In this document: piece after piece, positions 1 through 64,000 of the stretch
How the letters are laid out: each line of letters begins with the position of its first letter
Numbering within the stretch: the stretch's first letter is position 1
Origin: an uncultured Armatimonadia bacterium
GTDB lineage: Bacteria; Armatimonadota; Zipacnadia; Zipacnadales; UBA5352
Direction: 5' to 3'
DNA: 64,000 nt
Assembly (NCBI GenBank): GCA_964617715.1
Contig: CAZTZN010000002.1
Span: 23,441-87,440 of the forward strand
Translations under genes and position numbers: made by a program
The notes under the pieces: model-generated
What the model saw: the letters and a program-made list of their open reading frames with translations, nothing else
Told to the model about the DNA's origin: nothing
Database searches by the model: none

Positions 1-614
1 CCTGCCGCATGGACGTGACGGATGAGGCGTCGGTCGCCGAGGCCATGGCCGCATGCGTGGAGCAGCTCGGTGGCCTCGACATCGTGGTCAGCAACGCCGG
101 CATCCTGATCTCGGGCGACACCACCGAATTTGAGGTGGCCGACTGGCGGAAGGTGATAGACGTAAACCTGGTCGGCTACTTCATCGTGGCCAAACAGGCC
201 GCGAAGACGATGCTGGAGCGTGGCGTACCGGGGGCGATCATCCAGATCAACTCGAAGTCCGGGAAGAAGGGCAGCTTCAAGAACTCGGCCTACGCCGCCG
301 GCAAGTTCGGCGGGATCGGCCTGACCCAGAGCCTGGCACTGGAGTTCGCCGAGCAGGGCATCCGGGTCAACGCGGTGTGCCCGGGCAACCTGCTGGACTC
401 GCCGTTGTGGGTGGACAGCCTCTATGCGCAGTACGCCGAGCGCTGGGGCATCACCGAGGCGCAAGTGCGCCAGAAGTACATCGACCAGGTGCCGATGAAG
501 CGCGGTTGCACCTACGAGGATGTCGCAAATGTAGTGGTCTTCCTGGCCTCGGACGCCGCGAGCTACATGACCGGACAGGCGATCAATGTGACCGGCGGCC
601 AGATCATGCACTGA
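1..614 (+). CDS. Short-chain dehydrogenase/reductase (SDR), sorbitol-6-phosphate dehydrogenase-like; 5' end cut by the window edge
   Basis: Track ORF 9..614 is open to the window start. The translation has the SDR active-site region (NAG, S..YAAGK) and a SrlD-like C-terminus (YIDQVPMKRGCTYEDV...ASYMTGQAINVTGGQ). Confidence 0.75.
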   Translation, partial: CRMDVTDEASVAEAMAACVEQLGGLDIVVSNAGILISGDTTEFEVADWRKVIDVNLVGYFIVAKQAAKTMLERGVPGAIIQINSKSGKKGSFKNSAYAAGKFGGIGLTQSLALEFAEQGIRVNAVCPGNLLDSPLWVDSLYAQYAERWGITEAQVRQKYIDQVPMKRGCTYEDVANVVVFLASDAASYMTGQAINVTGGQIMH

Positions 615-632
615 CGGGACTGGAGCTGCCCG

Positions 633-1598
633 ATGCGCTGCGGAAGCTGTGGCCGCGACCTGCCCGAAGGCGCGCAGTTCTGCGCGTACTGCGGCACCCG
701 CGTGCCGGGGCTGCAACCGGCGGCGGAGTTGGTCAAGCTGGCGAGCACGTCGGGGCCGGCGCGGACATCGCTGACGGCCGATGTGCCGGATCTGCCTCAA
801 CCCGCCGAGGTCGCGCCGGAAGCTCCGGAGATCGCCGAGCCGCCCGAGGTCCCTGAGCCGGCTTCGCTGCCCGGCGAGAGCCGGTCGGATCTGAGCATGC
901 TGCCGATGCCGACGCCGGTCGTGCCCTCATCGGCGCAGGTGCGCGAGATGGTCGAACGGCGCCGGCGCGAGGCCGCAGAGCTGCTCACGGAGGGTGTCGA
1001 GCGCGAGATCACGCAGCGGGTGCAAGTGCCCTCGTCACCCGAGTCCGCGACTCCGGACGGACTCCCGAAGGGCGAAATGACCGGTGAGGAGTACGCGGAC
1101 GGCCACGCGATCCCGCCACCGCCTTCACCACCTGCCTCGCTTGAGGGACGGCCCGAGCATGTGGCGATGGGCCAGCGGTCTCTGACGGCGTCGATGGTGG
1201 GGCCGCGGCAGCGACGGCCCGTGCGTGGCCATCTGCCGGCCGACTCGCTGCAGGCTCGAAGTGCCGAAGAAGCCGCTGGAGCCGACGAGCCTACCGGCGC
1301 CAGGTGCTGCACTTACGGCTGCATCACTCTCGCAATCGTCCTCGCATTGTCCATATTGGGGATGCTGTGGCTCGTGAGCGCGACGCACGAGCCCAAGCCG
1401 CCACCGGCGGCGCGCGCGCCCACAACTATCGAGCGCATGATCGCGCAGGTTGAAGGGACAGCCATGACCGCACATGAGGGGCCTCGGGGGATGACGCTTT
1501 ACGCACAGCAACGCCCACACACACACTCGCCGAGTCGCGCCGACGGGAGGATGTCTGACGATGTTCTGCACGAGTTGCGGCAAGCAGATGCCCGATGA
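633..1598 (+). CDS. Zinc-ribbon membrane protein (N-terminal CxxC...CxxC ribbon, Pro/Glu-rich linker, single C-terminal TM helix)
   Basis: The translation starts MRCGSCGRDLPEGAQFCAYCGTRV, followed by a low-complexity PE/PA linker and a hydrophobic helix CITLAIVLALSILGMLWLVSA. Strong GC3 bias supports coding. The 3' end overlaps the next ORF by about 38 nt in another frame, so the exact stop is uncertain. Confidence 0.55.
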   Translation: MRCGSCGRDLPEGAQFCAYCGTRVPGLQPAAELVKLASTSGPARTSLTADVPDLPQPAEVAPEAPEIAEPPEVPEPASLPGESRSDLSMLPMPTPVVPSSAQVREMVERRRREAAELLTEGVEREITQRVQVPSSPESATPDGLPKGEMTGEEYADGHAIPPPPSPPASLEGRPEHVAMGQRSLTASMVGPRQRRPVRGHLPADSLQARSAEEAAGADEPTGARCCTYGCITLAIVLALSILGMLWLVSATHEPKPPPAARAPTTIERMIAQVEGTAMTAHEGPRGMTLYAQQRPHTHSPSRADGRMSDDVLHELRQADAR

Positions 1599-2601
1599 CG
1601 CGAAGTTCTGCCCGAGCTGTGGTCATGTCGTCGGAGAGCCGCTGCCCGAGGGCCAGGAGCCCCGGCAGCCCGAAGGAACCGAGGCTTCGGAGCCGCCACC
1701 ATCGGTGACTCCACCGGTCGGTCCGGCCTACCAGCCGACGGTCTCCGAAACAACGCCCGAGCAGCCGGCGGAGCCCCCTGCCGCCCCCGAACCGACGCCG
1801 ACCGGCACCACGCCTCCGCCCCAACCGACACCATCGACCCCGCAACCGACCGCCGCGCCCCCACCGGCGGCAGCCCAGCCGACCCCGTCTCCGGTCCAGC
1901 CGGCCGCGCCGACGCAGGTGCCCCCGACACCGCCCACGGCCCCACCAACCGCGCCGCCAACGCAGCCCGCAGGCGTTCCGCCGGTCGCCGAAGCTCCGAA
2001 GAAGGGCGGCGGCAAGTGCTGGCTGATCGGCTGCGGTATCCTGCTTGCGGTGGGCATCATCGTGATCGTCCTGGGCTTCATGTGCGCCCGCAGGGCGAAG
2101 CAGTTCGGCGAGGGCCTGCAGGACACGCTGCAGAACCTTCCCACCAACTCGCTCGAGATCCGCGAACCCGGCGAGGACGGCGGTGGCGCCGGCGGCATCG
2201 GTGGGATCATCGAGGGGCTCGGCGAAGCGGTCAGTGATATCGGCGCCGCGGCCAGCGCCGCCGACATCAAGGGCTTCGATCCGAGCAGCGTCGATCCCGC
2301 CATGCTGCCCAACTTCTATGGCTTCATGATTGCCCTTGCCAAGGACGACCCGAATGAGATGCACAAGTTCATGAGCCCCTCGTACAGGGATCAGTGGTCG
2401 CCGGACAACTGGGAGCCGGCGCCGCATATCGAGCACATCAACTTCCGGATGCAGAGCACCCGGAAGGTGAGCGACGGCGAGTACGAGTTCGTTATCACCG
2501 AACGCATCCGCGACAACGACGCGGACACCGAGGGTGACATTACCTGGTACATCACCTTCTCACGCGACGGCGGCAACTGGTACGTGACCAGCTTCGAGTG
2601 A
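1561..2601 (+). CDS. Zinc-ribbon membrane protein paralog: ribbon, long Pro/Thr-rich linker, TM helix, about 170-aa extracytoplasmic domain
   Basis: The translation starts MFCTSCGKQMPDDAKFCPSCGHVVG, then a PT-rich linker, a TM helix CWLIGCGILLAVGIIVIVLGFMCA and a globular C-terminal domain (EYEFVITERIRDNDADTEGDITWYITFSRDGGNWYVTSFE). Confidence 0.7.
   Translation: MFCTSCGKQMPDDAKFCPSCGHVVGEPLPEGQEPRQPEGTEASEPPPSVTPPVGPAYQPTVSETTPEQPAEPPAAPEPTPTGTTPPPQPTPSTPQPTAAPPPAAAQPTPSPVQPAAPTQVPPTPPTAPPTAPPTQPAGVPPVAEAPKKGGGKCWLIGCGILLAVGIIVIVLGFMCARRAKQFGEGLQDTLQNLPTNSLEIREPGEDGGGAGGIGGIIEGLGEAVSDIGAAASAADIKGFDPSSVDPAMLPNFYGFMIALAKDDPNEMHKFMSPSYRDQWSPDNWEPAPHIEHINFRMQSTRKVSDGEYEFVITERIRDNDADTEGDITWYITFSRDGGNWYVTSFE
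1690..1990 (+). repeat. Coding low-complexity tract encoding a Pro/Thr/Ala-rich linker (PTPTGTTPPPQPTPSTPQPTAAPPP...PPTAPPTAPPTQP)
   Basis: Repetitive ccg/acc/gcc codon runs are visible in the sequence. The tract lies inside CDS 1561..2601. Confidence 0.6.
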
Positions 2602-2614
2602 CAGGAATGAGATC

Positions 2615-3610
2615 ATGGCACGTGAAGTGAGACTACAGCTTGGCATCAACGGGGCGTTCCTGACCCGACGTTGGGAACGCCCCGGCAACTGGATGCGATT
2701 GACCCGCGAGATCGGCTTCCGCAACCACGAATTCTGCGGCGACGTCATCGACCCGTTCTTCTCGGGTGACCGCGCCTTCTGGATGGAGACCGCCGCGCAG
2801 GTCAGGGCCGAGGCGCAACGCTACGGCGTTACCATCACCGATATCTACACCGGCGTGGCGACCCACCGCTTCCACGGGCTCTCGCACAGCCACCCCTCGC
2901 CGCGCCAGCGCATGAAGCAGTGGATCCTCGACTGCTGCGACCTCGCGCTGGCGATGGGCAGTGACCGCATCGGCGGCCACTGGGACGCGATCTCGGTCGA
3001 GGTGATGGAGGACGAGCGCGGCTACCAGAGCGCCGTCGGACGCGTGCAGAGCATCTTCCGCGAACTCGCACGCGCGGCGGCCGCCAAGGGCATCCGCGCG
3101 CTCTACAACGAGCAGATGTACATCCCCAGCGAGATCCCGTGGACGCTGCGTCAGGGCGAGGAGTTCCTGCACGCGGTGAACGCGGACAGTGACGGCTGCC
3201 CGGTGTACCTGACAGTAGACGTGGGCCACCAGGCGGGGATGCACTACGGGCTGCAGGGCGAGGACCTGAGCTACGTCGAGTGGTGTCGGCGCTTCGGCGC
3301 GGTCGCCGAGATCGTGCACCTGCAACAGACCACGCCCGACGCCAGCCATCACTGGCCATTCACGCCCGAGTACAACGAGCGCGGGCACATCGAGATCCCG
3401 CCGATCCTGGAGGCGCTGGAGCAGTCGCATCGCGAGTTCGAGAACTCGCCGCTCTCTGAGGTCATGAAGCCGGTCGATCAGACCTGGCTGGTCGCCGAGA
3501 TCATCCCCGGGTCCACGAAAACCGAGAGCGCGCTGCTTGATGAGCTCAAGGTGTCGGCGGAGTACCTGCACCAATTCATCCCCGAGGAAGGCATGGTGCT
3601 GGACATCTGA
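2615..3610 (+). CDS. Sugar phosphate isomerase/epimerase (xylose-isomerase-like TIM barrel)
   Basis: 331-aa ORF with an ATG preceded by aggaatgaga. The translation shows TIM-barrel (AP endonuclease 2 / xylose isomerase-like) features, e.g. DVGH...H, E-rich metal ligands. Confidence 0.6.
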   Translation: MAREVRLQLGINGAFLTRRWERPGNWMRLTREIGFRNHEFCGDVIDPFFSGDRAFWMETAAQVRAEAQRYGVTITDIYTGVATHRFHGLSHSHPSPRQRMKQWILDCCDLALAMGSDRIGGHWDAISVEVMEDERGYQSAVGRVQSIFRELARAAAAKGIRALYNEQMYIPSEIPWTLRQGEEFLHAVNADSDGCPVYLTVDVGHQAGMHYGLQGEDLSYVEWCRRFGAVAEIVHLQQTTPDASHHWPFTPEYNERGHIEIPPILEALEQSHREFENSPLSEVMKPVDQTWLVAEIIPGSTKTESALLDELKVSAEYLHQFIPEEGMVLDI

Positions 3611-3626
3611 GCGGGAGGCGAGGCAC

Positions 3627-6062
3627 GTGCGGACTGCGTTGCTGCCGGCGCTGCTGGGAGTGATCGTTGTGTCGTGGGGCGTCGCCTATGCCCGGGACGA
3701 GTTGACGCCGCGCGCCCACACCGAGGCAATCACCGAGGGCGACCACGTCTGGACCATCACCATGGGCGGTACGCTCGATGGCCCGAGCACGCGCGACCCG
3801 ATCGGCTACAGCCAGTGGCGGCAGGCGTTTGAGCCCATGCGCGTGGTGCGCATCGCCAACGTGGGCGACACGGTGGTGGTCAACCCATGGCTGTTCACCG
3901 GCGACCGCGGCCACTGGCGCACCGTGAAGGAGCTGGTCGAGCACGTCACCGCCCCCTACGGCACCGAGATCGAACAGGCGACGGCCCTGTGGTGGTGGGA
4001 GACGCGGCACCGCTGGCATTTCACCACCGGCGACCGCCACAACAATGACCCCATCAAGGTCTGGAACATCTTCGGCCACACGCTGTGTGGCAACGACGCC
4101 TTCGTGCTGGCCGACTGCTGGCGGACCCTGGGCCTGCGCACCCGCCACCCTCGCATCCAGGGGCACTCCATCAGCGAGTGCTTCGCCGATGGTGACTGGC
4201 GGCTGCTTGACGGCGACGAGAACATCATCTGCCTGCTGCGCGACAACGTCACGCCCGCCGCTGAGGCCGACATCCGCCGCGACCACGATCTGCTCAAGCG
4301 CACACACTGCTACGGCATCCTGCGGCCCGACTCGCGCCAGATCGACGAGTTCTCGGCCTCCCTCTACGCGCACGACGAGCAGCCCGTACCCGACCGCGAC
4401 CTGCCCTCCAATATCGGCCACGAGATGAAGTTCGCGCTGCGCCCGGGAGAGGCGCTGGTGTGGGCCTGGGAGCACCGCGGCAAGTTCTACTGCCCATGGG
4501 ATTACGACAGGGTCTCCGAGCGCATGACGCCGATGGTGTGCAACGGCCGGTGGGAGTTCGCGCCTCGCCTGAGCATGGCGCGCGTGGCCGAGGACGCCGA
4601 GAGCGCGAGCGGCCTGTCCGACGCCGACGGCGCCCTGCGCGCCGGCCCGGATGGTGGCGAGTTGGTCTACCGGCTGAACGCGCCGTACGCGATGGTGGGC
4701 GGGACGCTGACCGTTGACGCCGATGGCGCGGCCGCCGCCGACCTCTCCTGGGACGGCCGGCAGTGGCTACCGCTGGATGCCCAGGCCTCGGACGCCGGCC
4801 TCGTAGTGGATCTTGACGAGCACTTCCCGTACAATGACGAGCTGCGCTTCAGCTACCTGATTCGACTGCGCCTCGATCCGGGCGCGGTGCTGCGCGCGGT
4901 TACCTCGCGCACCGACCTGCAGATGGCCCCGCTGTGCATGCCCTACCTTGAACTGGGCGAGAACGCGATTCGCTACGTGGATGAGACCCCCGGCCCACGC
5001 CGGGTCGAGGTCACGCACGAGTGGGTCGAGACCACCGTGAACCATCCCCCGACCGCGCCCGCCGCACCGATCTTCCCGGCCGACGGAGCGCAGCTTGACC
5101 GCACGCAGTTCGTCTTCGAGTGGCGGCCCGCGACGGATCCGGACGGCGACGAGATAGCCGACTACCAGTTCATGCTCGCGGCGCACGAGGACATGCGCTG
5201 GCCGCTGTCGCCGAACTTCTTCAAGCTGATCTCGCACACCGCGGACAGGGGAACCGCGAGCTACACAGTCCCCTACCGCGGCCTGCTCAACCCGGGCACC
5301 ACCTACTACTGGCGAGTGCGCGCGCGTGACGACCAGAAGGCATGGGGCCCGTGGAGCGAGGTCTGGAAGGTCACGCCCGGCGGCCCGGGCATCCCGCTGA
5401 ACCTCGCGCGGCGCGTGGACGAAGATGCGCGCACGGTAACCATCTCCTGGCAGGACAACACGCATGGCACGCGCCCGGTGGCCTACAAGGTCTACGGCTC
5501 TGACGAGAAGGGCTTCACGGTCTCGGACACCGAGTACCAGGTCTGGGTCGGCAACCAGGAGCCCGAACAGGGCTGGCAGACCTGGCCGGGCAATCTGATG
5601 ACCGAGACCGCTCAGCGTTCCATCCAGGTGGTCGGCGCCGACCTGGACTTCGAGAACGCCAATCGCGCGTTCTACCGGGTGGTCGCGATCGATGCCAACG
5701 GGGTGGAGAGCGGCCCCTCGGACTACATCGAGATGCCCCGCCCGTTTCTGTGGACCGAACCCGTCACTGAGGTGGAGACCGGGGGGCAGTACCATTACCG
5801 CGCGCAGACCATCCTCTCGATCGGCGATCTGCGCTGCCGCACGATTAACCCGGGGGAATCGTACAATGCGAAGTACTGGGACCGCGAGCAGCCGGTGTTC
5901 AGCCTGGTCGAGGCGCCGGAGTGGCTGACCATCAACGCCGAGACGGGCGAGATTACCGGCGTCGCTCCCGCCAAGGCCGGCAGGCATGAGGTCACGGTGC
6001 GGGTACAGACCGAGGGCGTCGGAGAAGATGTGCGGCGCTTCACGCTGATGGTGGTTCCGTGA
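3627..6062 (+). CDS. Secreted multidomain protein: transglutaminase-like cysteine-protease core, FN3-like domain and putative Ig-like C-terminal domain
   Basis: A GTG start gives a signal peptide (VRTALLPALLGVIVVSWGVAYA). Transglutaminase-like motifs are present: Cys (HTLCGNDAFVLADCWRTLGLRTRH), His (HSISECFADGDWRLLD). The FN3-like segment is FVFEWRPATDPDGDEIADYQF...TTYYWRVRARDDQKAWGPWSEVW. The C-terminus reads EAPEWLTINAETGEITGVAP, an Ig-like/He_PIG-type motif. Confidence 0.55.
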   Translation: MRTALLPALLGVIVVSWGVAYARDELTPRAHTEAITEGDHVWTITMGGTLDGPSTRDPIGYSQWRQAFEPMRVVRIANVGDTVVVNPWLFTGDRGHWRTVKELVEHVTAPYGTEIEQATALWWWETRHRWHFTTGDRHNNDPIKVWNIFGHTLCGNDAFVLADCWRTLGLRTRHPRIQGHSISECFADGDWRLLDGDENIICLLRDNVTPAAEADIRRDHDLLKRTHCYGILRPDSRQIDEFSASLYAHDEQPVPDRDLPSNIGHEMKFALRPGEALVWAWEHRGKFYCPWDYDRVSERMTPMVCNGRWEFAPRLSMARVAEDAESASGLSDADGALRAGPDGGELVYRLNAPYAMVGGTLTVDADGAAAADLSWDGRQWLPLDAQASDAGLVVDLDEHFPYNDELRFSYLIRLRLDPGAVLRAVTSRTDLQMAPLCMPYLELGENAIRYVDETPGPRRVEVTHEWVETTVNHPPTAPAAPIFPADGAQLDRTQFVFEWRPATDPDGDEIADYQFMLAAHEDMRWPLSPNFFKLISHTADRGTASYTVPYRGLLNPGTTYYWRVRARDDQKAWGPWSEVWKVTPGGPGIPLNLARRVDEDARTVTISWQDNTHGTRPVAYKVYGSDEKGFTVSDTEYQVWVGNQEPEQGWQTWPGNLMTETAQRSIQVVGADLDFENANRAFYRVVAIDANGVESGPSDYIEMPRPFLWTEPVTEVETGGQYHYRAQTILSIGDLRCRTINPGESYNAKYWDREQPVFSLVEAPEWLTINAETGEITGVAPAKAGRHEVTVRVQTEGVGEDVRRFTLMVVP

Positions 6063-6184
6063 GGCCGCCCGAGAGAGGCGCCTGACGGCCCGCCCCGGAC
6101 ATCAGCCCGACCCGGTTGCCGACAGCGCTGCTCGACACCAACAACGCGGCCTCGTGGCCGTCTCGCCCGCGTTAGCGCCTCGGG

Positions 6185-6532
6185 CTACTGCGGCTCCTTG
6201 TTACCGTCGTCGTCCTGTCTTCGCTCCGTGTCCGTGTCGTCGGGGATGATCACATCCGGGTAGGGCGAGGGGGGGCCGCCGGCCTGTGGCGGCTGACCAA
6301 CGATGTTGGCACCGCTGGCCTGATGCTGCGCGTCCACGACCTTGCGACTGTACTCGAAGCCCGCCTGTACCCGCCGCCAGCGCAGCACGAAGATGACGAT
6401 GAGCGCGATCGGGTACACGATGTAGATCAGCGCGTTGTACCACGCGACGTCGTAGCCCATGAAGACCTTGGGCCACCAGCCCATGATACCGGCGATGATG
6501 ACGATCCATTCGATGACCTCGTTGCGTTCCAT
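6185..6532 (-). CDS. Small two-TM membrane protein, hypothetical
   Basis: ATG at 6532 (MERNEVIEWIVIIAGIMGWW...) lies 4 nt after the stop of the upstream gene, suggesting translational coupling. Two hydrophobic helices are followed by an acidic tail. Confidence 0.5.
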   Translation of the reverse strand: MERNEVIEWIVIIAGIMGWWPKVFMGYDVAWYNALIYIVYPIALIVIFVLRWRRVQAGFEYSRKVVDAQHQASGANIVGQPPQAGGPPSPYPDVIIPDDTDTERRQDDDGNKEPQ

Positions 6533-6536
6533 GCCA

Positions 6537-7514
6537 TCACACTCCGGCGTCGCCACTGGGCTCAAGTTGGCGGATCGCCATCAGAGTCTCGTAAATGGAG
6601 ATGCGCAACATCTCATCCAACGGGATTTCGTCCAGAGCGTCGCCCGGGCTCAGCAGCGCAGGGTCCACCTGGCGGAGCGCCTCGGTCTCCGAACTACCCT
6701 CGGGCAGCAGGTTGCCCCCGCGCGTGCGCCGGAACTCCGTCAGTAGCGCCGCCAGCTCATCGGCGTCGCGTTCGAGCCGCCGCACACCCTCCTCATGCGG
6801 TTGCGGCCGCCGACTGCGCACTCGGTCGAGCCATGTCGGATGCCCCGGCTCGATGAGATAGCCCTGAGCGACCAGCGCCGACTCCACGTACTGACGGATG
6901 TCGCCGAACACGCCCGCGCGCTGCCAGAAGGTCATCTCCTGGCGGATGGTCTTAAGCGCCTGCTCGATCACCGCATCGAGCGTTACCCAGTGCTCCTCCT
7001 CGTCCCCGGCTCGGCCGCGTCGGCGCTTGCGCAGCAGTCCGAACGCCACCGCAATCACGTCGCTCACCGGTGACTCAGGCATCGGCCCGACCTGGCGCAG
7101 CTCCAACTCCCAGGTCTTCTGCGGGTAGGGTGGCATCAGCGTCGCCGCCCGCTCCGACGCGCGCATTTCGATGCAGCCCTTGGCGTACAGATCCACCAGT
7201 GTCGCGTAGAGGATCTGGTGCGTCCAGTGCTGCGGGTCCAGCTCCTCCTCGGTCAGCGGCGCGTAGCACCGGCTGCGCGGGCTGATCATCTTGTTCGGCG
7301 GCGGCCGATCCACGAACCGGTCGGCGAACAGCACCGTCAACCCATCCGGACCCACGGGGCCCATCGGCTCCATAGGCGGCGCCGATCGCTCGACCTGCTC
7401 CGTGACCACCTGCGCCTGCCCCTCGACCGCCCGGGCGAGCAGGCGGGCGCCGGCGCGATAGATCAGCACCCCGATGACCAGCAGTATGACAATGATCCCG
7501 ATCTGGACTGCCAT
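6537..7514 (-). CDS. Hypothetical protein with an N-terminal TM anchor (MAVQIGIIVILLVIGVLIY)
   Basis: 325-aa ORF with good GC3 bias, beginning 27 nt downstream of the folE2 stop on the same strand. I recognise no family for it. Confidence 0.5.
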   Translation of the reverse strand: MAVQIGIIVILLVIGVLIYRAGARLLARAVEGQAQVVTEQVERSAPPMEPMGPVGPDGLTVLFADRFVDRPPPNKMISPRSRCYAPLTEEELDPQHWTHQILYATLVDLYAKGCIEMRASERAATLMPPYPQKTWELELRQVGPMPESPVSDVIAVAFGLLRKRRRGRAGDEEEHWVTLDAVIEQALKTIRQEMTFWQRAGVFGDIRQYVESALVAQGYLIEPGHPTWLDRVRSRRPQPHEEGVRRLERDADELAALLTEFRRTRGGNLLPEGSSETEALRQVDPALLSPGDALDEIPLDEMLRISIYETLMAIRQLEPSGDAGV

Positions 7515-7541
7515 GCCCTCGTTCCATCCTGTGCGCTGTCG

Positions 7542-8339
7542 CTATGCTCCCGCCTGCTCGGCCTCAGGCCACGTCGTGCAGGCGTAGGCACTGTGGTTGT
7601 GGATTGACTCGAAGCTCTCGCATTCTACCGAGAACCACGCAACCTCCGGCAGCGCCGCCAGCGCCACCACACTGTCCCGAACGACATCCTCCACGAACTT
7701 GGGGTTCTGGTAGGAGTGCTCGGTGACCAGCTTCTCGTCCGCGCGCTTGAGCATCGGATAGACCTGCGCGCTGCCCTGCTCCTCGAGCAGCGGAATCAGG
7801 TCTTCGAGCCAGACAAGGGCGTCACCATGCGTGCGCATCTGCACACGGATCATCGCCCGCTGGGTATGCGCGCCCCAACGCGAGATCTCGCGTGAGCACG
7901 GGCAGGCGGTGATGACCGGTACCTGAGCGCCCAGCAGAAAATCGAACTCCCCGGCCACCCGACTGGCCGCGAACGAGCACTCGTAGTCGAGCTGACAGTC
8001 GAGCCCCGTCGCCGGCGAGCGTTTGCTCAGGAAGTAGGTGAAGCCCAGGCGCAGGTGCGCGGCCCACGCGTCGAAGCGCTCGGCGATCTCTGTCAGCATC
8101 TCGCGCATCTCGGGCATGGCGACCGCCCGCCGCGACCAGCGCGACAGGACCTCGACGAAGCGGCTCATGTGAGTGCCGCGCTCGTGGTGAGGCAGCTCCA
8201 CCGACGCCTCGAAGACCCCGACGACCCGGGCGTGGCCCCCGCCCTTTTGCCGGATCATGACCGGCAGGTGGATGTCGCGCACGCCCACTCGCTGGATAGT
8301 GATGCCGCGGTCGTCCCGCTCCGAAGCCACGTCTCGCAT
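7542..8339 (-). CDS. folE2: GTP cyclohydrolase FolE2/MptA (GTP cyclohydrolase I type 2)
   Basis: 265-aa translation with the FolE2 hallmark ITACPCS and overall DUF198-like similarity. Confidence 0.75.
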   Translation of the reverse strand: MRDVASERDDRGITIQRVGVRDIHLPVMIRQKGGGHARVVGVFEASVELPHHERGTHMSRFVEVLSRWSRRAVAMPEMREMLTEIAERFDAWAAHLRLGFTYFLSKRSPATGLDCQLDYECSFAASRVAGEFDFLLGAQVPVITACPCSREISRWGAHTQRAMIRVQMRTHGDALVWLEDLIPLLEEQGSAQVYPMLKRADEKLVTEHSYQNPKFVEDVVRDSVVALAALPEVAWFSVECESFESIHNHSAYACTTWPEAEQAGA

Positions 8340-8426
8340 CGCCGTGCCTCAGCCTTCCTGCCCTGCGTGCCCAGTATATACCAAGGGCCGCACACACACA
8401 AGGCGCCCCCAGACCAAGTTCGACGG

Positions 8427-8455
8427 TTGCCCCGACGGTCAACAAGTGGTATGAT
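8427..8455 (+). promoter_or_regulatory. Putative sigma70-type promoter (TTGCCC-N17-TATGAT) upstream of the DUF1559 gene
   Basis: Hexamers read from the sequence at 8427-8432 and 8450-8455. Confidence 0.35.
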
Positions 8456-8517
8456 ACCATGCAGGATGTGGGCAGTCCGGTCTCATCATTCTGTTCTGTG
8501 AAAGGGCGAGACAGAGC

Positions 8518-9198
8518 ATGCAACGTCGAGGATTCACGCTGATCGAGTTGCTCGTCGTTATCGCGATCATCGCCATCCTGGCGGCGATCCTGTTCCCCGT
8601 CTTTGCCAAGGCGCGTGAGAAGGCGCGCCAGACGAGCTGCTTGAGCAACCTCAAGCAGATTGCGCTGGGCATGAACATGTACATCCAGGACTATGATGAG
8701 CGCTACGCGATTTCCGGTGGGTGGCGTGGGAGCGCGTCCGTGCCACGCGGCTACTTCGTGTTCGCCATCGAGCCCTACATCAAGAACGCACAGATCTGGG
8801 AGTGCCCCAGCGACGGCTCGCCGACATCGGCCTCCTATGGCGGCCGCACCATCGCGTGCAGCTACGGCTACAACCTTGTCTTTCCCGGAGATGGCTACTC
8901 CAGCTACCAGGCGCAGCGCGGCGACCCCGCGAACGGCATCTGGGATCCGCTGAATGACGCCAAGCTGGCGCATCCATCCACCACATGGATCTTCAGCGAC
9001 TGCTACATCACCTACCCGTACTCGCTCACCCACCTGCGCATCACGGTGGGCGGCAATCGCTGGTACACGAACCCCGCCGGCCCCGAGCACAACGGCGGCC
9101 TGAACTTCGCCTTTGCCGACGGCCACGCAAAGTGGCTGCAGGGCCTCATGTGGGTCCACAGCTACACCGCCCCGCAGTGCATGTGGACCTACGACTAG
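8518..9198 (+). CDS. DUF1559 (H-X9-DG) protein with a prepilin-type N-terminal cleavage/methylation domain
   Basis: Starts MQRRG|[24 protein letters not shown], a type IV pilin-like leader. The C-terminal motif [10 protein letters not shown] matches the H-X9-DG signature of a family abundant in Planctomycetota, Verrucomicrobiota and Armatimonadota. Confidence 0.8.
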
Positions 9199-9469
9199 CC
9201 CGACCAACTCGTCCCAGCCGGCGGCGCCGGCCACCCGGCCGGCGCCGCTCTCATGTACGGCCGGGGCGCCGCAGCCACAGCGCGGTAACCTGTGGGCGTT
9301 GCCGCGCAAACCATGCGGTGACGGCGCCGCGTGCGCGTGCCGGCTCGGACGCGCGGAACACCATGACAGGCGGTCGTGTCTAAGATTGCAGGGGACAACC
9401 GGCACTGCGGAATGACTGCGGCCCTGCACGGCAGCCTCACGGACGGCGGCAGCCAGGAGGGTGAGGACC

Positions 9470-10195
9470 ATGACGCATGGCGGCAGGTTTGTGCTGATCA
9501 TCATGCTGGGCCTCGCGGGAGCGCTCGCCGGGGCCATGGCGTTGGCGCAGGACGACTACACTGCACAGCGCGAGGCCATGGTGGACGCGCTGGTGGCCGA
9601 TGGGATCATCACCAATCAGCGCGTGATAGATGCCCTGAAGGCTGTGCCCCGACACGAGTTCGTCACCCCGGGGCAGGTCGCCTCGGCCTACGAGGACACC
9701 ACGCTGCCCATCGGCTATGGTCAGATGATCATCGCCCCCGGCTACGTGGGCATCATGATCGAGGCGCTCAAGCCCCGGCCGACCGACCGCGTACTGGAGA
9801 TCGGCACCGGCTCAGGCTACCAGGCGGCGGTGTTGAGCAGGCTGGTGCGTCACGTCTACACCGTGGAGCCGGTCGAGGAGCTGGCCGTCGCCGCCCGTGA
9901 GCGGCTGCAGAGCCTGGGCTGCGCCAACGTGACCGTCCGGCAGGGAGATGGCGCCCTCGGCTGGGCGGAGCAGGCGCCCTTCGACAAGATCATCGTCAAC
10001 GTGGCGCCCGCCGAGATCCCCCCGACGCTCATCGCCCAGCTCAAGGACGGTGGGCTGATGGTCATCCCGATCGCCGAGGACGAATGGGCGCAGAAGCTCT
10101 ACGTCGTAAGCAAGGCCGGCGATACGCTTGAGAAAACCGAGCTGGCGGACGTCATCTTCGCGCCGATGACCCCGCCGGCTCCGGCTGAGGAGTAG
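9470..10195 (+). CDS. pcm: Protein-L-isoaspartate O-methyltransferase with an N-terminal signal peptide (exported)
   Basis: AGGAGGG SD before the ATG at 9470 (track ORF begins at the GTG 9461). Signal-like MTHGGRFVLIIMLGLAGALAGAMALAQD. PIMT motifs VLEIGTGSGYQAAVL and DKIIVNVA. Confidence 0.8.
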   Translation: MTHGGRFVLIIMLGLAGALAGAMALAQDDYTAQREAMVDALVADGIITNQRVIDALKAVPRHEFVTPGQVASAYEDTTLPIGYGQMIIAPGYVGIMIEALKPRPTDRVLEIGTGSGYQAAVLSRLVRHVYTVEPVEELAVAARERLQSLGCANVTVRQGDGALGWAEQAPFDKIIVNVAPAEIPPTLIAQLKDGGLMVIPIAEDEWAQKLYVVSKAGDTLEKTELADVIFAPMTPPAPAEE

Positions 10196-10226
10196 ACGCG
10201 CCGCCTATTCGCAGCACCACGCCCAC

Positions 10227-10248
10227 GGGCCGCCGACCACGGCGGCCC
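10227..10248 (+). terminator. GC-rich hairpin (GGGCCGCCG-ACCA-CGGCGGCCC) after pcm; no U tract
   Basis: Perfect 9-bp inverted repeat read from the sequence. Confidence 0.3.
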
Positions 10249-10387
10249 GCTCGCGCGTACGCGTGTCGCGCCTCGCCGGCGTGACGGGTCGTGGCCATGC
10301 GTCGCAGGGAGGATTCCCCGGTTCGGGCGGCAATTCTCCAGTGGTGCCTCTGCGGGGAACGATCTCAACGCAGCTTTACCAAGGGAG

Positions 10388-12844
10388 ATGCGGCGATTGC
10401 CGATGCCACGAGAGCTGACTCCGGACGAATGCCGATGGCGTTGCGACGCAGACCTGTTCGAGTTCGCGACCACCGCCGAACTGCCCGAGCAGGTCGAGCC
10501 GATCGGGCAGGACCGGGCAACCCGGGCGTTGACCTTCGGCGCCTCGATCCGGAGCGAGGGCTACAACATCTTCGTGCTCGGTCAGCCGGGCAGCGGGCGC
10601 CATACGCTGGTGCTCGACGCGCTGCGTCGCCGGGCGGCCGAACTGCCGGTGCCCAGCGACTGGTGCTACGTGCACAACTTCGACGAGCCCCGCCGCCCGC
10701 GGGCGCTGGAGCTGCCGGCGGGGCGGGCGATGGAGTTCCGCGATGACATGAAGGAGCTGATCGAGGACGTGGATCGCGAGATCACGCGCGCCTTCGAGAG
10801 CGACGACTACTCGAGTCGGCGCGACGAGGTGGTGCGCGAGTTCCGCGAGCGGCGCAACGCCCAATTGCAGGAGCTGGAGCGCGAGATCCAGGAGGCCGGA
10901 CTGGCGATCGGCCGCGGGCCGGCGGGGCTGATCGTCGCTCCCGCACGCGACGGCGAGGTGCTCAACCCCCAGGAGTACCAGCAGCTTCCGCCCGAGGAGC
11001 GCGAGCAGATCGACCGGCGACGGCACGAGCTGCAGGAGAAACTCGACGACGTGATGCGGCGCGGCCAGCGCATCGAGAAGGAGGCGCGCCGACGTGTGGC
11101 CGAGCTGGACCGCGAGGTCGCGCAGTTCGCCGTGGGCGGACTGTTCGATGACATCCGCGCTCAGTATGAGGGCCTCGAGCAGGTGCTCGACTACCTGGAG
11201 CAGGTGCGCGAAGACATCGTTGACAACCAGGGGATCTTCCGAGCCGAACACAGTGACGAGGGAGCCCCCGAGGGCGCGCCCGCTCCACTGCCCGCGCTGG
11301 GCGCGCCCCATGCGCCGCAGGGGCCGTACAATCGCTACGCCGTGAACGTGCTGATCAGTCACAGCGGCGATGATGGGGCCCCGGTCGTCTTCGAGAGCAA
11401 GCCGACCATCGAGAACCTGACCGGCGACATCGAACATGTCTCGTACATGGGCGCGCTGCTCACCGACTTCACCATGATCAAGGAGGGCGCGCTGCACCGC
11501 GCCAACGGCGGCTACCTGGTGGTGGACGCGCTGGCCATCCTCACCCGGCCCTTCGCGTGGGAAGCGCTCAAGCGCGCACTTCAGGAGCAGAAGGTCTGCC
11601 CTGAGTCGGTGCGCGAGCACCTGCGATTGATCTCAACGGTGTCACTTGAACCTGAGCCGATCCCGCTTGAGGTCAAGGTGGCGCTGGTCGGCACACCGAT
11701 CGTCTACTACCTCCTGTACGCTCACGACGAGGAGTTCCGCAAACTCTTCAAGGTCAAGGCCGACTTCAACCTGCAGATGGACCGGACCGACCATGCGGCG
11801 CGGCGGTACGCAGAGTTCATCGCGGCCTGTTGCCACCGCGAGAGTCTGCCCCACTTCGCGCCCGATGCGGTCGCTCTGGTGGCCGAGGAGGGCGCGCGTC
11901 TCGCCGGCGACCAGGGCAAGCTGTCCACGCTCTTTATCGACGTGGCCGACCTGGTGCGCGAGGCCGCGTACTGGGCGCAACGCGGCGGGCAGTCGGTGGT
12001 GCGCGCCGCCCACGTCCGCCAGGCGGTGGACGAGGGGGTCTTCCGCGCCAACCGCATCGAACAGCGGATGCTGGAGCTGATCGAGCAGGGCACGCTCATG
12101 GTGGACGTGGCAGGAACGGCGGTGGGCCAGGTCAACGGCGTGGCCGTGCTGCCGATGGGAGACTATGCCTTCGGCAAGCCCACGCGCATCACCGCACGCA
12201 GCTTCCTGGGCAAGCCCGGCGTGATCAGCATTGACCGTGAGGCCGAGATGGCCGGACCAATCCACAACAAGGCCAGCTTGATCCTGGGCGGCTATCTGGG
12301 CGAGAAGTTCGCCGTGGACCAGCCGCTCAGCGCCGCGGTGACGCTCGCCTTCGAGCAGGTCTACGAAGAGGTCGAGGGCGACAGCGCGGCGGCGGCAGAA
12401 CTCTATGCCCTGCTCTCCAGCCTCGGCGAGGTGCCTCTGCGCCAGGATCTGGCGGTGACCGGCTCGGTCAACCAGCACGGACAGATCCAGGCGGTGGGCG
12501 GCATCAATCAGAAGATCGAGGGCTTCTTCCGCGTCTGCCGTCTGCTGGGGCTGACCGGCACTCAGGGGGTCATCATCCCCGCCGCCAACGTGCGCCACCT
12601 CATGCTGCGCGAGGAGGTGCTGAGGGCGATGGCCGACGGTCAGTTCCACATCTACGCGGCCGAGACGGTGGATGAGGCCGTGGAGTTGCTCACAGGCATG
12701 CCGCTGGGCGAGCGCGACGCGCAGGGCCGCTTCGCTGAGGGCACTCTCGCCGCACGGGTCGCGCAACGCCTGGAGGCGATGGCCGAGGCGCACCGACGCT
12801 ACGATGGCGGCGATAACAACCGGGAGGACACGAAGAGCCGGTAA
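10388..12844 (+). CDS. Lon protease homolog of the YcbZ/LonC type: degenerate AAA-like domain plus S16 Ser-Lys protease domain
   Basis: The C-terminal half aligns closely by eye with E. coli YcbZ (FEQVYEEVEGDSAAAAELYALLS...VGGINQKIEGFF...GVIIPAANVRHLML). The P-loop-like segment GQPGSGRHT has Arg in place of the Walker A lysine. The Walker B region YLVVDALAI lacks the Glu. The alternative start ATG 10403 has better SD spacing. Confidence 0.75.
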   Translation: MRRLPMPRELTPDECRWRCDADLFEFATTAELPEQVEPIGQDRATRALTFGASIRSEGYNIFVLGQPGSGRHTLVLDALRRRAAELPVPSDWCYVHNFDEPRRPRALELPAGRAMEFRDDMKELIEDVDREITRAFESDDYSSRRDEVVREFRERRNAQLQELEREIQEAGLAIGRGPAGLIVAPARDGEVLNPQEYQQLPPEEREQIDRRRHELQEKLDDVMRRGQRIEKEARRRVAELDREVAQFAVGGLFDDIRAQYEGLEQVLDYLEQVREDIVDNQGIFRAEHSDEGAPEGAPAPLPALGAPHAPQGPYNRYAVNVLISHSGDDGAPVVFESKPTIENLTGDIEHVSYMGALLTDFTMIKEGALHRANGGYLVVDALAILTRPFAWEALKRALQEQKVCPESVREHLRLISTVSLEPEPIPLEVKVALVGTPIVYYLLYAHDEEFRKLFKVKADFNLQMDRTDHAARRYAEFIAACCHRESLPHFAPDAVALVAEEGARLAGDQGKLSTLFIDVADLVREAAYWAQRGGQSVVRAAHVRQAVDEGVFRANRIEQRMLELIEQGTLMVDVAGTAVGQVNGVAVLPMGDYAFGKPTRITARSFLGKPGVISIDREAEMAGPIHNKASLILGGYLGEKFAVDQPLSAAVTLAFEQVYEEVEGDSAAAAELYALLSSLGEVPLRQDLAVTGSVNQHGQIQAVGGINQKIEGFFRVCRLLGLTGTQGVIIPAANVRHLMLREEVLRAMADGQFHIYAAETVDEAVELLTGMPLGERDAQGRFAEGTLAARVAQRLEAMAEAHRRYDGGDNNREDTKSR

Positions 12845-13108
12845 CGAGGCGAAAAGTCAGGGGCCGACGGGCAGTCCCGGGGGGGGAGGACATTCCGCCG
12901 GCCCGTGCCTCACGCAGCATAGCCGCGCGAGGAAACCTTTGTCTCGCCCCGCATTATACCACATTTCGGATTGTTACCAACCTCTTAAGGCAAAAAACTC
13001 GGCCAGGAATCTCTACCGAAGGTCACCTGCCGACGCGAGCCCCCACTGCTTCATCGCAAAAAGCCGCACCTGGGCGTGCAGGCGGCCACGAATCGGGCAC
13101 TGCACCCC

Positions 13109-13137
13109 TTGCAATGTGCCGGGGCTTGCGCTATAAT
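13109..13137 (+). promoter_or_regulatory. Near-consensus sigma70 promoter TTGCAA-N17-TATAAT for the rimP-nusA-infB operon
   Basis: TTGCAA at 13109-13114, a 17-nt spacer and TATAAT at 13132-13137, about 115 nt upstream of the rimP ATG. Confidence 0.55.
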
Positions 13138-13173
13138 ACTCAGCGACGAAACCACATCTCAGGGATTCTTTCT

Positions 13174-13209
13174 GGGAGTGGGCCGCGCGGCCCACTCCCT
13201 TCGTTTTCC
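13174..13209 (+). terminator. Leader hairpin GGGAGTGGGCC-GCGC-GGCCCACTCCC followed by an interrupted U tract (UUCGUUUUCC): candidate attenuator/NusA-dependent terminator
   Basis: Perfect 11-bp stem read directly from the sequence, about 35 nt downstream of the predicted TSS. A second hairpin CCGCGACCT-GTTCA-AGGTCGCGG sits at 13208-13230. Confidence 0.45.
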
Positions 13210-13249
13210 GCGACCTGTTCAAGGTCGCGGCGAGAGCGCCGGTGCGGAC

Positions 13250-13735
13250 ATGAGGATCAGAAAGCATCCGGTTGTGCGCAAGATCGAGGCCGAAGTTGAG
13301 CGCCTGCTTGCGGACTTCGGGTACGAACTGGTTCAACTCAAGTACGGAGGTGCGAGCAGCGGGCGGTCGCTGACGGTACTGTTGGACCGCCCGGAGGGCG
13401 TTACGGCCCAGGACTGCTCAGAGATGAGCCGAAGGCTGTCGATGCTGCTGGATACACTGGACCCGATCCCGAGTTCCTACACACTGATCGTGTCATCGCC
13501 GGGGCTGGACCGCCCGCTCACGCGCGATGGGGACTTTCAGCGCTTCGCGGGGGAACTCGCGGCTGTGCGGCACGTGGCGGCGGACGGATCGCGGCGCACC
13601 GACAGGGGCGTGCTGCAGGGGCTCAAGGACGACCAGGTGGTTATGCAAGTCAATGGCGATACCGTACACATCCCGCTTGCCGAGGTCGAGGAGGCGAACC
13701 TGGTCTACGACTGGGACGCTCACGACGGGCGCTGA
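13250..13735 (+). CDS. rimP: Ribosome maturation factor RimP
   Basis: ATG at 13250 inside track ORF 13076..13735. The translation is RimP-like and the gene sits directly upstream of nusA-infB, the conserved synteny. Confidence 0.75.
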
Positions 13736-13787
13736 GACCAGCCTTGGAGCAGGCTGATGGCAGCCTTCCCGCAAGGAGTGTGGACGA

Positions 13788-15053
13788 ATGAACGGCGAGT
13801 TTCTGGACGCGCTTGAGCAGCTTCAGCGCGAGAAGGACATCCCGATGACTGCCCTCATAGAGACGGTGGAGGCCGCAATGGCCTCGGCCTACCGCAAGCA
13901 CTATGGGGTCAACGACGATGTGCGGCTCGAGATCGACTTCGAGAAGCGCACGGTCCGCATGATCGCCCGCACGCTGGTGGACGATGAGGCCATCGACGAC
14001 GGCCAGGGCGTTGACCAGACGGCAAGTGTCAAGACCGAGGAGCACGAGGTGGACGCCGCGGACTTCGGTCGCATTGCTGCGCAGACCGCCAAGCAGGTGG
14101 TCATGCAGCGCGTGCGCGAGGCCGAACGCGAGATCGTGTTCGACGAGTTCAGCCATCGCGTGGGCGAGATGATCACCGGCGAAGTGCAGCGCAAGGATGC
14201 CCGCAACGCGTACATCGCGGTCGGGCGTACCGAGGCGCTGCTGCCCGCCAACGAGCAGATCCCGGGCGAGACCTTCCGTTTTGGCGACCGACTCAAGCTC
14301 TACGTTCTCGACGTGCGCAAGACCACACGCAACCCGCAGATCATCCTGTCGCGCCGCCACCCCGGGCTGGTGGTCCGACTCTTTGAGCAGGAAGTGCCCG
14401 AGGTCTTCGACGGCGTGGTCGAGATCAAGTCGGTGGCGCGCGAGGCCGGGGCACGCTCGAAGGTCGCCGTCATGTCGCGCGATCCGCAGATAGATCCGGT
14501 GGGCGCGTGCGTCGGGCACCGGGGCGCGCGGGTGCAGTCGATCGTTGATGAGTTGCGCGGCGAGAAGATCGACATCGTGCGCTACTCCGACGATCCCGCT
14601 GAGTACCTCAGGAGTTCGTTGTCGCCGGCCAAGGTCTCGCAGGTGGTCCTCAACGAGGAGGACCGCTCGGCCGTAGTGGTGGCTCCCGACGACCAGCTCT
14701 CGCTCGCCATCGGCCGGCGCGGGCAGAATGTGCGACTCGCGGCCCAACTGACCGGGTGGCGCATCGACATCCAGAGCCAGACTCAGTGGGCGACCCAGGC
14801 CGAACGCGCGGCCGAAGAGCAGGCGAAGGCGATCGCGGCCGAAGCCAAGCGAGTGCGTGTCTACGAGCTGGCCAAGGAGCTTGACGTGCCCAGCCCTGAG
14901 TTGGTAGAAATCATGAAGGAAGAGGGCATGGATGTGACCAGCCATGCCAGCTCGGTAACTGCCGAGGAGGCGGACATTATCCGCGACCTGCTCCTCGGTG
15001 GCGAGGGCACACTCGACGACATTGAACTCGGCAACATCGAGATTGAGCTGTAA
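13788..15053 (+). CDS. nusA: Transcription termination/antitermination factor NusA with an unusual C-terminal IF2_N-like domain
   Basis: N-terminal domain, S1, KH1 and KH2 (ends LTGWRIDIQ) are recognisable. The roughly 75-aa tail [41 protein letters not shown] resembles the IF2 N-terminal domain. Confidence 0.9.
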
Positions 15054-17234
15054 ATGAGGCGGGACGGGGTGCCCGAACCCGACCCGCACAGCAGCAATCA
15101 GGCGAAGGCTGTGCCGGAGGTGTACGTATTGGCTGACCAGGTCCGAATCTTCCAACTCGCGAGGAAGCTTGGACTGCGCAGCGAGGCTCTGCTGAAGGTT
15201 CTCGGAGACCTCGGACTTGAGGACGTAAGCGCGGCCTCGAGCATTGACATGGAGACCGCCCGCGCGGCCGCCGAGATTCTGGCGGAGCAGGCGCGGGAGG
15301 CCCGCAAGCGTGCTGAGGAGGAGGCCGCCCGTGAGGCCGCGGCTGCTGAGGCCGCAGCCCGCGCGGCCGCGGCCGCCGCCGAGGAGGCCGCAGAGGCCGC
15401 AGAGGCCGCTCAAGAAGAGACCGCACCGGCCGGGGAGGAAGTTGTGGTGGCGGGGGAGGAGGTCGCCGAAGCCGGGGAGGGAGAGACAGAGGTCGGCGCG
15501 GAGGCGGTGGAAGAGGCCGACGAGGAGGAGGCGCCCCAGCGCTGGGTGCCGGCATGGGCGGCACCGGAAAGCCTGCGCAGTCTCGAAGAGCAGCTCGCGG
15601 AACTCGAGATTGAGGAGGAGGAAGAGGAGGAAGAGTGGTCGGTCGCCCTGCCCGAGGAAGCGCGACGGCCCTCCGGCGATCGCCCCGAGCACGCAATCGA
15701 CGTGCCGCCGGTCGTCGCCGTGCTCGGCCATGTTGATCACGGCAAGACCACTCTGCTCGATGCCCTGCGCGAGACCGACGTGGTCTCGACTGAAGCAGGC
15801 GGCATTACGCAGCACATCGGGGCCTCCGAGATTCAGCTTCCTGACGGCAACACCATCGTCTTCGTGGACACCCCGGGCCACGCCGCGTTCACCGCGATGC
15901 GGGCGCGCGGCGGCCAGGTGGCGGACATCGTCGTGCTCGTGGTGGCGGCGGACGACGGCGTCATGCCGCAGACCGCCGAGGCGATCGGTCACGCGCGGGC
16001 TGCCGGCGTACCCATCATTGTGGCCATCAACAAGATGGACATGCCCGGCGCCGACGCCGCCCGAACCAAGCAGCAACTGCTGGAACACGAGCTGGTCGCC
16101 GAGGACTTCGGCGGCGATACCATCATGGTCCCGGTTTCGGCGCTGGCGAAAGAGGGCCTGGATGAGCTGCTTGAGATGATCATGTTGCTGGCTGAAGTGC
16201 AGGAGTTGTGGGCCGACCCCGAGGCGCCGTTCACCGGTGTGGTGGTGGAGGCAGGCCGAGATGACAGTCGGGGTCCGGTGGCCACGATCCTGGTGCGCAA
16301 CGGCGAGATCAAGGTCGGTGACGTGGTCGTCTGCGGCAGCGCGTATGGGCGAGTGCGGCGGCTCAACGACTGGCGCGGCAAGTCGGTCAAGCGCATGGGG
16401 CCCGGCCACCCGGTCGAGGTCATCGGGCTGTCCGAGGTGCCCGATGCCGGGGAGATCATGACCGTGGCTGAGAACATCAAGGTGGCCCGCGAGATTACCA
16501 CCGAGCGTGAGCAGCAGATGCGCGCCGCCGGCCTGGAGGGTAGTGGCCGCGCGTCCCTCAAGGACCTCTATCGCGAGCTGGGTGAGCTGACGATCAAGGA
16601 TCTCAATCTCGTGGTCAAGGCCGATGTGTCCGGCTCGGTGCAGGTGCTCGAAAGCCAACTGCGAGCCCTGGACCGGCAGCTCGAAGAGGTGGATATCAAT
16701 ATCATCCACTCGGGCGTGGGCGAGGTCAATGAGTCGGACGTGCTGTTGGCGGTCGCCTCCAACGCCATTATCCTGGGCTTCCACGTGGGCGTGACCGAGG
16801 CCGCCGAACGCACCGCCGAGGCCGAGCACGTCGAGATCCGCACCTACGACATCATCTACGAGGCCCTCGACGACATCCAGCGGGCCATGCTGGGGATGCT
16901 CGAGCCGATCTACGAGGAGCAGCTCATCGGGCGCGCCCGCGTGCTGCAGATCTTCCGCATCTCGCGCGTGGGGGTCGTGGCCGGCTGCGTCATCACGGAC
17001 GGCTACGCCCAGCGCGGCGCCAAGATGGTGGTGACGCGCGGGCGCGATGAGGTGGTGTTCGAGGGCACACTCGACTCGCTCCGGCGCTTCGATAATGAGG
17101 CCCGGCAGGTGGAGGCCCCGAACGAATGCGGCATCTCCACCCCCGACTTCCGCGGCTGGGAAGAGGACGACCGGATCGAGTTCTTCGCCCAGGTCGAGGT
17201 GCCGCGCCCCACAACCTTCAAGAGCACGCGCTGA
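15054..17234 (+). CDS. infB: Translation initiation factor IF-2
   Basis: The ATG abuts the nusA stop (TAAATG). It has an IF2_N-like N-terminus ([29 protein letters not shown]), acidic/Ala-rich low complexity, a G domain ([25 protein letters not shown]) and a C-terminal beta-barrel. Alternative GTG starts lie at 15111 and 15120. Confidence 0.9.
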
Positions 17235-17262
17235 TACCCGGCCCGTCGTTGGAGTCGTGCCG

Positions 17263-17550
17263 ATGCCCACCGTGGTAGGGCTGCTGACGGTCGAGCTGTT
17301 CATCTCCGACGCCGCCTCGCTCAAGGACAGGCGCCGCGTGGTCAAGAGCCTGCTCGACCGCCTGGCGAACCGCCACAACGTGTCGGTGGCGGACATGGGC
17401 CCGGATAACTCCCCGACGTGCGCCCGGGTGGCCATCGTGACCGTCGCCAACGAGGAGGCGCACGTGCACCGCGTCCTGAACGGAGCGCTGGGGCTCGTCG
17501 AGGCAGAGCCGCGCGCGGTCTGCGAGCGCAGCGCGATCGAGATCCTGTAG
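17263..17550 (+). CDS. DUF503 family protein (YlxP-like)
   Basis: ATG at 17263 within track ORF 17047..17550. It sits between infB and rbfA, the conserved position. Confidence 0.65.
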
Positions 17551-17608
17551 TCGCAGCGACGATCGCCATCTGCCCGTCCGCCCACAGGCACAAGGAGGAT
17601 CGGCCGCC

Positions 17609-17989
17609 ATGAGCACGCATCGCATGGAGAGCGTCGGCCGCGAGCTGCAGGAGGAGATCGCCGAGATCGTCCGCACGGAGATCGATGACCCCCTCGTCGG
17701 ATTTGTGACCATCACCGACGTGGAGATGTCGCCCGACCTCAAGCACGCACGCGTGTACTTCAGCGTGCTGGGCGACGAGCAGCAGAAGCGGGACAGCGCC
17801 CGAGGCATCCGGCGCGCCGCCAAGTTCATCCGCGGCCGCGTCGCCGAGCGCATTGAGCTGCGCTACGTGCCGACACTGCGCTTCCTGCTCGACGAGACCG
17901 CCGAGCGCGCTCAGCGCATCGAGATGCTCCTGCGCCGGGAGGCCGAGGAGCTGCAGCTCGAGGAGCCGGAGCCTGATGACGAGCAGTGA
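17609..17989 (+). CDS. rbfA: Ribosome-binding factor A
   Basis: 126-aa translation with the RbfA KH-like core (RVYFSVLGD...) and conserved synteny. Confidence 0.85.
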
Positions 17990-18956
17990 CGCCTGCGCCC
18001 GGGTGGCGCAGGCCGTCCGCGGGGCCGGCACCATCTTCCTGGTGGCGCACGAGAACCCCGACGCGGACAGCGTCGGCTCGCTGCTCGCGCTGCGCGACAT
18101 GCTACTGGCGCTGGGCAAGACCGTGCACGCCGCGACGCCCGACCCCCCGCCCGACCGCTTCAGCTTCGTCGTCGGCTTCGGCGCTCTGACTACGCAACCA
18201 CCGCCGTGGACGCCCGACCTGGCCATCGCTCTCGACTGCGACGGCCCGAGCCGGCTGGCCGTGCTTGAGGAGGCCTTCAGGGGCGCCGCGTGCACTGCGG
18301 ACGTCGATCACCACCGCGGCGTCTCGGCCTTCGGCGACATCCGCTGGGTGGTACCCGAGGCGCCCGCGACCGCCTGGCTCGTGGCGCAGCTCGCCCACGA
18401 GCTGGGGCTGCCCCTGACCCCGCCCCGCGCCGAGGCGCTCTACGTGGGCCTGATCGCCGACACCGGCGGCTTCCGCTTCACCAACACCTCGCCCGCGGCC
18501 CTGCGGCTGGGGGCCGAGCTGGTCGAGGCGGGCGCCGACCCGTCCACGCTGGCGCGCCGTGTATTCACCATCCGACCGCTGGCGGCCGCCCTGCTCGAGG
18601 CACGTGCGCTCGCGTCGCTCGAGATGGCCGACGATGGCGTGCTCATCGCCAGCCTCACCCGTGACGACTTCGTGGAGACGGGAGCGAGCCCGGCGGACAC
18701 CGACGGATTGATCGACTCTTTCCGTGACATCATCGGCGTGCGCGCTGCGGTGCTGATGAAGGAGAGTGAGTCCGGCGTCTGGCAGGTCAGTCTGCGCGGC
18801 AACGGGGTGGACGTCGCACGAGTGGCCGCACGCTTCGGCGGGGGCGGACACAAGTTCGCGGCGGGTTTCACCGCTGCGGGCGCGCGCGAGCAGATCAGGC
18901 GCAGCATGCTGGAGGCGCTTGCGCCTGCGCAGGACGGGGGCGCCGCGCATGGCTGA
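17976..18956 (+). CDS. nrnA: DHH-family phosphoesterase NrnA (bifunctional oligoribonuclease / pAp phosphatase)
   Basis: ATG at 17976 overlaps the rbfA stop by 14 nt. It has the DHH motif (FLVAHENPDADSVGS) and a DHHA1-like C-terminus (GGGHKFAAG). Confidence 0.75.
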   Translation: MTSSDACARVAQAVRGAGTIFLVAHENPDADSVGSLLALRDMLLALGKTVHAATPDPPPDRFSFVVGFGALTTQPPPWTPDLAIALDCDGPSRLAVLEEAFRGAACTADVDHHRGVSAFGDIRWVVPEAPATAWLVAQLAHELGLPLTPPRAEALYVGLIADTGGFRFTNTSPAALRLGAELVEAGADPSTLARRVFTIRPLAAALLEARALASLEMADDGVLIASLTRDDFVETGASPADTDGLIDSFRDIIGVRAAVLMKESESGVWQVSLRGNGVDVARVAARFGGGGHKFAAGFTAAGAREQIRRSMLEALAPAQDGGAAHG

Positions 18957-19866
18957 CGGCCTGCTGAACATGCTCAAGCCTCCCGGCATGACCTCGCACG
19001 ACGTCGTCGATGGGGTGCGACGCATCGTCGGCACGCGGCGGGTCGGGCACACCGGAACACTCGACCCGGCGGCCGCCGGCGTGATGGTACTGATGATCGG
19101 TGCGGCCACGCGGCTGAGCGAGTTCCTCACCGCCCGCCCCAAGGTCTATCGTGCCGAGATCACCTTCGGGATCGCCACCGACACGCTCGACGGCGAAGGC
19201 ACCATCGTGGAGCGCGCCGATGCGCGCGCCCTGCGAGCGGCGCCGGTGCGCGAGGCGCTGGCGGCTCTGACCGGCGAGCTGCAGATCGTGCCGCCGATGT
19301 ACTCGGCCGTCTGGCACCACGGCCGCCGGCTCTACGACATCGCCCGCAGCGGCGAGACGGTCGAGGTGGAGACCCGCACGAGTGTGATCGACCGCTTCGA
19401 GCTGCTGGACTTCCAGCCCGGCAGTCCGGCGCGCGCCCTCACCGAGATCGCCTGCTCCAGCGGCACCTACGTGCGCTCCCTGGCGGCGATGGCGGGCGCA
19501 ATCGTGGGCCTGCCGGCCTACCTGTCGCTGCTGGTGCGCACGCGCGTTGGCCCACTGGAGATCGCAGACGCCCTTACCGGCCGCGAGCTGACACAGGTGG
19601 TGCGTGACGGACGCCTGAGCGAGGTGTTGATCGCCCCGGAAGATGCGCTGACCGACTGGCCGCGGCTGGTGGCCGACGCGCCGACCGCACGTGCCTTGAG
19701 CAACGGCATGCGAGTCCCCCCATGGCAGCCGGTCGGCGCCGGGCACCTGCTGGTGATGCGCGAAGACGGACGGCTGCTGTGCGTGGCAGAGGCGCTCGAG
19801 ATCGAGGGCACGCTGATGGTCCAGCCTCGGCGCCTGGTCACGAGTGAGGACGTGCCGCGGTCATGA
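18949..19866 (+). CDS. truB: tRNA pseudouridine(55) synthase TruB
   Basis: ATG at 18949 overlaps the nrnA stop by 8 nt. The TruB catalytic motif is GHTGTLDPAAAGVMVL. Confidence 0.85.
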   Translation: MADGLLNMLKPPGMTSHDVVDGVRRIVGTRRVGHTGTLDPAAAGVMVLMIGAATRLSEFLTARPKVYRAEITFGIATDTLDGEGTIVERADARALRAAPVREALAALTGELQIVPPMYSAVWHHGRRLYDIARSGETVEVETRTSVIDRFELLDFQPGSPARALTEIACSSGTYVRSLAAMAGAIVGLPAYLSLLVRTRVGPLEIADALTGRELTQVVRDGRLSEVLIAPEDALTDWPRLVADAPTARALSNGMRVPPWQPVGAGHLLVMREDGRLLCVAEALEIEGTLMVQPRRLVTSEDVPRS

Positions 19867-20891
19867 AGATCGTGCACTGGGCGCCTGACATGGTCCTGCC
19901 TCAACGGCCACGGGTGGCCGTGCTGGGGGCGTTCGACGGTGTACACCTCGGCCACGCCCGCACCATCCGGGCCATGCGCGCCATCGCCCATCGGCGTGAC
20001 GCCGAGGCGGTGGTGCTTACCTTCGACCCCAGCCCGCGCGAGTTCAGCGACGGCGTGCGCCGCCCCGGCCGGCGTCTCACCACCAGGGACGAGCAGATGT
20101 ACTACCTGCGCCGCCTGGGCGTGGATCTCGCGGTGATCTTCGACTATCCCGGAGAGATTCGCGATCTCGATCCCGAGGACTTCGTGCGCGACGTGCTCGT
20201 CGGGCAGTTCAACGTCATTTGCGTGTCGGCGAGTGAGACCCACCGCTTCGGCCGTGGCGGCGCAGGTGATCCGACGCTGCTGCGCAAGCTGGGCGAGAAG
20301 CTGGGGTTCGGTGTTGAATCAGTGCCGCCGGTGATCGTCGGCGGCGAGCGCGTTTCAAGCACGCGGATCCGCAAGCTGCTTGCCGCGGGCGCGGTCGCCG
20401 CGGCGGGGGCGCTGCTGGGCCGGCCCTACGCCCTGTGTGCCACCGTCGTCTCGGGCCAGGGCGTGGGCACGCAGTTGGGCTTCCCGACCGCCAACCTGCA
20501 GATCCCGCCCGAGAAGGTCCTGCCGCGCGACGGCGTATACGCCGGATTGTGCGGCGTGGTACGCGACGGCGACCTGGACGCGGTGGGGCAGGCGCGCGCC
20601 GCCGCGATCAACATCGGGGTGGCGCCCACCGTGCGCGGCGATGAGCGTGTCGTAGAGGTGCACCTCGTCGGCCGGCACTGCGACCTGCGCGGCGCGTGCG
20701 TCAAGACGGAGTTCCTGCGCTGGCTGCGGGGCGAGGAGCATTTCGCCAACCTGCAGGAGCTGGCCGCGCAGATCGGACGCGACGCCGCGCTGGCGGCCGA
20801 GCTGGTCGGCGAGCCGCTTCCCGAAGAGCTGCGCCGCTTCGAGCGCGAGTGCCATGTGGACTACGTCATCCGCCCCCGCGACGCGGGCTGA
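19863..20891 (+). CDS. ribF: Bifunctional riboflavin kinase / FMN adenylyltransferase
   Basis: Overlaps the truB stop by 4 nt. FAD synthetase N-terminal half (VAVLGAFDGVHLGH) and riboflavin kinase C-terminal half (GFPTANL..., E..H). Confidence 0.85.
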   Translation: MKIVHWAPDMVLPQRPRVAVLGAFDGVHLGHARTIRAMRAIAHRRDAEAVVLTFDPSPREFSDGVRRPGRRLTTRDEQMYYLRRLGVDLAVIFDYPGEIRDLDPEDFVRDVLVGQFNVICVSASETHRFGRGGAGDPTLLRKLGEKLGFGVESVPPVIVGGERVSSTRIRKLLAAGAVAAAGALLGRPYALCATVVSGQGVGTQLGFPTANLQIPPEKVLPRDGVYAGLCGVVRDGDLDAVGQARAAAINIGVAPTVRGDERVVEVHLVGRHCDLRGACVKTEFLRWLRGEEHFANLQELAAQIGRDAALAAELVGEPLPEELRRFERECHVDYVIRPRDAG

Positions 20892-20907
20892 TCTGGAGCG
20901 AGCCGGA

Positions 20908-21540
20908 TCAGGGAGCACTCAACTCAAGCAGGAATGGGTTCGTGAGAGCTTCATCACCGAGCGTTGACTCGGGCCCGTGACCGGGGAGCAAACGCGTATC
21001 CTCGCCGAACTCCGCGACGATGCGGCGCAGCGACCGCCGCAGGATCGGCATCGATCCCCCCGGCAGGTCTGTGCGCCCGACGCTACCCGCAAAGAGCGTG
21101 TCGCCGGTCAGCAGCAGGTTCTCGACCGCCAGGCACACACCGCCGGGCGTGTGTCCGGGTGTGTGCAGTACGCGCACCGTCAGGTCGCCCACGTGCAGTT
21201 CGTCGCCCTCCGCGAGCGTACCATCGGGCCTGGAGGGCTCGACGCCCCCGACCATCGCCGACCAGAACGCATGCGGACGCTCGATCAGCTCGCGATCGGC
21301 CTCGTGGATCAGCAGCTTCCCGCCGGTGGCACGTTGGATCTCGGCGTTGGCGGCAACGTGATCGACGTGCCCATGGCTGTCGCAGATGTACTCGATCTGC
21401 AGCCCCAGCCGGTCGATGGCATGGAGGATGCGGGGCGCCTCACCGCCCGGATCGATGACCAGGCCCGCGCGCGTGTGGTCGCAGCCGAGCAGGTAGCAGT
21501 TGGCCTGCAGAGGCCCGACGGTGATCGTCTCAAGTATCAT
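20908..21540 (-). CDS. MBL-fold metallo-hydrolase (glyoxalase II-like)
   Basis: ATG at 21540 (MILETITVGPLQANCYLL). HxHxDH motif (SHGHVDH) and later His/Asp ligands. Confidence 0.75.
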   Translation of the reverse strand: MILETITVGPLQANCYLLGCDHTRAGLVIDPGGEAPRILHAIDRLGLQIEYICDSHGHVDHVAANAEIQRATGGKLLIHEADRELIERPHAFWSAMVGGVEPSRPDGTLAEGDELHVGDLTVRVLHTPGHTPGGVCLAVENLLLTGDTLFAGSVGRTDLPGGSMPILRRSLRRIVAEFGEDTRLLPGHGPESTLGDEALTNPFLLELSAP

Positions 21541-21553
21541 CACCAGGCCACCC

Positions 21554-22420
21554 TCACGCCGGGACCTCGATCGCGCTGATGAGCACCAGCTTCTCATCCT
21601 CACGAAGCTGGCCCGAGCGCCGCTTGATGCGACGGACGAAGTCGCGGTCGTAGTCATCCAGCCGCCCCGCCCGCCGAAGCTGCTCGCTGCCCGCCTCCAG
21701 TTCGCCGATGAGCACCAACAACTCGCCCAGCAGGTAGCGGTAGGCGCGGTTGTCGGGCGCGATGCGCACGGTTCGGCGCAGCACCTTGACCGCCGCCCGG
21801 CGTCGGTTGAGCCGGATCAGAACCGACGCGAGGCGCACGTGGTAGAAGTCATCCAGTGGAGCGCACTCGGTGGCGCGCAGATATGCCTGCGCCGCCGGCA
21901 GCCAACGGGCGGAGCGCACGTGCAGCTCGCCGAGCTTGTAACGATACAGCCCCTCTCCGGGATCGCCGGCGATGGCGGCCAGGAGGGCGGTCTCGGCCAT
22001 CTCGTCGTCTCCCGCTCGCGCGTAGAGTTCCGCCAGCCGGTAGCAGTAGTAGGGGCGCTCGGGGTCGGCCTCAACCGCCAGCTCCATCTCGCCGATCGCC
22101 TCCTGCACTCGCCCCGAGCGGGCGAGCAGGTCGGCCATGCAGAAGTGCGCGTCGGCGTTGTCGGGATGCGCGCGCAGTGCCCGCTGGTAGGCGCGGAAGG
22201 CCTCATCGTCGCGGTCGGCGAGGGCGTACGAATCCCCCAGGCTCAGATGCGCGCGTGCGTTGCGCTCGTCAAGTTCGGTGGCACGGCGGTAGCTCTCGAT
22301 AGCGCCCATGACGTCATCCTGCAACGCCCGCGTATCGCCGGCGTCACAGTAGCGCTTCGCGAGCTTCCTCGCGACCACTTCCTGGCCTTCTCGGCGCTCC
22401 TGTGTGCTTGCCATCGCCAT
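21554..22420 (-). CDS. TPR-repeat protein
   Basis: Repeated 34-aa A..Y..A motifs (AYQRALRAHPDNADAHF..., AQAYLRATECAPLDD...). Confidence 0.7.
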   Translation of the reverse strand: MAMASTQERREGQEVVARKLAKRYCDAGDTRALQDDVMGAIESYRRATELDERNARAHLSLGDSYALADRDDEAFRAYQRALRAHPDNADAHFCMADLLARSGRVQEAIGEMELAVEADPERPYYCYRLAELYARAGDDEMAETALLAAIAGDPGEGLYRYKLGELHVRSARWLPAAQAYLRATECAPLDDFYHVRLASVLIRLNRRRAAVKVLRRTVRIAPDNRAYRYLLGELLVLIGELEAGSEQLRRAGRLDDYDRDFVRRIKRRSGQLREDEKLVLISAIEVPA

Positions 22421-22455
22421 TCATCAGCCCGCCATCCGGCGCAGGCCGTTGCCTG

Positions 22456-22905
22456 TCAGAAAGTCCGATCGGTGCTCAGCAACAGCGTCACCGGGCCTTC
22501 ATTGACCAGCGACACGTGCATGCGCGCGCCGAATACCCCGCGCGCGACCTGCAGGCCCATCTCCACCATCCGGTCGGCGAATTCATCGACCAGCGCCTCG
22601 GCCGCATGGGGCTCGCAAGCACCGGTGAAGCTCGGGCGCCGCCCCTTGCGGCAGTCGCCGTAGAGTGTGAAGTTCGGCACCACCAGCACCCCACCGCCGA
22701 TGTCGGACACCGACAGGTTCATCTTCCCGGCGTCATCCTCGAAGATCCGCAGGTGAGCAATCTTGTTGGCCAGCGCGCGCGCGTCCTCATCCGCGTCGGC
22801 ATTTCCGCAGCCGACCAGCACCATCAGCCCGCGCTCGATCCGGCCGACGATCTCGCCCTCGACCTCGACCGCCGCCTCACTTACCCGCTGCACGACCGCT
22901 CTCAC
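22456..22905 (-). CDS. dtd: D-aminoacyl-tRNA deacylase
   Basis: GTG at 22905 gives MRAVVQRVSEAAVEVEG...MVLVGCG. The C-terminal VNEGPVTLLL matches the Dtd signature. The track ORF extends upstream to 22989. Confidence 0.75.
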   Translation of the reverse strand: MRAVVQRVSEAAVEVEGEIVGRIERGLMVLVGCGNADADEDARALANKIAHLRIFEDDAGKMNLSVSDIGGGVLVVPNFTLYGDCRKGRRPSFTGACEPHAAEALVDEFADRMVEMGLQVARGVFGARMHVSLVNEGPVTLLLSTDRTF

Positions 22906-23031
22906 GTGCGCTCCCACTCCCGAGCCCCGGCTTACCAGCCTCTGCTCTTTGTTCCTCGCGCCTGTCCCCGCCACCTGCCCGATGCGCACGAGCCGGGGTC
23001 ATCAGCGGCCTCGCGAATGAACATTCCACCC

Positions 23032-23060
23032 TTGACAGAGCGTCTACTATCTGGCATAGT
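23032..23060 (+). promoter_or_regulatory. Possible sigma70-type promoter TTGACA-N17-CATAGT upstream of the lipoprotein gene
   Basis: Perfect -35 hexamer and a weak -10, read from the sequence. Confidence 0.3.
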
Positions 23061-23104
23061 ATCAACTACGAGTGGTAGTACGACGCGGTGGATGAACCCG
23101 GGAG

Positions 23105-23650
23105 GTGCCTGGAGTGCGCAGGACGGCGACGATGATAGGTCTGATCGCGTTGGTGGCCGCGGCGGGCGTGCTGGTCTTTTCGGGCTGCGACTCGGCCTGG
23201 TACGAGGACGACTGGGACGATGACGGGGGCTACGACGGCAGCTACAACAAGACCATCTTCTTCTACCTGAACGTCGCCGACGCCAACGGCGACCCCCTGC
23301 CCGGCGTGACCGTATGGATCGACGGCGACCAGCAGGATGCGCGCACCGACGACGAGTACGAGCGGCTCGGCCAGCAGTTCCCGCCCGACTGGCGTGGCTG
23401 GCGCTACAACTGGAGCGGCGGGCCGTACTGGCTGGATCTGCGGGATTACGCCGGCGCCGAGTGCACCATCGAGATCATGGTCACCCGCAGCGGTCTGCAA
23501 AGCCAGCGCAGCTATGTGACCTTCGATCGCTGGGATCCGCGCGAGATCTACGTGCGACAGACCTTCGTGATGGAGCCGCGCAGCGGGCTGACCTCGGCCG
23601 CGGTCGTTACCGCGCCGCAACCGGCGGAGAAATGCTCACTCGAGCAGTAA
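23105..23650 (+). CDS. Hypothetical lipoprotein
   Basis: Signal peptide with lipobox VFSGC, then an acidic Trp/Asp-rich mature region. No family recognised. Confidence 0.5.
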   Translation: MPGVRRTATMIGLIALVAAAGVLVFSGCDSAWYEDDWDDDGGYDGSYNKTIFFYLNVADANGDPLPGVTVWIDGDQQDARTDDEYERLGQQFPPDWRGWRYNWSGGPYWLDLRDYAGAECTIEIMVTRSGLQSQRSYVTFDRWDPREIYVRQTFVMEPRSGLTSAAVVTAPQPAEKCSLEQ

Positions 23651-24979
23651 GCCCGACAGTCCTGCGCCATCGGCCCCGGTGGCCATGACCGGCACGATCC
23701 GGCCAACGAGGTCATCGGGGCCGTCGAAGGCCACCCGCAGGTAATTGTCCGAGACCCCGACGAGACGCCCCGCCCTGTCGCGGGGCGTCTCGACGACCAC
23801 CTCCAGTTGCTCCCCCACCGCCGCCTGTGCGAACCTGGCCGCCTTCTCCGCCGACACTCCGCGCAACACCGCGGTGCGTCGCTTGCGCACCTCCGGGTTC
23901 ACACTCTCTGGCATATCTGCCGCGGGCGTCCCCGGCCGCTCGGAGTACGTGAATACATGCAGGTACGCCGCCGGCAGCTCGCGCACGAACTCCAGCGTCT
24001 GCGCGAACTCGTCATCGCTCTCGCCCGGGAAGCCGGTGAGCACATCGACACCGATACTCACCTGCGGCTCGCACGCGACGATCCCGGTGATCAAGTCACG
24101 GTAGAACGCGCTGTCGTAAGGCCGGTTCATACGCGCCAGCGTGGCGTCACAGCCGCTCTGCAGCGGAATGTGCAGGTGCCGGCAGACCTTGCCGTACGCA
24201 GGCAGCTTCGGGTCCGGCGCGAGGGCCCCGCCCCCCGCACACACCATCGCGATCAGTTCCTCAGTCACCTCGCGCGGCTCGATGCTGCTCAGACGCACGC
24301 GTGCGACACTGTCGAGGTCGCAGACGGCATGCACCAGATCGGCCAGTCTCGCCCCGCCTGCGTCAAGATCGCGCCCCCAGGCTCCGAGGTGAGTGCCGAC
24401 CAGCACCACCTCCGGGTGGCCCGCCCGTCCCAGCAGGTCGGCCTGGCGCACCACGATGTCGGGTGGCACGCTGCGGCTGGGGCCACGCGCGGCGGCGATG
24501 ATGCAGTAGGCGCAGGAGGCGTCGCAGCCGTTCTGCACCTTGACGAAGGCGCGCGTGTTGTCAGGGAAGTGGTGCACGAGGCGCTCGGAGTCGGAGGGGG
24601 GTGTCGCAAGCCGCACCGGCTTTCGACGCGCCAGACGCTCGGCGGCCATGCGCGCGAGATCCGGCTTGCAATCGTTCCCCGCGACCAGATCCGCGACGCC
24701 GAGGGCCTCCAGCTCTTCGGGGTACATCTCCGCGCTGCAGCCGGTCAGCACGACCACCGCGTCCGGGCAGCGCCGACGGGCCTGACGCGCCAACCTGCGC
24801 GCGTCGCGATCGGTGCGGTGGGTCACCGTGCAGGTGTTGAGAACATACACATCAGCCTCGGCGTCGAAGGGGACGGTCGCAAAGCCCAGGGCTTCGAAGT
24901 CCTCGCGAAGCTGCTCGCTCTCATACTGGTTGAGCTTGCAGCCCAGCGTTCGGATGGCCACGCGCAAACGAGCGCTCAT
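23636..24979 (-). CDS. mtaB: tRNA threonylcarbamoyladenosine methylthiotransferase MtaB (radical SAM MTTase)
   Basis: ATG at 24979 (MSARLRVAIRTLGCKLNQYESE, MtaB-type MTTase N-terminal domain). Radical SAM CxxxCxxC (NGCDASCAYCIIAAARG). TRAM-like C-terminus. Confidence 0.75.
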   Translation of the reverse strand: MSARLRVAIRTLGCKLNQYESEQLREDFEALGFATVPFDAEADVYVLNTCTVTHRTDRDARRLARQARRRCPDAVVVLTGCSAEMYPEELEALGVADLVAGNDCKPDLARMAAERLARRKPVRLATPPSDSERLVHHFPDNTRAFVKVQNGCDASCAYCIIAAARGPSRSVPPDIVVRQADLLGRAGHPEVVLVGTHLGAWGRDLDAGGARLADLVHAVCDLDSVARVRLSSIEPREVTEELIAMVCAGGGALAPDPKLPAYGKVCRHLHIPLQSGCDATLARMNRPYDSAFYRDLITGIVACEPQVSIGVDVLTGFPGESDDEFAQTLEFVRELPAAYLHVFTYSERPGTPAADMPESVNPEVRKRRTAVLRGVSAEKAARFAQAAVGEQLEVVVETPRDRAGRLVGVSDNYLRVAFDGPDDLVGRIVPVMATGADGAGLSGLLLE

Positions 24980-25130
24980 GGGCGCGTGCCCTCCGCGAGG
25001 CCGGGTTGCGCGCTGCCGAGTCCGTGTGCTATAATCGCCGTGTTCAGGCTGACGAGGGGCGGTCTGCGGGCACGACAAACGGCCGGGGCCTGAGCCCCGG
25101 CCCAACTGCGCGCATCGGTCCCGATTGGGA

Positions 25131-25325
25131 TCAGCCCCGGGCGGCTTTCTTGACCTTGCCCGCCTTGATACACGACGTGCAGACCTTTATCCGCTTCGGC
25201 GAGCCGTTCACGAGGGCGCGCACACGCTGGATGTTCGGCTGCCACGTGCGCTTGGTGCGCCGCTGCGAGTTGCTCACGTTGTGCCCGGTGCTCGGCCGCT
25301 TGCCGCAGATCTCACACTTGGCCAT
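25131..25325 (-). CDS. rpmB: 50S ribosomal protein L28
   Basis: 64-aa translation MAKCEICGKRPSTGHNVSNSQRRTKRTWQPNIQRVRALVNGSPKRIKVCTSCIKAGKVKKAARG. The track ORF is spuriously extended upstream to 25778. Confidence 0.9.
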   Translation of the reverse strand: MAKCEICGKRPSTGHNVSNSQRRTKRTWQPNIQRVRALVNGSPKRIKVCTSCIKAGKVKKAARG

Positions 25326-25443
25326 CGTCAATACTTCCCTTCGCAAGGCGAGCGTGTGTCCGTCCACGCGTCGCCGAATTGCCTGAGTAAATAATGATAG
25401 CACATCCGCCCGACGCCGCGCAAGCGGTGTCTGCATCGAGGCG

Positions 25444-26280
25444 ATGACGATTTCCCACCGCTTCCCCGATGATATCTGCCCTGACTGGATGCGGCCGGCC
25501 CTGCCGCCGAGCGGCCCGCCGCGTATCAGCGGTACCGCCATGCCCGGTGGCGTCTTCATGTCCACCGGCAACGCCCGCAGCGCCGGCGATCTGTGGCTCA
25601 TCCTGACCGGCCTGTCCATCGCCGCGCTCGGCTCGGGGGCGCTGGTGCTGACCTGGATCATCTCGTGGACCATCGAGCAGTTCTCGGCGCTGCCGCTCAC
25701 CGGGATGCTGATGATGCTCACCCCCGGGCCCGACGGCGAGACGGGGCCGCTACTGGAGATCGGCCTCAACCTGCTCACCTTCCTGTGTTTCCTCCTGCTT
25801 ATGCGCCTGACCCCCCTGTCCGGCTACCACGCGGCCGAGCACAAGGTTATCAGCGCCATCGAGCACTTCGGTGAGGCCACCATGGAGCGCGCTCGCACGA
25901 TGCCGCGCGCCCACCCGCGCTGCGGGTCCAATCTGCTGGCCGGGCTGCTCCCGCTGCTGCTCATCGGCGAGCCTCTGTGGCGCCTCAGCCCCATCGCCGG
26001 GGCCGCCACCATCATCCTGGGCTGGTCGATGCGTTTCCACACCGGCTATCTGATCCAGACGCTCTTCGCCACCAAGGAGCCCACCGATCGTCAGCTCCGC
26101 GCCGGGCTGGAGGCCGGCCGCAGGGTGCTTGAGCGCTGGCAGGCCTCCCTCGGGCGGCCGGTACCACCGCTGATCAGCCTGTGGCGGCGCGGCATGGCGC
26201 AGATGTTCATCGGCATGTTCATTGGCGTCTGGCTCCTCGGACACATCTACGAGTACCTGCACCTGTGGCTCGACTTCTGA
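25444..26280 (+). CDS. DUF1385 family membrane-associated metal-dependent protein
   Basis: Hallmark SGYHAAEHKVISAIE plus several hydrophobic helices. Divergent from rpmB. Confidence 0.6.
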   Translation: MTISHRFPDDICPDWMRPALPPSGPPRISGTAMPGGVFMSTGNARSAGDLWLILTGLSIAALGSGALVLTWIISWTIEQFSALPLTGMLMMLTPGPDGETGPLLEIGLNLLTFLCFLLLMRLTPLSGYHAAEHKVISAIEHFGEATMERARTMPRAHPRCGSNLLAGLLPLLLIGEPLWRLSPIAGAATIILGWSMRFHTGYLIQTLFATKEPTDRQLRAGLEAGRRVLERWQASLGRPVPPLISLWRRGMAQMFIGMFIGVWLLGHIYEYLHLWLDF

Positions 26281-26315
26281 CCAGGATTGCACCAACACGC
26301 TTCGGAGGACGCTGC

Positions 26316-27989
26316 ATGGCTGACGCACAGCTCATCGAACTCATCGACGCCGCGCTGAAGGCGGCCTGCGAGGCGGGCGACCTGCCCCCCTGCGACCCCG
26401 AGATCCGCCTGGAGCAGCCGCCCCGGCCCGAGATGGGCGACTTCTCGTGCAATATCGCCATGATCCTGGCGAAGCCTGCGCGGAAGCCTCCGCGTCAGGT
26501 GGCCGAGACCATCCTCAAGCATCTGCCGGAGTGCGCCTTCATCGACCGCGTGGAGATCGCCGGGCCCGGGTTCATCAACTTCCACCTCTCCCCCACCTGG
26601 CTGCAGGATACCGTCCGAGACGTGTTGCTGCTCGGCGACCGCTACGGACACAGCGACGAGGGGGCGGGCAGGCGGGTACAGATCGAGTTCATCTCGGCCA
26701 ACCCTGTGGGCCCGCTGCACATCGGCAACGCCCGCGGTGGTCCCTACGGCGACGCACTGGCCAATCTGTTCGAGGCCGTCGGCTACGAGGTCGAACGCGA
26801 GTATCTGCTCAACGATGGCCCGGACAACACGCAGTTCCGTCTGTTTGGCGCGTCGGTGCAGGCCCGGGTACGCGAGCTGCTCGGGCTGCCCGCGCACATG
26901 CCTGAGGATGGCTACAGGGGCGAATACGTCATCGACTACGCGCGGAAACTCATCGCGACGCATGGCGAGCGCCTGGGCGAAATCCCGGAGGACGAGGACG
27001 GCTTCTTCGAATTCGCGATCCTCGGCGAGGAGGTGTGCGTGGCCGACATCCGCAACAGCCTGGAAATGCTGGGCGTCGAGTTCGACTCGTGGTTCAGCGA
27101 GCGCGCGATGTTTGAGGACGGTGAGATCGACGCCAAGCTCGACGAGCTGTGGGGCCGCGGCGTGCTCTACGAGCGGGATGGCGCGGTATGGCTGCGCACC
27201 ACCGACTTCGGCGACGAGGAGGATCGGGTGCTGGTGCGCCAAAACGGCGCGAAGACCTATCTCATGAGCGACCTCGCCTATGTGGACAACAAGCTCGCGC
27301 GCGGCTTCGACCACCTGATCTACGTCTGGGGGCCCGACCACGCGGCCCAGGTGCCCTCGGTCAGGGCGGGCATGGCCGCCGCGGGTGTCGATCCCGAGGT
27401 CACCGAGTTCATCGTGCATCAGATCGTGCGCCTGACCGAGGGCGGCGAGATCGTGCGCATGTCCAAGCGCCAGGGCACGATCGTTTCCCTCCGCGAGCTG
27501 ATAGCGGACGTGGGACGGGACGTGACACGCTTCTTTCTGCTCTCCCGCTCCGTCGATTCGCACCTCGACTTCGACCTGGAACTGGCGCGCAAGGAGAGCG
27601 ACGAGAACCCGGTCTATTACGTGCAGTACGCCCACGCACGCATCAGCAGCATCCTGCGCGAGGCCCGACAGCGTGGCTTCGCGACCGACGATCTTGCCCG
27701 GGCCGACCTGTCGCTGCTGGCGCATCCCGACGAGCTGCGCCTCATGCGCTGGCTGGCCGACTATCCCGCCGAGGTCAGCGACGCCGCCGCTCAGCGCGCG
27801 CCCCACCGGCTCGCGCATCTGTCGCGCGATCTCGCAGCGACCTTCCACCAGTTCTACGGCACCTGCCGCGTCATCAACGAGCATGAGCCGGAGCTGTCAC
27901 GCGCGCGCCTTGCGCTGGTCAGCGCCGCAGGCATCGTGCTGCGCAACGTCCTCGGGCTGCTGGGCGTGAGCGCGCCGGAACAGATGTGA
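26316..27989 (+). CDS. argS: Arginine--tRNA ligase
   Basis: ATG at 26316 within track ORF 26181..27989. The HIGH-type motif is PVGPLHIGNARGG and the DALR anticodon-binding C-terminus ends ...RVINEHE... Confidence 0.9.
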   Translation: MADAQLIELIDAALKAACEAGDLPPCDPEIRLEQPPRPEMGDFSCNIAMILAKPARKPPRQVAETILKHLPECAFIDRVEIAGPGFINFHLSPTWLQDTVRDVLLLGDRYGHSDEGAGRRVQIEFISANPVGPLHIGNARGGPYGDALANLFEAVGYEVEREYLLNDGPDNTQFRLFGASVQARVRELLGLPAHMPEDGYRGEYVIDYARKLIATHGERLGEIPEDEDGFFEFAILGEEVCVADIRNSLEMLGVEFDSWFSERAMFEDGEIDAKLDELWGRGVLYERDGAVWLRTTDFGDEEDRVLVRQNGAKTYLMSDLAYVDNKLARGFDHLIYVWGPDHAAQVPSVRAGMAAAGVDPEVTEFIVHQIVRLTEGGEIVRMSKRQGTIVSLRELIADVGRDVTRFFLLSRSVDSHLDFDLELARKESDENPVYYVQYAHARISSILREARQRGFATDDLARADLSLLAHPDELRLMRWLADYPAEVSDAAAQRAPHRLAHLSRDLAATFHQFYGTCRVINEHEPELSRARLALVSAAGIVLRNVLGLLGVSAPEQM

Positions 27990-29956
27990 TGTCCGTGCCT
28001 CGCGCGACGCTGGCGGCCGTCGTGCTGGGGGCATCGCTGTTGGTGGCGCGGGCCGCGCCCACCCCGACGGTCGCGGTTGTGCACGGTGATTTCCTCGGCG
28101 GCGCCGGCCCCGAAACGGCGCAGATCAGCCGCGAGCGCTACGAGGCTGTCCTGCGCGCGCTGGAAGCTGCGGGCATCCCCTACCAGGAGAGTTCGGACAC
28201 CATCGTTGAGCAGTGGGGCCTGCCCGCGGTGCCCGTCGCCATCATGCCCTACAGTCGCGCCGTCAGCGACGAGGAGGCGCGCCACCTGCGTGCCTTCCTG
28301 GCTCGCCCCGCGCGTCTGATCGTCTTCTACACCGCGCGCGAGGACCTGGCCGCCGAGTTGGGCGCGGCGCTCGGCCCCGTCACGCACGAGGATTTCCCGG
28401 GGCAGTTCTTCTCGCTGCGCCCCCCCGACGGGCGGCTGCTTGGCCAGCCCGACGCGCTCGCCCTCGACGCACGTACCATCCGCCCGCTCAAGCCCATCGA
28501 CGGACGGTGCTACGGGACCTGGTACACGGTCTCCGGCCACCCGACGGCCCACGCCGGCCTCGTGGTCTCGGACCGCGGCGCACTCGTCGGTGCCCCGCCC
28601 TCGCCCGACAGCAAGCCCGCGCTCGTGCAACTGCTGCGCGCGCTCGTCGGGCGCTTTGCGCCGGAGCTGTGGACCGCGCTGGCGCCACGCGATCCGCGCC
28701 TGATCGGCCCCGTCGGTCACTACGATTCGCTGACCGACTTGGACGCCGCGCTGCGCGCCAACAGCGCCGAGTATCTGGGCGGCGCCCGCGCGGACGTTCG
28801 CGAGGCCTTCGGACTGCTCAGCTCGATCTCCGACCTGCTCATGCGAGGACGCCAGGAGGAGGCCATCGCCGCCTCCCGCCGGGCACGCGAGTTGGGCCAG
28901 CGCGCGTGGTACCGCTCGTACCCGTCATATTCGCCGGAGATCCGCGGTGTGTGGGCTGCGGACACGGTAGATGGTGGCTGGGACCGGGCCATCCGCAACC
29001 TCGCCGCCGCCAACTTCAACGTAGTCTTCCCGTACATGGCCTCGGGCGCGGCGGCTTACTACCCGAGTGCGGTGCTGCCGCGCTGCACCAACTCGCATGG
29101 CAATCCGCTGCGCGATGCCATCGCCGCCGGACGCGCGCACGGTGTGTCCGTGCACCCGCGCATCCTGGGATTCTTCACCATGGGCGCCTCACCGGAACTC
29201 AAGGACTGGTACAGGTCCCAGGGCCGCATTGCCCGCCGACCCGAGGGCTACGACATCAACTGGCTGTGCCCGTCAAACCATGACAACCGGCAGCAGATCA
29301 TCGACACCGCGCTGGAGATGGTGACCACGTACGGGGCCGACGGCGTGCAGTTCGATTACTTGCGGTACAGTTGGAAGGACCGCTGCGTCTGCGCCACCTG
29401 TCGTGAGCGATTTGAAACCGAGACGGGCGTTCGAGTGAATAACTGGCCGGGGGATGTGCTGACCGGGCCGCTGCACGGCCGATGGCTGGAGTGGCGGAGG
29501 GAGACGATCACCTCGCTGTTGCGCACTGTGCGCCGCAGGATGAGGGAGGTCCGCCCCGACGCCACCCTCTCGGCGGCGGTCTTCATCAACTGGGAGAGCC
29601 ACCGCGACAGCTTCGGCCAGGACTGGAAGCGCTGGATCGACGAGGGGCTGGTGGACTTCGTCGCGCCCATGACCTACGTGGCCGACATGGACCGCTTCCA
29701 GGGCTGGGTGGTGAAGCAGGAGGCGTGGGCGGGCGGCAAGGTCCCGGTCGCGATGGGCATCGGGCCGTTCGCCGACATCGACCCGCAGATCACGCCTCAG
29801 GGGGTGCTCGACCAGATTCAGGCAGCGCGCCGACTCGGCTGCGAGGGATTTGTGCTCTTCAACTATCAACGCGCCCTCGCCGAGGACTATCTGCCGGTGC
29901 TCGCGTTGGGCGCGACCGGCACGCCCGCGGAGATGGCGACACAGGCCCGGCAATGA
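27989..29956 (+). CDS. Secreted glycoside-hydrolase-like TIM-barrel protein (GHL10 / family 10 glycosylhydrolase-like)
   Basis: The ATG overlaps the argS stop (TGATG); the track ORF starts at GTG 27986. Signal peptide MSVPRATLAAVVLGASLLVARA. GHL10-like motif ADGVQFDYLRY. Confidence 0.5.
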   Translation: MSVPRATLAAVVLGASLLVARAAPTPTVAVVHGDFLGGAGPETAQISRERYEAVLRALEAAGIPYQESSDTIVEQWGLPAVPVAIMPYSRAVSDEEARHLRAFLARPARLIVFYTAREDLAAELGAALGPVTHEDFPGQFFSLRPPDGRLLGQPDALALDARTIRPLKPIDGRCYGTWYTVSGHPTAHAGLVVSDRGALVGAPPSPDSKPALVQLLRALVGRFAPELWTALAPRDPRLIGPVGHYDSLTDLDAALRANSAEYLGGARADVREAFGLLSSISDLLMRGRQEEAIAASRRARELGQRAWYRSYPSYSPEIRGVWAADTVDGGWDRAIRNLAAANFNVVFPYMASGAAAYYPSAVLPRCTNSHGNPLRDAIAAGRAHGVSVHPRILGFFTMGASPELKDWYRSQGRIARRPEGYDINWLCPSNHDNRQQIIDTALEMVTTYGADGVQFDYLRYSWKDRCVCATCRERFETETGVRVNNWPGDVLTGPLHGRWLEWRRETITSLLRTVRRRMREVRPDATLSAAVFINWESHRDSFGQDWKRWIDEGLVDFVAPMTYVADMDRFQGWVVKQEAWAGGKVPVAMGIGPFADIDPQITPQGVLDQIQAARRLGCEGFVLFNYQRALAEDYLPVLALGATGTPAEMATQARQ

Positions 29957-29972
29957 GGAGGCTGGTGCACCG

Positions 29973-30749
29973 ATGCGCGCAATGATCGGTCTGACCGCGC
30001 TGCACATCCTCGCCCTGCCCGTACTGGTGTTTGCACAGGATACGGCGCAGCCCGTGCCGCCCACCCGGGATCCGGTGACCTTCCTCGCCGCCGGTGAGGA
30101 CGCGCCGCTCCTGCAGGGCGAGTTCTCGATCCCGCAGAGGCCGAACCCGGCGACCCTCGTTCCCGGCGTGGTCATCTGCCATCCGAACCCGCTCATGGGC
30201 GGCAACATGTACAACAACGTGGTGCTGGCGCTGCGCAATCACTGCCTGGAGCTGGGGATGGCGACTCTCATCTTCAACTTCCGCGGCGTCGGGCGGTCGG
30301 AGGGCGAGCCGACCGACGACCCCGCGTGCGCCGATGACGTCCTGGGCGCGCTGGCCTTCATGCGCGCGCAACCGGCGGTGGATGCCGAGCGCTGCGGGCT
30401 GGCGGGCTACTCCTTCGGCTCGCAGATGGCGCTGGCGGCCTGCGGGCGTGACCCCATCGTGCTCGCCTGCGCCGCCGTGGGCCTGCCCACCGGGCTGGCG
30501 CAGCCGGTGACCGTCGAGGACTTCGCGTACCTCGACGGCATCGAGCGCCCGCTCCTGTTCGTCACCGGTACCGATGATCAGTACAGCTCGATCCCGAACA
30601 TCTTCGCGCTCGTGGACCATTACGAGCTGCAGGCGCGTGTCATCCCCATGGAGGGCGTCGATCACTTCTACACCGAGCCCGAGAGCCTGGCGCTGATGGC
30701 CACGCAGGTCGCGCAGTTCCTGGCGATGAAGCTGGTGGGCGAGCCGTAG
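29973..30749 (+). CDS. Secreted alpha/beta-hydrolase (esterase-like)
   Basis: ATG at 29973. Signal peptide MRAMIGLTALHILALPVLVFAQD. Nucleophile elbow GYSFGS. The C-terminal region has Asp/His. Confidence 0.65.
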   Translation: MRAMIGLTALHILALPVLVFAQDTAQPVPPTRDPVTFLAAGEDAPLLQGEFSIPQRPNPATLVPGVVICHPNPLMGGNMYNNVVLALRNHCLELGMATLIFNFRGVGRSEGEPTDDPACADDVLGALAFMRAQPAVDAERCGLAGYSFGSQMALAACGRDPIVLACAAVGLPTGLAQPVTVEDFAYLDGIERPLLFVTGTDDQYSSIPNIFALVDHYELQARVIPMEGVDHFYTEPESLALMATQVAQFLAMKLVGEP

Positions 30750-30788
30750 GGGCAGGTTCCCTGTACCGGTGCGCGGAAACTCCTGTCA

Positions 30789-32387
30789 TTGTCTGAAGTC
30801 TACTGTGTCGGTGCATCACATAGTGGGCTAATTCCCACGGATGGTGAGCGACTCATGCGCGAGACACGCCGTGAGCTGGCGCGCCGGCCGCGCCGCATCA
30901 TATTCAACAACGATGGTGACGATGCGGTCTACGAGTGCGATGAGCCCACCGGCGAGAACCTGCTGGCCCAGCGCACGACACCCCTGCTGGGCTCGCAGGT
31001 GGACAGCATCTTCTACTGCCCGTGGTGCTCGGGCTTCGGGCTGACCACCATGCGCAGCGACGTCGCCGAGCGCTTCGTGACCACCGACCGCATCTTCCAC
31101 AGGAACATCACCGGAGCGCTGCACGACCAGGGCACCGACCCGTCGCAGATCATGAGCGAGTTCTGCCGCGCGCACGGCCTGGAGTACTTCTGGTCGCTGC
31201 GCATGAACGACGTGCATGACGGCGCCATGACCGCGGAAGGTGACTTCTACTACCCCGAGCTGTTCCCGCAGTTCAAACGCGATCACCCCCAGTTCCTCAT
31301 CGGTGAGAAGGGCGAGGCGCCGCCATTCACGCGCGATGGCCGCTGCTGGTCGAGCGTCAACTTCGCCGAGCCGGTGGTTCGCGAGCGTTGCTTTCGCATC
31401 ATTGAGGACGCCATCAGACGCTACGACATCGACGGCATTGAACTGGACTTCTGCCGCCACCTGTGCTACTTCCGCAGCCACGCATTTGCCGGCGCGGCGA
31501 CGCAGGAGGACCGTGACGCGATGACCGGACTGATGAGACGCGTGCGTGAGCTTGCGGTCGCGCGGGAAGGGGAGTTGGGCCGACCGCTGCTCGTCGCGGT
31601 GCGCGTGCCCGACTCCGTGGACTACTGCCGCGATGTGGGGCTCGACCTCGAGGCCTGGCTCGCCGAGGAGCTGGCCGACATCCTCATCGTGACCGACTAC
31701 TTCCGTCTGCGCCCGTGGCAGGCAAGCGTTGAACTGGGAGCGCGCTATGATGTCCCCGTCTTCGCCTGCCTGGCCGACCCTCGGGTAACCGACGCGATCG
31801 CCAACCGCCGGCGTCTGCAGCCCGCGACCTACCGCGGTCGCGCCGCTGCCGCCTGGTACGCCGGCGCCGATGCGATCTATATCTACAACCTGTTCGACCC
31901 GCGCAGCCGCATCTGGCGGGAGCTGGGCGATCCGGTGGCGTTGCGCAGGATGGACAAGACCTACTGGGCCTCCGCCCTGGGCCCCAAGGCCATCGAGTAC
32001 TACCTGGTCGGCGGCGAGCGCTACAACGAGACCGAGACCCTGTGCCCTGATCGCCCGGCCGCGCTGGCGGCTGGCGAGACGCTGCGCGTGACCATCGAGA
32101 CCGGCGACGAAGACACCGACGCCGCGCCGATGCTCACGCTCAGCCTGCAGATCCAGGACGTGCTCGACCCCGCAGCGCTCGCGGTTGCTCTCAACGGCTC
32201 GCGCGTTGACGGGGGCGTGGTGGACGACGGCTGGCTGCGCCTGTTTCCGGATGTCTCTCTGCTCCGCGCGGGCGCGAATGAGGTCACGATCGCGCTCACG
32301 CGCTCGGCAGGCGATACGCCGACGGTGCGCGACCTGCGTCTGGACGTCACCTACCCGCAGCCCGCGGCCGACCGGACGCCCCGATGA
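30789..32387 (+). CDS. Cytoplasmic glycoside-hydrolase-like TIM-barrel protein, distantly similar to the adjacent GHL10-like gene
   Basis: Motif DIDGIELDFCRH parallels DGVQFDYLRY of the GHL10-like protein at 27989..29956. No signal peptide. Confidence 0.4.
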   Translation: MSEVYCVGASHSGLIPTDGERLMRETRRELARRPRRIIFNNDGDDAVYECDEPTGENLLAQRTTPLLGSQVDSIFYCPWCSGFGLTTMRSDVAERFVTTDRIFHRNITGALHDQGTDPSQIMSEFCRAHGLEYFWSLRMNDVHDGAMTAEGDFYYPELFPQFKRDHPQFLIGEKGEAPPFTRDGRCWSSVNFAEPVVRERCFRIIEDAIRRYDIDGIELDFCRHLCYFRSHAFAGAATQEDRDAMTGLMRRVRELAVAREGELGRPLLVAVRVPDSVDYCRDVGLDLEAWLAEELADILIVTDYFRLRPWQASVELGARYDVPVFACLADPRVTDAIANRRRLQPATYRGRAAAAWYAGADAIYIYNLFDPRSRIWRELGDPVALRRMDKTYWASALGPKAIEYYLVGGERYNETETLCPDRPAALAAGETLRVTIETGDEDTDAAPMLTLSLQIQDVLDPAALAVALNGSRVDGGVVDDGWLRLFPDVSLLRAGANEVTIALTRSAGDTPTVRDLRLDVTYPQPAADRTPR

Positions 32388-32546
32388 CCCCCGGCTCCCA
32401 CCTGCCGTCGCCTGAGCGCGGCGCCGCCCTGTGGGCGACGCCGCGTCGATCTGAAGGGCACGCCCCGGAGCGCGGCGAAGTAGCCCCCATCACAGAGCAC
32501 AGCCGGCGGCCATGCCGCCGCTCGACGACGGATCGGGAGGACCACC

Positions 32547-33344
32547 ATGAAGGTCGGACTGAGCGGGATCATCACACCATCGGAATGGAGCTACCAGCAG
32601 ACACTGCAGAACGCGAAGGATGCCGGTTACGAGGCGTTCGAGCTGACCTTCCGTGAGGATCGCGACACCAGGCTCGACACCATGACCGACCAGAAGATCG
32701 CGGACATGGTGAAGATGGCCGAGGACATGGGCATTGAGCTGGCCGCCGCGGTCGGCTCGGGGGAGCCGCGGCCCGATATCATGACCGGCGATGAGGGCCG
32801 CCGCCGCGAAAGCATCGACGAGATCAAGCATATCCTCGAAGTTGTGCACAAGTTCGGCATTGACACCTGGCTGCTCGTGCCCGGGCGGGTCAGCGAGGAG
32901 TGCCACTACGACGATGCCTACTACAACGCGCGTGATGCGCTGGCGGAGCTGGCTCCCTTCGCCGAGGACATCGACGTGGTCATCGCGGTCGAATACGTCT
33001 GGAACCGCTTCCTGCTCTCCCCCATGGAGTTCGCCCGCTTCCTCGACGAGATCGGGTCATCGCACGTGGGTCTCTACTTCGACACCGGCAACATGGTCAT
33101 CCAGAGCTACCCCGAGCAGTGGGTGAAGATCGTCGGCACCGGCGTGAAGAAGGTGCACTTCAAGGACTTCAAGCGCGAGGGCTACCAGTGGACGCCGCTG
33201 CTCGAGGGCGATGTCAACTTCCCGCTGGTCATGGCGGAGCTGCGCAAGATCGGCTACGACGACGCGCTGACCTCCGAAGTCAGCCCGCGCATCGAGTCGC
33301 TGGAGGCGACTGCGGCCAAGATCCGCCAGATCATGGAGATGTGA
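32547..33344 (+). CDS. Sugar phosphate isomerase/epimerase (xylose-isomerase-like TIM barrel)
   Basis: 265-aa translation with AP-endonuclease-2/xylose isomerase-like features (AVEYVWNRFL, GLYFDTGN, KVHFKD). Confidence 0.6.
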   Translation: MKVGLSGIITPSEWSYQQTLQNAKDAGYEAFELTFREDRDTRLDTMTDQKIADMVKMAEDMGIELAAAVGSGEPRPDIMTGDEGRRRESIDEIKHILEVVHKFGIDTWLLVPGRVSEECHYDDAYYNARDALAELAPFAEDIDVVIAVEYVWNRFLLSPMEFARFLDEIGSSHVGLYFDTGNMVIQSYPEQWVKIVGTGVKKVHFKDFKREGYQWTPLLEGDVNFPLVMAELRKIGYDDALTSEVSPRIESLEATAAKIRQIMEM

Positions 33345-33376
33345 GCGGCTATCCGACGCCGCTCCCGCCGGGGGTG

Positions 33377-34120
33377 ATGGCAGTGACGCTGAACGTGGCC
33401 CACCGCGGGGATCCCTCCAGCGCGCCTGAGAGCACGCTGCCGGCATTTGAGGCGGCGATGGCCCTGGGCGTGGACATGGTCGAGTTCGACGTCCACCAGC
33501 TCGCCGATGGTGCGCTGGTGGTCATGCACGACGCCACGGTTGATCGCTGCACCGACGGCTCGGGCGCGCTGGCAGAGATGACCCTCAATCAGGTGCGCGC
33601 GCTCGACGCCGGATCGTGGTTCTCCCCCCGGTTCGCGGGCGTGCAGGTTCCGACCATGGCCGAGGCCCTGGCGGCGCTGCCCGAACCGGTGTTGCTCAAC
33701 ATCCACTTGAAGACGGTTCCCCAAGGTTCCGGCGGGTTCGAGCGCGCGGTGCTGGCGGAGATTGAAGCGGCCGGGGCCGAGCCCCGATCCCTGATTGTGC
33801 ACCACGACCTGGCGACCCTCGACCGCATGCGCGCGATGGCGCCGGAGCTGCGCTACTGCCTGCTGCCGGACACGCCCGACGGCTTCGAGTACATCGCTCG
33901 GGCCGCCACTGAAGGCTTCAGCGTGCTCCAGCCCGGGCGCGGGATGATGAGCGCCGAGTTCTGCCGGGCGGTTCACGACGCCGAGATGGTCGCCAACGTC
34001 TTCTACGCCGATGACGCCGAGACGATGGAGCAGTATGTCGCCTGGGGCATCGACGGCATCCTGACCAACCGCCCGGCCCTGCTCGCCCGGGTCCTGGGCG
34101 AACCGGGCAGCAATCACTGA
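33377..34120 (+). CDS. Glycerophosphodiester phosphodiesterase family protein
   Basis: HRGD...E.T..AFEAAMALGVDMVEFDVH...DGALVVMHD matches the GDPD catalytic N-terminus. An in-frame GTG at 33341 overlapping the upstream stop is an alternative start. Confidence 0.7.
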   Translation: MAVTLNVAHRGDPSSAPESTLPAFEAAMALGVDMVEFDVHQLADGALVVMHDATVDRCTDGSGALAEMTLNQVRALDAGSWFSPRFAGVQVPTMAEALAALPEPVLLNIHLKTVPQGSGGFERAVLAEIEAAGAEPRSLIVHHDLATLDRMRAMAPELRYCLLPDTPDGFEYIARAATEGFSVLQPGRGMMSAEFCRAVHDAEMVANVFYADDAETMEQYVAWGIDGILTNRPALLARVLGEPGSNH

Positions 34121-34121
34121 G

Positions 34122-35402
34122 GTGATCGGGATGAAGTGCGCAGCACTCTTCGCGGCAGTCGCGCTGACCTGCACGTACGTCGCCGACGCGGCCACGGTTC
34201 ACGTCCGGGGGGCGGATGGCCACTGGATCGAGATTGAGGCGCAAACCGATGGCGACATTGTCAGCTTCACCATCACCCCCGAGCAGGCGGCCGGCGGCCG
34301 CGCGCTGGTAGTGATCAACAAGCCCGACTGGATGGTGCTCGATGATGCCGAGCCGCCGCGGGTGATCGGCTACACGCTCGGCGACGAGACCATCGAGCTG
34401 AGCCCCGGGGCAGCCATCGAACTCGGCGCGGTCGGCGACGGGACGCGTATCTCGCTGGACATCGCCGACAACGCCAACCCGATAGATGTCAACTCCCTGG
34501 CCCTGCGCGTTACGGGCGGGGCGGAGGCAACCTTCCAGGTCACCGAGGAAGACCGGGAGGGGCACTCGGCGGTGGTCGAGTTGGACCTGAGCCGCCTGGG
34601 GCCGGGCGCGTACGACGGCACGATTACCGTCGCCGACCTGGCGCCATCGGGCAATACCGCCGAGCTGCCTGTCCGCTTCTCGATCTTCGGCATGAAGGTC
34701 ACACCCGACGGGCAAACTATCCGCCTCGCTGCAGGCGGCGCGGGTTTCTCGATCAACGGCGACCCACGGCAGACCGTCACCGTGGAGGCCGCGGGGGTCT
34801 CGGCCTATCCGACCCTGCAGATCGGTGCGCCTTACCTTTACGTGCGCGATTTCGCCCAGGTGCGGGAGTTGGCGTCCGTCTCCGGCTGGCACATGATGGA
34901 GGCGGACTGCGCGCTCGAGGACATCGACGGCAACCCGATGACGAACGAAGAGGCGGGGGCTCAGGTGCGCCTGGTCATCGCCGCCCATCCGGAACTGCCG
35001 GTCACCGTAGTGCGCACCGAGGTGACCAACCTGGCCGACGCGCGCGACGTCTACTGCTTCTGGGGCTGGCTGCCGGGTGCCAACTACGTGACGCCCGACG
35101 GCGAGACGCACGAATGGTCAATGCAGTACCGCGACTTCGGGCACCCGGGTTGGGTCTACATCGCGCCGCGCGATCCGAGCCGATCCGGAGTCGGCTGGAT
35201 CACGCCTGCGGTCTTCGGCGAGTCGCGCTTCGGAACGATGATCGTGTACACTGACCCCAAGAAGATCACGGTCGAGCATGGCGAGAGCGTCTCCACGGTG
35301 TTCGCGATCATGCCCGCGACCGGACCCGAGGCCGTGCGCACCGCCGCAGAGGCCCTGGCGCGGTCGGCCCTCGAGGAGTTTGCCGCGGTGCTCGGCGAGT
35401 AA
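34122..35402 (+). CDS. Secreted hypothetical protein
   Basis: Signal peptide MIGMKCAALFAAVALTCTYVADA. 426 aa with a beta-rich composition and good GC3 bias. It starts 2 nt after the GDPD stop. Confidence 0.5.
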   Translation: MIGMKCAALFAAVALTCTYVADAATVHVRGADGHWIEIEAQTDGDIVSFTITPEQAAGGRALVVINKPDWMVLDDAEPPRVIGYTLGDETIELSPGAAIELGAVGDGTRISLDIADNANPIDVNSLALRVTGGAEATFQVTEEDREGHSAVVELDLSRLGPGAYDGTITVADLAPSGNTAELPVRFSIFGMKVTPDGQTIRLAAGGAGFSINGDPRQTVTVEAAGVSAYPTLQIGAPYLYVRDFAQVRELASVSGWHMMEADCALEDIDGNPMTNEEAGAQVRLVIAAHPELPVTVVRTEVTNLADARDVYCFWGWLPGANYVTPDGETHEWSMQYRDFGHPGWVYIAPRDPSRSGVGWITPAVFGESRFGTMIVYTDPKKITVEHGESVSTVFAIMPATGPEAVRTAAEALARSALEEFAAVLGE

Positions 35403-35425
35403 CAGCCTTCATGCACGCACGGAAA

Positions 35426-35456
35426 GAGGCGGCCCGGCGAGATGCCGGGCCGCCTC
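35426..35456. terminator. Bidirectional terminator hairpin between convergent genes (GAGGCGGCCCGGC-GAGAT-GCCGGGCCGCCTC)
   Basis: Perfect 13-bp inverted repeat read from the sequence. Short U-rich flanks on both strands. Confidence 0.5.
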
Positions 35457-35479
35457 AGTGGGTGTGATGCGTCCGCAGG

Positions 35480-37744
35480 TCAGGCTACCTGGTCGCTGCT
35501 CACACGCTTCTGAACCTCGACCTGCGCCTCACCCTTGCGCTTGGAGATGACCAGGGCGATCGCGATGATGACCGCCAGCACCAGGCCGGTGAGGATCAAC
35601 GCGAGGGAACCGGCGGCCTTGACGATGATCGGGACTACCAGCAGCCCCACCAGGTTCATGACCTTGATGAGTGGGTTCAGAGCCGGACCGGCGGTGTCCT
35701 TGAACGGATCGCCGACGGTGTCGCCCGTGACCGCGGCGGCGTGGGCATCGGAGCCCTTGCCGCCGTAGGCGCCGTCCTCAATGACCTTCTTGGCGTTATC
35801 CCAGGCGCCACCGGCGTCACACAGCAGCACCGCCATGAGCTGGCCGCTCACGATGATCCCGGCGAGGAAACCGCCCAGGCCCAGCCACCCCAGCCAGGCG
35901 CCCACCACGACAGGGGCAAGCACCGCCAGCAGGCCGGGGGCGACAAGCTCCTTGATGGCCGACGTCGTGCAGATGTCCACGACCTTGGCTGACTCGGGCA
36001 TGGCCGTGCCCTCCATCAGGCCGGGGATCTCGCGGAACTGCCGCCGCACCTCGTTGATGATGAAGAAGGCGGCGCGGCCGACCGCGCGGATGGTCATCGA
36101 ACTGAACAGGAACGGCATGGCGCCGCCCACCAGCAGCCCGATGAACACCCTCGGGTCATCCAGCGGGATCGAGTACTGCGTGAGCGCGGCGGCGCTCACC
36201 GCCTCACCCGCCGACGCGCCCGCCTCGGCCCCCGCCACCTTCGACAGGTAGGAACCGAACAGGGCGATCGCCGCAATGACCGCCGAAGCAATCGCAAGCC
36301 CCTTCGTGGCCGCCTTTGTGGTGTTGCCCACCGCGTCCAGCACCTCGACGACCGGCATGGCCTCGGGCACGTCGGCCATCTCACAGATCCCCTGGGCGTT
36401 GTCGGCCACCGGGCCGTAGGTGTCCATGGAGATGACCACACCGGTGGTGGTCAGCATGCCCAGGCCGACGAGCGAGACGCCGTAGAGGATGCCGATGGGC
36501 CCCTCCTCGCCGAATACGAAGATCGAGAAGCCGATTGCCAGACAGATGACCATCAACGCCCACACGGTGCCCTCGAGGCCCACACCGAAGCCGGCCAGCA
36601 GGTTGGTGGCCGCACCGGTCTGCGAGGCCTCAGCAATCTCCTGCACCGGCTCGTACTGACTCGAGGTGTAGTACTCGGTGAGCTTGTAGATACCGATGGC
36701 CAGCGCCAGGCCGGCGAGCGTCGCCAGGAACAGCTTCAGGTCGTGAGCGTAGTACTGGGCGACGAAGAAGAAGCCGATGGCCGACAGCACGGCGCTCCAC
36801 ACGAAGCCGCGCGTGATCGGCTTCATCGGGTGTTCCTCTTCGTTACGCAGCCTGACGATGGACGTGCCGATGATCGAGGTGATCACGCCGATGCCACGCA
36901 CGATCAGCGGGAAGATGATCCACACGCGCGCCAGCTCGGGGTTGGTCTCCGCGTGCGCCAGCGCCAGGATCATCGAGGCAACCAGCGTGACTTCGTAGGA
37001 CTCGAAGATGTCGGCCGCCATCCCGGCGCAGTCGCCCACGTTGTCGCCGACGTTGTCGGCGATGACCGCGGCGTTGCGCGGATCATCCTCGGGGATGCCG
37101 GCCTCGACCTTGCCGACCAGGTCGGCGCCGACGTCGGCGGCCTTGGTGTAGATGCCCCCTCCCACACGCATGAACAGCGCGAGCAGCGAGCCGCCGAAGC
37201 CGAAGCCCAGCAACACCTCAGTGGCGAACTGCTTGTAAACCATGAAGATGATGGTCGCGCCCACCAGGCCCATGGCCACGGTGAACATCCCCGCCACCGC
37301 GCCCGAGCGGAAGGCGACGGCGAGCGCGCCGCTCATGCTGGTGCGCGCGGCGTTCGCGCAGCGCACATTGCCGCGCACCGCCAGGTTCATGCCGATGAAC
37401 CCGGTCAGGCCTGAGGCAACACACCCGAGCAGGAACGCGATGCCCCTGCCCAGCCCCAGCGCCCAGCCGGAGATCTGCTCGCCACCGGCGGTGAGGCCGG
37501 TGAGGGTCAGCGCGATGAACAGGATGACCACCAGTCCGGCGATCGTGCGGAACTGGCGGTTGAGGTAGGCCGCCGCGCCCTCCTGGATCTGCCCCGCCAC
37601 CTGTTGCATCTTCTCGGTGCCCGGATCCTTGCCCAGGATCTCCTTGCGCAACATCAGGCCATAGATGAGGCCGACCACTGCCGAGCCCAGTGTGGCCCAC
37701 AGAGCGACGGTCTCGAAGGTTGTGAACTGGCCGAACTCTTGCAC
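35480..37744 (-). CDS. hppA: Membrane-bound proton/sodium-translocating pyrophosphatase
   Basis: 754-aa polytopic protein with diagnostic motifs GGIYTKAADVGADLVGK, DNVGDNVGD, DTYGP. GTG start at 37744 with an upstream GGGAGGAA SD. Confidence 0.9.
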   Translation of the reverse strand: MQEFGQFTTFETVALWATLGSAVVGLIYGLMLRKEILGKDPGTEKMQQVAGQIQEGAAAYLNRQFRTIAGLVVILFIALTLTGLTAGGEQISGWALGLGRGIAFLLGCVASGLTGFIGMNLAVRGNVRCANAARTSMSGALAVAFRSGAVAGMFTVAMGLVGATIIFMVYKQFATEVLLGFGFGGSLLALFMRVGGGIYTKAADVGADLVGKVEAGIPEDDPRNAAVIADNVGDNVGDCAGMAADIFESYEVTLVASMILALAHAETNPELARVWIIFPLIVRGIGVITSIIGTSIVRLRNEEEHPMKPITRGFVWSAVLSAIGFFFVAQYYAHDLKLFLATLAGLALAIGIYKLTEYYTSSQYEPVQEIAEASQTGAATNLLAGFGVGLEGTVWALMVICLAIGFSIFVFGEEGPIGILYGVSLVGLGMLTTTGVVISMDTYGPVADNAQGICEMADVPEAMPVVEVLDAVGNTTKAATKGLAIASAVIAAIALFGSYLSKVAGAEAGASAGEAVSAAALTQYSIPLDDPRVFIGLLVGGAMPFLFSSMTIRAVGRAAFFIINEVRRQFREIPGLMEGTAMPESAKVVDICTTSAIKELVAPGLLAVLAPVVVGAWLGWLGLGGFLAGIIVSGQLMAVLLCDAGGAWDNAKKVIEDGAYGGKGSDAHAAAVTGDTVGDPFKDTAGPALNPLIKVMNLVGLLVVPIIVKAAGSLALILTGLVLAVIIAIALVISKRKGEAQVEVQKRVSSDQVA

Positions 37745-37917
37745 TGTCCGATTCCTCCCAGCATTTCAGCCTGTACACACGGACAGGCTGACTGTGGTAC
37801 ACAACGCGGGTCTCTGAGGATGGGAATATCAGAGCCGAGGCTGTGCCTGGTCTGCGAAGGTTCGTCCCATTGTAACCATCGGCCCCATCGCAGGCAAGAC
37901 CCGGTTGGCCGATGGCG

Positions 37918-37939
37918 AAAAAAAGGGCTACGCGAGCCC
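37918..37939 (-). terminator. Rho-independent terminator after uppP (minus-strand RNA GGGCUCGCGUAGCCC + U7); the stop codon lies within the stem
   Basis: The plus strand reads aaaaaaa-GGGCTACGCGAGCCC at 37918-37939. Confidence 0.55.
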
Positions 37940-38749
37940 GCTCAGGTCCGCGACCACGGCCGCCAGCCCGAGCGCGTAGCAGTAGAACGCAAACCACCTG
38001 AGGTTGCGCGACTGCACCGCGCCGATAACCAGCCAGATGGCCAGGTAGCCGGTCGCCGCCGCGATAGCCGCGCACACCAGGTACAGGCCCAACGCCCCGC
38101 TGGCTTGCAGCTTGGGGATCTCCGCTACGGTGCCCGCCAGGATCGCCGGCACGGACATCAGAAAGGCGAACCGCGCCGCCCACCGGCGTCTGAAGCCCAG
38201 CGCCAACCCGGCCGCGATAGTCGATCCCGAGCGCGAGATGCCCGGCACGATTGCGATGAGTTGCGCACCCCCCACCAGCAGCGCATCGCGAGGCGCAGTG
38301 TCCTCCGGCGCCTTGGTGCGGCGGCCGACGCGTTCTGACACCAGCAGTGCGGTTCCGGTCAGCAGAAGGGCACAACCGACCGCCCACGGCACGTGGAACA
38401 GGTACTCGATCTGCTCCTTCACCAGCAGCGCCAGCCCCGCGGGGATGGTCGCCACGACGAGCAGCAGCAGCAGCTTGCGCCCCCACCCGGGCCGCTCGCC
38501 CTCCCCGGCCTCCCGGCCGGGACGAAACACGTCGCGGATGATCTCCGCCAGGTCCGCGCGGTAGTAAAGCACTACGGCCACCAGCGTGCCGAAGTGCACC
38601 AGCACCACAAACTCGATGGGCAGCTCGGACTCCTCACCGCCCATGCCGAACAGCCAGTGCCCCAGCGCGAGGTGCCCCGAGCTGGACACCGGCAGGAACT
38701 CCGTCAGACCCTGAATGACCGCGAGTGTAATCGCCTCAAGCGTCCCCAT
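37928..38749 (-). CDS. uppP: Undecaprenyl-diphosphate phosphatase
   Basis: ATG at 38749 (MGTLEAITLAVIQGLTEFLPVSSSGHL, the BacA signature) and a second conserved block PGISRSGSTI. Confidence 0.85.
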   Translation of the reverse strand: MGTLEAITLAVIQGLTEFLPVSSSGHLALGHWLFGMGGEESELPIEFVVLVHFGTLVAVVLYYRADLAEIIRDVFRPGREAGEGERPGWGRKLLLLLVVATIPAGLALLVKEQIEYLFHVPWAVGCALLLTGTALLVSERVGRRTKAPEDTAPRDALLVGGAQLIAIVPGISRSGSTIAAGLALGFRRRWAARFAFLMSVPAILAGTVAEIPKLQASGALGLYLVCAAIAAATGYLAIWLVIGAVQSRNLRWFAFYCYALGLAAVVADLSGLA

Positions 38750-40103
38750 GCGTGGGCTCGTCCTCGTCTCCTGCCGCGTCGTCGGTTGCGTCCGCCGCCA
38801 CGGTGTCGGTGGGGCCGTCATCCACAGCCGGCCGCTCCCGCTCCCGTGGCTCGACCTCCGGTTCCTCGACCGCGCGCGAGCGGCCCAGCAGCTCTTCCAG
38901 CTCGCGGCCATGCACGTCGTCGCTCATGTACGCCCGATAGTGTATCCAGGCGACCCGCGCCGCCGCCAGCGCCGGCACCGCGACGAACACCCCGATAATC
39001 CCGAAGAACTCCGCACCCACCAGCAGAGCGATGATGACTGCGACCGGATGCAGTCTTGCCCCTTCGCTCATCAGCTTCGGGGCGATGATGCGGTCCGAGA
39101 CGAGCTGGATGACTCCGTAGACGACCAGAATGATAAGCGTACGGTTCAGTCCGACGGTCAGCAGCGAGATGGCGGTGATGAGTACCACCGCGACGACGCC
39201 CCCGACCACGGGCACCATGTTGGCCACGCCGGCGAGGATCCCGAAGGTCAGGTAGACGCGCACGCCCGCAAAGTAGAGTGTGAGCAGAGTAGCCACGGCG
39301 GTGATCAGGGAGATGATCATGACGGTGCGCACATAGCCGCGCACCACCTCGTCCATGTCGCGCACCATGCGGTGGTAGCGCTCGCGGGCCTCGGGCGGCA
39401 GGTGCGCCGCCATGCCCTCGCGCAGAGCGGTGGCGTCGGTCAGGAAGTAGAAGGCGAAGACCGGAACGATCAGCAGACCCACCAACCACGCGCCGGAGGA
39501 CAGAATCGAGGACAGCAGGGTGAGCGGCCACTGCAGGATGGCGCCGCCCCAGTCGGCCCAGCGCTTGCGCATGGTCGCCGCCAGCTCCGGACCGCTGAGC
39601 TGACGGATGATCGAATCGAGCTGCTCCTGTGCCTGCGACCGATAGGGCTCAGGCAGTTGCTCGAGCACATGCTCGAAGAACTCGTCGATTCCCGTGGCGA
39701 GATCGCTCTGCACCCACTGTGTAACCGTGGTCAGGGTCTTGCCCAGCTCGTTGGTGATGGGGGTGACGATGACGGCCGCGAGCACCAGCAGCAGGACGGT
39801 GAACACGATTATGGCGATGAGGGCGGCCACCGCGCGCTTGAAACGCCGCTCCAGGGGCACGGGGATGCGCACCAGCAGATCAACCGCCGGAAGCAGCAGG
39901 TAGGCCAGGGCGACCGCGAGGATCAACAGGATAACTGTCTGCTGCGCGCGCGTGAGCAGGTAGTTAATGGTCGGTGGCAGGTGGAAGATGGCGTAGAAGA
40001 TGACCGCGATGACAATCGCGAGGAAGATGATGCGCCGGTTGGTCCAGCGCTCCGTGGATGTCTCGCCAAGTGGTACCGGTTGCCCTTGCGCCATCGCCCT
40101 CAC
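38736..40103 (-). CDS. AI-2E family transporter (PerM/UPF0118)
   Basis: Eight hydrophobic helices with AI-2E-like spacing. The acidic C-terminal tail overlaps the uppP start by 14 nt. Confidence 0.65.
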   Translation of the reverse strand: MRAMAQGQPVPLGETSTERWTNRRIIFLAIVIAVIFYAIFHLPPTINYLLTRAQQTVILLILAVALAYLLLPAVDLLVRIPVPLERRFKRAVAALIAIIVFTVLLLVLAAVIVTPITNELGKTLTTVTQWVQSDLATGIDEFFEHVLEQLPEPYRSQAQEQLDSIIRQLSGPELAATMRKRWADWGGAILQWPLTLLSSILSSGAWLVGLLIVPVFAFYFLTDATALREGMAAHLPPEARERYHRMVRDMDEVVRGYVRTVMIISLITAVATLLTLYFAGVRVYLTFGILAGVANMVPVVGGVVAVVLITAISLLTVGLNRTLIILVVYGVIQLVSDRIIAPKLMSEGARLHPVAVIIALLVGAEFFGIIGVFVAVPALAAARVAWIHYRAYMSDDVHGRELEELLGRSRAVEEPEVEPRERERPAVDDGPTDTVAADATDDAAGDEDEPTHGDA

Positions 40104-40119
40104 TCTCGCGGCGCTGCGG

Positions 40120-41310
40120 CTACGCCTGCGGCTGGTAGCAGAACTCTCGAGGCCTTCGATCCCGCAGGCCCATTATGTACTCAAGCGCGTCGCAGATGCG
40201 CGACGCAGCATGGCCGTCACCGTAGGGGCTGCCTGCGGCGGCCATGCGCGCATAGGCAGTCGGGCTGGTCAGCAATTCGCGCGCCGCACTCACTATCTCG
40301 GCCGTCTGCGTGCCCACCAGCCGCACCACGCCCGCCTCCACACCCTCGGGGCGCTCTGTGGTGTCACGCACCACCAGCACGGGCACTCCCAGCGCCGGCG
40401 CTTCCTCCTGAATGCCACCTGAGTCGGTGAGAACCAGGTCCGCCCGCGCCATCAGCGGCACAAAGGTCGCGTAGTCGGCCGGCTCACACAAACTCACGCG
40501 ATCGAGGGCGCCCAGGAGTTCGGTCGCCGCCCGCCGCACCCTGGGATTGAGGTGCATCGGGAAGATCACATGCAGATCGTCGAACTCGCCCACCAACTGC
40601 GCGATCGCGGTACATATCCGCGTGAAGGGCACGCCCAGGTTCTCACGCCGGTGCGCCGTCACCAGCAGCACGCGGCCATCAATCTCCTCCAGCCACTCAA
40701 ACTGCGTCCCCGCCAGCGACGGATTCCGTTCATGCGTCGCCAGCAGTGCGTCGATGACGGTGTTGCCGGTCACGAAGATAGTGTCCGGCGCCACGTTCTC
40801 GGCCAGCAGGTTCTCCTTCGCCCGCTCGGTGGCGGCGAAGTGCAGATTGGCGATGACCCCGGTCATGCGCCGGAAGACCTCTTCGGGGAAGGGCGAGTAC
40901 TTGTTCCCGCTGCGCAGCCCCGCCTCGACGTGGCCCACGCGCACCTGGTGGAAGAACCCCGCCAACGCCCCGGCCAGTGTGGTGGCGGTGTCGCCCTGCA
41001 CGAGCACCGCGTCGGGAGCAACCTCGCCCACGGCGTCCTCGAGGCCCTTGAACGCCCGCGACATCACCTCGCCCAGGGTCTGCCCGTGCTCCATGATGTC
41101 CAGACTGACCTGGGGCTCGAGGTCGAAGATGTCCAGCACCTGCCCCAGCATCTCACGATGCTGGCCCGTAGCCATCAGCACCGGCTCGAACTCGGGGCGC
41201 TCCCGCATGACTTCGTACACCGGAGCCAGCTTGATGGCCTCGGGGCGCGTGCCGAATATGATGGCTACCCTGGCTGCTATCGCAACCACACCTTCAGCGC
41301 GATCATGCAC
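40120..41310 (-). CDS. wecB: UDP-N-acetylglucosamine 2-epimerase (non-hydrolysing)
   Basis: RVAIIFGTRPEAIKLAPV...HVEAGLRS...DSGGIQEEAP motifs. Start uncertain (GTG at 41310 or 41289). It overlaps the 3' end of the upstream transferase gene. Confidence 0.8.
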   Translation of the reverse strand: MHDRAEGVVAIAARVAIIFGTRPEAIKLAPVYEVMRERPEFEPVLMATGQHREMLGQVLDIFDLEPQVSLDIMEHGQTLGEVMSRAFKGLEDAVGEVAPDAVLVQGDTATTLAGALAGFFHQVRVGHVEAGLRSGNKYSPFPEEVFRRMTGVIANLHFAATERAKENLLAENVAPDTIFVTGNTVIDALLATHERNPSLAGTQFEWLEEIDGRVLLVTAHRRENLGVPFTRICTAIAQLVGEFDDLHVIFPMHLNPRVRRAATELLGALDRVSLCEPADYATFVPLMARADLVLTDSGGIQEEAPALGVPVLVVRDTTERPEGVEAGVVRLVGTQTAEIVSAARELLTSPTAYARMAAAGSPYGDGHAASRICDALEYIMGLRDRRPREFCYQPQA

Positions 41311-42221
41311 AGCAGGCCCGTGATGCCGTACATGAACAGCACGGTTTCACGGGTGGACAGGCCGCTGTCGAGCAGCCGATGATGCAGATGGCCCCGGTCG
41401 GGATGGTAGATGGGCCGGCCGGCACGCAGACGCTTGAGGATGGTCACCGCTGAGTCGTAAATGGGCAAGCCCAGCACCAGCATGGGCACACCCACCACCA
41501 ACGCGGTGGGCTGCTTGATCGCCCCGATCACCGACAGACAGGCGAGCATGTACCCCAGGAACATCGCCCCGACGTCGCCCATGAAGATGCTGGCCGGGTT
41601 GAAGTTGTAGCGCAGGAACCCCAGCGCGGCGCCCGCCAGCGCGGCCGCGGGCACCAACACGGTCAGCGCCTGCCCGCCCGATGCCGCCACCATCGCCAGC
41701 GTCAACGCGGCGATCGAACTGACCCCCGCAGCCAGGCCGTCGAGTCCGTCCAGCCAGTTGACGGCGTTGACGATGAAGGCGATCCACAACACCGTAACCG
41801 GCATCTCCAGCGTGCCCATGAAGATGTACTCCGGGCCGAACAGAAAGTGCAGCGGATTGCCGACCTGCACTACACGCACTCCGAAAAAGTACGCGATCAG
41901 CCCCACGCCGAACTGCGCTCCCAGACGCGGCAGCGCCGGCAGGCGGTACTTATCATCAAGCGCACAGATGGTCAGCAGGATGCTCGAACCGATGAGCATG
42001 CCAATGAGCGGCGGCGTCGGTGGCCACTGCAGCGCCAAGGCCACCGTCCAGAAGCTGGCGAAGATAGCAAAGCCTCCGCCGAAGGGCACGGGCTTTTCGT
42101 GCGAGCTGCGCTCAACGGGGTGGTCGATGAGGTTGCAATGCACCGCGATACGCCGTGCTACCGGCGTGAGCACCAGCGACAGCACGAACGACGCCGCCAG
42201 CGGGATGGCCAGGCTCATCAC
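41277..42221 (-). CDS. Undecaprenyl-phosphate N-acetylhexosamine-1-phosphate transferase, WecA/MraY-like
   Basis: Polytopic membrane protein. MraY/WecA/TagO-family motifs are recognisable: [10 protein letters not shown] (Mg-binding DD-like motif) and [16 protein letters not shown]. Confidence 0.75.
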
Positions 42222-42694
42222 CTCGCCTCCCCTCCCGCGTCCGCATGCCAGTGCGTCAGCTCCACGCCCGCCTCAGTCAGCATCTGCCGGCTGAGTTCGT
42301 CGGGATAGTCAATCTCGTAGACAATGCGCTTCACGTTCGCGTTGATGAGCATCTTCGCGCAGGTCACACACGGGAACGTGGTGCAGTAGGCCGTGACGTC
42401 GCGCAGTTCTACACCGTGCACCGCCGCCTGGATGATCGCGTTCTGCTCAGCGTGCAACCCCCGGCACAGCTCCTGGCGCTCGCCGGAGGGCACGCCTAAC
42501 TGCTCACGATAGCACCCGCCCAGCTCGGCGCAATGCGCCATGCCCTTGGGCGCTCCGTTGTAGCCGGTGGCGAGAATGCGCCGGTCCGAGACCAGCACCG
42601 CCCCCACATGCCGCCGCAGGCACGTGGAGCGCCGGGCCACCACATGGCATATCTCCATGAAGTACTCGTCCCACGACGGCCGCCCATCGATCAT
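42218..42694 (-). CDS. dCMP deaminase (ComEB-like cytidine/deoxycytidylate deaminase)
   Basis: ATG at 42694 ([15 protein letters not shown]). Zinc-binding HAEQNAI and PCVTCAKML motifs. The track ORF extends upstream to 42766. Confidence 0.75.
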
Positions 42695-42734
42695 GCCGGT
42701 CCGCGCGTCATCCATCATCCGCACCGCGACCCGG

Positions 42735-43190
42735 TCAGGGCCGCTCCCGCCCGCCGCCGAGCGCATCTACCTTGCGCACCCGCCGCAGGTGTCGCTCGTC
42801 ATCGCTCACCGGAGTCCGCACGAACTCGGTCACGATCGCCTTGGCCAGCTCCTCGCCGGTCACCCGAGCGCCCAGGCAACATATGTTCGCGTGGTTATGC
42901 TCGCGCGCCATGCGCGCGTGGTACTCCACGCAGCACAGTGCCGCGCGTACCCCCGGAACCTTGTTCGCCGCCATCGACATGCCTATTCCCGTGCCACAGA
43001 TCAGCAGCCCCAGGTCGGCCTCCCCCGCCGCGACCGCGCGCGCCACAGCCTCCGCGCAATCAGGGTAGTCCACCGACTCCTCGGTATCCACGCCCAGATT
43101 GTCCGCCTCCACACCCAGCTCCCGCAGATGCCTGAGCAGCACCAGCTTGAGCTGCACGGCGGCATGGTCATTACCTACCGCGATCTTCAT
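42735..43190 (-). CDS. rpiB: Ribose-5-phosphate isomerase B
   Basis: RpiB/LacAB motifs: [38 protein letters not shown]. Confidence 0.85.
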
Positions 43191-43301
43191 CAGCCACCGT
43201 CCCGGTATCGCGAGAAATACAGTTCCTCCGCCGCGGGCGGGCGATGCCGACGGCCCGGGTGGAGGATGGGGACTGCCGTCATGCGCGCCGGCCTCAGCGG
43301 C

Positions 43302-45044
43302 TCACTCGGCGCGCTGTTCGATGACCTTTTCGGGGTCCTTCGGAAGCCGCAGGCTGAAGGTCGAGCCCTGACCGACCTCACTCGACTCGAGCCAGACCTC
43401 GCCGCCGTGCGCATGCGCCAGATGCTGCACCAGGTACAGGCCGATCCCGGTGCCGGAGATAGAGCGATGATCGATGTCGTCATCGACCTGATGGAAGCGC
43501 TGGAAGATGCGGTCGCGGTGCCGCTCCGGGATGCCCAGACCCTGATCGATCACATCCAGCCGCACCGTGCCGTTCTCATTGGTGGCCACGATGCGCACCG
43601 TGCCGCCGTTGGGAGAGTACTTGACAGCATTGCCCACGAGGTTATCGAGGATCTGGGTAAGCTTGTCGGCATCGGCCCGAATGGGCTCGAGGTCGTCGGG
43701 AGCCTCCGCCACGATCTCGTGCTTCTTCGTATACGGCTGGTGATTGGCCGCCACGCGCCGGATCAACTGACCTACGTCCACATCGGAGAGCTGCAGCTCC
43801 AACCCGCGTCCGGACTCGATCTTGGAGATGTTGAGCAGGTCGGAGATCAGGCGCGTAAGCCGGTCGCACTCCTCGTTGATGATGATGAGGAACTCACGCC
43901 GTGTCTCCTCATCGTACATGCCCTCGTCGTCTTCCAGCAGCGTGGAGATGAAACCCTTGATAGACGTAAGCGGGGTGCGCAGCTCGTGGGAGACCGTGGA
44001 CACGAAGGCGGTCTTCATGCGCTCGACACGGCGAATCTCAGTGATGTCGTTGAAGATGGCCACGACACTCTCCACGCCGCCCTCGTCCTCGCGCTTCATG
44101 AGCGTCGTCTGCGCCTGGTAGACACGCCCTTCATCCTCGCCGACCATGATCTCGACAGTGCGTTCCTCGCCGCTCTCCAGCGTGCTCTCAATCAGATCGC
44201 GCACCTGCCCGGGCGGCAGGACATCCTGCATGGGCTTGCCGCTGTAGTCGCCGTCGTGGACATCCAGCATCTGTCCCGCCGCCGGATTGAGCAGGCGGAT
44301 CATGCCCTGACGGTTGACTACAATCACCCCGACGTGGATGCTCTCGAAGGCGTCCTCCAGCTCCTCCTTCTCCTCGGTGAGCTGGATATAGAGCTGGGCG
44401 TTGGAGATGACCGCCGCCGCCTGCTCGGCCAGCATCTCCAGCAGGCGCATGTCCTCCTGGCCGAAGTCCTCGTCGAAGCGCTTGTTGAAGACGTGCATCA
44501 CGCCGATGACACGCTCGTCAACCAGCCGCTCCTCCTCGTCGCGCTGCTTGATGACCAGGGGCACACATACGCCGTTGCGCACGGCCAGCAGCGAGACGAC
44601 ATGCTTCAGGGTGCGCGGGTCGTTAAGCGCGTCGTTGAACACCACCGACTCGCGGTTCTGGAACACCCAGCCGCTGACACCCTCATCGGCCCGGATGTTG
44701 ATAGCGTTGGCCTGCTCCTCGGTGATACCCAGGGCGGGGGGCAGTACGTTGAGCGAACCGGTGTCGGGCTGGTGGAGCAGGAGGAGGACCTTCTCGGCCT
44801 GGATGATCATCGCGACCTTCTTGATCAGCCGGCCCAGCGTGTTGCGCAGCTCAGGGCGCGTGACGACGACCGCGGGCACCTCCGCCATGGTGGAGGCCGC
44901 CTCGAGTTCGTCCTCGAGGGAGCGGATACGTCGCCGCATCTCCTCGACCACCAGGCGGTAGTGCTCGAGTTCTCGCCTCAGTTCCCGTGGCGAATCGGGC
45001 GGGCCGTTTTCCCCGTTCCTGTCGTGCGACACGCTATCACTCAC
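43302..45044 (-). CDS. GAF-domain sensor histidine kinase
   Basis: GTG at 45044 is the proposed start (the track ORF reaches 45284). A coiled-coil and GAF region precede a HisKA H-box (VSHELRTPLTSIKG) and an HATPase_c domain (N, G1/G2 boxes: DQGLGIP, GTGIGL). Confidence 0.75.
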   Translation of the reverse strand: MSDSVSHDRNGENGPPDSPRELRRELEHYRLVVEEMRRRIRSLEDELEAASTMAEVPAVVVTRPELRNTLGRLIKKVAMIIQAEKVLLLLHQPDTGSLNVLPPALGITEEQANAINIRADEGVSGWVFQNRESVVFNDALNDPRTLKHVVSLLAVRNGVCVPLVIKQRDEEERLVDERVIGVMHVFNKRFDEDFGQEDMRLLEMLAEQAAAVISNAQLYIQLTEEKEELEDAFESIHVGVIVVNRQGMIRLLNPAAGQMLDVHDGDYSGKPMQDVLPPGQVRDLIESTLESGEERTVEIMVGEDEGRVYQAQTTLMKREDEGGVESVVAIFNDITEIRRVERMKTAFVSTVSHELRTPLTSIKGFISTLLEDDEGMYDEETRREFLIIINEECDRLTRLISDLLNISKIESGRGLELQLSDVDVGQLIRRVAANHQPYTKKHEIVAEAPDDLEPIRADADKLTQILDNLVGNAVKYSPNGGTVRIVATNENGTVRLDVIDQGLGIPERHRDRIFQRFHQVDDDIDHRSISGTGIGLYLVQHLAHAHGGEVWLESSEVGQGSTFSLRLPKDPEKVIEQRAE

Positions 45045-45364
45045 CCGGTCTGTCCCCCCCTGTACCACATGGGGGCACCGCCGTCCACGGACCGTCCGCT
45101 CAAACCATCCGCAGACAAGCAGCGCCCGGCGCCTGATCCGATTGCCGGGAACGCTCGGTTGGAGGTCGTCATGCAGCCGGCCACGCCACCGACGCAGGAC
45201 CTGCTCCGAATCGGCAGAATCCCTGCGTCCATGGCTCGAGCACCAGCAAAGGCCGCTGCGGGGCAGGCCCCGCAGCGCTGGCAATTATAGGCCAAGCCCC
45301 CCCGGCAAGTCAAGTTGGCCCTCGACGGGCCCCCGGCGCCCCGACAGCACCTGCCGGCGGTGCC

Positions 45365-45724
45365 TCAGCGGACCAGTGCGGCCACTGCAAGGCCCCCCGC
45401 CACCGCCGCCAGCCACGCTGCGGCCACATCGGTCTGCGGCACTCCTCGTCCGGCCTGCAGCGCAATGCCCAGGAGCCAGATCGCCGACATCAGACACAGC
45501 GTGAGATCGGCCGCGCGTCCACGCCAGTCGGCCATGCGCACGCCCCGCCAGGCCAACACCAGCCCGACCGACAGCCCGACGATCGCGCCCAGCGCAGCGC
45601 CCTCATACGGGGACTGCGTGCCGGGCGCCAGCAAGCTCTGCAGCCAGCGCCCGGCCACCGAGCCCATCGGCGCCAACGCCGCCGCCAGCACCAGACGTGC
45701 CATCAGCCCCGTCGCCGATCTCAT
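45365..45724 (-). CDS. Small hypothetical membrane protein
   Basis: 119 aa with three hydrophobic segments and good GC3 bias. No family recognised. Confidence 0.35.
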   Translation of the reverse strand: MRSATGLMARLVLAAALAPMGSVAGRWLQSLLAPGTQSPYEGAALGAIVGLSVGLVLAWRGVRMADWRGRAADLTLCLMSAIWLLGIALQAGRGVPQTDVAAAWLAAVAGGLAVAALVR

Positions 45725-45777
45725 TGTGCAGCCCGACGGGCAATGCCCTCGCGGCGAATCCGGGTCGGCACGAGCGC

Positions 45778-46785
45778 TCAGCGAGCCACCGACTCGGGCT
45801 TGCCACTCTCAGCCGACGCCCAGGCGGCCTCCGAAAGCTGGATGACCTTGAGCGCGTCTTCGGGCGATGACTGAATCTCCTCCTTGCCGCGGATCGCCGC
45901 GATGAAGTTCTCATCCGGCGACCACGTCCGGCCCAGCGCTTCGCCCGAGATGACCGTGCGCTCCGCGTCCTCGCCCCACTCCCAGACCTCGTCACCTCGG
46001 ATGGCGAGTTGCCCTCGCTCCAGCCAGATCGTTGTCTCCTCGAACATCCCCGGCCACGACTGGTAGCCGACCACGGAGAATGTACACAGGGCGCCGCCGT
46101 CGAACCTGACATCGATGGCGCTGAGGATGTCCACCTCCGAGCCCATCTTGTCCTGGTAGGCAAAAACCTCAGCGGGCTGCAGATCGCTCATCCACAGCAC
46201 GATGTCGATCAGATGACTGCCCGAATCGTTGAGCTGCCCGCCCCCCGACCACTTCAGCTTCGACCGCCAGGTCCCACGCGTCACCTGGCTCTGGTACCAT
46301 GCCTGCGACTGCAGTGAGTTGATAAACACCACGTCGCCCAGCTCGCCCGAGGCGATCCGCTCCCGGCAGTAGCGGAACTGCGCCATGGTGTGGCGCTGGT
46401 AGGACACGCCCATGGTGCGCCCCGACTTCTTCCACGCCCTGATGACCGCCCGCGCGTGCTTGGTGGTGCACACCATCGGCTTCTCGCACAGCACGTGCAG
46501 GTCGTGCGCCAGGCTATCCATAATCTGCCGGTAGTGCAGTGTGTGGGGCGTGGAGATGACCACGGCGTCCATCTCCACCTCATCCAGCATCTCCTTGTGG
46601 TCCGCGAACACCGGCAGCTTGGCCGCACCCTTCACCTGCTCGCGCGTCGCCGCGATGGCGTCCTCGCTCGGGTCGGTGATCGCCACCAGCTTCACGCCCC
46701 TCATCGCGGCCAGACGCCGCATATGACCGCGCGCATTGCCCCCCGCTCCGATCGCGCCGACACGAATGCTCGCTGGCATCATCAC
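45778..46785 (-). CDS. Gfo/Idh/MocA family NAD(P)-dependent oxidoreductase
   Basis: Rossmann N-terminus IRVGAIGAGGNARGHM...VAITD and the central EKP motif (VLCEKPM). Confidence 0.75.
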   Translation of the reverse strand: MMMPASIRVGAIGAGGNARGHMRRLAAMRGVKLVAITDPSEDAIAATREQVKGAAKLPVFADHKEMLDEVEMDAVVISTPHTLHYRQIMDSLAHDLHVLCEKPMVCTTKHARAVIRAWKKSGRTMGVSYQRHTMAQFRYCRERIASGELGDVVFINSLQSQAWYQSQVTRGTWRSKLKWSGGGQLNDSGSHLIDIVLWMSDLQPAEVFAYQDKMGSEVDILSAIDVRFDGGALCTFSVVGYQSWPGMFEETTIWLERGQLAIRGDEVWEWGEDAERTVISGEALGRTWSPDENFIAAIRGKEEIQSSPEDALKVIQLSEAAWASAESGKPESVAR

Positions 46786-47049
46786 TCCGTCCTTTCCGGT
46801 TACAACGAACGCCCCGGTTCTGTTGGTTCCCCGACCTCATCCCCGTTCCGGCGCGGACCTTCCGCACGGCATGCGCGATACCTCCCCACCACTGCCCACA
46901 GGCGATCGCGCGGACTCGCTCACCCCGTCAGCATGACCCGATTAGTGCCCGGTCTCTCCGGCAAAAGTTGCACATACATTCACAACGCCGAGCGTTTCGG
47001 AGCCGATTCGCAGCGGCTTCGCAGACACCTCCGAGCGCCCCGCGTCAGC

Positions 47050-47079
47050 TTGACGGAGAGGGGTCATTTCTGGTATACT
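47050..47079 (+). promoter_or_regulatory. Putative gyrB promoter TTGACG-N18-TATACT, preceding a roughly 320-nt structured leader
   Basis: Hexamers at 47050-47055 and 47074-47079. The leader contains an 11-bp stem GGAATGCCCCC...GGGGGTATTCC at about 47089-47140. Confidence 0.45.
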
Positions 47080-47405
47080 CAGAGGCGTGGAATGCCCCCT
47101 GTACGGCGCCTCTTGCGGGTATGGGATACGGGGGTATTCCCCACTCCCGAACAGGCACCATGCCGAGGCCTGCGCCGAGGCATCGAACCGTACGCAGAAG
47201 CGTTTGCAGCCGGCGCCCGGGAGGGCGCTTGTCGATGCAGGCGACGCACCCAAGCCGCAACGGTGGAGTGGCCCCATGCGTCTCCGCTTCGCTTGCCCGG
47301 AGCGCCCCGTTCGGCACATTGCGCTCTCTCCATGGCGAACTGCGCGCTTCTGACCCGACCACCAGCACTGCTGCCGCTCGTGAACGACGAAGGAGTCATA
47401 CATAG

Positions 47406-49388
<1,983 letters not shown>

Positions 49389-49421
49389 GCGAGGGCCCGC
49401 ACAAGCACCCCCTGCGCCGCT

Positions 49422-49453
49422 CACAGCCGACCTGGATCACCGGGTCGGCTGTG
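49422..49453 (+). terminator. Hairpin after gyrB (CACAGCCGAC-N12-GTCGGCTGTG); weak U tract
   Basis: Perfect 10-bp inverted repeat beginning 34 nt after the gyrB stop. Confidence 0.35.
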
Positions 49454-49565
49454 TGGCTTCCGGGGAGGTAATGACACAACGCGAGTGAATGTTAACGCAC
49501 GAACCGGACTGAGTGGTCGCTCACCGCCCGTGTGTGCCCTGATTGTGCCGCTGGGAGGTCATATC

Positions 49566-51158
49566 ATGCGTCCGCTTGCCTGGCTCATATGCGCCGGGTG
49601 TGTCGCTGTCCTCAGCTTCGGCTGCGGGGGAGGCGGCAACGCGCCCGCCGTCGGTCCGCAACCTCCGTCTTCGAATGAGCCCCTGCAGGTTGGCCCACTT
49701 GTCGTCCGTACGGCCGCCAGGCCGACCCTCAACACCTCGATCATCCCCAGCACCGGGAACGCCAGCTTCGTCGCCCTTTGGGGCGCGACCATCAATTACG
49801 CCGGCGTCCAGGAGCTGCTCGACCGCATCGTCTTCAGCAGCTTCCGCTCCGCTAACTGGGACATCTGGGTCTGCGATCTCTTCGGCGAGAACCTGCACCG
49901 AGTCACGGGCACCGGCCACCCCGACCGCCTGCCGGTCTGGTCTCCTGATGGCACGCGAATCGCCTTCGCCCAGGAGCGGGACATCTCGGGCGAGGCCGAC
50001 GTCTACGTGGTCAATGAGAACGGCGCGAACCTCACCAATCTCACCAACAGCGCCGACTACGACACGCACCCGACCTGGTCCCCCACCGGTGACCGGATCG
50101 CTTTCCAGACCGATCGGCCCGGCAATTCGGAGATCTATGCCATGTACGCCGATGGGAGCGACCCGGTCAACCTGACGAACCACGCCGACGCAGACCTGGC
50201 GCCGGACTGGAGCGGCGACCAAGCACATGGCGGCATCGCGTTCATGAGCACCCGGGACGGGAATTGCGAGATCTACAAGATGGATCACCGCGGCCTGAAC
50301 CCCACGCGCCTGACTGACACCACGGCGGAGGAGGCCTTTCCGGCGTGGTCGGCAGATGGCTTGTTGATCGCATTCCGGATCGCAGTCGCGAACAGTGACA
50401 TCTTCGAGATGTACTCCGACGGCACTCTCGTGCGGCCGCTCGCGGACAGCCAATACTACGAAGACCATCCGTCCTACTCGACCGATGGCCGCTTTGTTGC
50501 CTTCGTGTCGTCCGAGGGTGGTGGCTTCAATATCTGGGTGCGCCAGACAGCGCCGCCCGGTCGTCATTACCGGGTCACCGACGCGGGCGGCAGCGATAGC
50601 GACCCCGACCTGGGCAGCCCCACGGTACAGACCGCGCGCGTGCTCATCGGCCCCGGCGGCTCCGATCACGGCTACGACCCGCTCTGGAGCAACACCTACG
50701 CCGGGATCGTATCCTTCAATGCCGATGGGTACCTGGGCTTTGTGCGCATAGGCCTCCACGCATCAGACGCCGCGGGACTGCAGGTCACGCCGCTCAGCAA
50801 CGTTGGCGCCAGCCTTTCGGCGGTGCGCCTGCGCGCCGGTGAGATCGTCAACCTGCGCGAGGATACCGGCATCAACATGCGGCCGATCAAGTGGGACTTC
50901 GATGCGGAAAACCCGACCAGCGCCATTCTCTACTTCAACTCCGCCACCGGCAAGCTGGTTTCGGTGCTGCTCAATCGCTCCTCCACCTATCCCTCGTCGG
51001 CCGCAGATCCGCCCGGCGATGTCGGGCACTCGGTCATCGGTTCGCGCACGCAGGTCACCGGTGACTTCAGTGCGGTCTACGACGCCGACGGCGGTCTCGT
51101 CGCAGAGGACGTGTGCACGGTCGAATTCGAACATGGGGTAATAGCCCGGGCGTACTGA
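49566..51158 (+). CDS. TolB-like lipoprotein with WD40-like (PD40) beta-propeller repeats and a C-terminal beta-rich domain
   Basis: ATG at 49566. Lipoprotein signal MRPLAWLICAGCVAVLSFGCGGG. Repeated PD40 motifs: PVWSPDGTRIAF, PTWSPTGDRIAF, PAWSADGLLIAF, PSYSTDGRFVAF. Confidence 0.75.
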   Translation: MRPLAWLICAGCVAVLSFGCGGGGNAPAVGPQPPSSNEPLQVGPLVVRTAARPTLNTSIIPSTGNASFVALWGATINYAGVQELLDRIVFSSFRSANWDIWVCDLFGENLHRVTGTGHPDRLPVWSPDGTRIAFAQERDISGEADVYVVNENGANLTNLTNSADYDTHPTWSPTGDRIAFQTDRPGNSEIYAMYADGSDPVNLTNHADADLAPDWSGDQAHGGIAFMSTRDGNCEIYKMDHRGLNPTRLTDTTAEEAFPAWSADGLLIAFRIAVANSDIFEMYSDGTLVRPLADSQYYEDHPSYSTDGRFVAFVSSEGGGFNIWVRQTAPPGRHYRVTDAGGSDSDPDLGSPTVQTARVLIGPGGSDHGYDPLWSNTYAGIVSFNADGYLGFVRIGLHASDAAGLQVTPLSNVGASLSAVRLRAGEIVNLREDTGINMRPIKWDFDAENPTSAILYFNSATGKLVSVLLNRSSTYPSSAADPPGDVGHSVIGSRTQVTGDFSAVYDADGGLVAEDVCTVEFEHGVIARAY

Positions 51159-51390
51159 CGGCGCGATGGGGACATCGTCGGGCCGGCGAACAGCATACCC
51201 GGAGACCATCTTCAACCCGACAGCGAAGGCCATCACAGGCCGGTGACCAGCCCCCTCACTCGGCCTCCACGGGCGCGGCTCACATTGGCCTCCCCGGCCA
51301 CGCCCGTCATCCCCCTGAGAGCCGCTGTTCCGAGGCCCCAAATCGCCACGCAGAGGCCCCTCAGTGCCCCATAAAGCGCGTTTTCTGCAT

Positions 51391-51419
51391 TTGACGCGAT
51401 GCCCCGAATCGTGTATACT
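51391..51419 (+). promoter_or_regulatory. Putative gyrA promoter TTGACG-N17-TATACT
   Basis: Hexamers at 51391-51396 and 51414-51419, the same hexamer pair as the gyrB promoter. About 80 nt upstream of the gyrA ATG, which has a GGGAG SD. Confidence 0.45.
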
Positions 51420-51502
51420 TCATTGTCCCCGAAGAGACGTCCTCAACGCGTCCTCAGGACGCCCCAGAACGCAGATTCTGCAGCACACGCAGGGAGCTAC
51501 CG

Positions 51503-53974
51503 ATGGCAGACGAGAACCTCGAAGCAGGCGTCGAAACCGTATCGTTGCATCAGGAGATGGAAGACTCGTTCATGCAATTCGCGCTCAGCGTCATCGTGGC
51601 GCGCGCGCTCCCCGATGCGCGTGATGGCCTGAAGCCCTCGCAGCGCCGCATCCTGCTGGCGATGAATGACGAGGGGGTCTATTCCGACCGCGCCCACGTC
51701 AAGTGCGCCTCCATCGTCGGCGAGACCATGAAGACCTATCACCCGCACGGCGATCAGTCGCTCTACGACACGCTTGTGCGCCTGGCTCAGGACTTCTCGA
51801 TCCGCTACCCCCTGGTCGATCCGCAGGGCAACTTCGGCTCCATCGACGGCGATCCGGCGGGCGCCCCGCGCTACACTGAGGCGCGATTGTCCCCCGTGGC
51901 CATGGCGATGCTCGAGGACCTCGACAAGGACACCGTTGACTGGCAGCCCAACTACGACGAACGCACCCAGGAGCCCGAGGTGCTGCCGGGCGCCTTCCCC
52001 AATCTGCTGTGCAACGGCACCGCGGGCATCGCTGTGGGCTACGCCACCAACCTGCCCCCGCACAACCTCGGTGAGGTCGTGGAGGCCGCCATCGCACTGC
52101 TCGACGACCCCGACCTCGAGCCTCAGGCGCTGATGAAGCACATCCAGGGCCCCGACTTCCCGACCGGCGCGATGATCCTCGGACGCAAGGGCATCCGCGA
52201 TTACTTCGTCACCGGCAAGGGCTCGGTGACCATGCAGGCGCGCGCGGTTCCCGAGCCGCTCCCGCGTGGACGCGAGGCGATCATCGTCACCGAGCTGCCC
52301 TACCAGGTCTCCAAAGCCGGTCTGCTCGAGCAGATCGCGGACCTGGTCAACGACGGCAAGCTCGACGGTATCAGCGACCTGCGCGACGAGTCGGACCGCA
52401 ACGGCATGCGCATCGTGATCGAACTCAGGCGCGATGCGGTGGCCGACGTGGTGCTGAATAACCTCTACAAGCACACCTACATGCGCACCAACTTCAACGC
52501 CAACCTGCTGGCGCTGGTGAAGATGAAGGGCTCGCTCATCCCACGCCAGTGTTCGATGAAGGACCTCCTGCAGATCTTCCTCGACCACCGACGCGACGTC
52601 ATCACGCGCCGGACGACATTCCTGCTCAAGCAGGCCGAGGCGCGCCTGCACATCGTCGAGGGTCTGCTGCGCGCGCTGGACGTGATCGATGAGATCATCG
52701 CCCTCATCCGCGCCAGCGCCAACCGCACCGAGGCGCGCGAGGGACTGATGAGCGAGTTCGAATTCAGCCAGCTCCAGGCGGACGCGATCCTGGACATGCG
52801 GCTGAGCCAGCTCACCCGACTCTCGTACGAGGACCTGGCGGCCGAGAAGCAGAAGCTCGAGGAGGCCATCGCGGAGTACAACAAGATATTGGGCTCCGAG
52901 GCCGAGAAGTCCAAGGTCATCAAGCGCGAGCTGCGCAAGCTGGTGCGTGACTTCGGCGACGAGCGGCGCACCCGTATCCACGATGCGGAGGCCGAGGACA
53001 TCGACATGGAGGACCTGATCGCCCAGGAAGACATGGCGATCACTATCACGCGCGACGGCTACATCAAGCGCATGCCCGTGGACACCTACCGGGTCCAACG
53101 ACGCGGCGGCCGCGGGATCGTGGCCCTCACGAAGAAGGAAGAGGACACCGTCGCCGACATCTTCGTGGCGACGACCCACCACCTCATCCTGTTCTTCACC
53201 AATCGCGGCAACGTGTACCGTGCCAAGGCCTACCAGGCGCCGCTGGCCAGTCGCCAGGCGCGGGGCACGCCCATCAGCAACATCGTCCCGCTCGAGGACG
53301 GAGAGAGCATCACCGCGTGGATCCCGGTCGAGAACTATGACCGGGGCGGCTACCTGTTCATGGTCACCGACCAGGGCTACGTGAAGAAGACGGAACTCAA
53401 GGAGTACGACACCCACCTGCGCACCAAGGGCCTGATCGGCATCAGCCTGGAACCGGGCGACGAACTGCGCTGGGTCATCTGGACCGACGGCTCCAAGGAC
53501 ATCATGCTCAGCACGCGCGACGGCATGGCCATCCGCTTTGACGAGGAGCAGGTCCGTCCCACGGGCCGCAATACTCGGGGCGTGCAGGGCATCAGGCTGC
53601 GCAAGGGCGATGCGCTGGTGTCTGCGGAGGCGGTCGATAAGGATGACTCGCGCGACCTGCTGGTGGTCAGCGAGAAGGGCTTGGGCAAGCGCACACCCTT
53701 GAAGGAGTACCGCCGCCAGGGCCGCAACGGCATGGGCGTGACCACGCTCAAAGTCACGGAGAAGAACGGGCGCGTTGTGGGCACCGAAGTGGTCGATGAT
53801 GAAGACCAGATAATGTGCATCACCTCCGCCGGTGTGCTGATCCGTATGCCCGTGGCCAACATCCGACGCTGCGGGCGCAACACACAGGGCGTCAAGGTGG
53901 TCTCGCCCGACGAGGGCGCGCATGTATGTGCGGTCGCGAAGGTGGTCCGCGAAGCCGGCGGCGCGACCGAGTAG
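51503..53974 (+). CDS. gyrA: DNA gyrase subunit A
   Basis: Region around the active-site Tyr (EARLSPVAM in ...[12 protein letters not shown]...), the QRDR-like [11 protein letters not shown], and a C-terminal beta-pinwheel with repeats. Confidence 0.95.
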
Positions 53975-54000
53975 TCTCCTCAACCGGCAGTGCCCTCGCA

Positions 54001-54038
54001 GGGCACCTCGAGCCGTCCGGCGAGGTGCCCTGTTTTTC
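54001..54038 (+). terminator. Rho-independent terminator after gyrA (GGGCACCUCG-N10-CGAGGUGCCC + UGUUUUUCU)
   Basis: Perfect 10-bp inverted repeat plus a U tract, read from the sequence. An overlapping alternative hairpin GTGCCCT-CGCA-GGGCAC lies at 53990-54006. Confidence 0.6.
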
Positions 54039-54298
54039 TGCGCCAGATCACGCCCGCCGGCAGGAAGACCGTGCCCGCGCAGCGTATACTCGGATACGCC
54101 CGCGACGCTGCGACCTGCACCGACGCGAAGGACACGCGCGAATTTCCGCGACGTCTTGACTCGACTGCAGGTAATGGAATACCGTGCAAAGGGATACAGG
54201 TTTCGGGGGCGAAAGCTGCCCAAACATCTGCGTAGCGCGAACCCTCACGCACGGGCGAGCGCGCTGCGGCGTACACTCGGGGATCACGGAGGCACTCG

Positions 54299-56548
54299 AT
54301 GGCAACATCGTGGAGGGAGACAACGTTACAGCTTTCGGAGAACGCACTGACCGTTCTGGGCCGTCGCTACCTGCGCAAGGACGCCGACGGCCAGGTGGTC
54401 GAGCGACCGGAGGACATGTTCCGGCGCGTAGCGGAGAACATCGCCTCGGCCGAAGCCAACTACGGCGCCGCCGAGGCGGACGTGGCGCGCGTAGCCGAGG
54501 AGTTCTACGGCATCATGGCGCGCCAGGAGTTCATGCCTAACTCCCCCACGCTGATGAACGCGGGTCGCGAGTTCCAGCAGCTCTCCGCCTGCTTCGTGTT
54601 GCCGGTCGAGGACTCGATGGAGAGCATCTTCGAGGCGGTCAAGAACACCGCCATGATTCACAAGAGCGGCGGCGGCACCGGCTTCTCGTTCTCACGCCTG
54701 CGCCCCGCCGATGACGTGGTCAGCTCCACACGCGGTGTCTCCAGCGGTCCGGTGTCGTTCATGCGTGTGTTCGACGCGGCGACTGAGGCCATCAAGCAGG
54801 GAGGTGTCCGCCGGGGCGCCAACATGGCCGTGTTGCGGGTCGATCACCCGGACATCATGCAGTTCATCGAGGCCAAGTCGGACCACACCCAGCTCACCAA
54901 CTTCAACCTGTCCGTGGGCGTGACCGAGGACTTCATGCGGGCGGTGCAGCACGGCGAACAGTTCGGGCTGATCAACCCGCGCACCGGGCAGCAGACCGGC
55001 ACTATCGACGCCCGGCAGACCTTCCGGCGCATGGCCGAGCTGGCGTGGGCGGGCGGTGACCCCGGCCTGGTCTTCCTCGATCGGATGAACGCAGCCAACC
55101 CGACCCCACACATCGGTGAGATTGAGGCGACCAACCCCTGCGGCGAGCAGCCGCTGTTGGCGTTCGAGTCGTGTAACCTCGGCTCGATCAACCTGGCGAA
55201 GATGGTCGAGGGCGCCGGTGAGGCGGCGCGCATCGACTGGGACCGCCTGCGGGCGACCGTGCACACCGCCGTGCGCTTCCTCGACAACGTCATCGACATG
55301 AACGAGCTGCCCCTGCCGCAGATCGCCGACAGGACCCGCGGCAACCGCAAGATCGGCCTGGGCGTCATGGGCTTCGCTGACATGCTCATCCTGCTCGGCG
55401 TGCCCTACAACTCCCAGCAGGCCGTGCGCACCGCCGAGCAGGTAATGCAGTTCGTGCGCGACGAGGGCCGCGCGGCCTCTCATGAGCTGGCAAAACAGCG
55501 CGGACCGTTCCCCAACTGGCAGGGCTCTACCTACCAGCAGGCGGGCGAGGCGCCGTTGCGCAATGCGACCGTCACCACCATCGCGCCCACCGGAACTATC
55601 AGCATCATCGCGGGCTGCTCGTCGGGGATCGAGCCGCTGTTCGCCGTGGTGTTCACGCGTCACGTGCTCGACAACGACGAACTGCTCGAGGTCCACCCGC
55701 TCTTCGAGCGCATGGCTAAGGAGCAGGGGTTCTTCAGCCCGGAGCTGCTCAAGGAGATCGAGGCGAAGGGCTCGCTGCACGACATCGAGGCCATCCCGCC
55801 GAGCGTGCGCGAGCTGTTCACCACCGCGCATGACGTCACGCCCGAGTGGCATGTGCGCATCCAGGCGGCGTTCCAGGAGTTCACCGACAACGCCGTGTCG
55901 AAGACGGTCAACTTCCCCAACGAGGCCACCGTGGAGGATGTCGAACACGTCTACCGGCTGGCCTACGAGCTGCACTGCAAGGGCGTGACCATCTACCGCG
56001 ACGGCTCCCGCGATGAGCAGGTGCTCACCACCGGCAAGACCGAGCGGGCACACGAGGGTGAGGTCGTGACGGCACCGGTGACGCCACGCCCGCGGCCCGC
56101 GGTGGTCACCGGCTCGACGCGCATGGTGCGCACCGGCTGCGGCAAGCTCTATGTGACCATCAACCAGGACGAGCACGGACCGTTCGAGCTGTTCGCGACC
56201 ATGGGCAAGGCGGGCGGTTGTGCGGCGTCGCAGGCGGAGGCGATCGCGCGCCTGGTGTCACTGGCGTTCCGCTGCGGCATACCCACCGCCGACGTCGTTC
56301 GCCAGCTCCGCGGCATTCGCTGCCATCAGCCGGCGTGGGAGGCGGGCGGCGAGCGCATCCTCTCGTGCGCGGACGCGGTGGCCAAGGTCATCGAGCGTAC
56401 GCTGATGCCCGAGGGCGAGCAACTTGCGATGGACTTCAACGGCTCGGCCTTCGGTCATGCCGGCGCGTGCCCGGAGTGCGGCGGCACGCTGGTGCACGAG
56501 GGCGGCTGCAACGTCTGCCGCGACTGCGGCTACTCACAGTGTGACTGA
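54299..56548 (+). CDS. nrdJ: Adenosylcobalamin-dependent (class II) ribonucleotide reductase, monomeric type with a C-terminal zinc ribbon
   Basis: GGAGG SD upstream. Active-site and finger-loop motifs: NPCGEQPL, CNLGSINL, TIAPTGT. C-terminal CPECGG...CNVCRDCGYSQC. Confidence 0.9.
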   Translation: MATSWRETTLQLSENALTVLGRRYLRKDADGQVVERPEDMFRRVAENIASAEANYGAAEADVARVAEEFYGIMARQEFMPNSPTLMNAGREFQQLSACFVLPVEDSMESIFEAVKNTAMIHKSGGGTGFSFSRLRPADDVVSSTRGVSSGPVSFMRVFDAATEAIKQGGVRRGANMAVLRVDHPDIMQFIEAKSDHTQLTNFNLSVGVTEDFMRAVQHGEQFGLINPRTGQQTGTIDARQTFRRMAELAWAGGDPGLVFLDRMNAANPTPHIGEIEATNPCGEQPLLAFESCNLGSINLAKMVEGAGEAARIDWDRLRATVHTAVRFLDNVIDMNELPLPQIADRTRGNRKIGLGVMGFADMLILLGVPYNSQQAVRTAEQVMQFVRDEGRAASHELAKQRGPFPNWQGSTYQQAGEAPLRNATVTTIAPTGTISIIAGCSSGIEPLFAVVFTRHVLDNDELLEVHPLFERMAKEQGFFSPELLKEIEAKGSLHDIEAIPPSVRELFTTAHDVTPEWHVRIQAAFQEFTDNAVSKTVNFPNEATVEDVEHVYRLAYELHCKGVTIYRDGSRDEQVLTTGKTERAHEGEVVTAPVTPRPRPAVVTGSTRMVRTGCGKLYVTINQDEHGPFELFATMGKAGGCAASQAEAIARLVSLAFRCGIPTADVVRQLRGIRCHQPAWEAGGERILSCADAVAKVIERTLMPEGEQLAMDFNGSAFGHAGACPECGGTLVHEGGCNVCRDCGYSQCD

Positions 56549-56559
56549 GGGCGGAAGGG

Positions 56560-57303
56560 TTGAGCAACATGGACCTGACGAGCATCGGGCCGCAGTTCCA
56601 GGAGGCGACCAAGTACGGGCGGGGCCGACCGGTGCCGCAGGCGCCGGGTTGGGCCAGCCCACCGCCCACCTACAAGCAGTACGAGAGCTACCTTGATCGC
56701 GTCGAGTTGCCCCAGCCTGACACGGCCGGCGGCCCCGGCCTGTGGGCGACCATCGCGCAGCGCCGCTCACAACGCCGGTTCAGCGGCCGGCCGTTGGAGA
56801 TCATGCACCTGTCGCAACTGCTGTGGGCCACCCAGGGCGTGACCGGCGAGGTACCGGGCTTCGAGTTGCGCGCGGCGGCTTCCGCGGGCGCCCTCTACCC
56901 CAACGAGACCTACGTGATCGCGCAGGCGGTGGACGACCTGGACCGCGGCGTTTACCACTACGATGTCCGCGGGCACGCACTCGGCCTGCTCGCGGATGGA
57001 GACTACTCGGCCGACGCCGCGCAGGCATGCCTCGGGCAGACCTGGATGGCGGGCGCGGGGGTGATCTTCGTCTGGGGTGCGGTGGTTGCACGCTGCGCCT
57101 GGAAGTACCAGAACCGGGCCTACCGCTACCTGTATCTCGACGCCGGGCACCTGGGCGCCCATGTGCAACTCGCGGCACAGGCGCTGGGACTGGCGTCCTG
57201 CAACGTCGCGGCGTTCTTTGACGATGAGGTCGCTCGGCTTGTCGGGATCGATGGTCGGACTGAGGTGCCGGTCTACGTGACCGCGGTGGGGCGCCCCGAC
57301 TGA
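56560..57303 (+). CDS. SagB-type dehydrogenase / nitroreductase-family protein
   Basis: Nitroreductase-fold motifs RRSQRRF and LYLDAGHLGAHVQLAAQALGLASC. Begins 11 nt after the nrdJ stop with a GGAAGGG SD. Confidence 0.7.
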   Translation: MSNMDLTSIGPQFQEATKYGRGRPVPQAPGWASPPPTYKQYESYLDRVELPQPDTAGGPGLWATIAQRRSQRRFSGRPLEIMHLSQLLWATQGVTGEVPGFELRAAASAGALYPNETYVIAQAVDDLDRGVYHYDVRGHALGLLADGDYSADAAQACLGQTWMAGAGVIFVWGAVVARCAWKYQNRAYRYLYLDAGHLGAHVQLAAQALGLASCNVAAFFDDEVARLVGIDGRTEVPVYVTAVGRPD

Positions 57304-57306
57304 GCC

Positions 57307-59262
57307 CTACTCGTACTTCAGGTCCAGGATCTCCCACACCTCCACCGGTTCGGAGAACCCGCGCACCTCGACCGGCCCTATCGCCCGGGCCTCGACCGCA
57401 CCGGCCACTTGCTCGTACGTCTCGCGGCTGACAAGAATCTGCGCCCCGAACTCCTTGGTCAGATTCTCAAGCCGCGACGCCAGGTTGACCCGCGCCCCGA
57501 TGGCCGTATACTGCATACGCTCGCCGGTCCCCACATAGCCCACCACCGCCTCGCCGCTGGCAACTCCGATCCCCGCGGCGAGTTCGGGCATGCCGTGGAA
57601 CTCCCACTCGGCCTGATTGTATCGGATGCGCCGCTGCATGTGCACGGCGGCGCGCACCGCCAGCAGAGCGTGATCGGGCTGCTCGGCAGGCGAGTTCCAG
57701 AAGGCCATCAGGCCATCGCCGATGTACTTGTCGAGAGTACCCTCGAACTCCCAGATGGTCTCGTGAACCAGGTAGAAGAAGCGGTTCAGAAGCTCGACGG
57801 TCTGCTCGGGCGCCATCTGCTCGGATCGGTCGGTGAAGTTGCGGATATCGGCGAACATCACGGTCACCACGCGCCGTTGCCCCTGCAACAGAGCGTCGGC
57901 ATCCTCCTCGATGACGCGCTCCATCACCGCCGCCGGCACGAACCGCGACAGAGCCCCGAGCGTACGTTCCTGCTCGCTCTCGGCGCCGACCAGGCGCACG
58001 CTCAATGCCGCCAGCACCATGAGCAGCATCACCAGGTTCGGAGCGGCCATCTCGATGACGATGCCGTCGGCGAACAGCGCCACCGCGAGCCAATTGTAGC
58101 CCACGAAGACCGCGATCGCCACGCCCATCGCCCACATCGGGCGAGGCGCCGACAGACCGAGGATCAGCGCCGCGGCGAGGGCGATGGTGGTGAAGATGCA
58201 CACCTCGCCCGGGGCCTGGCGGAGCATGTGGCCGGAGAGAATATTGGCCAACGCGTTGGCCTGCGTCTCGACGCCATTGTAGACGGTGTCGAACGGGCAC
58301 GCCCGCAGGTCATACAGCCCCGGAGCGCTCACCGCCACGAACACGATCTTCCCCTCCAGCCGCTCACGCGCGACATCCGGCTGCTTGTCCGCCAGTGCGA
58401 GCAAATCGCGCACTGAGATGTAGGGATACGTACCGGCGCCGCCGGCAAAGTCTATGAGCATACGGCCCGAGCGGTCGATGGGGATGCGGCGCCGTCCGCC
58501 GAGGTCGATGGCGCGACCCGGGTAGATGGTCACTCGCGCGGGGGGCACATCCAGGATTCCGGCCGCAGCCGCGACCGACAGCGACGGGTACAGCTCGTCA
58601 CCGCGACGCACAACCGGGAAAGTGTGACGGTACACACCATCGCCTGAGTCCGCGACGTTGACGAAGCCGACGTCCGCGGCCGCCTTCGCCAGTCCGGGCA
58701 GCGGCGCAGTCACCTCGCCGAGTTCGAAGAGGCGCGCCACCGCGTTCAGGCCACCACTGTGCGCCACGCGCGCCTGCGACCAGCTCCTCCCGGCCGGCCC
58801 AAAGTCACCGGCCGGCCGCACGGATCCCGTGGAGGTGTGGCCGAAGGCCGCGTGATAGACCATGCCCGCCTCGGCGGTGGCGTCGATAAGTTCCTGGTCC
58901 GACGCCGCGCCCCCCTCCGACAGATCAGGCTCCGCAAAGAAAATGTCGAATATGATGGCCTTCACACCGATGTCCTGAAGGGTGCGGATCACCTGGGCGA
59001 AACGCCTGCGCGGCCACGGCCAGCGTCCCAGCTCGACTACGCTGCCCTCATCGACCTCGACGATGGCGAGGCGGGGATCAGGCTCGCGAGGGCCGCGGTG
59101 GGTGAAACGCCAGTCAATCGTGCGCAGCTCAAGGCGGTCGAGATGCGTGAGCTGCGGCCAGAAGCGGATCGCCAGCACCAGCACCACGATCGCCGGCGCC
59201 AGCCAGAGCAGGCGTCGTCGGGCCTCGCGTTCGGGCGAAGGACGCCGATTCATGGTCATCAT
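57307..59262 (-). CDS. CHASE2-sensor adenylate/guanylate cyclase (class III)
   Basis: N-terminal CHASE2-like periplasmic region, hydrophobic helices, then cyclase motifs VTVMFADIRNFT and IGARVNLASRLE. Confidence 0.8.
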   Translation of the reverse strand: MMTMNRRPSPEREARRRLLWLAPAIVVLVLAIRFWPQLTHLDRLELRTIDWRFTHRGPREPDPRLAIVEVDEGSVVELGRWPWPRRRFAQVIRTLQDIGVKAIIFDIFFAEPDLSEGGAASDQELIDATAEAGMVYHAAFGHTSTGSVRPAGDFGPAGRSWSQARVAHSGGLNAVARLFELGEVTAPLPGLAKAAADVGFVNVADSGDGVYRHTFPVVRRGDELYPSLSVAAAAGILDVPPARVTIYPGRAIDLGGRRRIPIDRSGRMLIDFAGGAGTYPYISVRDLLALADKQPDVARERLEGKIVFVAVSAPGLYDLRACPFDTVYNGVETQANALANILSGHMLRQAPGEVCIFTTIALAAALILGLSAPRPMWAMGVAIAVFVGYNWLAVALFADGIVIEMAAPNLVMLLMVLAALSVRLVGAESEQERTLGALSRFVPAAVMERVIEEDADALLQGQRRVVTVMFADIRNFTDRSEQMAPEQTVELLNRFFYLVHETIWEFEGTLDKYIGDGLMAFWNSPAEQPDHALLAVRAAVHMQRRIRYNQAEWEFHGMPELAAGIGVASGEAVVGYVGTGERMQYTAIGARVNLASRLENLTKEFGAQILVSRETYEQVAGAVEARAIGPVEVRGFSEPVEVWEILDLKYE

Positions 59263-59377
59263 GTGAACGCGCGCACGGGTTTACCGCGGCCCCGCGCAGG
59301 GTATCACGACCGTGGGAGCGCGGGTGGCTCCCGAAGTCGCGTGCGACGGCATCAGCAGTATAAACGGGGAACGCGTG

Positions 59378-60265
59378 ATGCGCAAATCCGCAGTGCTGCT
59401 CGTAGGCGTTCTCGCCATCTTCATATTCCTCGGCGTGATGATGCTGCAATCGCTGGTTATCGTGCAGCGCATCGCGTCGGTGAGTGAGGTCGTCGGCGAC
59501 GTCTACGTGAAGGCCCGTGCCGACGTGGACTTCTCGGTGCTCGGCCAGCGCGAGCATGTGCTCGCCGGCACAACGGTCAAGACCGGCCCGGCGAGCGCCG
59601 TGACCCTCAATTGGGTGGACGGCTCACGGGTTCGGCTGGGGCCGGAGACGACGGTCCGCGTGCGCAAATGCACCATGAACACCCGCACCAGAGCCACGAC
59701 CTCGTTGTTCGACCTCGATGTGGGCCGGATCTGGGTGCGCGTGCTGTCGGTGCTGGGCGGCCAGACCAAGTTCGAGGTGCACACGCCTACCGCGACCGCA
59801 GGGGTGCGCGGCACCGTATTCTCTGTGGCGGTTGACCCGAGCGGAGAGACCCGGGTCGCGGTCTACGAGGGCGAAGTGCACGTCGCAACCGAGGCCGCAG
59901 AAGCTACAGTGAGCCCCGGGCAGCAGGCGGCGGTCGGGACCGATGGCCGGCCGGAGATCGCGCGCGCGCCGGAGGATGCGCTGAACTGGCAGGAGCAGAC
60001 GGGGATTATCGGGCCGCGCCTCGACCTGGATGTCGGGCCACAGGTGGCGGTGCCCGCCGGAGCGACGGCGGTCACCATCTCCGGGGTAGCTGAGCCCGGA
60101 GCACAAGTCAGCGTCAACGGCACCCCGGTCGAGTTGGACCAACGCTACCGCTTCACCGTCGAGGTGCCCCTGGGCGCGGCGACCGACGGCCTGATCGTAG
60201 TCAACGCGCAGGACTACCGCGGCGCAACGACCGTACGGGCGGTCGCGCTCGCGCAGTCACAATAG
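59378..60265 (+). CDS. FecR-domain protein with an N-terminal TM anchor
   Basis: ATG at 59378 (MRKSAVLLVGVLAIFIFLGVMMLQ). FecR-like beta region (GEVHV..., GTVFSV). Divergent from the CHASE2 cyclase gene. Confidence 0.65.
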   Translation: MRKSAVLLVGVLAIFIFLGVMMLQSLVIVQRIASVSEVVGDVYVKARADVDFSVLGQREHVLAGTTVKTGPASAVTLNWVDGSRVRLGPETTVRVRKCTMNTRTRATTSLFDLDVGRIWVRVLSVLGGQTKFEVHTPTATAGVRGTVFSVAVDPSGETRVAVYEGEVHVATEAAEATVSPGQQAAVGTDGRPEIARAPEDALNWQEQTGIIGPRLDLDVGPQVAVPAGATAVTISGVAEPGAQVSVNGTPVELDQRYRFTVEVPLGAATDGLIVVNAQDYRGATTVRAVALAQSQ

Positions 60266-60336
60266 CCGACACTACAACGCCGCGAACGTCCGGGCGAGGC
60301 CGCCCGGGCGTTTGTGTGTTCTGCCGACTGTCGTAC

Positions 60337-61434
60337 TCAGATGATCTTGCGCTGCAAAATCGCCCACTCCACGGCCTTGAGCACGTAGGACAGGGCGAGC
60401 AGGCCGATGATCACGTAGAAGAAGAAGAACACCGCCGGGCTGTCGAGAGCCCGCACCCAGTCGTCCACCGGCACCTGCGACCCGAAGGCAAGCTGGTGCG
60501 CGAGTCGGGCCAGCGTCTCGATAAAGGCCGCGTAGAGCTTGCGCACGATGGGGTAGGCGGCGAGCAGCCCGATGATAGAGGCCGCTATGATCAACGGGTT
60601 GAACACGCGGAACTTGTCGCGCTGGTGCTCGTTGAAGATCGGGCACTCGCGGCACTGGCGGGTGCGCTTGACGCCTGCGGCGCGCCCGTCGGTGAGGTCC
60701 GTGCGCACGTAGGTCGCGTCCTGCTGGCCGATCTCCTTCCCCGCACCGCGGCGCAGCAGCGTCTCGATCAGGTGCGGGTCGCAGTTGCACCCCTGCCCGA
60801 TGCGCCAGCAGCTCTTGCGCGCCTTGTAGGCCGGGCACATCTCCCTGATGGCTTCGTGGCAGTAGGGCATCTCCCAGCAGCGCGCCAGGCGGTACCACGG
60901 TCGTCGGGTGGTCGAGGGCTTGGGCTTTTCGAAGCCCTGCAGCTCATCGATCCGGGCTCGTCGGGCGGGCGCCTCGCGGATGAAGTTGACGATCTCGATG
61001 AACATGCGCGCACCCACGACGAACAACATCATCTCCCCGGTGGCGTTCGCCCAGCGAGTGATGATCTGCCCCGCCTGCGCCGCCTGGCTGCTGACCTGCC
61101 CGGCCACCATCAGGGGCAGGCCGAACATGACACCGAAGCCGATGATGCCCCCGATGACCGAGTACGCGACCTCGCCGTAGGTGACGATGACGAGGCAGAC
61201 CGCCCCCAAGGCGCCGCTGCCGGCCATGATCTGGCCCATCAGCGTCAGATTGCGGAGGATGCGCTCATCCACCGGCTGTGACAGGTGGCCCCCGTACACC
61301 CCGTAGAGGATGTACGCGGTACTGGCGAGGAACAGGATGATCGCGACCTTCAGTGCGGTCGCGGCCCAGCTCACCAGCTTCGCCATCAGGTCAATGCTGA
61401 TGGTGGACGCCCCGCCGCCGCGCAATCGGCTCAC
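60337..61434 (-). CDS. Polytopic membrane protein with an 8-Cys cytoplasmic loop, hypothetical
   Basis: GTG at 61434, 20 nt after the pilT stop, with GGAAGAGAG upstream. Roughly 6 predicted TM helices. Loop RCWEMPYCHEAIREMCPAYKARKSCWRIGQGCNCD...RQCRECP. Confidence 0.55.
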   Translation of the reverse strand: MSRLRGGGASTISIDLMAKLVSWAATALKVAIILFLASTAYILYGVYGGHLSQPVDERILRNLTLMGQIMAGSGALGAVCLVIVTYGEVAYSVIGGIIGFGVMFGLPLMVAGQVSSQAAQAGQIITRWANATGEMMLFVVGARMFIEIVNFIREAPARRARIDELQGFEKPKPSTTRRPWYRLARCWEMPYCHEAIREMCPAYKARKSCWRIGQGCNCDPHLIETLLRRGAGKEIGQQDATYVRTDLTDGRAAGVKRTRQCRECPIFNEHQRDKFRVFNPLIIAASIIGLLAAYPIVRKLYAAFIETLARLAHQLAFGSQVPVDDWVRALDSPAVFFFFYVIIGLLALSYVLKAVEWAILQRKII

Positions 61435-61454
61435 CTCTCTTCCGCGTCGGACCG

Positions 61455-62708
61455 CTATCCGCCGTCGGCGATCTCCGCCGCTGCCAGGTACTCCTCGGGG
61501 ATCGGGTAGTCATCGAGGAATTGCAGCAGGTCGGACTTCTGGTTGGCGCGGTTGTAGGCTTCCTCGAAGGCGATGACGTCATCGCGCACCAGCCGCGCGA
61601 GGTTGGTCTCCAGAAGCTGCATCCCCAGGTGCTTGCTGCTCTGGATGGTCGAACGCATCTGCGAACTCTTGCGCTCGCGGATGAGGTTGCCGATGGCGGC
61701 TGAGCCGCCCGCCTCGCCCACCATGATCTCATAGGCCGCCACGCGCCCCTTGCCATCCTTCCTCGGGATCAGCTCCTCCGAGAACACGGCCATGAGCGAG
61801 GTGGAGGTCATGGCGCGGATCTCCTCCTGCTCGGAGGACGGGAAGCCGGTGACCAGCCGGTCCACGGTCTTGGGGGCGCTGACGGTGTGCAGAGTCGAGA
61901 GCACGAGGTGACCGGTCTCGGCGGCCTGCAGGCAGGCGCGCATGGTCTCGAGGTCGCGCATCTCACCGACCAGCATCACATCGGGGTCCGAACGCATGTT
62001 GCGCGTGACCGATTCGGCGAAGCTGGACACGTCCACACCCACTTCGCGCTGGTTTAGGATCGAGCGCTTGCCCACATGGTAGTACTCGATCGGGTCCTCG
62101 ATGGTGATGATATGGGTGTCGCGCTCCCGGTTGATGTAGTCAATCATGGACGCGATGGTCGTGGTCTTGCCGCACCCGGTCGGGCCGGTGAGCAGGATGA
62201 TACCGCGCGGGCGGTGCAGAAGCTCCTGAACCTGTGCCACGGGCAGGCCGAGCTGCTCGAAGGTCAGGATCTCGTCCGGGATCAACCGCAGCGCGATGGC
62301 CGGATTGCCCTTCTGCTGGAAGATGCTCACGCGGAAACGCGCGCCGCTCTCCAGCGCGGCCGCGATATCCGCCCCTCCGGTCTCATGGAACTTCTGCCAG
62401 TAACGGTTGGTGGGGTCGTCCTCGCCGATGAGGACACACGTTGCGGCCAGTGTATCCTCGTAGGTCAACTCCTTGTAGCCCTCGACGCGGTAGAGCCGGC
62501 CGTGGAGGCGGAAGACCGGCGGCTCGCCCACGGTCAGGTGCAGGTCTGACGCGCCGAGTGTCTCGCACGCCTCCATGAGCATCTCGACAACGTCTCCGTC
62601 CATGGTTCGGCCGGCCGCCGCCGTCAGATCCGGCGGCGCCTTCATGGTTCTGCGGATGAAGTCCTGGCCCATGTTCGATCTCCTCACCACGTAAGGTTGG
62701 CACGGCAC
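61455..62708 (-). CDS. pilT: Type IV pilus retraction ATPase PilT
   Basis: Walker A GPTGCGKTT, Asp/His boxes, and the PilT-specific AIGNLIRE motif. A probable ATG start at MGQDF lies 12 codons in from the track GTG. Confidence 0.85.
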   Translation of the reverse strand: MPCQPYVVRRSNMGQDFIRRTMKAPPDLTAAAGRTMDGDVVEMLMEACETLGASDLHLTVGEPPVFRLHGRLYRVEGYKELTYEDTLAATCVLIGEDDPTNRYWQKFHETGGADIAAALESGARFRVSIFQQKGNPAIALRLIPDEILTFEQLGLPVAQVQELLHRPRGIILLTGPTGCGKTTTIASMIDYINRERDTHIITIEDPIEYYHVGKRSILNQREVGVDVSSFAESVTRNMRSDPDVMLVGEMRDLETMRACLQAAETGHLVLSTLHTVSAPKTVDRLVTGFPSSEQEEIRAMTSTSLMAVFSEELIPRKDGKGRVAAYEIMVGEAGGSAAIGNLIRERKSSQMRSTIQSSKHLGMQLLETNLARLVRDDVIAFEEAYNRANQKSDLLQFLDDYPIPEEYLAAAEIADGG

Positions 62709-62758
62709 TCAATTGCCTGGTCCGGCAGGGGCCCGCCGGCGGCGGGCCGATTCGTCGC

Positions 62759-63985
62759 CTACTGCTCACGGCGCGGGCGACGCGCGCGCCGCCCCTCTTC
62801 CACGCGCTGGCGCGGGCCACTGCGGGCGGCCTCCTGCGCTATCTTCTGCGCCTCGGGCACGTCGCCACGCGCGCCACCGATGCCGGGTTGCTCACGGGCG
62901 GCCTGCTCGGCCTCGGCCGGGTCAACGCGTCGCAGCATCTGGCGCATCTCGGTGTAGTTGCCTGCGTAGAACAGGGCGTCGCGCGCGGTGATCTTGCCCT
63001 CGGTGTAGAGCTTCAGCAGAGCCTGGTTGCGCGTCTGCATCCCCCAGTAGCCCCCGTCCTGCATGACCGCATAGGCGTCGCTCGGTCGGCCCTCCTCGAT
63101 CAGCTTGGCGACGGTGGGGTTGACCACCATCACCTCGACCGCCGCCACGCGCCCCTCGGTGCCCACGCGCGGCACCAGCGACTGCGACAGCACCGCGCGC
63201 AGCGACTTGGCCATGCGCAGACAGATCTGCGCCTTCTCGTGCGGCGGGAACATGTTGATGATGCGCTCCATGGTCTCGGCGGCGCTGGCGGTGTGAACCG
63301 TCGAGAACACCAGGTGGCCGGTCTCAGCCGCCTGCATCGCCACCTGCATGGTCTCGACGTCGCGCATCTCACCGATGAGGATGATGTCCGGACTCTGACG
63401 CACCACGTATTTCATGGCGTCCTGGAAGCTCATGGTGTCAATGCCGACTTCGCGCTGGTTGACGATGCTCTTCTTGTCACGATGCACGTACTCGATGGGA
63501 TCCTCGATCGTGACGATGTTGGCCTCACGGTTCTCGTTGATATGGTTGATCATCGCGGCCAGGCTCGTGGACTTGCCGCAGCCGGTGGGCCCGGTGACCA
63601 GGCATACCCCCTGCGGGCTCATGGCTATGTCCTTGAGGACCGGCGGCAATTCCAGCTCGTCGATGGTCATGATCTCCAGCGGGATGATGCGCATGACCAG
63701 CCCGATGGTGTTCTGCTGCCTGAAGATGTTGATACGCAGGCGGCAGGCGTCACCGATGGTGAGACCCACGTCGCGCTCGGGTACCTCCTCGAACAGCTCC
63801 CACTGGCGCTCAGTCATCAGCTCCTGCGCCATCGCCTCGGTCATCTCTGCGGTCACTACCGGGTACTGGTCCCAGCGGCGGATCTTCCCTTGGGCGCGTA
63901 TGTGCGGGTGCGTGTCGGCCTTCCAGAACACGTCAGAGGCCCTGATCTCTGCCGCAGCCAGCACTACCTCTCTCCAGTCGAACAC
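62759..63985 (-). CDS. PilT/PilU-family type IV pilus ATPase (PilU-like paralog)
   Basis: Walker A GPTGCGKST and conserved HTASAAETMERIINMF. It lacks the AIRNLIRE motif and carries an Arg-rich C-terminal tail. First gene of the minus-strand pilU-pilT-membrane-protein array. Confidence 0.8.
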   Translation of the reverse strand: MFDWREVVLAAAEIRASDVFWKADTHPHIRAQGKIRRWDQYPVVTAEMTEAMAQELMTERQWELFEEVPERDVGLTIGDACRLRINIFRQQNTIGLVMRIIPLEIMTIDELELPPVLKDIAMSPQGVCLVTGPTGCGKSTSLAAMINHINENREANIVTIEDPIEYVHRDKKSIVNQREVGIDTMSFQDAMKYVVRQSPDIILIGEMRDVETMQVAMQAAETGHLVFSTVHTASAAETMERIINMFPPHEKAQICLRMAKSLRAVLSQSLVPRVGTEGRVAAVEVMVVNPTVAKLIEEGRPSDAYAVMQDGGYWGMQTRNQALLKLYTEGKITARDALFYAGNYTEMRQMLRRVDPAEAEQAAREQPGIGGARGDVPEAQKIAQEAARSGPRQRVEEGRRARRPRREQ

Positions 63986-64000
63986 GGCGTGCAGCCTCCT

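Follow-up and report, generated by a model that had tools for sequence, protein, structure and literature searches.

The rimP-leader was described by Naville and Gautheret (2010, Genome Biol 11:R97; PMC2965389) as the most ubiquitous bacterial transcription attenuator, found ahead of the rimP-nusA-infB operon in most bacteria. In their account, a short terminator occupies the 5' UTR of this operon, with a G-rich 5' arm and a C-rich 3' arm; the stem carries an unusually conserved GGGc(...)gCCC motif that is followed by a U stretch, and the element is located 4-130 nt from the gene (PMC2965389). Its authors saw no accompanying antiterminator in most species and proposed that NusA is the factor recognising it, with RimP as an alternative (PMC2965389). 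The supplementary lists of that paper include members with a longer core (GGAGTGGGCAAAAACCCACTCTTT in Clostridium novyi, GAGAGTGGGCCCGAAAGGACCCGCTCTTTTTT in Bradyrhizobium and AAGAGTGGGCATATACCCGCTCTTTT in Staphylococcus) and many members with interrupted U-rich tails, such as TTTTTTGTTT. Similar sequences are given there for Clostridia, Bacilli, Alphaproteobacteria, Cyanobacteria and others, and the E. coli member is presented as a GGGC...GCCC hairpin followed by Ts (PMC2965389). Armatimonadota are absent from the 2010 members in parts 1-2 of 4 of these lists.

In Bacillus subtilis, NusA-stimulated termination in the nusA (ylxS/rimP) leader is reported to autoregulate NusA (Mondal et al. 2016, as cited in PMC12288461), a precedent on which the initial annotation of the present locus had drawn. 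The NusA-dependent terminators of that organism are described as a class in which the hairpin is weak or the U tract is interrupted at its far end, and termination at sites whose U tract is interrupted is stimulated there by NusG as well. In E. coli, the terminators t1 and t2 were mapped ahead of rimP, and NusA controls the operon that encodes it. Antitermination mediated by Csp proteins was proposed for this operon as well, but northern analysis gave no support for it.

We analyzed the leader of a rimP-nusA-infB operon in a 64,000-nt stretch of DNA (the window) from an uncultured Armatimonadia bacterium. Judged by its sequence features, the leader element is a new example of the known rimP-leader family. 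We consider it probable that the region is a 5' leader with an intrinsic terminator of the rimP-leader type, with feedback by NusA as the most likely form of control and with a small upstream helix, P1, as a candidate antiterminator. The initial annotation had read the leader as an attenuator; it missed both the named family and the upstream competing helix.

Organization of the operon and its leader

The genes and leader elements are listed below in window coordinates.

10388-12844: LonC-like protease (Pfam), the gene upstream of the leader
13109..13137, + strand: sigma-70-type promoter, with -35 element TTGCAA (13109-13114), 17-bp spacer and -10 element TATAAT (13132-13137)
13158..13176, + strand: P1, a small upstream helix and candidate antiterminator, in which CUCAGG (13158-13163) pairs with UCUGGG (13171-13176)
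13174..13199, + strand: P2, putative terminator hairpin of the rimP-leader, GGGAGUGGGCC-GCGC-GGCCCACUCCC, 11 bp, found by direct reading, scan and covariance model
13200..13207, + strand: interrupted U tract UUCGUUUU, found by direct reading and terminator scan, the expected release site
13208..13230, + strand: P3, a second hairpin, CCGCGACCU-GUUCA-AGGUCGCGG, 9 bp, found by direct reading immediately 3' of the U tract
13250..13735, + strand: rimP, first gene of the operon (Pfam RimP_N and RimP C-terminal domain)
13788..15053, + strand: nusA, encoding the presumed effector of the attenuator (Pfam NusA_N, S1, KH_5 and a C-terminal IF2_N)
15054..17234, + strand: infB, encoding IF2 (Pfam GTP_EFTU, IF-2 and IF2_N)

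Downstream of IF2 are, in order, RbfA, a DHH phosphoesterase and TruB (all by Pfam). The rimP ATG is at 13250, not 13251, and the RimP length of 161 aa is also found in most of the closest homologues. Where proteobacterial NusA has C-terminal repeats, the predicted NusA of the window has an IF2_N domain (PF04760; residues 355-400). This terminal domain was also seen in the NusA of seven Armatimonadota relatives (L128, L131, L134, L137, L139, L141 and L144; individual loci are given by L numbers), and IF2_N also begins IF2, the product of the gene next to nusA.

The promoter was evident both by direct reading and in a consensus scan, with 10 of 12 positions matching the consensus and a spacer whose 3' end is CTTGCGC. 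Three promoter-like sites were found between 12000 and 14500, against 0.2 expected from shuffled sequences. Transcription is predicted to start at about 13144-13145. The predicted transcript contains no start codon with a usable Shine-Dalgarno sequence 5' of 13250; the sole in-frame GUG upstream of this position, at 13178, is inside the P2 stem. Folding of the leader (13144-13265) gave -57.1 kcal/mol, more stable than shuffled sequences (z = -3.7). The layout that the initial annotation had drawn is thereby borne out: its TTGCAA-N17-TATAAT promoter is at 13109-13137, the strong hairpin placed some 35 nt beyond it has 11 perfect pairs and begins 36 nt after the -10 element, the second 9-bp hairpin ahead of rimP is at 13208-13230, and the leader appears noncoding.

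At gathering thresholds no Rfam 15 family matched anywhere in the window, nor did any match 18 other rimP loci. When the segment 12800-13400 was compared with Rfam at E <= 10, only unrelated families were found, at chance level, with no tRNA match, and ARAGORN detected no tRNA or tmRNA in the whole window. Membership of any Rfam model is therefore unsupported. Rfam reportedly holds a 'rimP' leader motif of Firmicutes, said to come from Weinberg et al. 2010; it resembles the present element in being an RNA motif of the rimP 5' UTR, but differs in that no Rfam match was obtained here.

The putative terminator hairpin and its U tract

P2 compares closely with the published rimP-leaders. It occupies the same 5' UTR location, at 13174-13199 between the promoter and rimP of a rimP-nusA-infB operon, and has the same bias toward G in the 5' arm and C in the 3' arm. 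The family core GGGc...gCCC is present as GGGCC...GGCCC (core GAGUGGGCC...GGCCCACUC), UUCGUUUU follows directly as the U stretch, and the distance from the stem end at 13199 to the rimP ATG at 13250 is 50 nt, inside the 4-130 nt of the family. P2 also includes the longer signature GAGUGGGc...gCCCACUC; GAGUGGG...CCCACUC occurs as well in many published members, for example in Clostridia, Bradyrhizobium and Staphylococcus. The present element differs from the published description in its longer stem (11 bp, GGGAGUGGGCC), in the second hairpin that follows the U tract, and in P1, which overlaps the stem base in this lineage, whereas Naville and Gautheret saw no antiterminator in most species.

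The arms of P2, GGGAGUGGGCC at 13174-13184 and GGCCCACUCCC at 13189-13199, enclose the loop GCGC; 9 of the 11 pairs are G-C, and the hairpin energy is -24.6 kcal/mol. The hairpin sequence is present in a single copy in the window, where none is expected by chance. Within the full tail UUCGUUUUCC (13200-13209), the U tract UUCGUUUU has 6 U in 8 positions and passes the terminator scan despite its interruption, which is close to the stem (UUCG, positions 3-4). The initial annotation had taken this for a weak, interrupted tract of the NusA-stimulated type. The interruption itself was confirmed; it is near the stem, whereas the B. subtilis class is described with interruptions at the far end of the tract or with weak hairpins, and the hairpin here is strong. 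With a very stable hairpin on the one hand and a U tract interrupted at positions 3-4 on the other, termination efficiency is not predictable.

Hairpins resembling P3 in form, although unrelated in sequence, were seen by eye at or near the end of the U tract in L001, L002, L003/L118, L095, L137 and L141, where they could not be aligned; by the same inspection, none was present in the short leaders of L114, L126, L128, L131, L143 and L144.

Sites consisting of a hairpin and a U tract are no more frequent in positions 1-60000 of the window (6, 7 and 7) than expected from shuffled sequence (5.8, 5.4 and 6.9, respectively). This frequency suggests that canonical intrinsic terminators are seldom used at the ends of genes in this organism. 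Of all terminator-like stems in the 60 kb scanned, that of the leader hairpin is the longest.

Two further pairings of the tail were considered and set aside. In a minimum free energy fold, the first codons of rimP paired with UUCUUUCUG and the U tract, an arrangement that by eye did not seem conserved among relatives. Such folds also suggested a long-range helix in which GACGAA, at the transcript's 5' end, pairs with UUCGUU of the U tract, with apparent compensatory changes. However, cognate and non-cognate combinations of 5' ends and tails pair equally (means of -2.86 and -2.87 kcal/mol, permutation p = 0.50), and this helix was rejected on that ground.

Conservation in Armatimonadota and in other phyla

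The comparison set comprised 25 leaders from genomes and metagenomes of Armatimonadota (class Zipacnadia, "WS1"), with RimP identity down to 38-57%. It was assembled by several routes. A genome scan with NusA yielded only three close relatives, two metagenome-assembled "candidate division WS1" genomes and one Candidatus Zipacnadia; all three have the same promoter and hairpin 5' of rimP, whereas the other intergenic DNA has diverged. A metagenome scan with an exact 20-nt hairpin pattern gave 47 stretches, 12 of which lie directly upstream of rimP-nusA, 3 of these with a RimP 38-52% identical to that of the window. The remaining 35 are unrelated hairpins without the flanking motifs, about the number expected by chance in a collection of this size. 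Together with the single copy in the window, they led us to reject the idea that the hairpin is a dispersed repeat or the element of a regulon. By an unbiased route, in which contigs encoding RimP homologues of 47-57% identity were fetched, nine more distinct leaders with the element were obtained (L128, L131, L134, L137, L139, L141, L143, L144 and L146).

Promoter and first hairpin are found at the same position in all 25 related leaders recovered. In the 22 leaders with enough upstream sequence, the promoter invariably reads TTGCnn-17-TATA[AC]T, and the hairpin starts 27-39 nt after the -10 element in 21 of them and 76 nt after it in one. The gene upstream varies: LonC-like in the window, it is CN_hydrolase, flavin reductase, TPR or another in the relatives, often on the opposite strand. 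The element therefore belongs to rimP. The core GAGUGGG...CCCACUC is invariant in the 25 relatives. Across these leaders, 98.2% of alignment cells are paired in P2, compared with 47-59% when the partner is slid; five pairs are invariant, and at the two apical pairs both sides change (CG to UA or GC) with pairing kept, in 12 cells. A U-rich tail interrupted by G or C follows in every one of the 25 leaders, mostly as UUUGUUUU in the relatives. With a covariance model built from the 25 leaders, the segment 13144-13215 scored 72.7 bits and the relatives scored 35-77 bits. The attenuator reading of the initial annotation is strengthened by these data, as promoter, hairpin and U-rich tail are fixed upstream of rimP in every relative examined, whatever the upstream gene, and the hairpin carries the published family signature.

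Two more distant loci, L142 and L147, in which RimP is 47% identical, each have a different terminator-like hairpin in this position, directly before rimP. The hairpin of L142 (1440-1500), AAGUGGGCC-GUU-GGCCCAUUUUUUAUUUG, fits the rimP-leader family signature; that of L147 (930-1000) is GAGCGGGUCGAACUUUUCGUCCGCUC, followed by nine U residues. In L146, about ten tandem copies of the 12-nt unit GGTTCCACCCAG are present in the rimP 5' UTR at about 860-1000, between the attenuator and the start codon.

Of 74 loci from other phyla, 56 have the signature shortly before rimP, where its density is about 69 times that in the rest of these loci. The covariance model derived from the Armatimonadota leaders gave only weak matches at the right position in Firmicutes (E 0.002-0.9); for detection across phyla, the regular-expression test of the signature was more informative than the model. 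The near-invariant sequence of the stem points to sequence-specific recognition by some factor.

P1, a helix competing with the terminator stem

The general pattern of P1 in this lineage is CYCAG(G) paired with (C)CUGGG, upstream of P2. P2 begins with the three G residues that end this second arm (13174-13176), which makes P1 and the full terminator stem mutually exclusive. Across the 25 leaders, 86.8% of the cells of P1 are paired. Most substitutions affect a single side and leave pairing possible; in one pair, both sides differ. Because the 3' arm is shared with the invariant P2 and cannot vary, the support for P1 is conserved complementarity, not strong covariation.

Complementarity to the stem base in the upstream 25 nt exceeds that of shuffled sequences in Armatimonadota (mean z = -1.87, negative in 16 of 17), whereas it is not enriched in 54 leaders of other phyla (mean z = -0.19). 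An antiterminator as a feature of the whole family was rejected on the latter result. In 15 of 23 leaders, the structure with P1 and an 8-bp P2 differs from the full P2 by no more than 2 kcal/mol; in the window, the balance is about 4 kcal/mol in favour of the full terminator, and in the subclade to which the window belongs it is 4-5 kcal/mol. From these comparisons, P1 is a candidate antiterminator particular to the Armatimonadota lineage.

Other features upstream of the leader

On the - strand, divergent from the rimP promoter, there is a candidate small RNA of about 95 nt (window 12852-12980). A promoter-like site, TTGGTA-16-(TG)TGGTATAAT, runs from 12980 to 12953. It is followed by two conserved hairpins: hairpin 1 is CCUCGCGCGGC-UAU-GCUGCGUGAGG, and hairpin 2 is a long stem, GGGCCGGCGG...CCGUCGGCCC, around the invariant C-rich loop GUCCUCCCCCCCCGGGAC, in which CCUCC resembles the anti-Shine-Dalgarno sequence. 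After these comes a short U run, which ends 8 nt from the lonC stop codon. Six distinct related loci (L091 being a duplicate of L001) match this region with 76-92% identity, and three pairs show compensatory changes. The candidate had no Rfam match. Between its promoter and that of rimP, the - strand also has a small hairpin resembling a terminator at 13064-13084, in which CGGCTTTTTG comes after CGCCTGCACGCCCAGGTG; a blastn match to the close relative L099 spans this region.

Proposed mechanism and alternative explanations

The mechanism has been shown by experiment in B. subtilis, whereas here we infer termination, its dependence on NusA and the role of P1. Transcription would start at about 13144-13145, and P2 could form after some 55-65 nt had been made, beside UUCGUUUU. 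A fraction of polymerases would then release the transcript in the U tract, and RimP, NusA and IF2 would be expressed from read-through transcripts only; no second promoter was seen in 13200-13250, so the operon presumably depends on read-through. If E. coli and B. subtilis are a guide, NusA itself is the likeliest signal. As more of it bound the elongating polymerase, the hairpin would be completed more readily and pausing at the imperfect U tract would be promoted; the increased termination would lower nusA mRNA and so close a negative feedback. P1 would form first and hold the three G residues of the P2 base. With P1 in place, the hairpin would stop 3 nt short of the U tract and less termination would be expected, so that P1 may set or modulate read-through. 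Repair of the U tract to UUUUUUUU is predicted to abolish the regulation.

The locus resembles the B. subtilis nusA leader in operon, position and presumed logic, and U tracts are interrupted in both; it differs in that the hairpin is much more G+C-rich and stable and the U interruption is near the stem. The resemblance to the E. coli metY-rimP-nusA-infB operon lies in the placement of terminators 5' of rimP and in the presumed regulation by NusA. The metY tRNA gene, the tandem terminators, the RNase III sites and the several promoters of that operon were not seen here.

The same attenuator might respond to an effector other than NusA, such as RimP, IF2, hairpin-melting cold-shock (Csp) RNA chaperones or NusG. 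The invariance of the stem core across phyla suggests sequence-specific recognition, RimP was the alternative candidate named by Naville and Gautheret (PMC2965389), and there are precedents in the Csp-mediated antitermination put forward for the E. coli operon and in the stimulation of interrupted-U-tract terminators by NusG in B. subtilis. Nevertheless, genetics and biochemistry in E. coli and B. subtilis point to NusA, and northern analysis left the Csp model of E. coli unsupported; we regard a different effector as unlikely. It is decidedly improbable that P2 is a constitutive structural element without regulated termination, acting in 5'-end protection of the mRNA, pausing or folding, with the U-rich tail incidental. 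Such a role would suit a very stable hairpin near the predicted 5' end with a second hairpin directly after it, a U tract as poor as UUCGUUUU, and a genome region where canonical terminators are not enriched. Against it stand a U-rich tail that follows the stem in 25 of 25 leaders and throughout the published family, the premature termination reported at the equivalent B. subtilis element, and the mapping of t1 and t2 in E. coli; moreover, a protective structure would have to be closed by pairing of the 5' end with the U tract, and this pairing lacks conservation.

Strong promoter, terminator and invariant core together could also describe a separate small-RNA gene of about 60 nt acting in trans, in the position that metY occupies in E. 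coli. There is little to recommend this reading: no second promoter for rimP is visible in 13200-13250, there is neither a tRNA nor an Rfam match, the element occurs once and never apart from rimP, and a function in trans would supplement attenuation, not replace it. Finally, P2 might terminate transcription of the upstream LonC-like gene or an antisense transcript. That gene ends at 12844, and no other strong terminator-like site follows it on the + strand. Yet the hairpin is 330 nt past the stop codon and downstream of a conserved promoter, the element is unchanged in relatives that have a different and often opposite-strand upstream gene, and on the - strand no U tract follows the stem. Such a role is barely credible, and as a LonC terminator it is essentially excluded by the comparative sequence data.

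Implications

A rimP-leader terminator under NusA feedback thus is the reading that we prefer for this locus, and as such the element is expected and introduces no new principle. The sole modest novelty is the upstream competing helix in Armatimonadota, and P1 provides a concrete hypothesis for mutagenesis. It is conceivable, though we hold this only tentatively, that the rimP-leader of Armatimonadota gained a built-in switch, in which P1 (CYCAG/CUGGG) and the terminator compete for three G residues of the stem base, the two folds being nearly equal in energy in most relatives, and NusA on the polymerase or another protein that reads the GAGUGGG arm chooses between read-through and termination by tipping the 3-bp branch migration. 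If true, this lineage would be a simple model in which to test how the bacterial attenuator of widest occurrence senses its signal. The present locus extends the rimP-leader, the control element for a ribosome-maturation factor, NusA and IF2, to a phylum that has received little study and is largely uncultivated, and the occurrence of the same stem core in Armatimonadota strengthens the view that this sequence may be read specifically by a conserved factor.

Follow-up and report, generated by a model that had tools for sequence, protein, structure and literature searches.

The function of the N1 domain of IF-2 was obscure for two decades before 2025. In E. coli NusA, the AR1/AR2 repeats make protein contacts (with alpha-CTD, lambda N and IF-2 N1) and are also involved in KH1 autoinhibition. 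E. coli IF2N, reportedly described by Laursen in 2003, offers a comparison system for the fold of the domain considered here. Domain I (N1) of E. coli IF-2alpha has since been found to bind NusA at its C-terminal region using pull-down, BPA cross-linking and NusA C-terminal deletion, with KH2-AR1 as the region of binding (Metelev & Johansson, Nat Commun 2025, PMC12297416). Whether this contact is general was left as a question for other bacteria, neither terminus being conserved (PMC12297416). The Armatimonadota locus described here concerns the same two proteins and the same ends of them as the E. coli system, IF2_N of the N1 type on one side and the stretch that follows KH2 in NusA on the other; however, in E. 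coli N1 is carried on IF-2 and acts in trans, whereas here an N1-type domain is a covalent part of NusA. Also unlike the E. coli system, AR1/AR2 is absent here and IF-2 retains a divergent N1 of its own.

The window, meaning the whole 64,000 nucleotide stretch of DNA that was analysed from an uncultured Armatimonadia bacterium, contains nusA followed by infB (Table 1). The initial annotation had placed nusA at 13788..15053, and both this position and the protein sequences quoted with it were confirmed. NusA matched TIGR01953 with 394 bits (cutoff 253.4) over residues 4-332, with the NTD, S1, KH1 and KH2 domains in order, and KH_NusA_2nd (PF26594) was among the precomputed domains of its relatives. 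An AF2 model of the whole protein had a pLDDT of 84, and its nearest PDB structures were NusA chains. Between KH2 and the tail domain the model places a helix (pLDDT about 77-89) that varies in length and sequence between relatives. The tail itself gave no match to an HhH family among the Pfam profiles at E up to 1, and the HhH-like GIG motifs present in control NusA tails were absent from it. NusA in this genome and in a large related clade is without HhH-type AR1/AR2. The gamma-proteobacterial AR1/AR2 (HhH)2 module is, like the tail, an acidic accessory module after KH2, but its fold is unrelated to that of the tail; HhH/AR-like nusA tails were found in control loci from Lentisphaerota, Desulfobacterota and Omnitrophota, but not here.

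Table 1. Positions of nusA, infB and their parts in the window
Feature	Position	Strand	Description
nusA	13788..15053	+	421 aa plus stop; TIGR01953; Pfam NusA_N, S1, KH_5, IF2_N
NusA core	13797..14777	+	NTD res 4-115, S1 123-184, KH1 220-286, KH2 about 296-330; Pfam stretches
Linker helix, KH2 to tail domain	14778..14846	+	res 331-353, Ala/Glu/Gln-rich; AF2 helix
N1-type IF2_N domain of NusA (by profile)	14847..14996	+	res 354-403, predicted beta-alpha-alpha-beta-alpha; PF04760, N1-type HMM, fold match
Conserved C-terminal peptide, 18 residues	14997..15050	+	res 404-421; alignment A1; net charge -6
nusA-infB spacer	15054..15128	+	75 nt, open in frame, not conserved as coding
infB Shine-Dalgarno site GGAGG	15116..15120	+	invariant in 4/4 aligned loci, 8-9 nt before TTG
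infB	15129..17234	+	conserved TTG start 15129-15131; 701 aa plus stop; TIGR00487
Sole IF2_N domain of IF-2	15138..15275	+	res 4-49, divergent, N1-type by profile; PF04760, one stretch
IF-2 low-complexity linker	15285..15698	+	res 53-190, Ala/Glu-rich, E8 run included

The suggestion that NusA ends in an IF2_N-like domain, for which a profile check had been proposed, was borne out by both profile and fold. PF04760 matched NusA residues 355-400 (window 14850-14987) with 46.4 bits and an E value of 3e-12, the gathering cutoff being 25.3 bits, and the isolated tail scored 49.7 bits. The tail had been described as collinear with the N-terminus of IF-2, and it could indeed be aligned by BLASTP to the start of the IF-2 ORF with 33% identity over 57 residues (E 2e-7); one 3-residue gap falls in the lead-in and the domain itself is ungapped. 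In the AF2 model the tail forms a beta-alpha-alpha-beta-alpha structure with pLDDT above 90 over its residues 1-50. Foldseek ranked chains of the IF-2 N domain from T. thermophilus highest among the PDB matches to this model (TM 0.66-0.70, probability 1.0), with weaker neighbours among the MerR/RacA/BldC DNA-binding domains, and the same T. thermophilus chains were found by the tail sequence profile. The NusA tail is a true IF2_N domain that shares homology with the N-terminus of the IF-2 encoded next to it, and its fold is predicted to be the circularly permuted winged-helix of the IF-2 N domain. The T. thermophilus domain (PDB 4b3x, 4kjz, 3j4j, 5lmv) shares the fold (E 6e-12, TM 0.70) at 33-35% identity, but it forms the N-terminus of a GTPase, whereas the domain here lies at the C-terminus of NusA and is followed by an acidic GGEGTL peptide.

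The initial annotation also had the nusA stop abutting the ATG of infB (TAAATG). This abutment is an artefact of taking the longest ORF, as the start codon of infB is a TTG that lies 75 nt downstream. Relatives do not have the ATG found at 15054, and their conserved start is GGAGG-N8-TTG; the distance from GGAGG to TTG is 8 nt here, the TTG is also kept in loci L001, L003 and L004, and a Leu codon occupies the start position in at least nine lineages. A GTG that could serve instead does not lie in frame in L001 or L004. Among aligned relatives the spacer sequence diverges, with indels, up to the Shine-Dalgarno site, and across loci its length is 63-98 nt with that site conserved. No Rfam match for a regulatory RNA in the spacer was obtained in a search of 12000-20000, and the predicted RNA fold of the spacer was not significant (z -1.29).

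The IF-2 encoded by this infB scored 655.8 bits against TIGR00487 (cutoff 424.4) and carries the Pfam domains GTP_EFTU, EF-G_D2 and IF-2. As had been proposed, it has only one IF2_N domain, a single PF04760 stretch with 32.9 bits that scores about 30-32 bits against an N1-type HMM; neither PF04760 nor the subtype HMMs found a separate pre-G-type domain in it. Residues 53-190 stand where many IF-2s carry a pre-G IF2_N, and this low-complexity linker (45 D+E, 40 A and 11 K+R in 138 residues) had no Pfam or HMM match. An IF-2 with a single IF2_N is not unusual, contrary to the earlier view, since 57 of 191 IF-2s (about 30%) were of this kind in the survey of Margus et al. 2007.

It had been suggested that NusA holds the other copy of the IF-2 domain, that is, that IF-2 once had two IF2_N domains, of which one passed from infB to nusA through gene fission, gene fusion or a shift of stop and start. 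A set of 68 IF-2s from other phyla supplied profiles for the N1 type and the pre-G type. Seven NusA tails scored 61-70 bits against the N1 profile and 7-16 bits against the pre-G profile (68.7 and about 10 bits for the tail in the window), while the genuine pre-G domains of L089 and L090 scored 58-60 bits against the latter. By these scores the NusA tail is classed as N1-type, like the extreme N-terminus of IF-2, and not as pre-G (N2-type). Since the tail is N1-type and what IF-2 is without is the pre-G type, NusA does not hold a "missing copy", and the tail is probably not a relocated pre-G domain. In favour of a crossing, nusA and infB are neighbours that share a reading frame, and IF-2 is without a pre-G IF2_N in all 13 loci that bear the tail, while two of three tail-less relatives (L089 and L090) have two IF2_N domains; judged by eye, IF-2 of the basal tail-bearing locus L091 also seems to have a decayed pre-G domain. 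However, the third tail-less relative, L093, has an IF-2 with a single IF2_N, so the rule that had tied the NusA tail to a single-IF2_N IF-2 does not hold, and a strict tail/pre-G anticorrelation that looked promising from L089 and L090 was weakened. The covariation gave an unweighted Fisher p of about 0.025, a value confounded by phylogeny, and no clear pattern of complementary change in IF-2 N1 was seen where the tail decays. Together with the retention of an N1 at the N-terminus of IF-2, the spacer with its conserved Shine-Dalgarno site and the frequency of single-domain IF-2s, these observations make a boundary crossing of this kind very unlikely. Of the earlier proposal of a domain transfer, the homology of the tail to the IF-2 N-terminus stands, while relocation of a pre-G domain does not and IF-2 has kept its own N1.

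In three homologue searches the best 120 matches were listed in each. PF04760 was present in all of the best 120 NusA relatives listed (63-97% identity), and the tail was present in nearly all of about 150 related NusA clusters listed, further subclades included. At sequenced loci, the tail was found in nine of nine Armatimonadota and in none of 11 control nusA genes from other phyla, which instead have tails that are either HhH/AR-like or acidic and disordered. When 1.84 billion cluster representatives were searched by profile, the NusA proteins among the 150 best matches were all of the Armatimonadota type (P0060, P0183 and fragments). The initial annotation had asked for a check of the junction, where an artefact could stem from assembly, a frameshift or annotation; only the fact that both ORFs share a frame speaks for one. 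The stop codon was kept and infB was separate in every tail-bearing locus examined (13/13), the same gene order with a separate infB recurs in independent assemblies (JGI, NCBI, ENA and Logan), and well over 100 protein clusters show the stop and the separate gene, so that an assembly error is ruled out and the probability of any such artefact is negligible. Full-text literature searches found no paper describing NusA with an IF2_N domain, although the domain itself is already marked by automated Pfam annotation.

The tail, with a mean pairwise identity of 66%, and IF-2 N1, with 64%, are under similar purifying selection. In all eight genomes compared, the tail had only 29-35% identity to the N1 of its own IF-2, against 47-55% to the N1 consensus of other phyla, and the tail and IF-2 N1 have been distinct since before the split of these lineages. 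An N1-type domain may have been duplicated in ancient times and fused to the 3' end of nusA, and the most economical source would be infB next to it, by its 5' end. Such descent from the resident gene is only plausible, because the consensus N1 of other phyla resembles the tail more than the N1 in IF-2 of the same genome does.

Net charge is about -6 for the N1 domain and about -14 for linker, domain and C-terminal peptide together. The NusA tail stands where E. coli has AR1/AR2 and is highly acidic; since this is so, a protein-binding adaptor would be more likely than an RNA binder, and since E. coli N1 binds the NusA C-terminus, such an adaptor could act on the NusA/IF-2 axis. That the N1-type tail is an adaptor of this kind, arising from an ancient N1 duplication fused to nusA, is the explanation we prefer, and we give it about an even chance of being right. 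In one form of it, the tail would dock in cis on the KH2-proximal surface otherwise bound by IF-2 N1 in trans, resulting in an AR2-like autoinhibition or a competition switch. Alternatively, RNAP-bound NusA would acquire the partner specificity of IF-2 N1. Either way, the transcribing polymerase would be tied to translation initiation, and by analogy a functional NusA/IF-2 link would have its experimental precedent in E. coli. It counts against this reading that the E. coli interface involves AR1, which is missing from NusA here. IF2_N is also a promiscuous module, so its presence on NusA need not concern IF-2: it is found fused to TIR, KH_1, R3H and N6-methylase and in tandem repeats, and PF04760 is a portable module in these architectures as it is here, although none of these other partners is a core transcription factor as NusA is.

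A replacement of AR1/AR2 with no specific relation to IF-2, which would autoinhibit RNA binding by KH1/KH2 and/or bind the RNAP alpha-CTD or another regulator, would fit the matching position, the strong acidity and the helical linker, as well as the other kinds of tail that NusA of other phyla carries there. Tail-less relatives, moreover, have merely an acidic disordered NusA tail. We consider this unlikely, as it leaves unexplained why selection for this role would favour an IF-2-type domain, and one that has stayed nearer the canonical N1 consensus than its counterpart in the resident IF-2, and the E. coli N1-NusA interaction makes a link to IF-2 more economical. Distinctly unlikely is a role as one more winged helix for binding nucleic acids, by which NusA would enlarge its S1-KH1-KH2 RNA platform. 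A classification of RNA-binding folds lists the IF-2 N-terminal domain as a circularly permuted wHTH (PMC2848206), and the IF-2 N2 subdomain that touches the 30S in PDB 7uiu is a neighbour of the tail (rmsd 1.4 A, 50 residues); the co-occurrence of IF2_N with KH_1 and R3H and the DNA-binding domains among the weaker fold neighbours would also agree with such a role. RNA binding is nevertheless disfavoured by the net charge, and E. coli Domain I, which contains N1, was without noticeable interaction with the ribosome (PMC12297416).

It is possible, although we rather doubt it, that Armatimonadota have hard-wired the IF-2 N1 module into NusA as a lineage-specific coupling of transcription to translation initiation, with the divergence of IF-2 N1 and the loss of the pre-G domain as co-adaptations. 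NusA on the RNAP would then itself display the domain by which IF-2 recognises its partner, and the tail would either bring in that partner or control NusA through cis-mimicry of IF-2 binding. If true, the fusion would serve as a "Rosetta stone" indicating that the E. coli NusA-IF-2 contact is ancient and widespread. A NusA/N1 fusion that is selectively maintained on the scale of a phylum is an independent evolutionary hint that both modules belong together, and that a physical link between transcription and translation initiation exists outside E. coli as well. With KH2 and N1 on one polypeptide, it is also a naturally compact subject for structural and biochemical study. The known C-terminal modules of NusA would also gain a third kind, beside the (HhH)2 acidic repeats and plain disordered tails.

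The tail is not uniform within the clade. P0300 carries two tandem tail modules, and in some subclades the tail is truncated after the N1 domain, has GGEGTL replaced by a long disordered region, or is missing, so that no single part of it is indispensable. Directly after the IF2_N domain lies a clade-specific peptide, LLxGGEGTLxDLExG, with pLDDT below 60 (low model confidence) in the AF2 model. Among the top profile matches listed, the GGEGTL peptide was found only in Armatimonadota NusA and not in IF-2 N-termini. In alignment A1, G52 and G53 of this peptide are invariant and T56 is nearly so, and in one subclade the GGEGTL motif is retained even where the N1 signature has decayed.

By its profile matches, the 421-residue nusA product is a bona fide NusA (see table). 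Residues 355 to 400, after KH2, match the Pfam IF2_N family (PF04760) with 46.4 bits and an E-value of 3e-12 (gathering score 25.3), and the isolated 88-residue tail, comprising a linker helix, the IF2_N domain and an acidic C-terminal peptide, scores 49.7 bits. BLASTP aligned this tail with the start of the IF-2 ORF at 33% identity over 57 residues (E 2e-7), with the domain itself ungapped and a single gap of 3 residues in the lead-in. A profile built from 33 NusA tails (alignment A1) matched the N domain of Thermus thermophilus IF-2 in its solved structures (4b3x, 4kjz, 5lmv and 3j4j; E 6e-12), and the same chains were the closest PDB neighbours (TM 0.66-0.70, probability 1.0) of the AlphaFold2 model of the tail, a beta-alpha-alpha-beta-alpha fold with pLDDT >90 for the first 50 residues. 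In the full-length NusA model, a helix of 23 residues (331-353) connects KH2 to the domain. Given these Pfam, BLASTP, profile and fold matches, the IF2_N-like NusA C-terminus reported in the initial annotation is real, far beyond what chance would give.

A nucleic-acid-binding winged helix is also suggested, since this is the fold class of the IF-2 N-terminal domain (PMC2848206), the next structural neighbour of the tail is the N2 subdomain of 30S-bound Pseudomonas IF-2 (7uiu, rmsd 1.4 A over 50 residues), and IF2_N co-occurs with KH and R3H domains. This reading is disfavoured by net charge (linker -2, N1 -6, C-terminal peptide -6); such strong acidity speaks against binding of RNA and points to contacts with protein instead. 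The acidic repeats AR1/AR2 of E. coli NusA hold the same position as the tail and are alike in having a protein-contact role. Acidity is a general trait of N1 domains.

Many IF-2s carry two IF2_N copies, N1 at the extreme N-terminus and N2 (pre-G) just ahead of the G domain. That this is the usual state was an overstatement: single-domain IF-2s are common, making up 57 of the 191 counted by Margus et al. 2007, and the Thermus protein likewise has one IF2_N, which is N1-type by sequence. IF-2 in the window does have only one, with no separate pre-G domain, and the subtype profile search found no separate pre-G domain in IF-2 at any of 13 tail-bearing loci. With one profile for each type, built from 68 IF-2s of other phyla, the NusA tails scored 61-70 bits against N1 and 7-16 bits against pre-G, while the N-terminal domains of Armatimonadota IF-2s scored 29-45 bits against N1. 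By these scores NusA therefore has a second N1-type domain and not, as had been proposed, the copy that IF-2 lacks. The same test disfavours transfer of that copy, or fission, across the nusA/infB boundary, and the evolutionary account first offered is mostly not supported.

PF04760 was found in all of the 120 best NusA homologues (63-97% identity), taken from NCBI, JGI, ENA and Logan assemblies; those that carry a name are Armatimonadota MAGs. In the loci of seven different tail-bearing relatives, nusA is closed by a stop codon and infB lies separately downstream, so that an artefact at the junction, for which a check of the assembly had been advised, is excluded. Scanned with the tail profile, the GTDB species representatives gave at least five full-length matches, all from Armatimonadota where named; among the matches listed, Armatimonadia and Ca. 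Zipacnadia are represented as classes. Nearly all of the other 75 loci listed were IF-2 N-termini of other phyla, the remainder being a few ORFs or fragments without a G motif in reach. The N1 domain was present in NusA in 9/9 Armatimonadota loci and in none of the 11 nusA genes within reach in control loci (Lentisphaerota-type, Desulfobacterota, Omnitrophota and Lactobacillales genomes included), which all carry HhH/AR-like repeats or an acidic disordered tail at the C-terminus. Against 1.84 billion cluster representatives the profile matched 4435 proteins at E <=1e-3, and among the best 150 of these the only NusAs were Armatimonadota-type (P0060, P0183 and fragments); less similar fusions may exist in other phyla. 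In a large clade NusA has a conserved C-terminal module of a third type. Automated Pfam annotation had already flagged IF2_N in Armatimonadota NusA; no account of the fusion turned up in the papers searched.

Features of the nusA region in the window
Feature	Coordinates	Strand	Remarks
LonC-type AAA protease gene	10388-12844		upstream of rimP
LonC-type gene to rimP	12845-13250		~400 nt; no convincing ORF, no Rfam family match
rimP, nusA, infB, DUF503 gene, rbfA, DHH/DHHA1 gene, truB		all +	in this order; conserved cluster, probably a single operon
nusA	13788..15053	+	421 aa; TIGR01953 394 bits (cutoff 253); Pfam NusA_N, S1, NusA KH domains
Acidic insertion, NusA N-terminal domain	13971-14039		residues 62-84; pLDDT <50 at 68-79
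25 codons before TTG	15054-15128		open, in frame with nusA and infB, not conserved
GGAGG	15116-15120		conserved
infB	15129..17234	+	701 aa; TTG start; IF2_N at residues 4-49, where ordinary IF-2s also have it
IF-2 linker	15285-15698		extreme Ala/Glu-rich low complexity; 45 D+E and 40 Ala in 138 residues; E8 run
DUF503 gene	~17250-17591		~95 aa in relatives; position conserved, with infB and rbfA as neighbours at all related loci examined

The junction was aligned between the window and three relatives. The ATG at 15054 is not kept, and the sequence downstream of the nusA stop diverges with indels until conservation returns at the GGAGG, which is followed after 8-9 nt, 8 in the window, by TTG and the IF-2 N1 coding sequence; in at least nine lineages the TTG position is a Leu codon ahead of a ..VR(V/I)F.. 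motif. The infB start was therefore placed at this TTG. The alternative GTG lies in another reading frame in two of these relatives. Because the 25 preceding codons are open and in frame, longest-ORF calling yields a false 726-aa IF-2 abutting nusA, and the TAAATG junction described earlier is such an artefact, the true spacer being 75 nt (63-98 nt in relatives) with no Rfam match and no significant RNA fold. Several related subclades (L085, L086, L089, L091, L092 and L093) carry ylxR at this junction, where the window's clade has the spacer alone. The Ala/Glu-rich IF-2 linker, which occupies the place of the pre-G domain of many IF-2s, varies widely in length and sequence among relatives. The acidic insertion in the NusA N-terminal domain is ~65-90 residues longer in P0183 and its relatives.

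Mean pairwise identity across eight genomes is 66% for the tail N1 and 64% for the IF-2 N1, and in each of them the two share 29-35%, so the duplication must be old, with no gene conversion. At 47-55% identity, the N1 consensus of other phyla resembles the tail more than the tail's own IF-2 N1 does. In the crown group, which includes the window, N1 is followed by LLxGGEGTLxDLExG and an acidic end. One subclade retains the GGEGTL peptide with its N1 signature decayed below the Pfam threshold, and its member P0300 (locus L085, 3501-4991) has two tandem degenerate-N1 and GGEGTL modules; in other subclades N1 is kept and NusA then stops or runs into a long acidic/Ala-rich disordered region. Four relatives (P0307, P0310, P0312 and P0313; 57-58% core identity) have an acidic disordered tail only, and fall near the base beside N1-only lineages in a rough NJ tree whose branching order is unreliable. 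In the three tail-less relatives whose loci were read, IF-2 has N1 and a strong pre-G domain (58-60 bits, two Pfam stretches) in two and a single N1 in the third, and L091, a basal tail-bearing lineage, has an apparent decayed pre-G domain, judged by eye. The suspected covariation of the NusA tail with IF-2 architecture holds as a tendency (pre-G in 0/13 tail-bearing versus 2/3 tail-less loci) but not as a rule, and phylogeny confounds it. In bits, the IF-2 N1 scores as a canonical domain (50-80) in the basal lineages L087, L088, L091 and L090 and as a diverged one (29-45) in the crown group, which would fit a scenario in which NusA gained a canonical N1 and the IF-2 copy diverged afterwards.

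In E. coli, IF-2 Domain I, consisting of N1 and the two beta-strands after it, binds NusA's C-terminal region, as shown by pull-down, in-cell photo-cross-linking and NusA C-terminal deletion, and AF3 puts the contact on KH2 and AR1 (Metelev and Johansson, PMC12297416). Those authors proposed early coupling of transcription and translation initiation and stated that it is not known whether the contact is conserved. Fer et al. 2026 found only a weak correlation between IF-2 N-terminal and NusA C-terminal extension lengths, and did not mention a NusA-IF2_N fusion. In view of the E. coli contact, we take the Armatimonadota fusion as a domain-fusion ("Rosetta stone") sign that N1 and the C-terminus of NusA work as partners, and it bears directly on the current transcription-translation coupling question.

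This IF-2-specific reading is tempered by the fact that IF2_N is a mobile module. Among the matches to the tail profile in the 1.84 billion representatives, it occurs outside IF-2 and NusA (P0123, P0125, P0128, P0129, P0170, P0133, P0146 and P0241) with TIR (Thoeris-like), KH_1, R3H and N6-methylase/DUF3427 (a 2717-aa protein), and as 2-4 tandem copies within small proteins. It is quite possible that the tail has nothing to do with IF-2 and is instead an AR2-like module for autoinhibition or for alpha-CTD binding. We prefer a mechanism in which the cis N1 and the C-terminal peptide, with its alternating hydrophobic and acidic residues, would dock on the KH2-proximal surface of NusA, to be displaced by, or compete with, the N1 of IF-2 itself or RNAP; alternatively, the tail could confer the partner specificity of the IF-2 N1 on NusA. 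The anatomy of the fusion is solid, and the mechanism is plausible but unproven. Five loci from Acidimicrobiia/Actinomycetes MAGs (L037, L056, L061, L064 and L079) contain ORFs that open with a highly conserved N1, KKIRVYELA[RK]ELGLTNKEGLEL..GVKSHSSSIE, and have no G-domain motif within the same ORF; such ORFs may encode free-standing N1 proteins, belong to frameshifted infB genes, or carry very long linkers that the locus end truncates.
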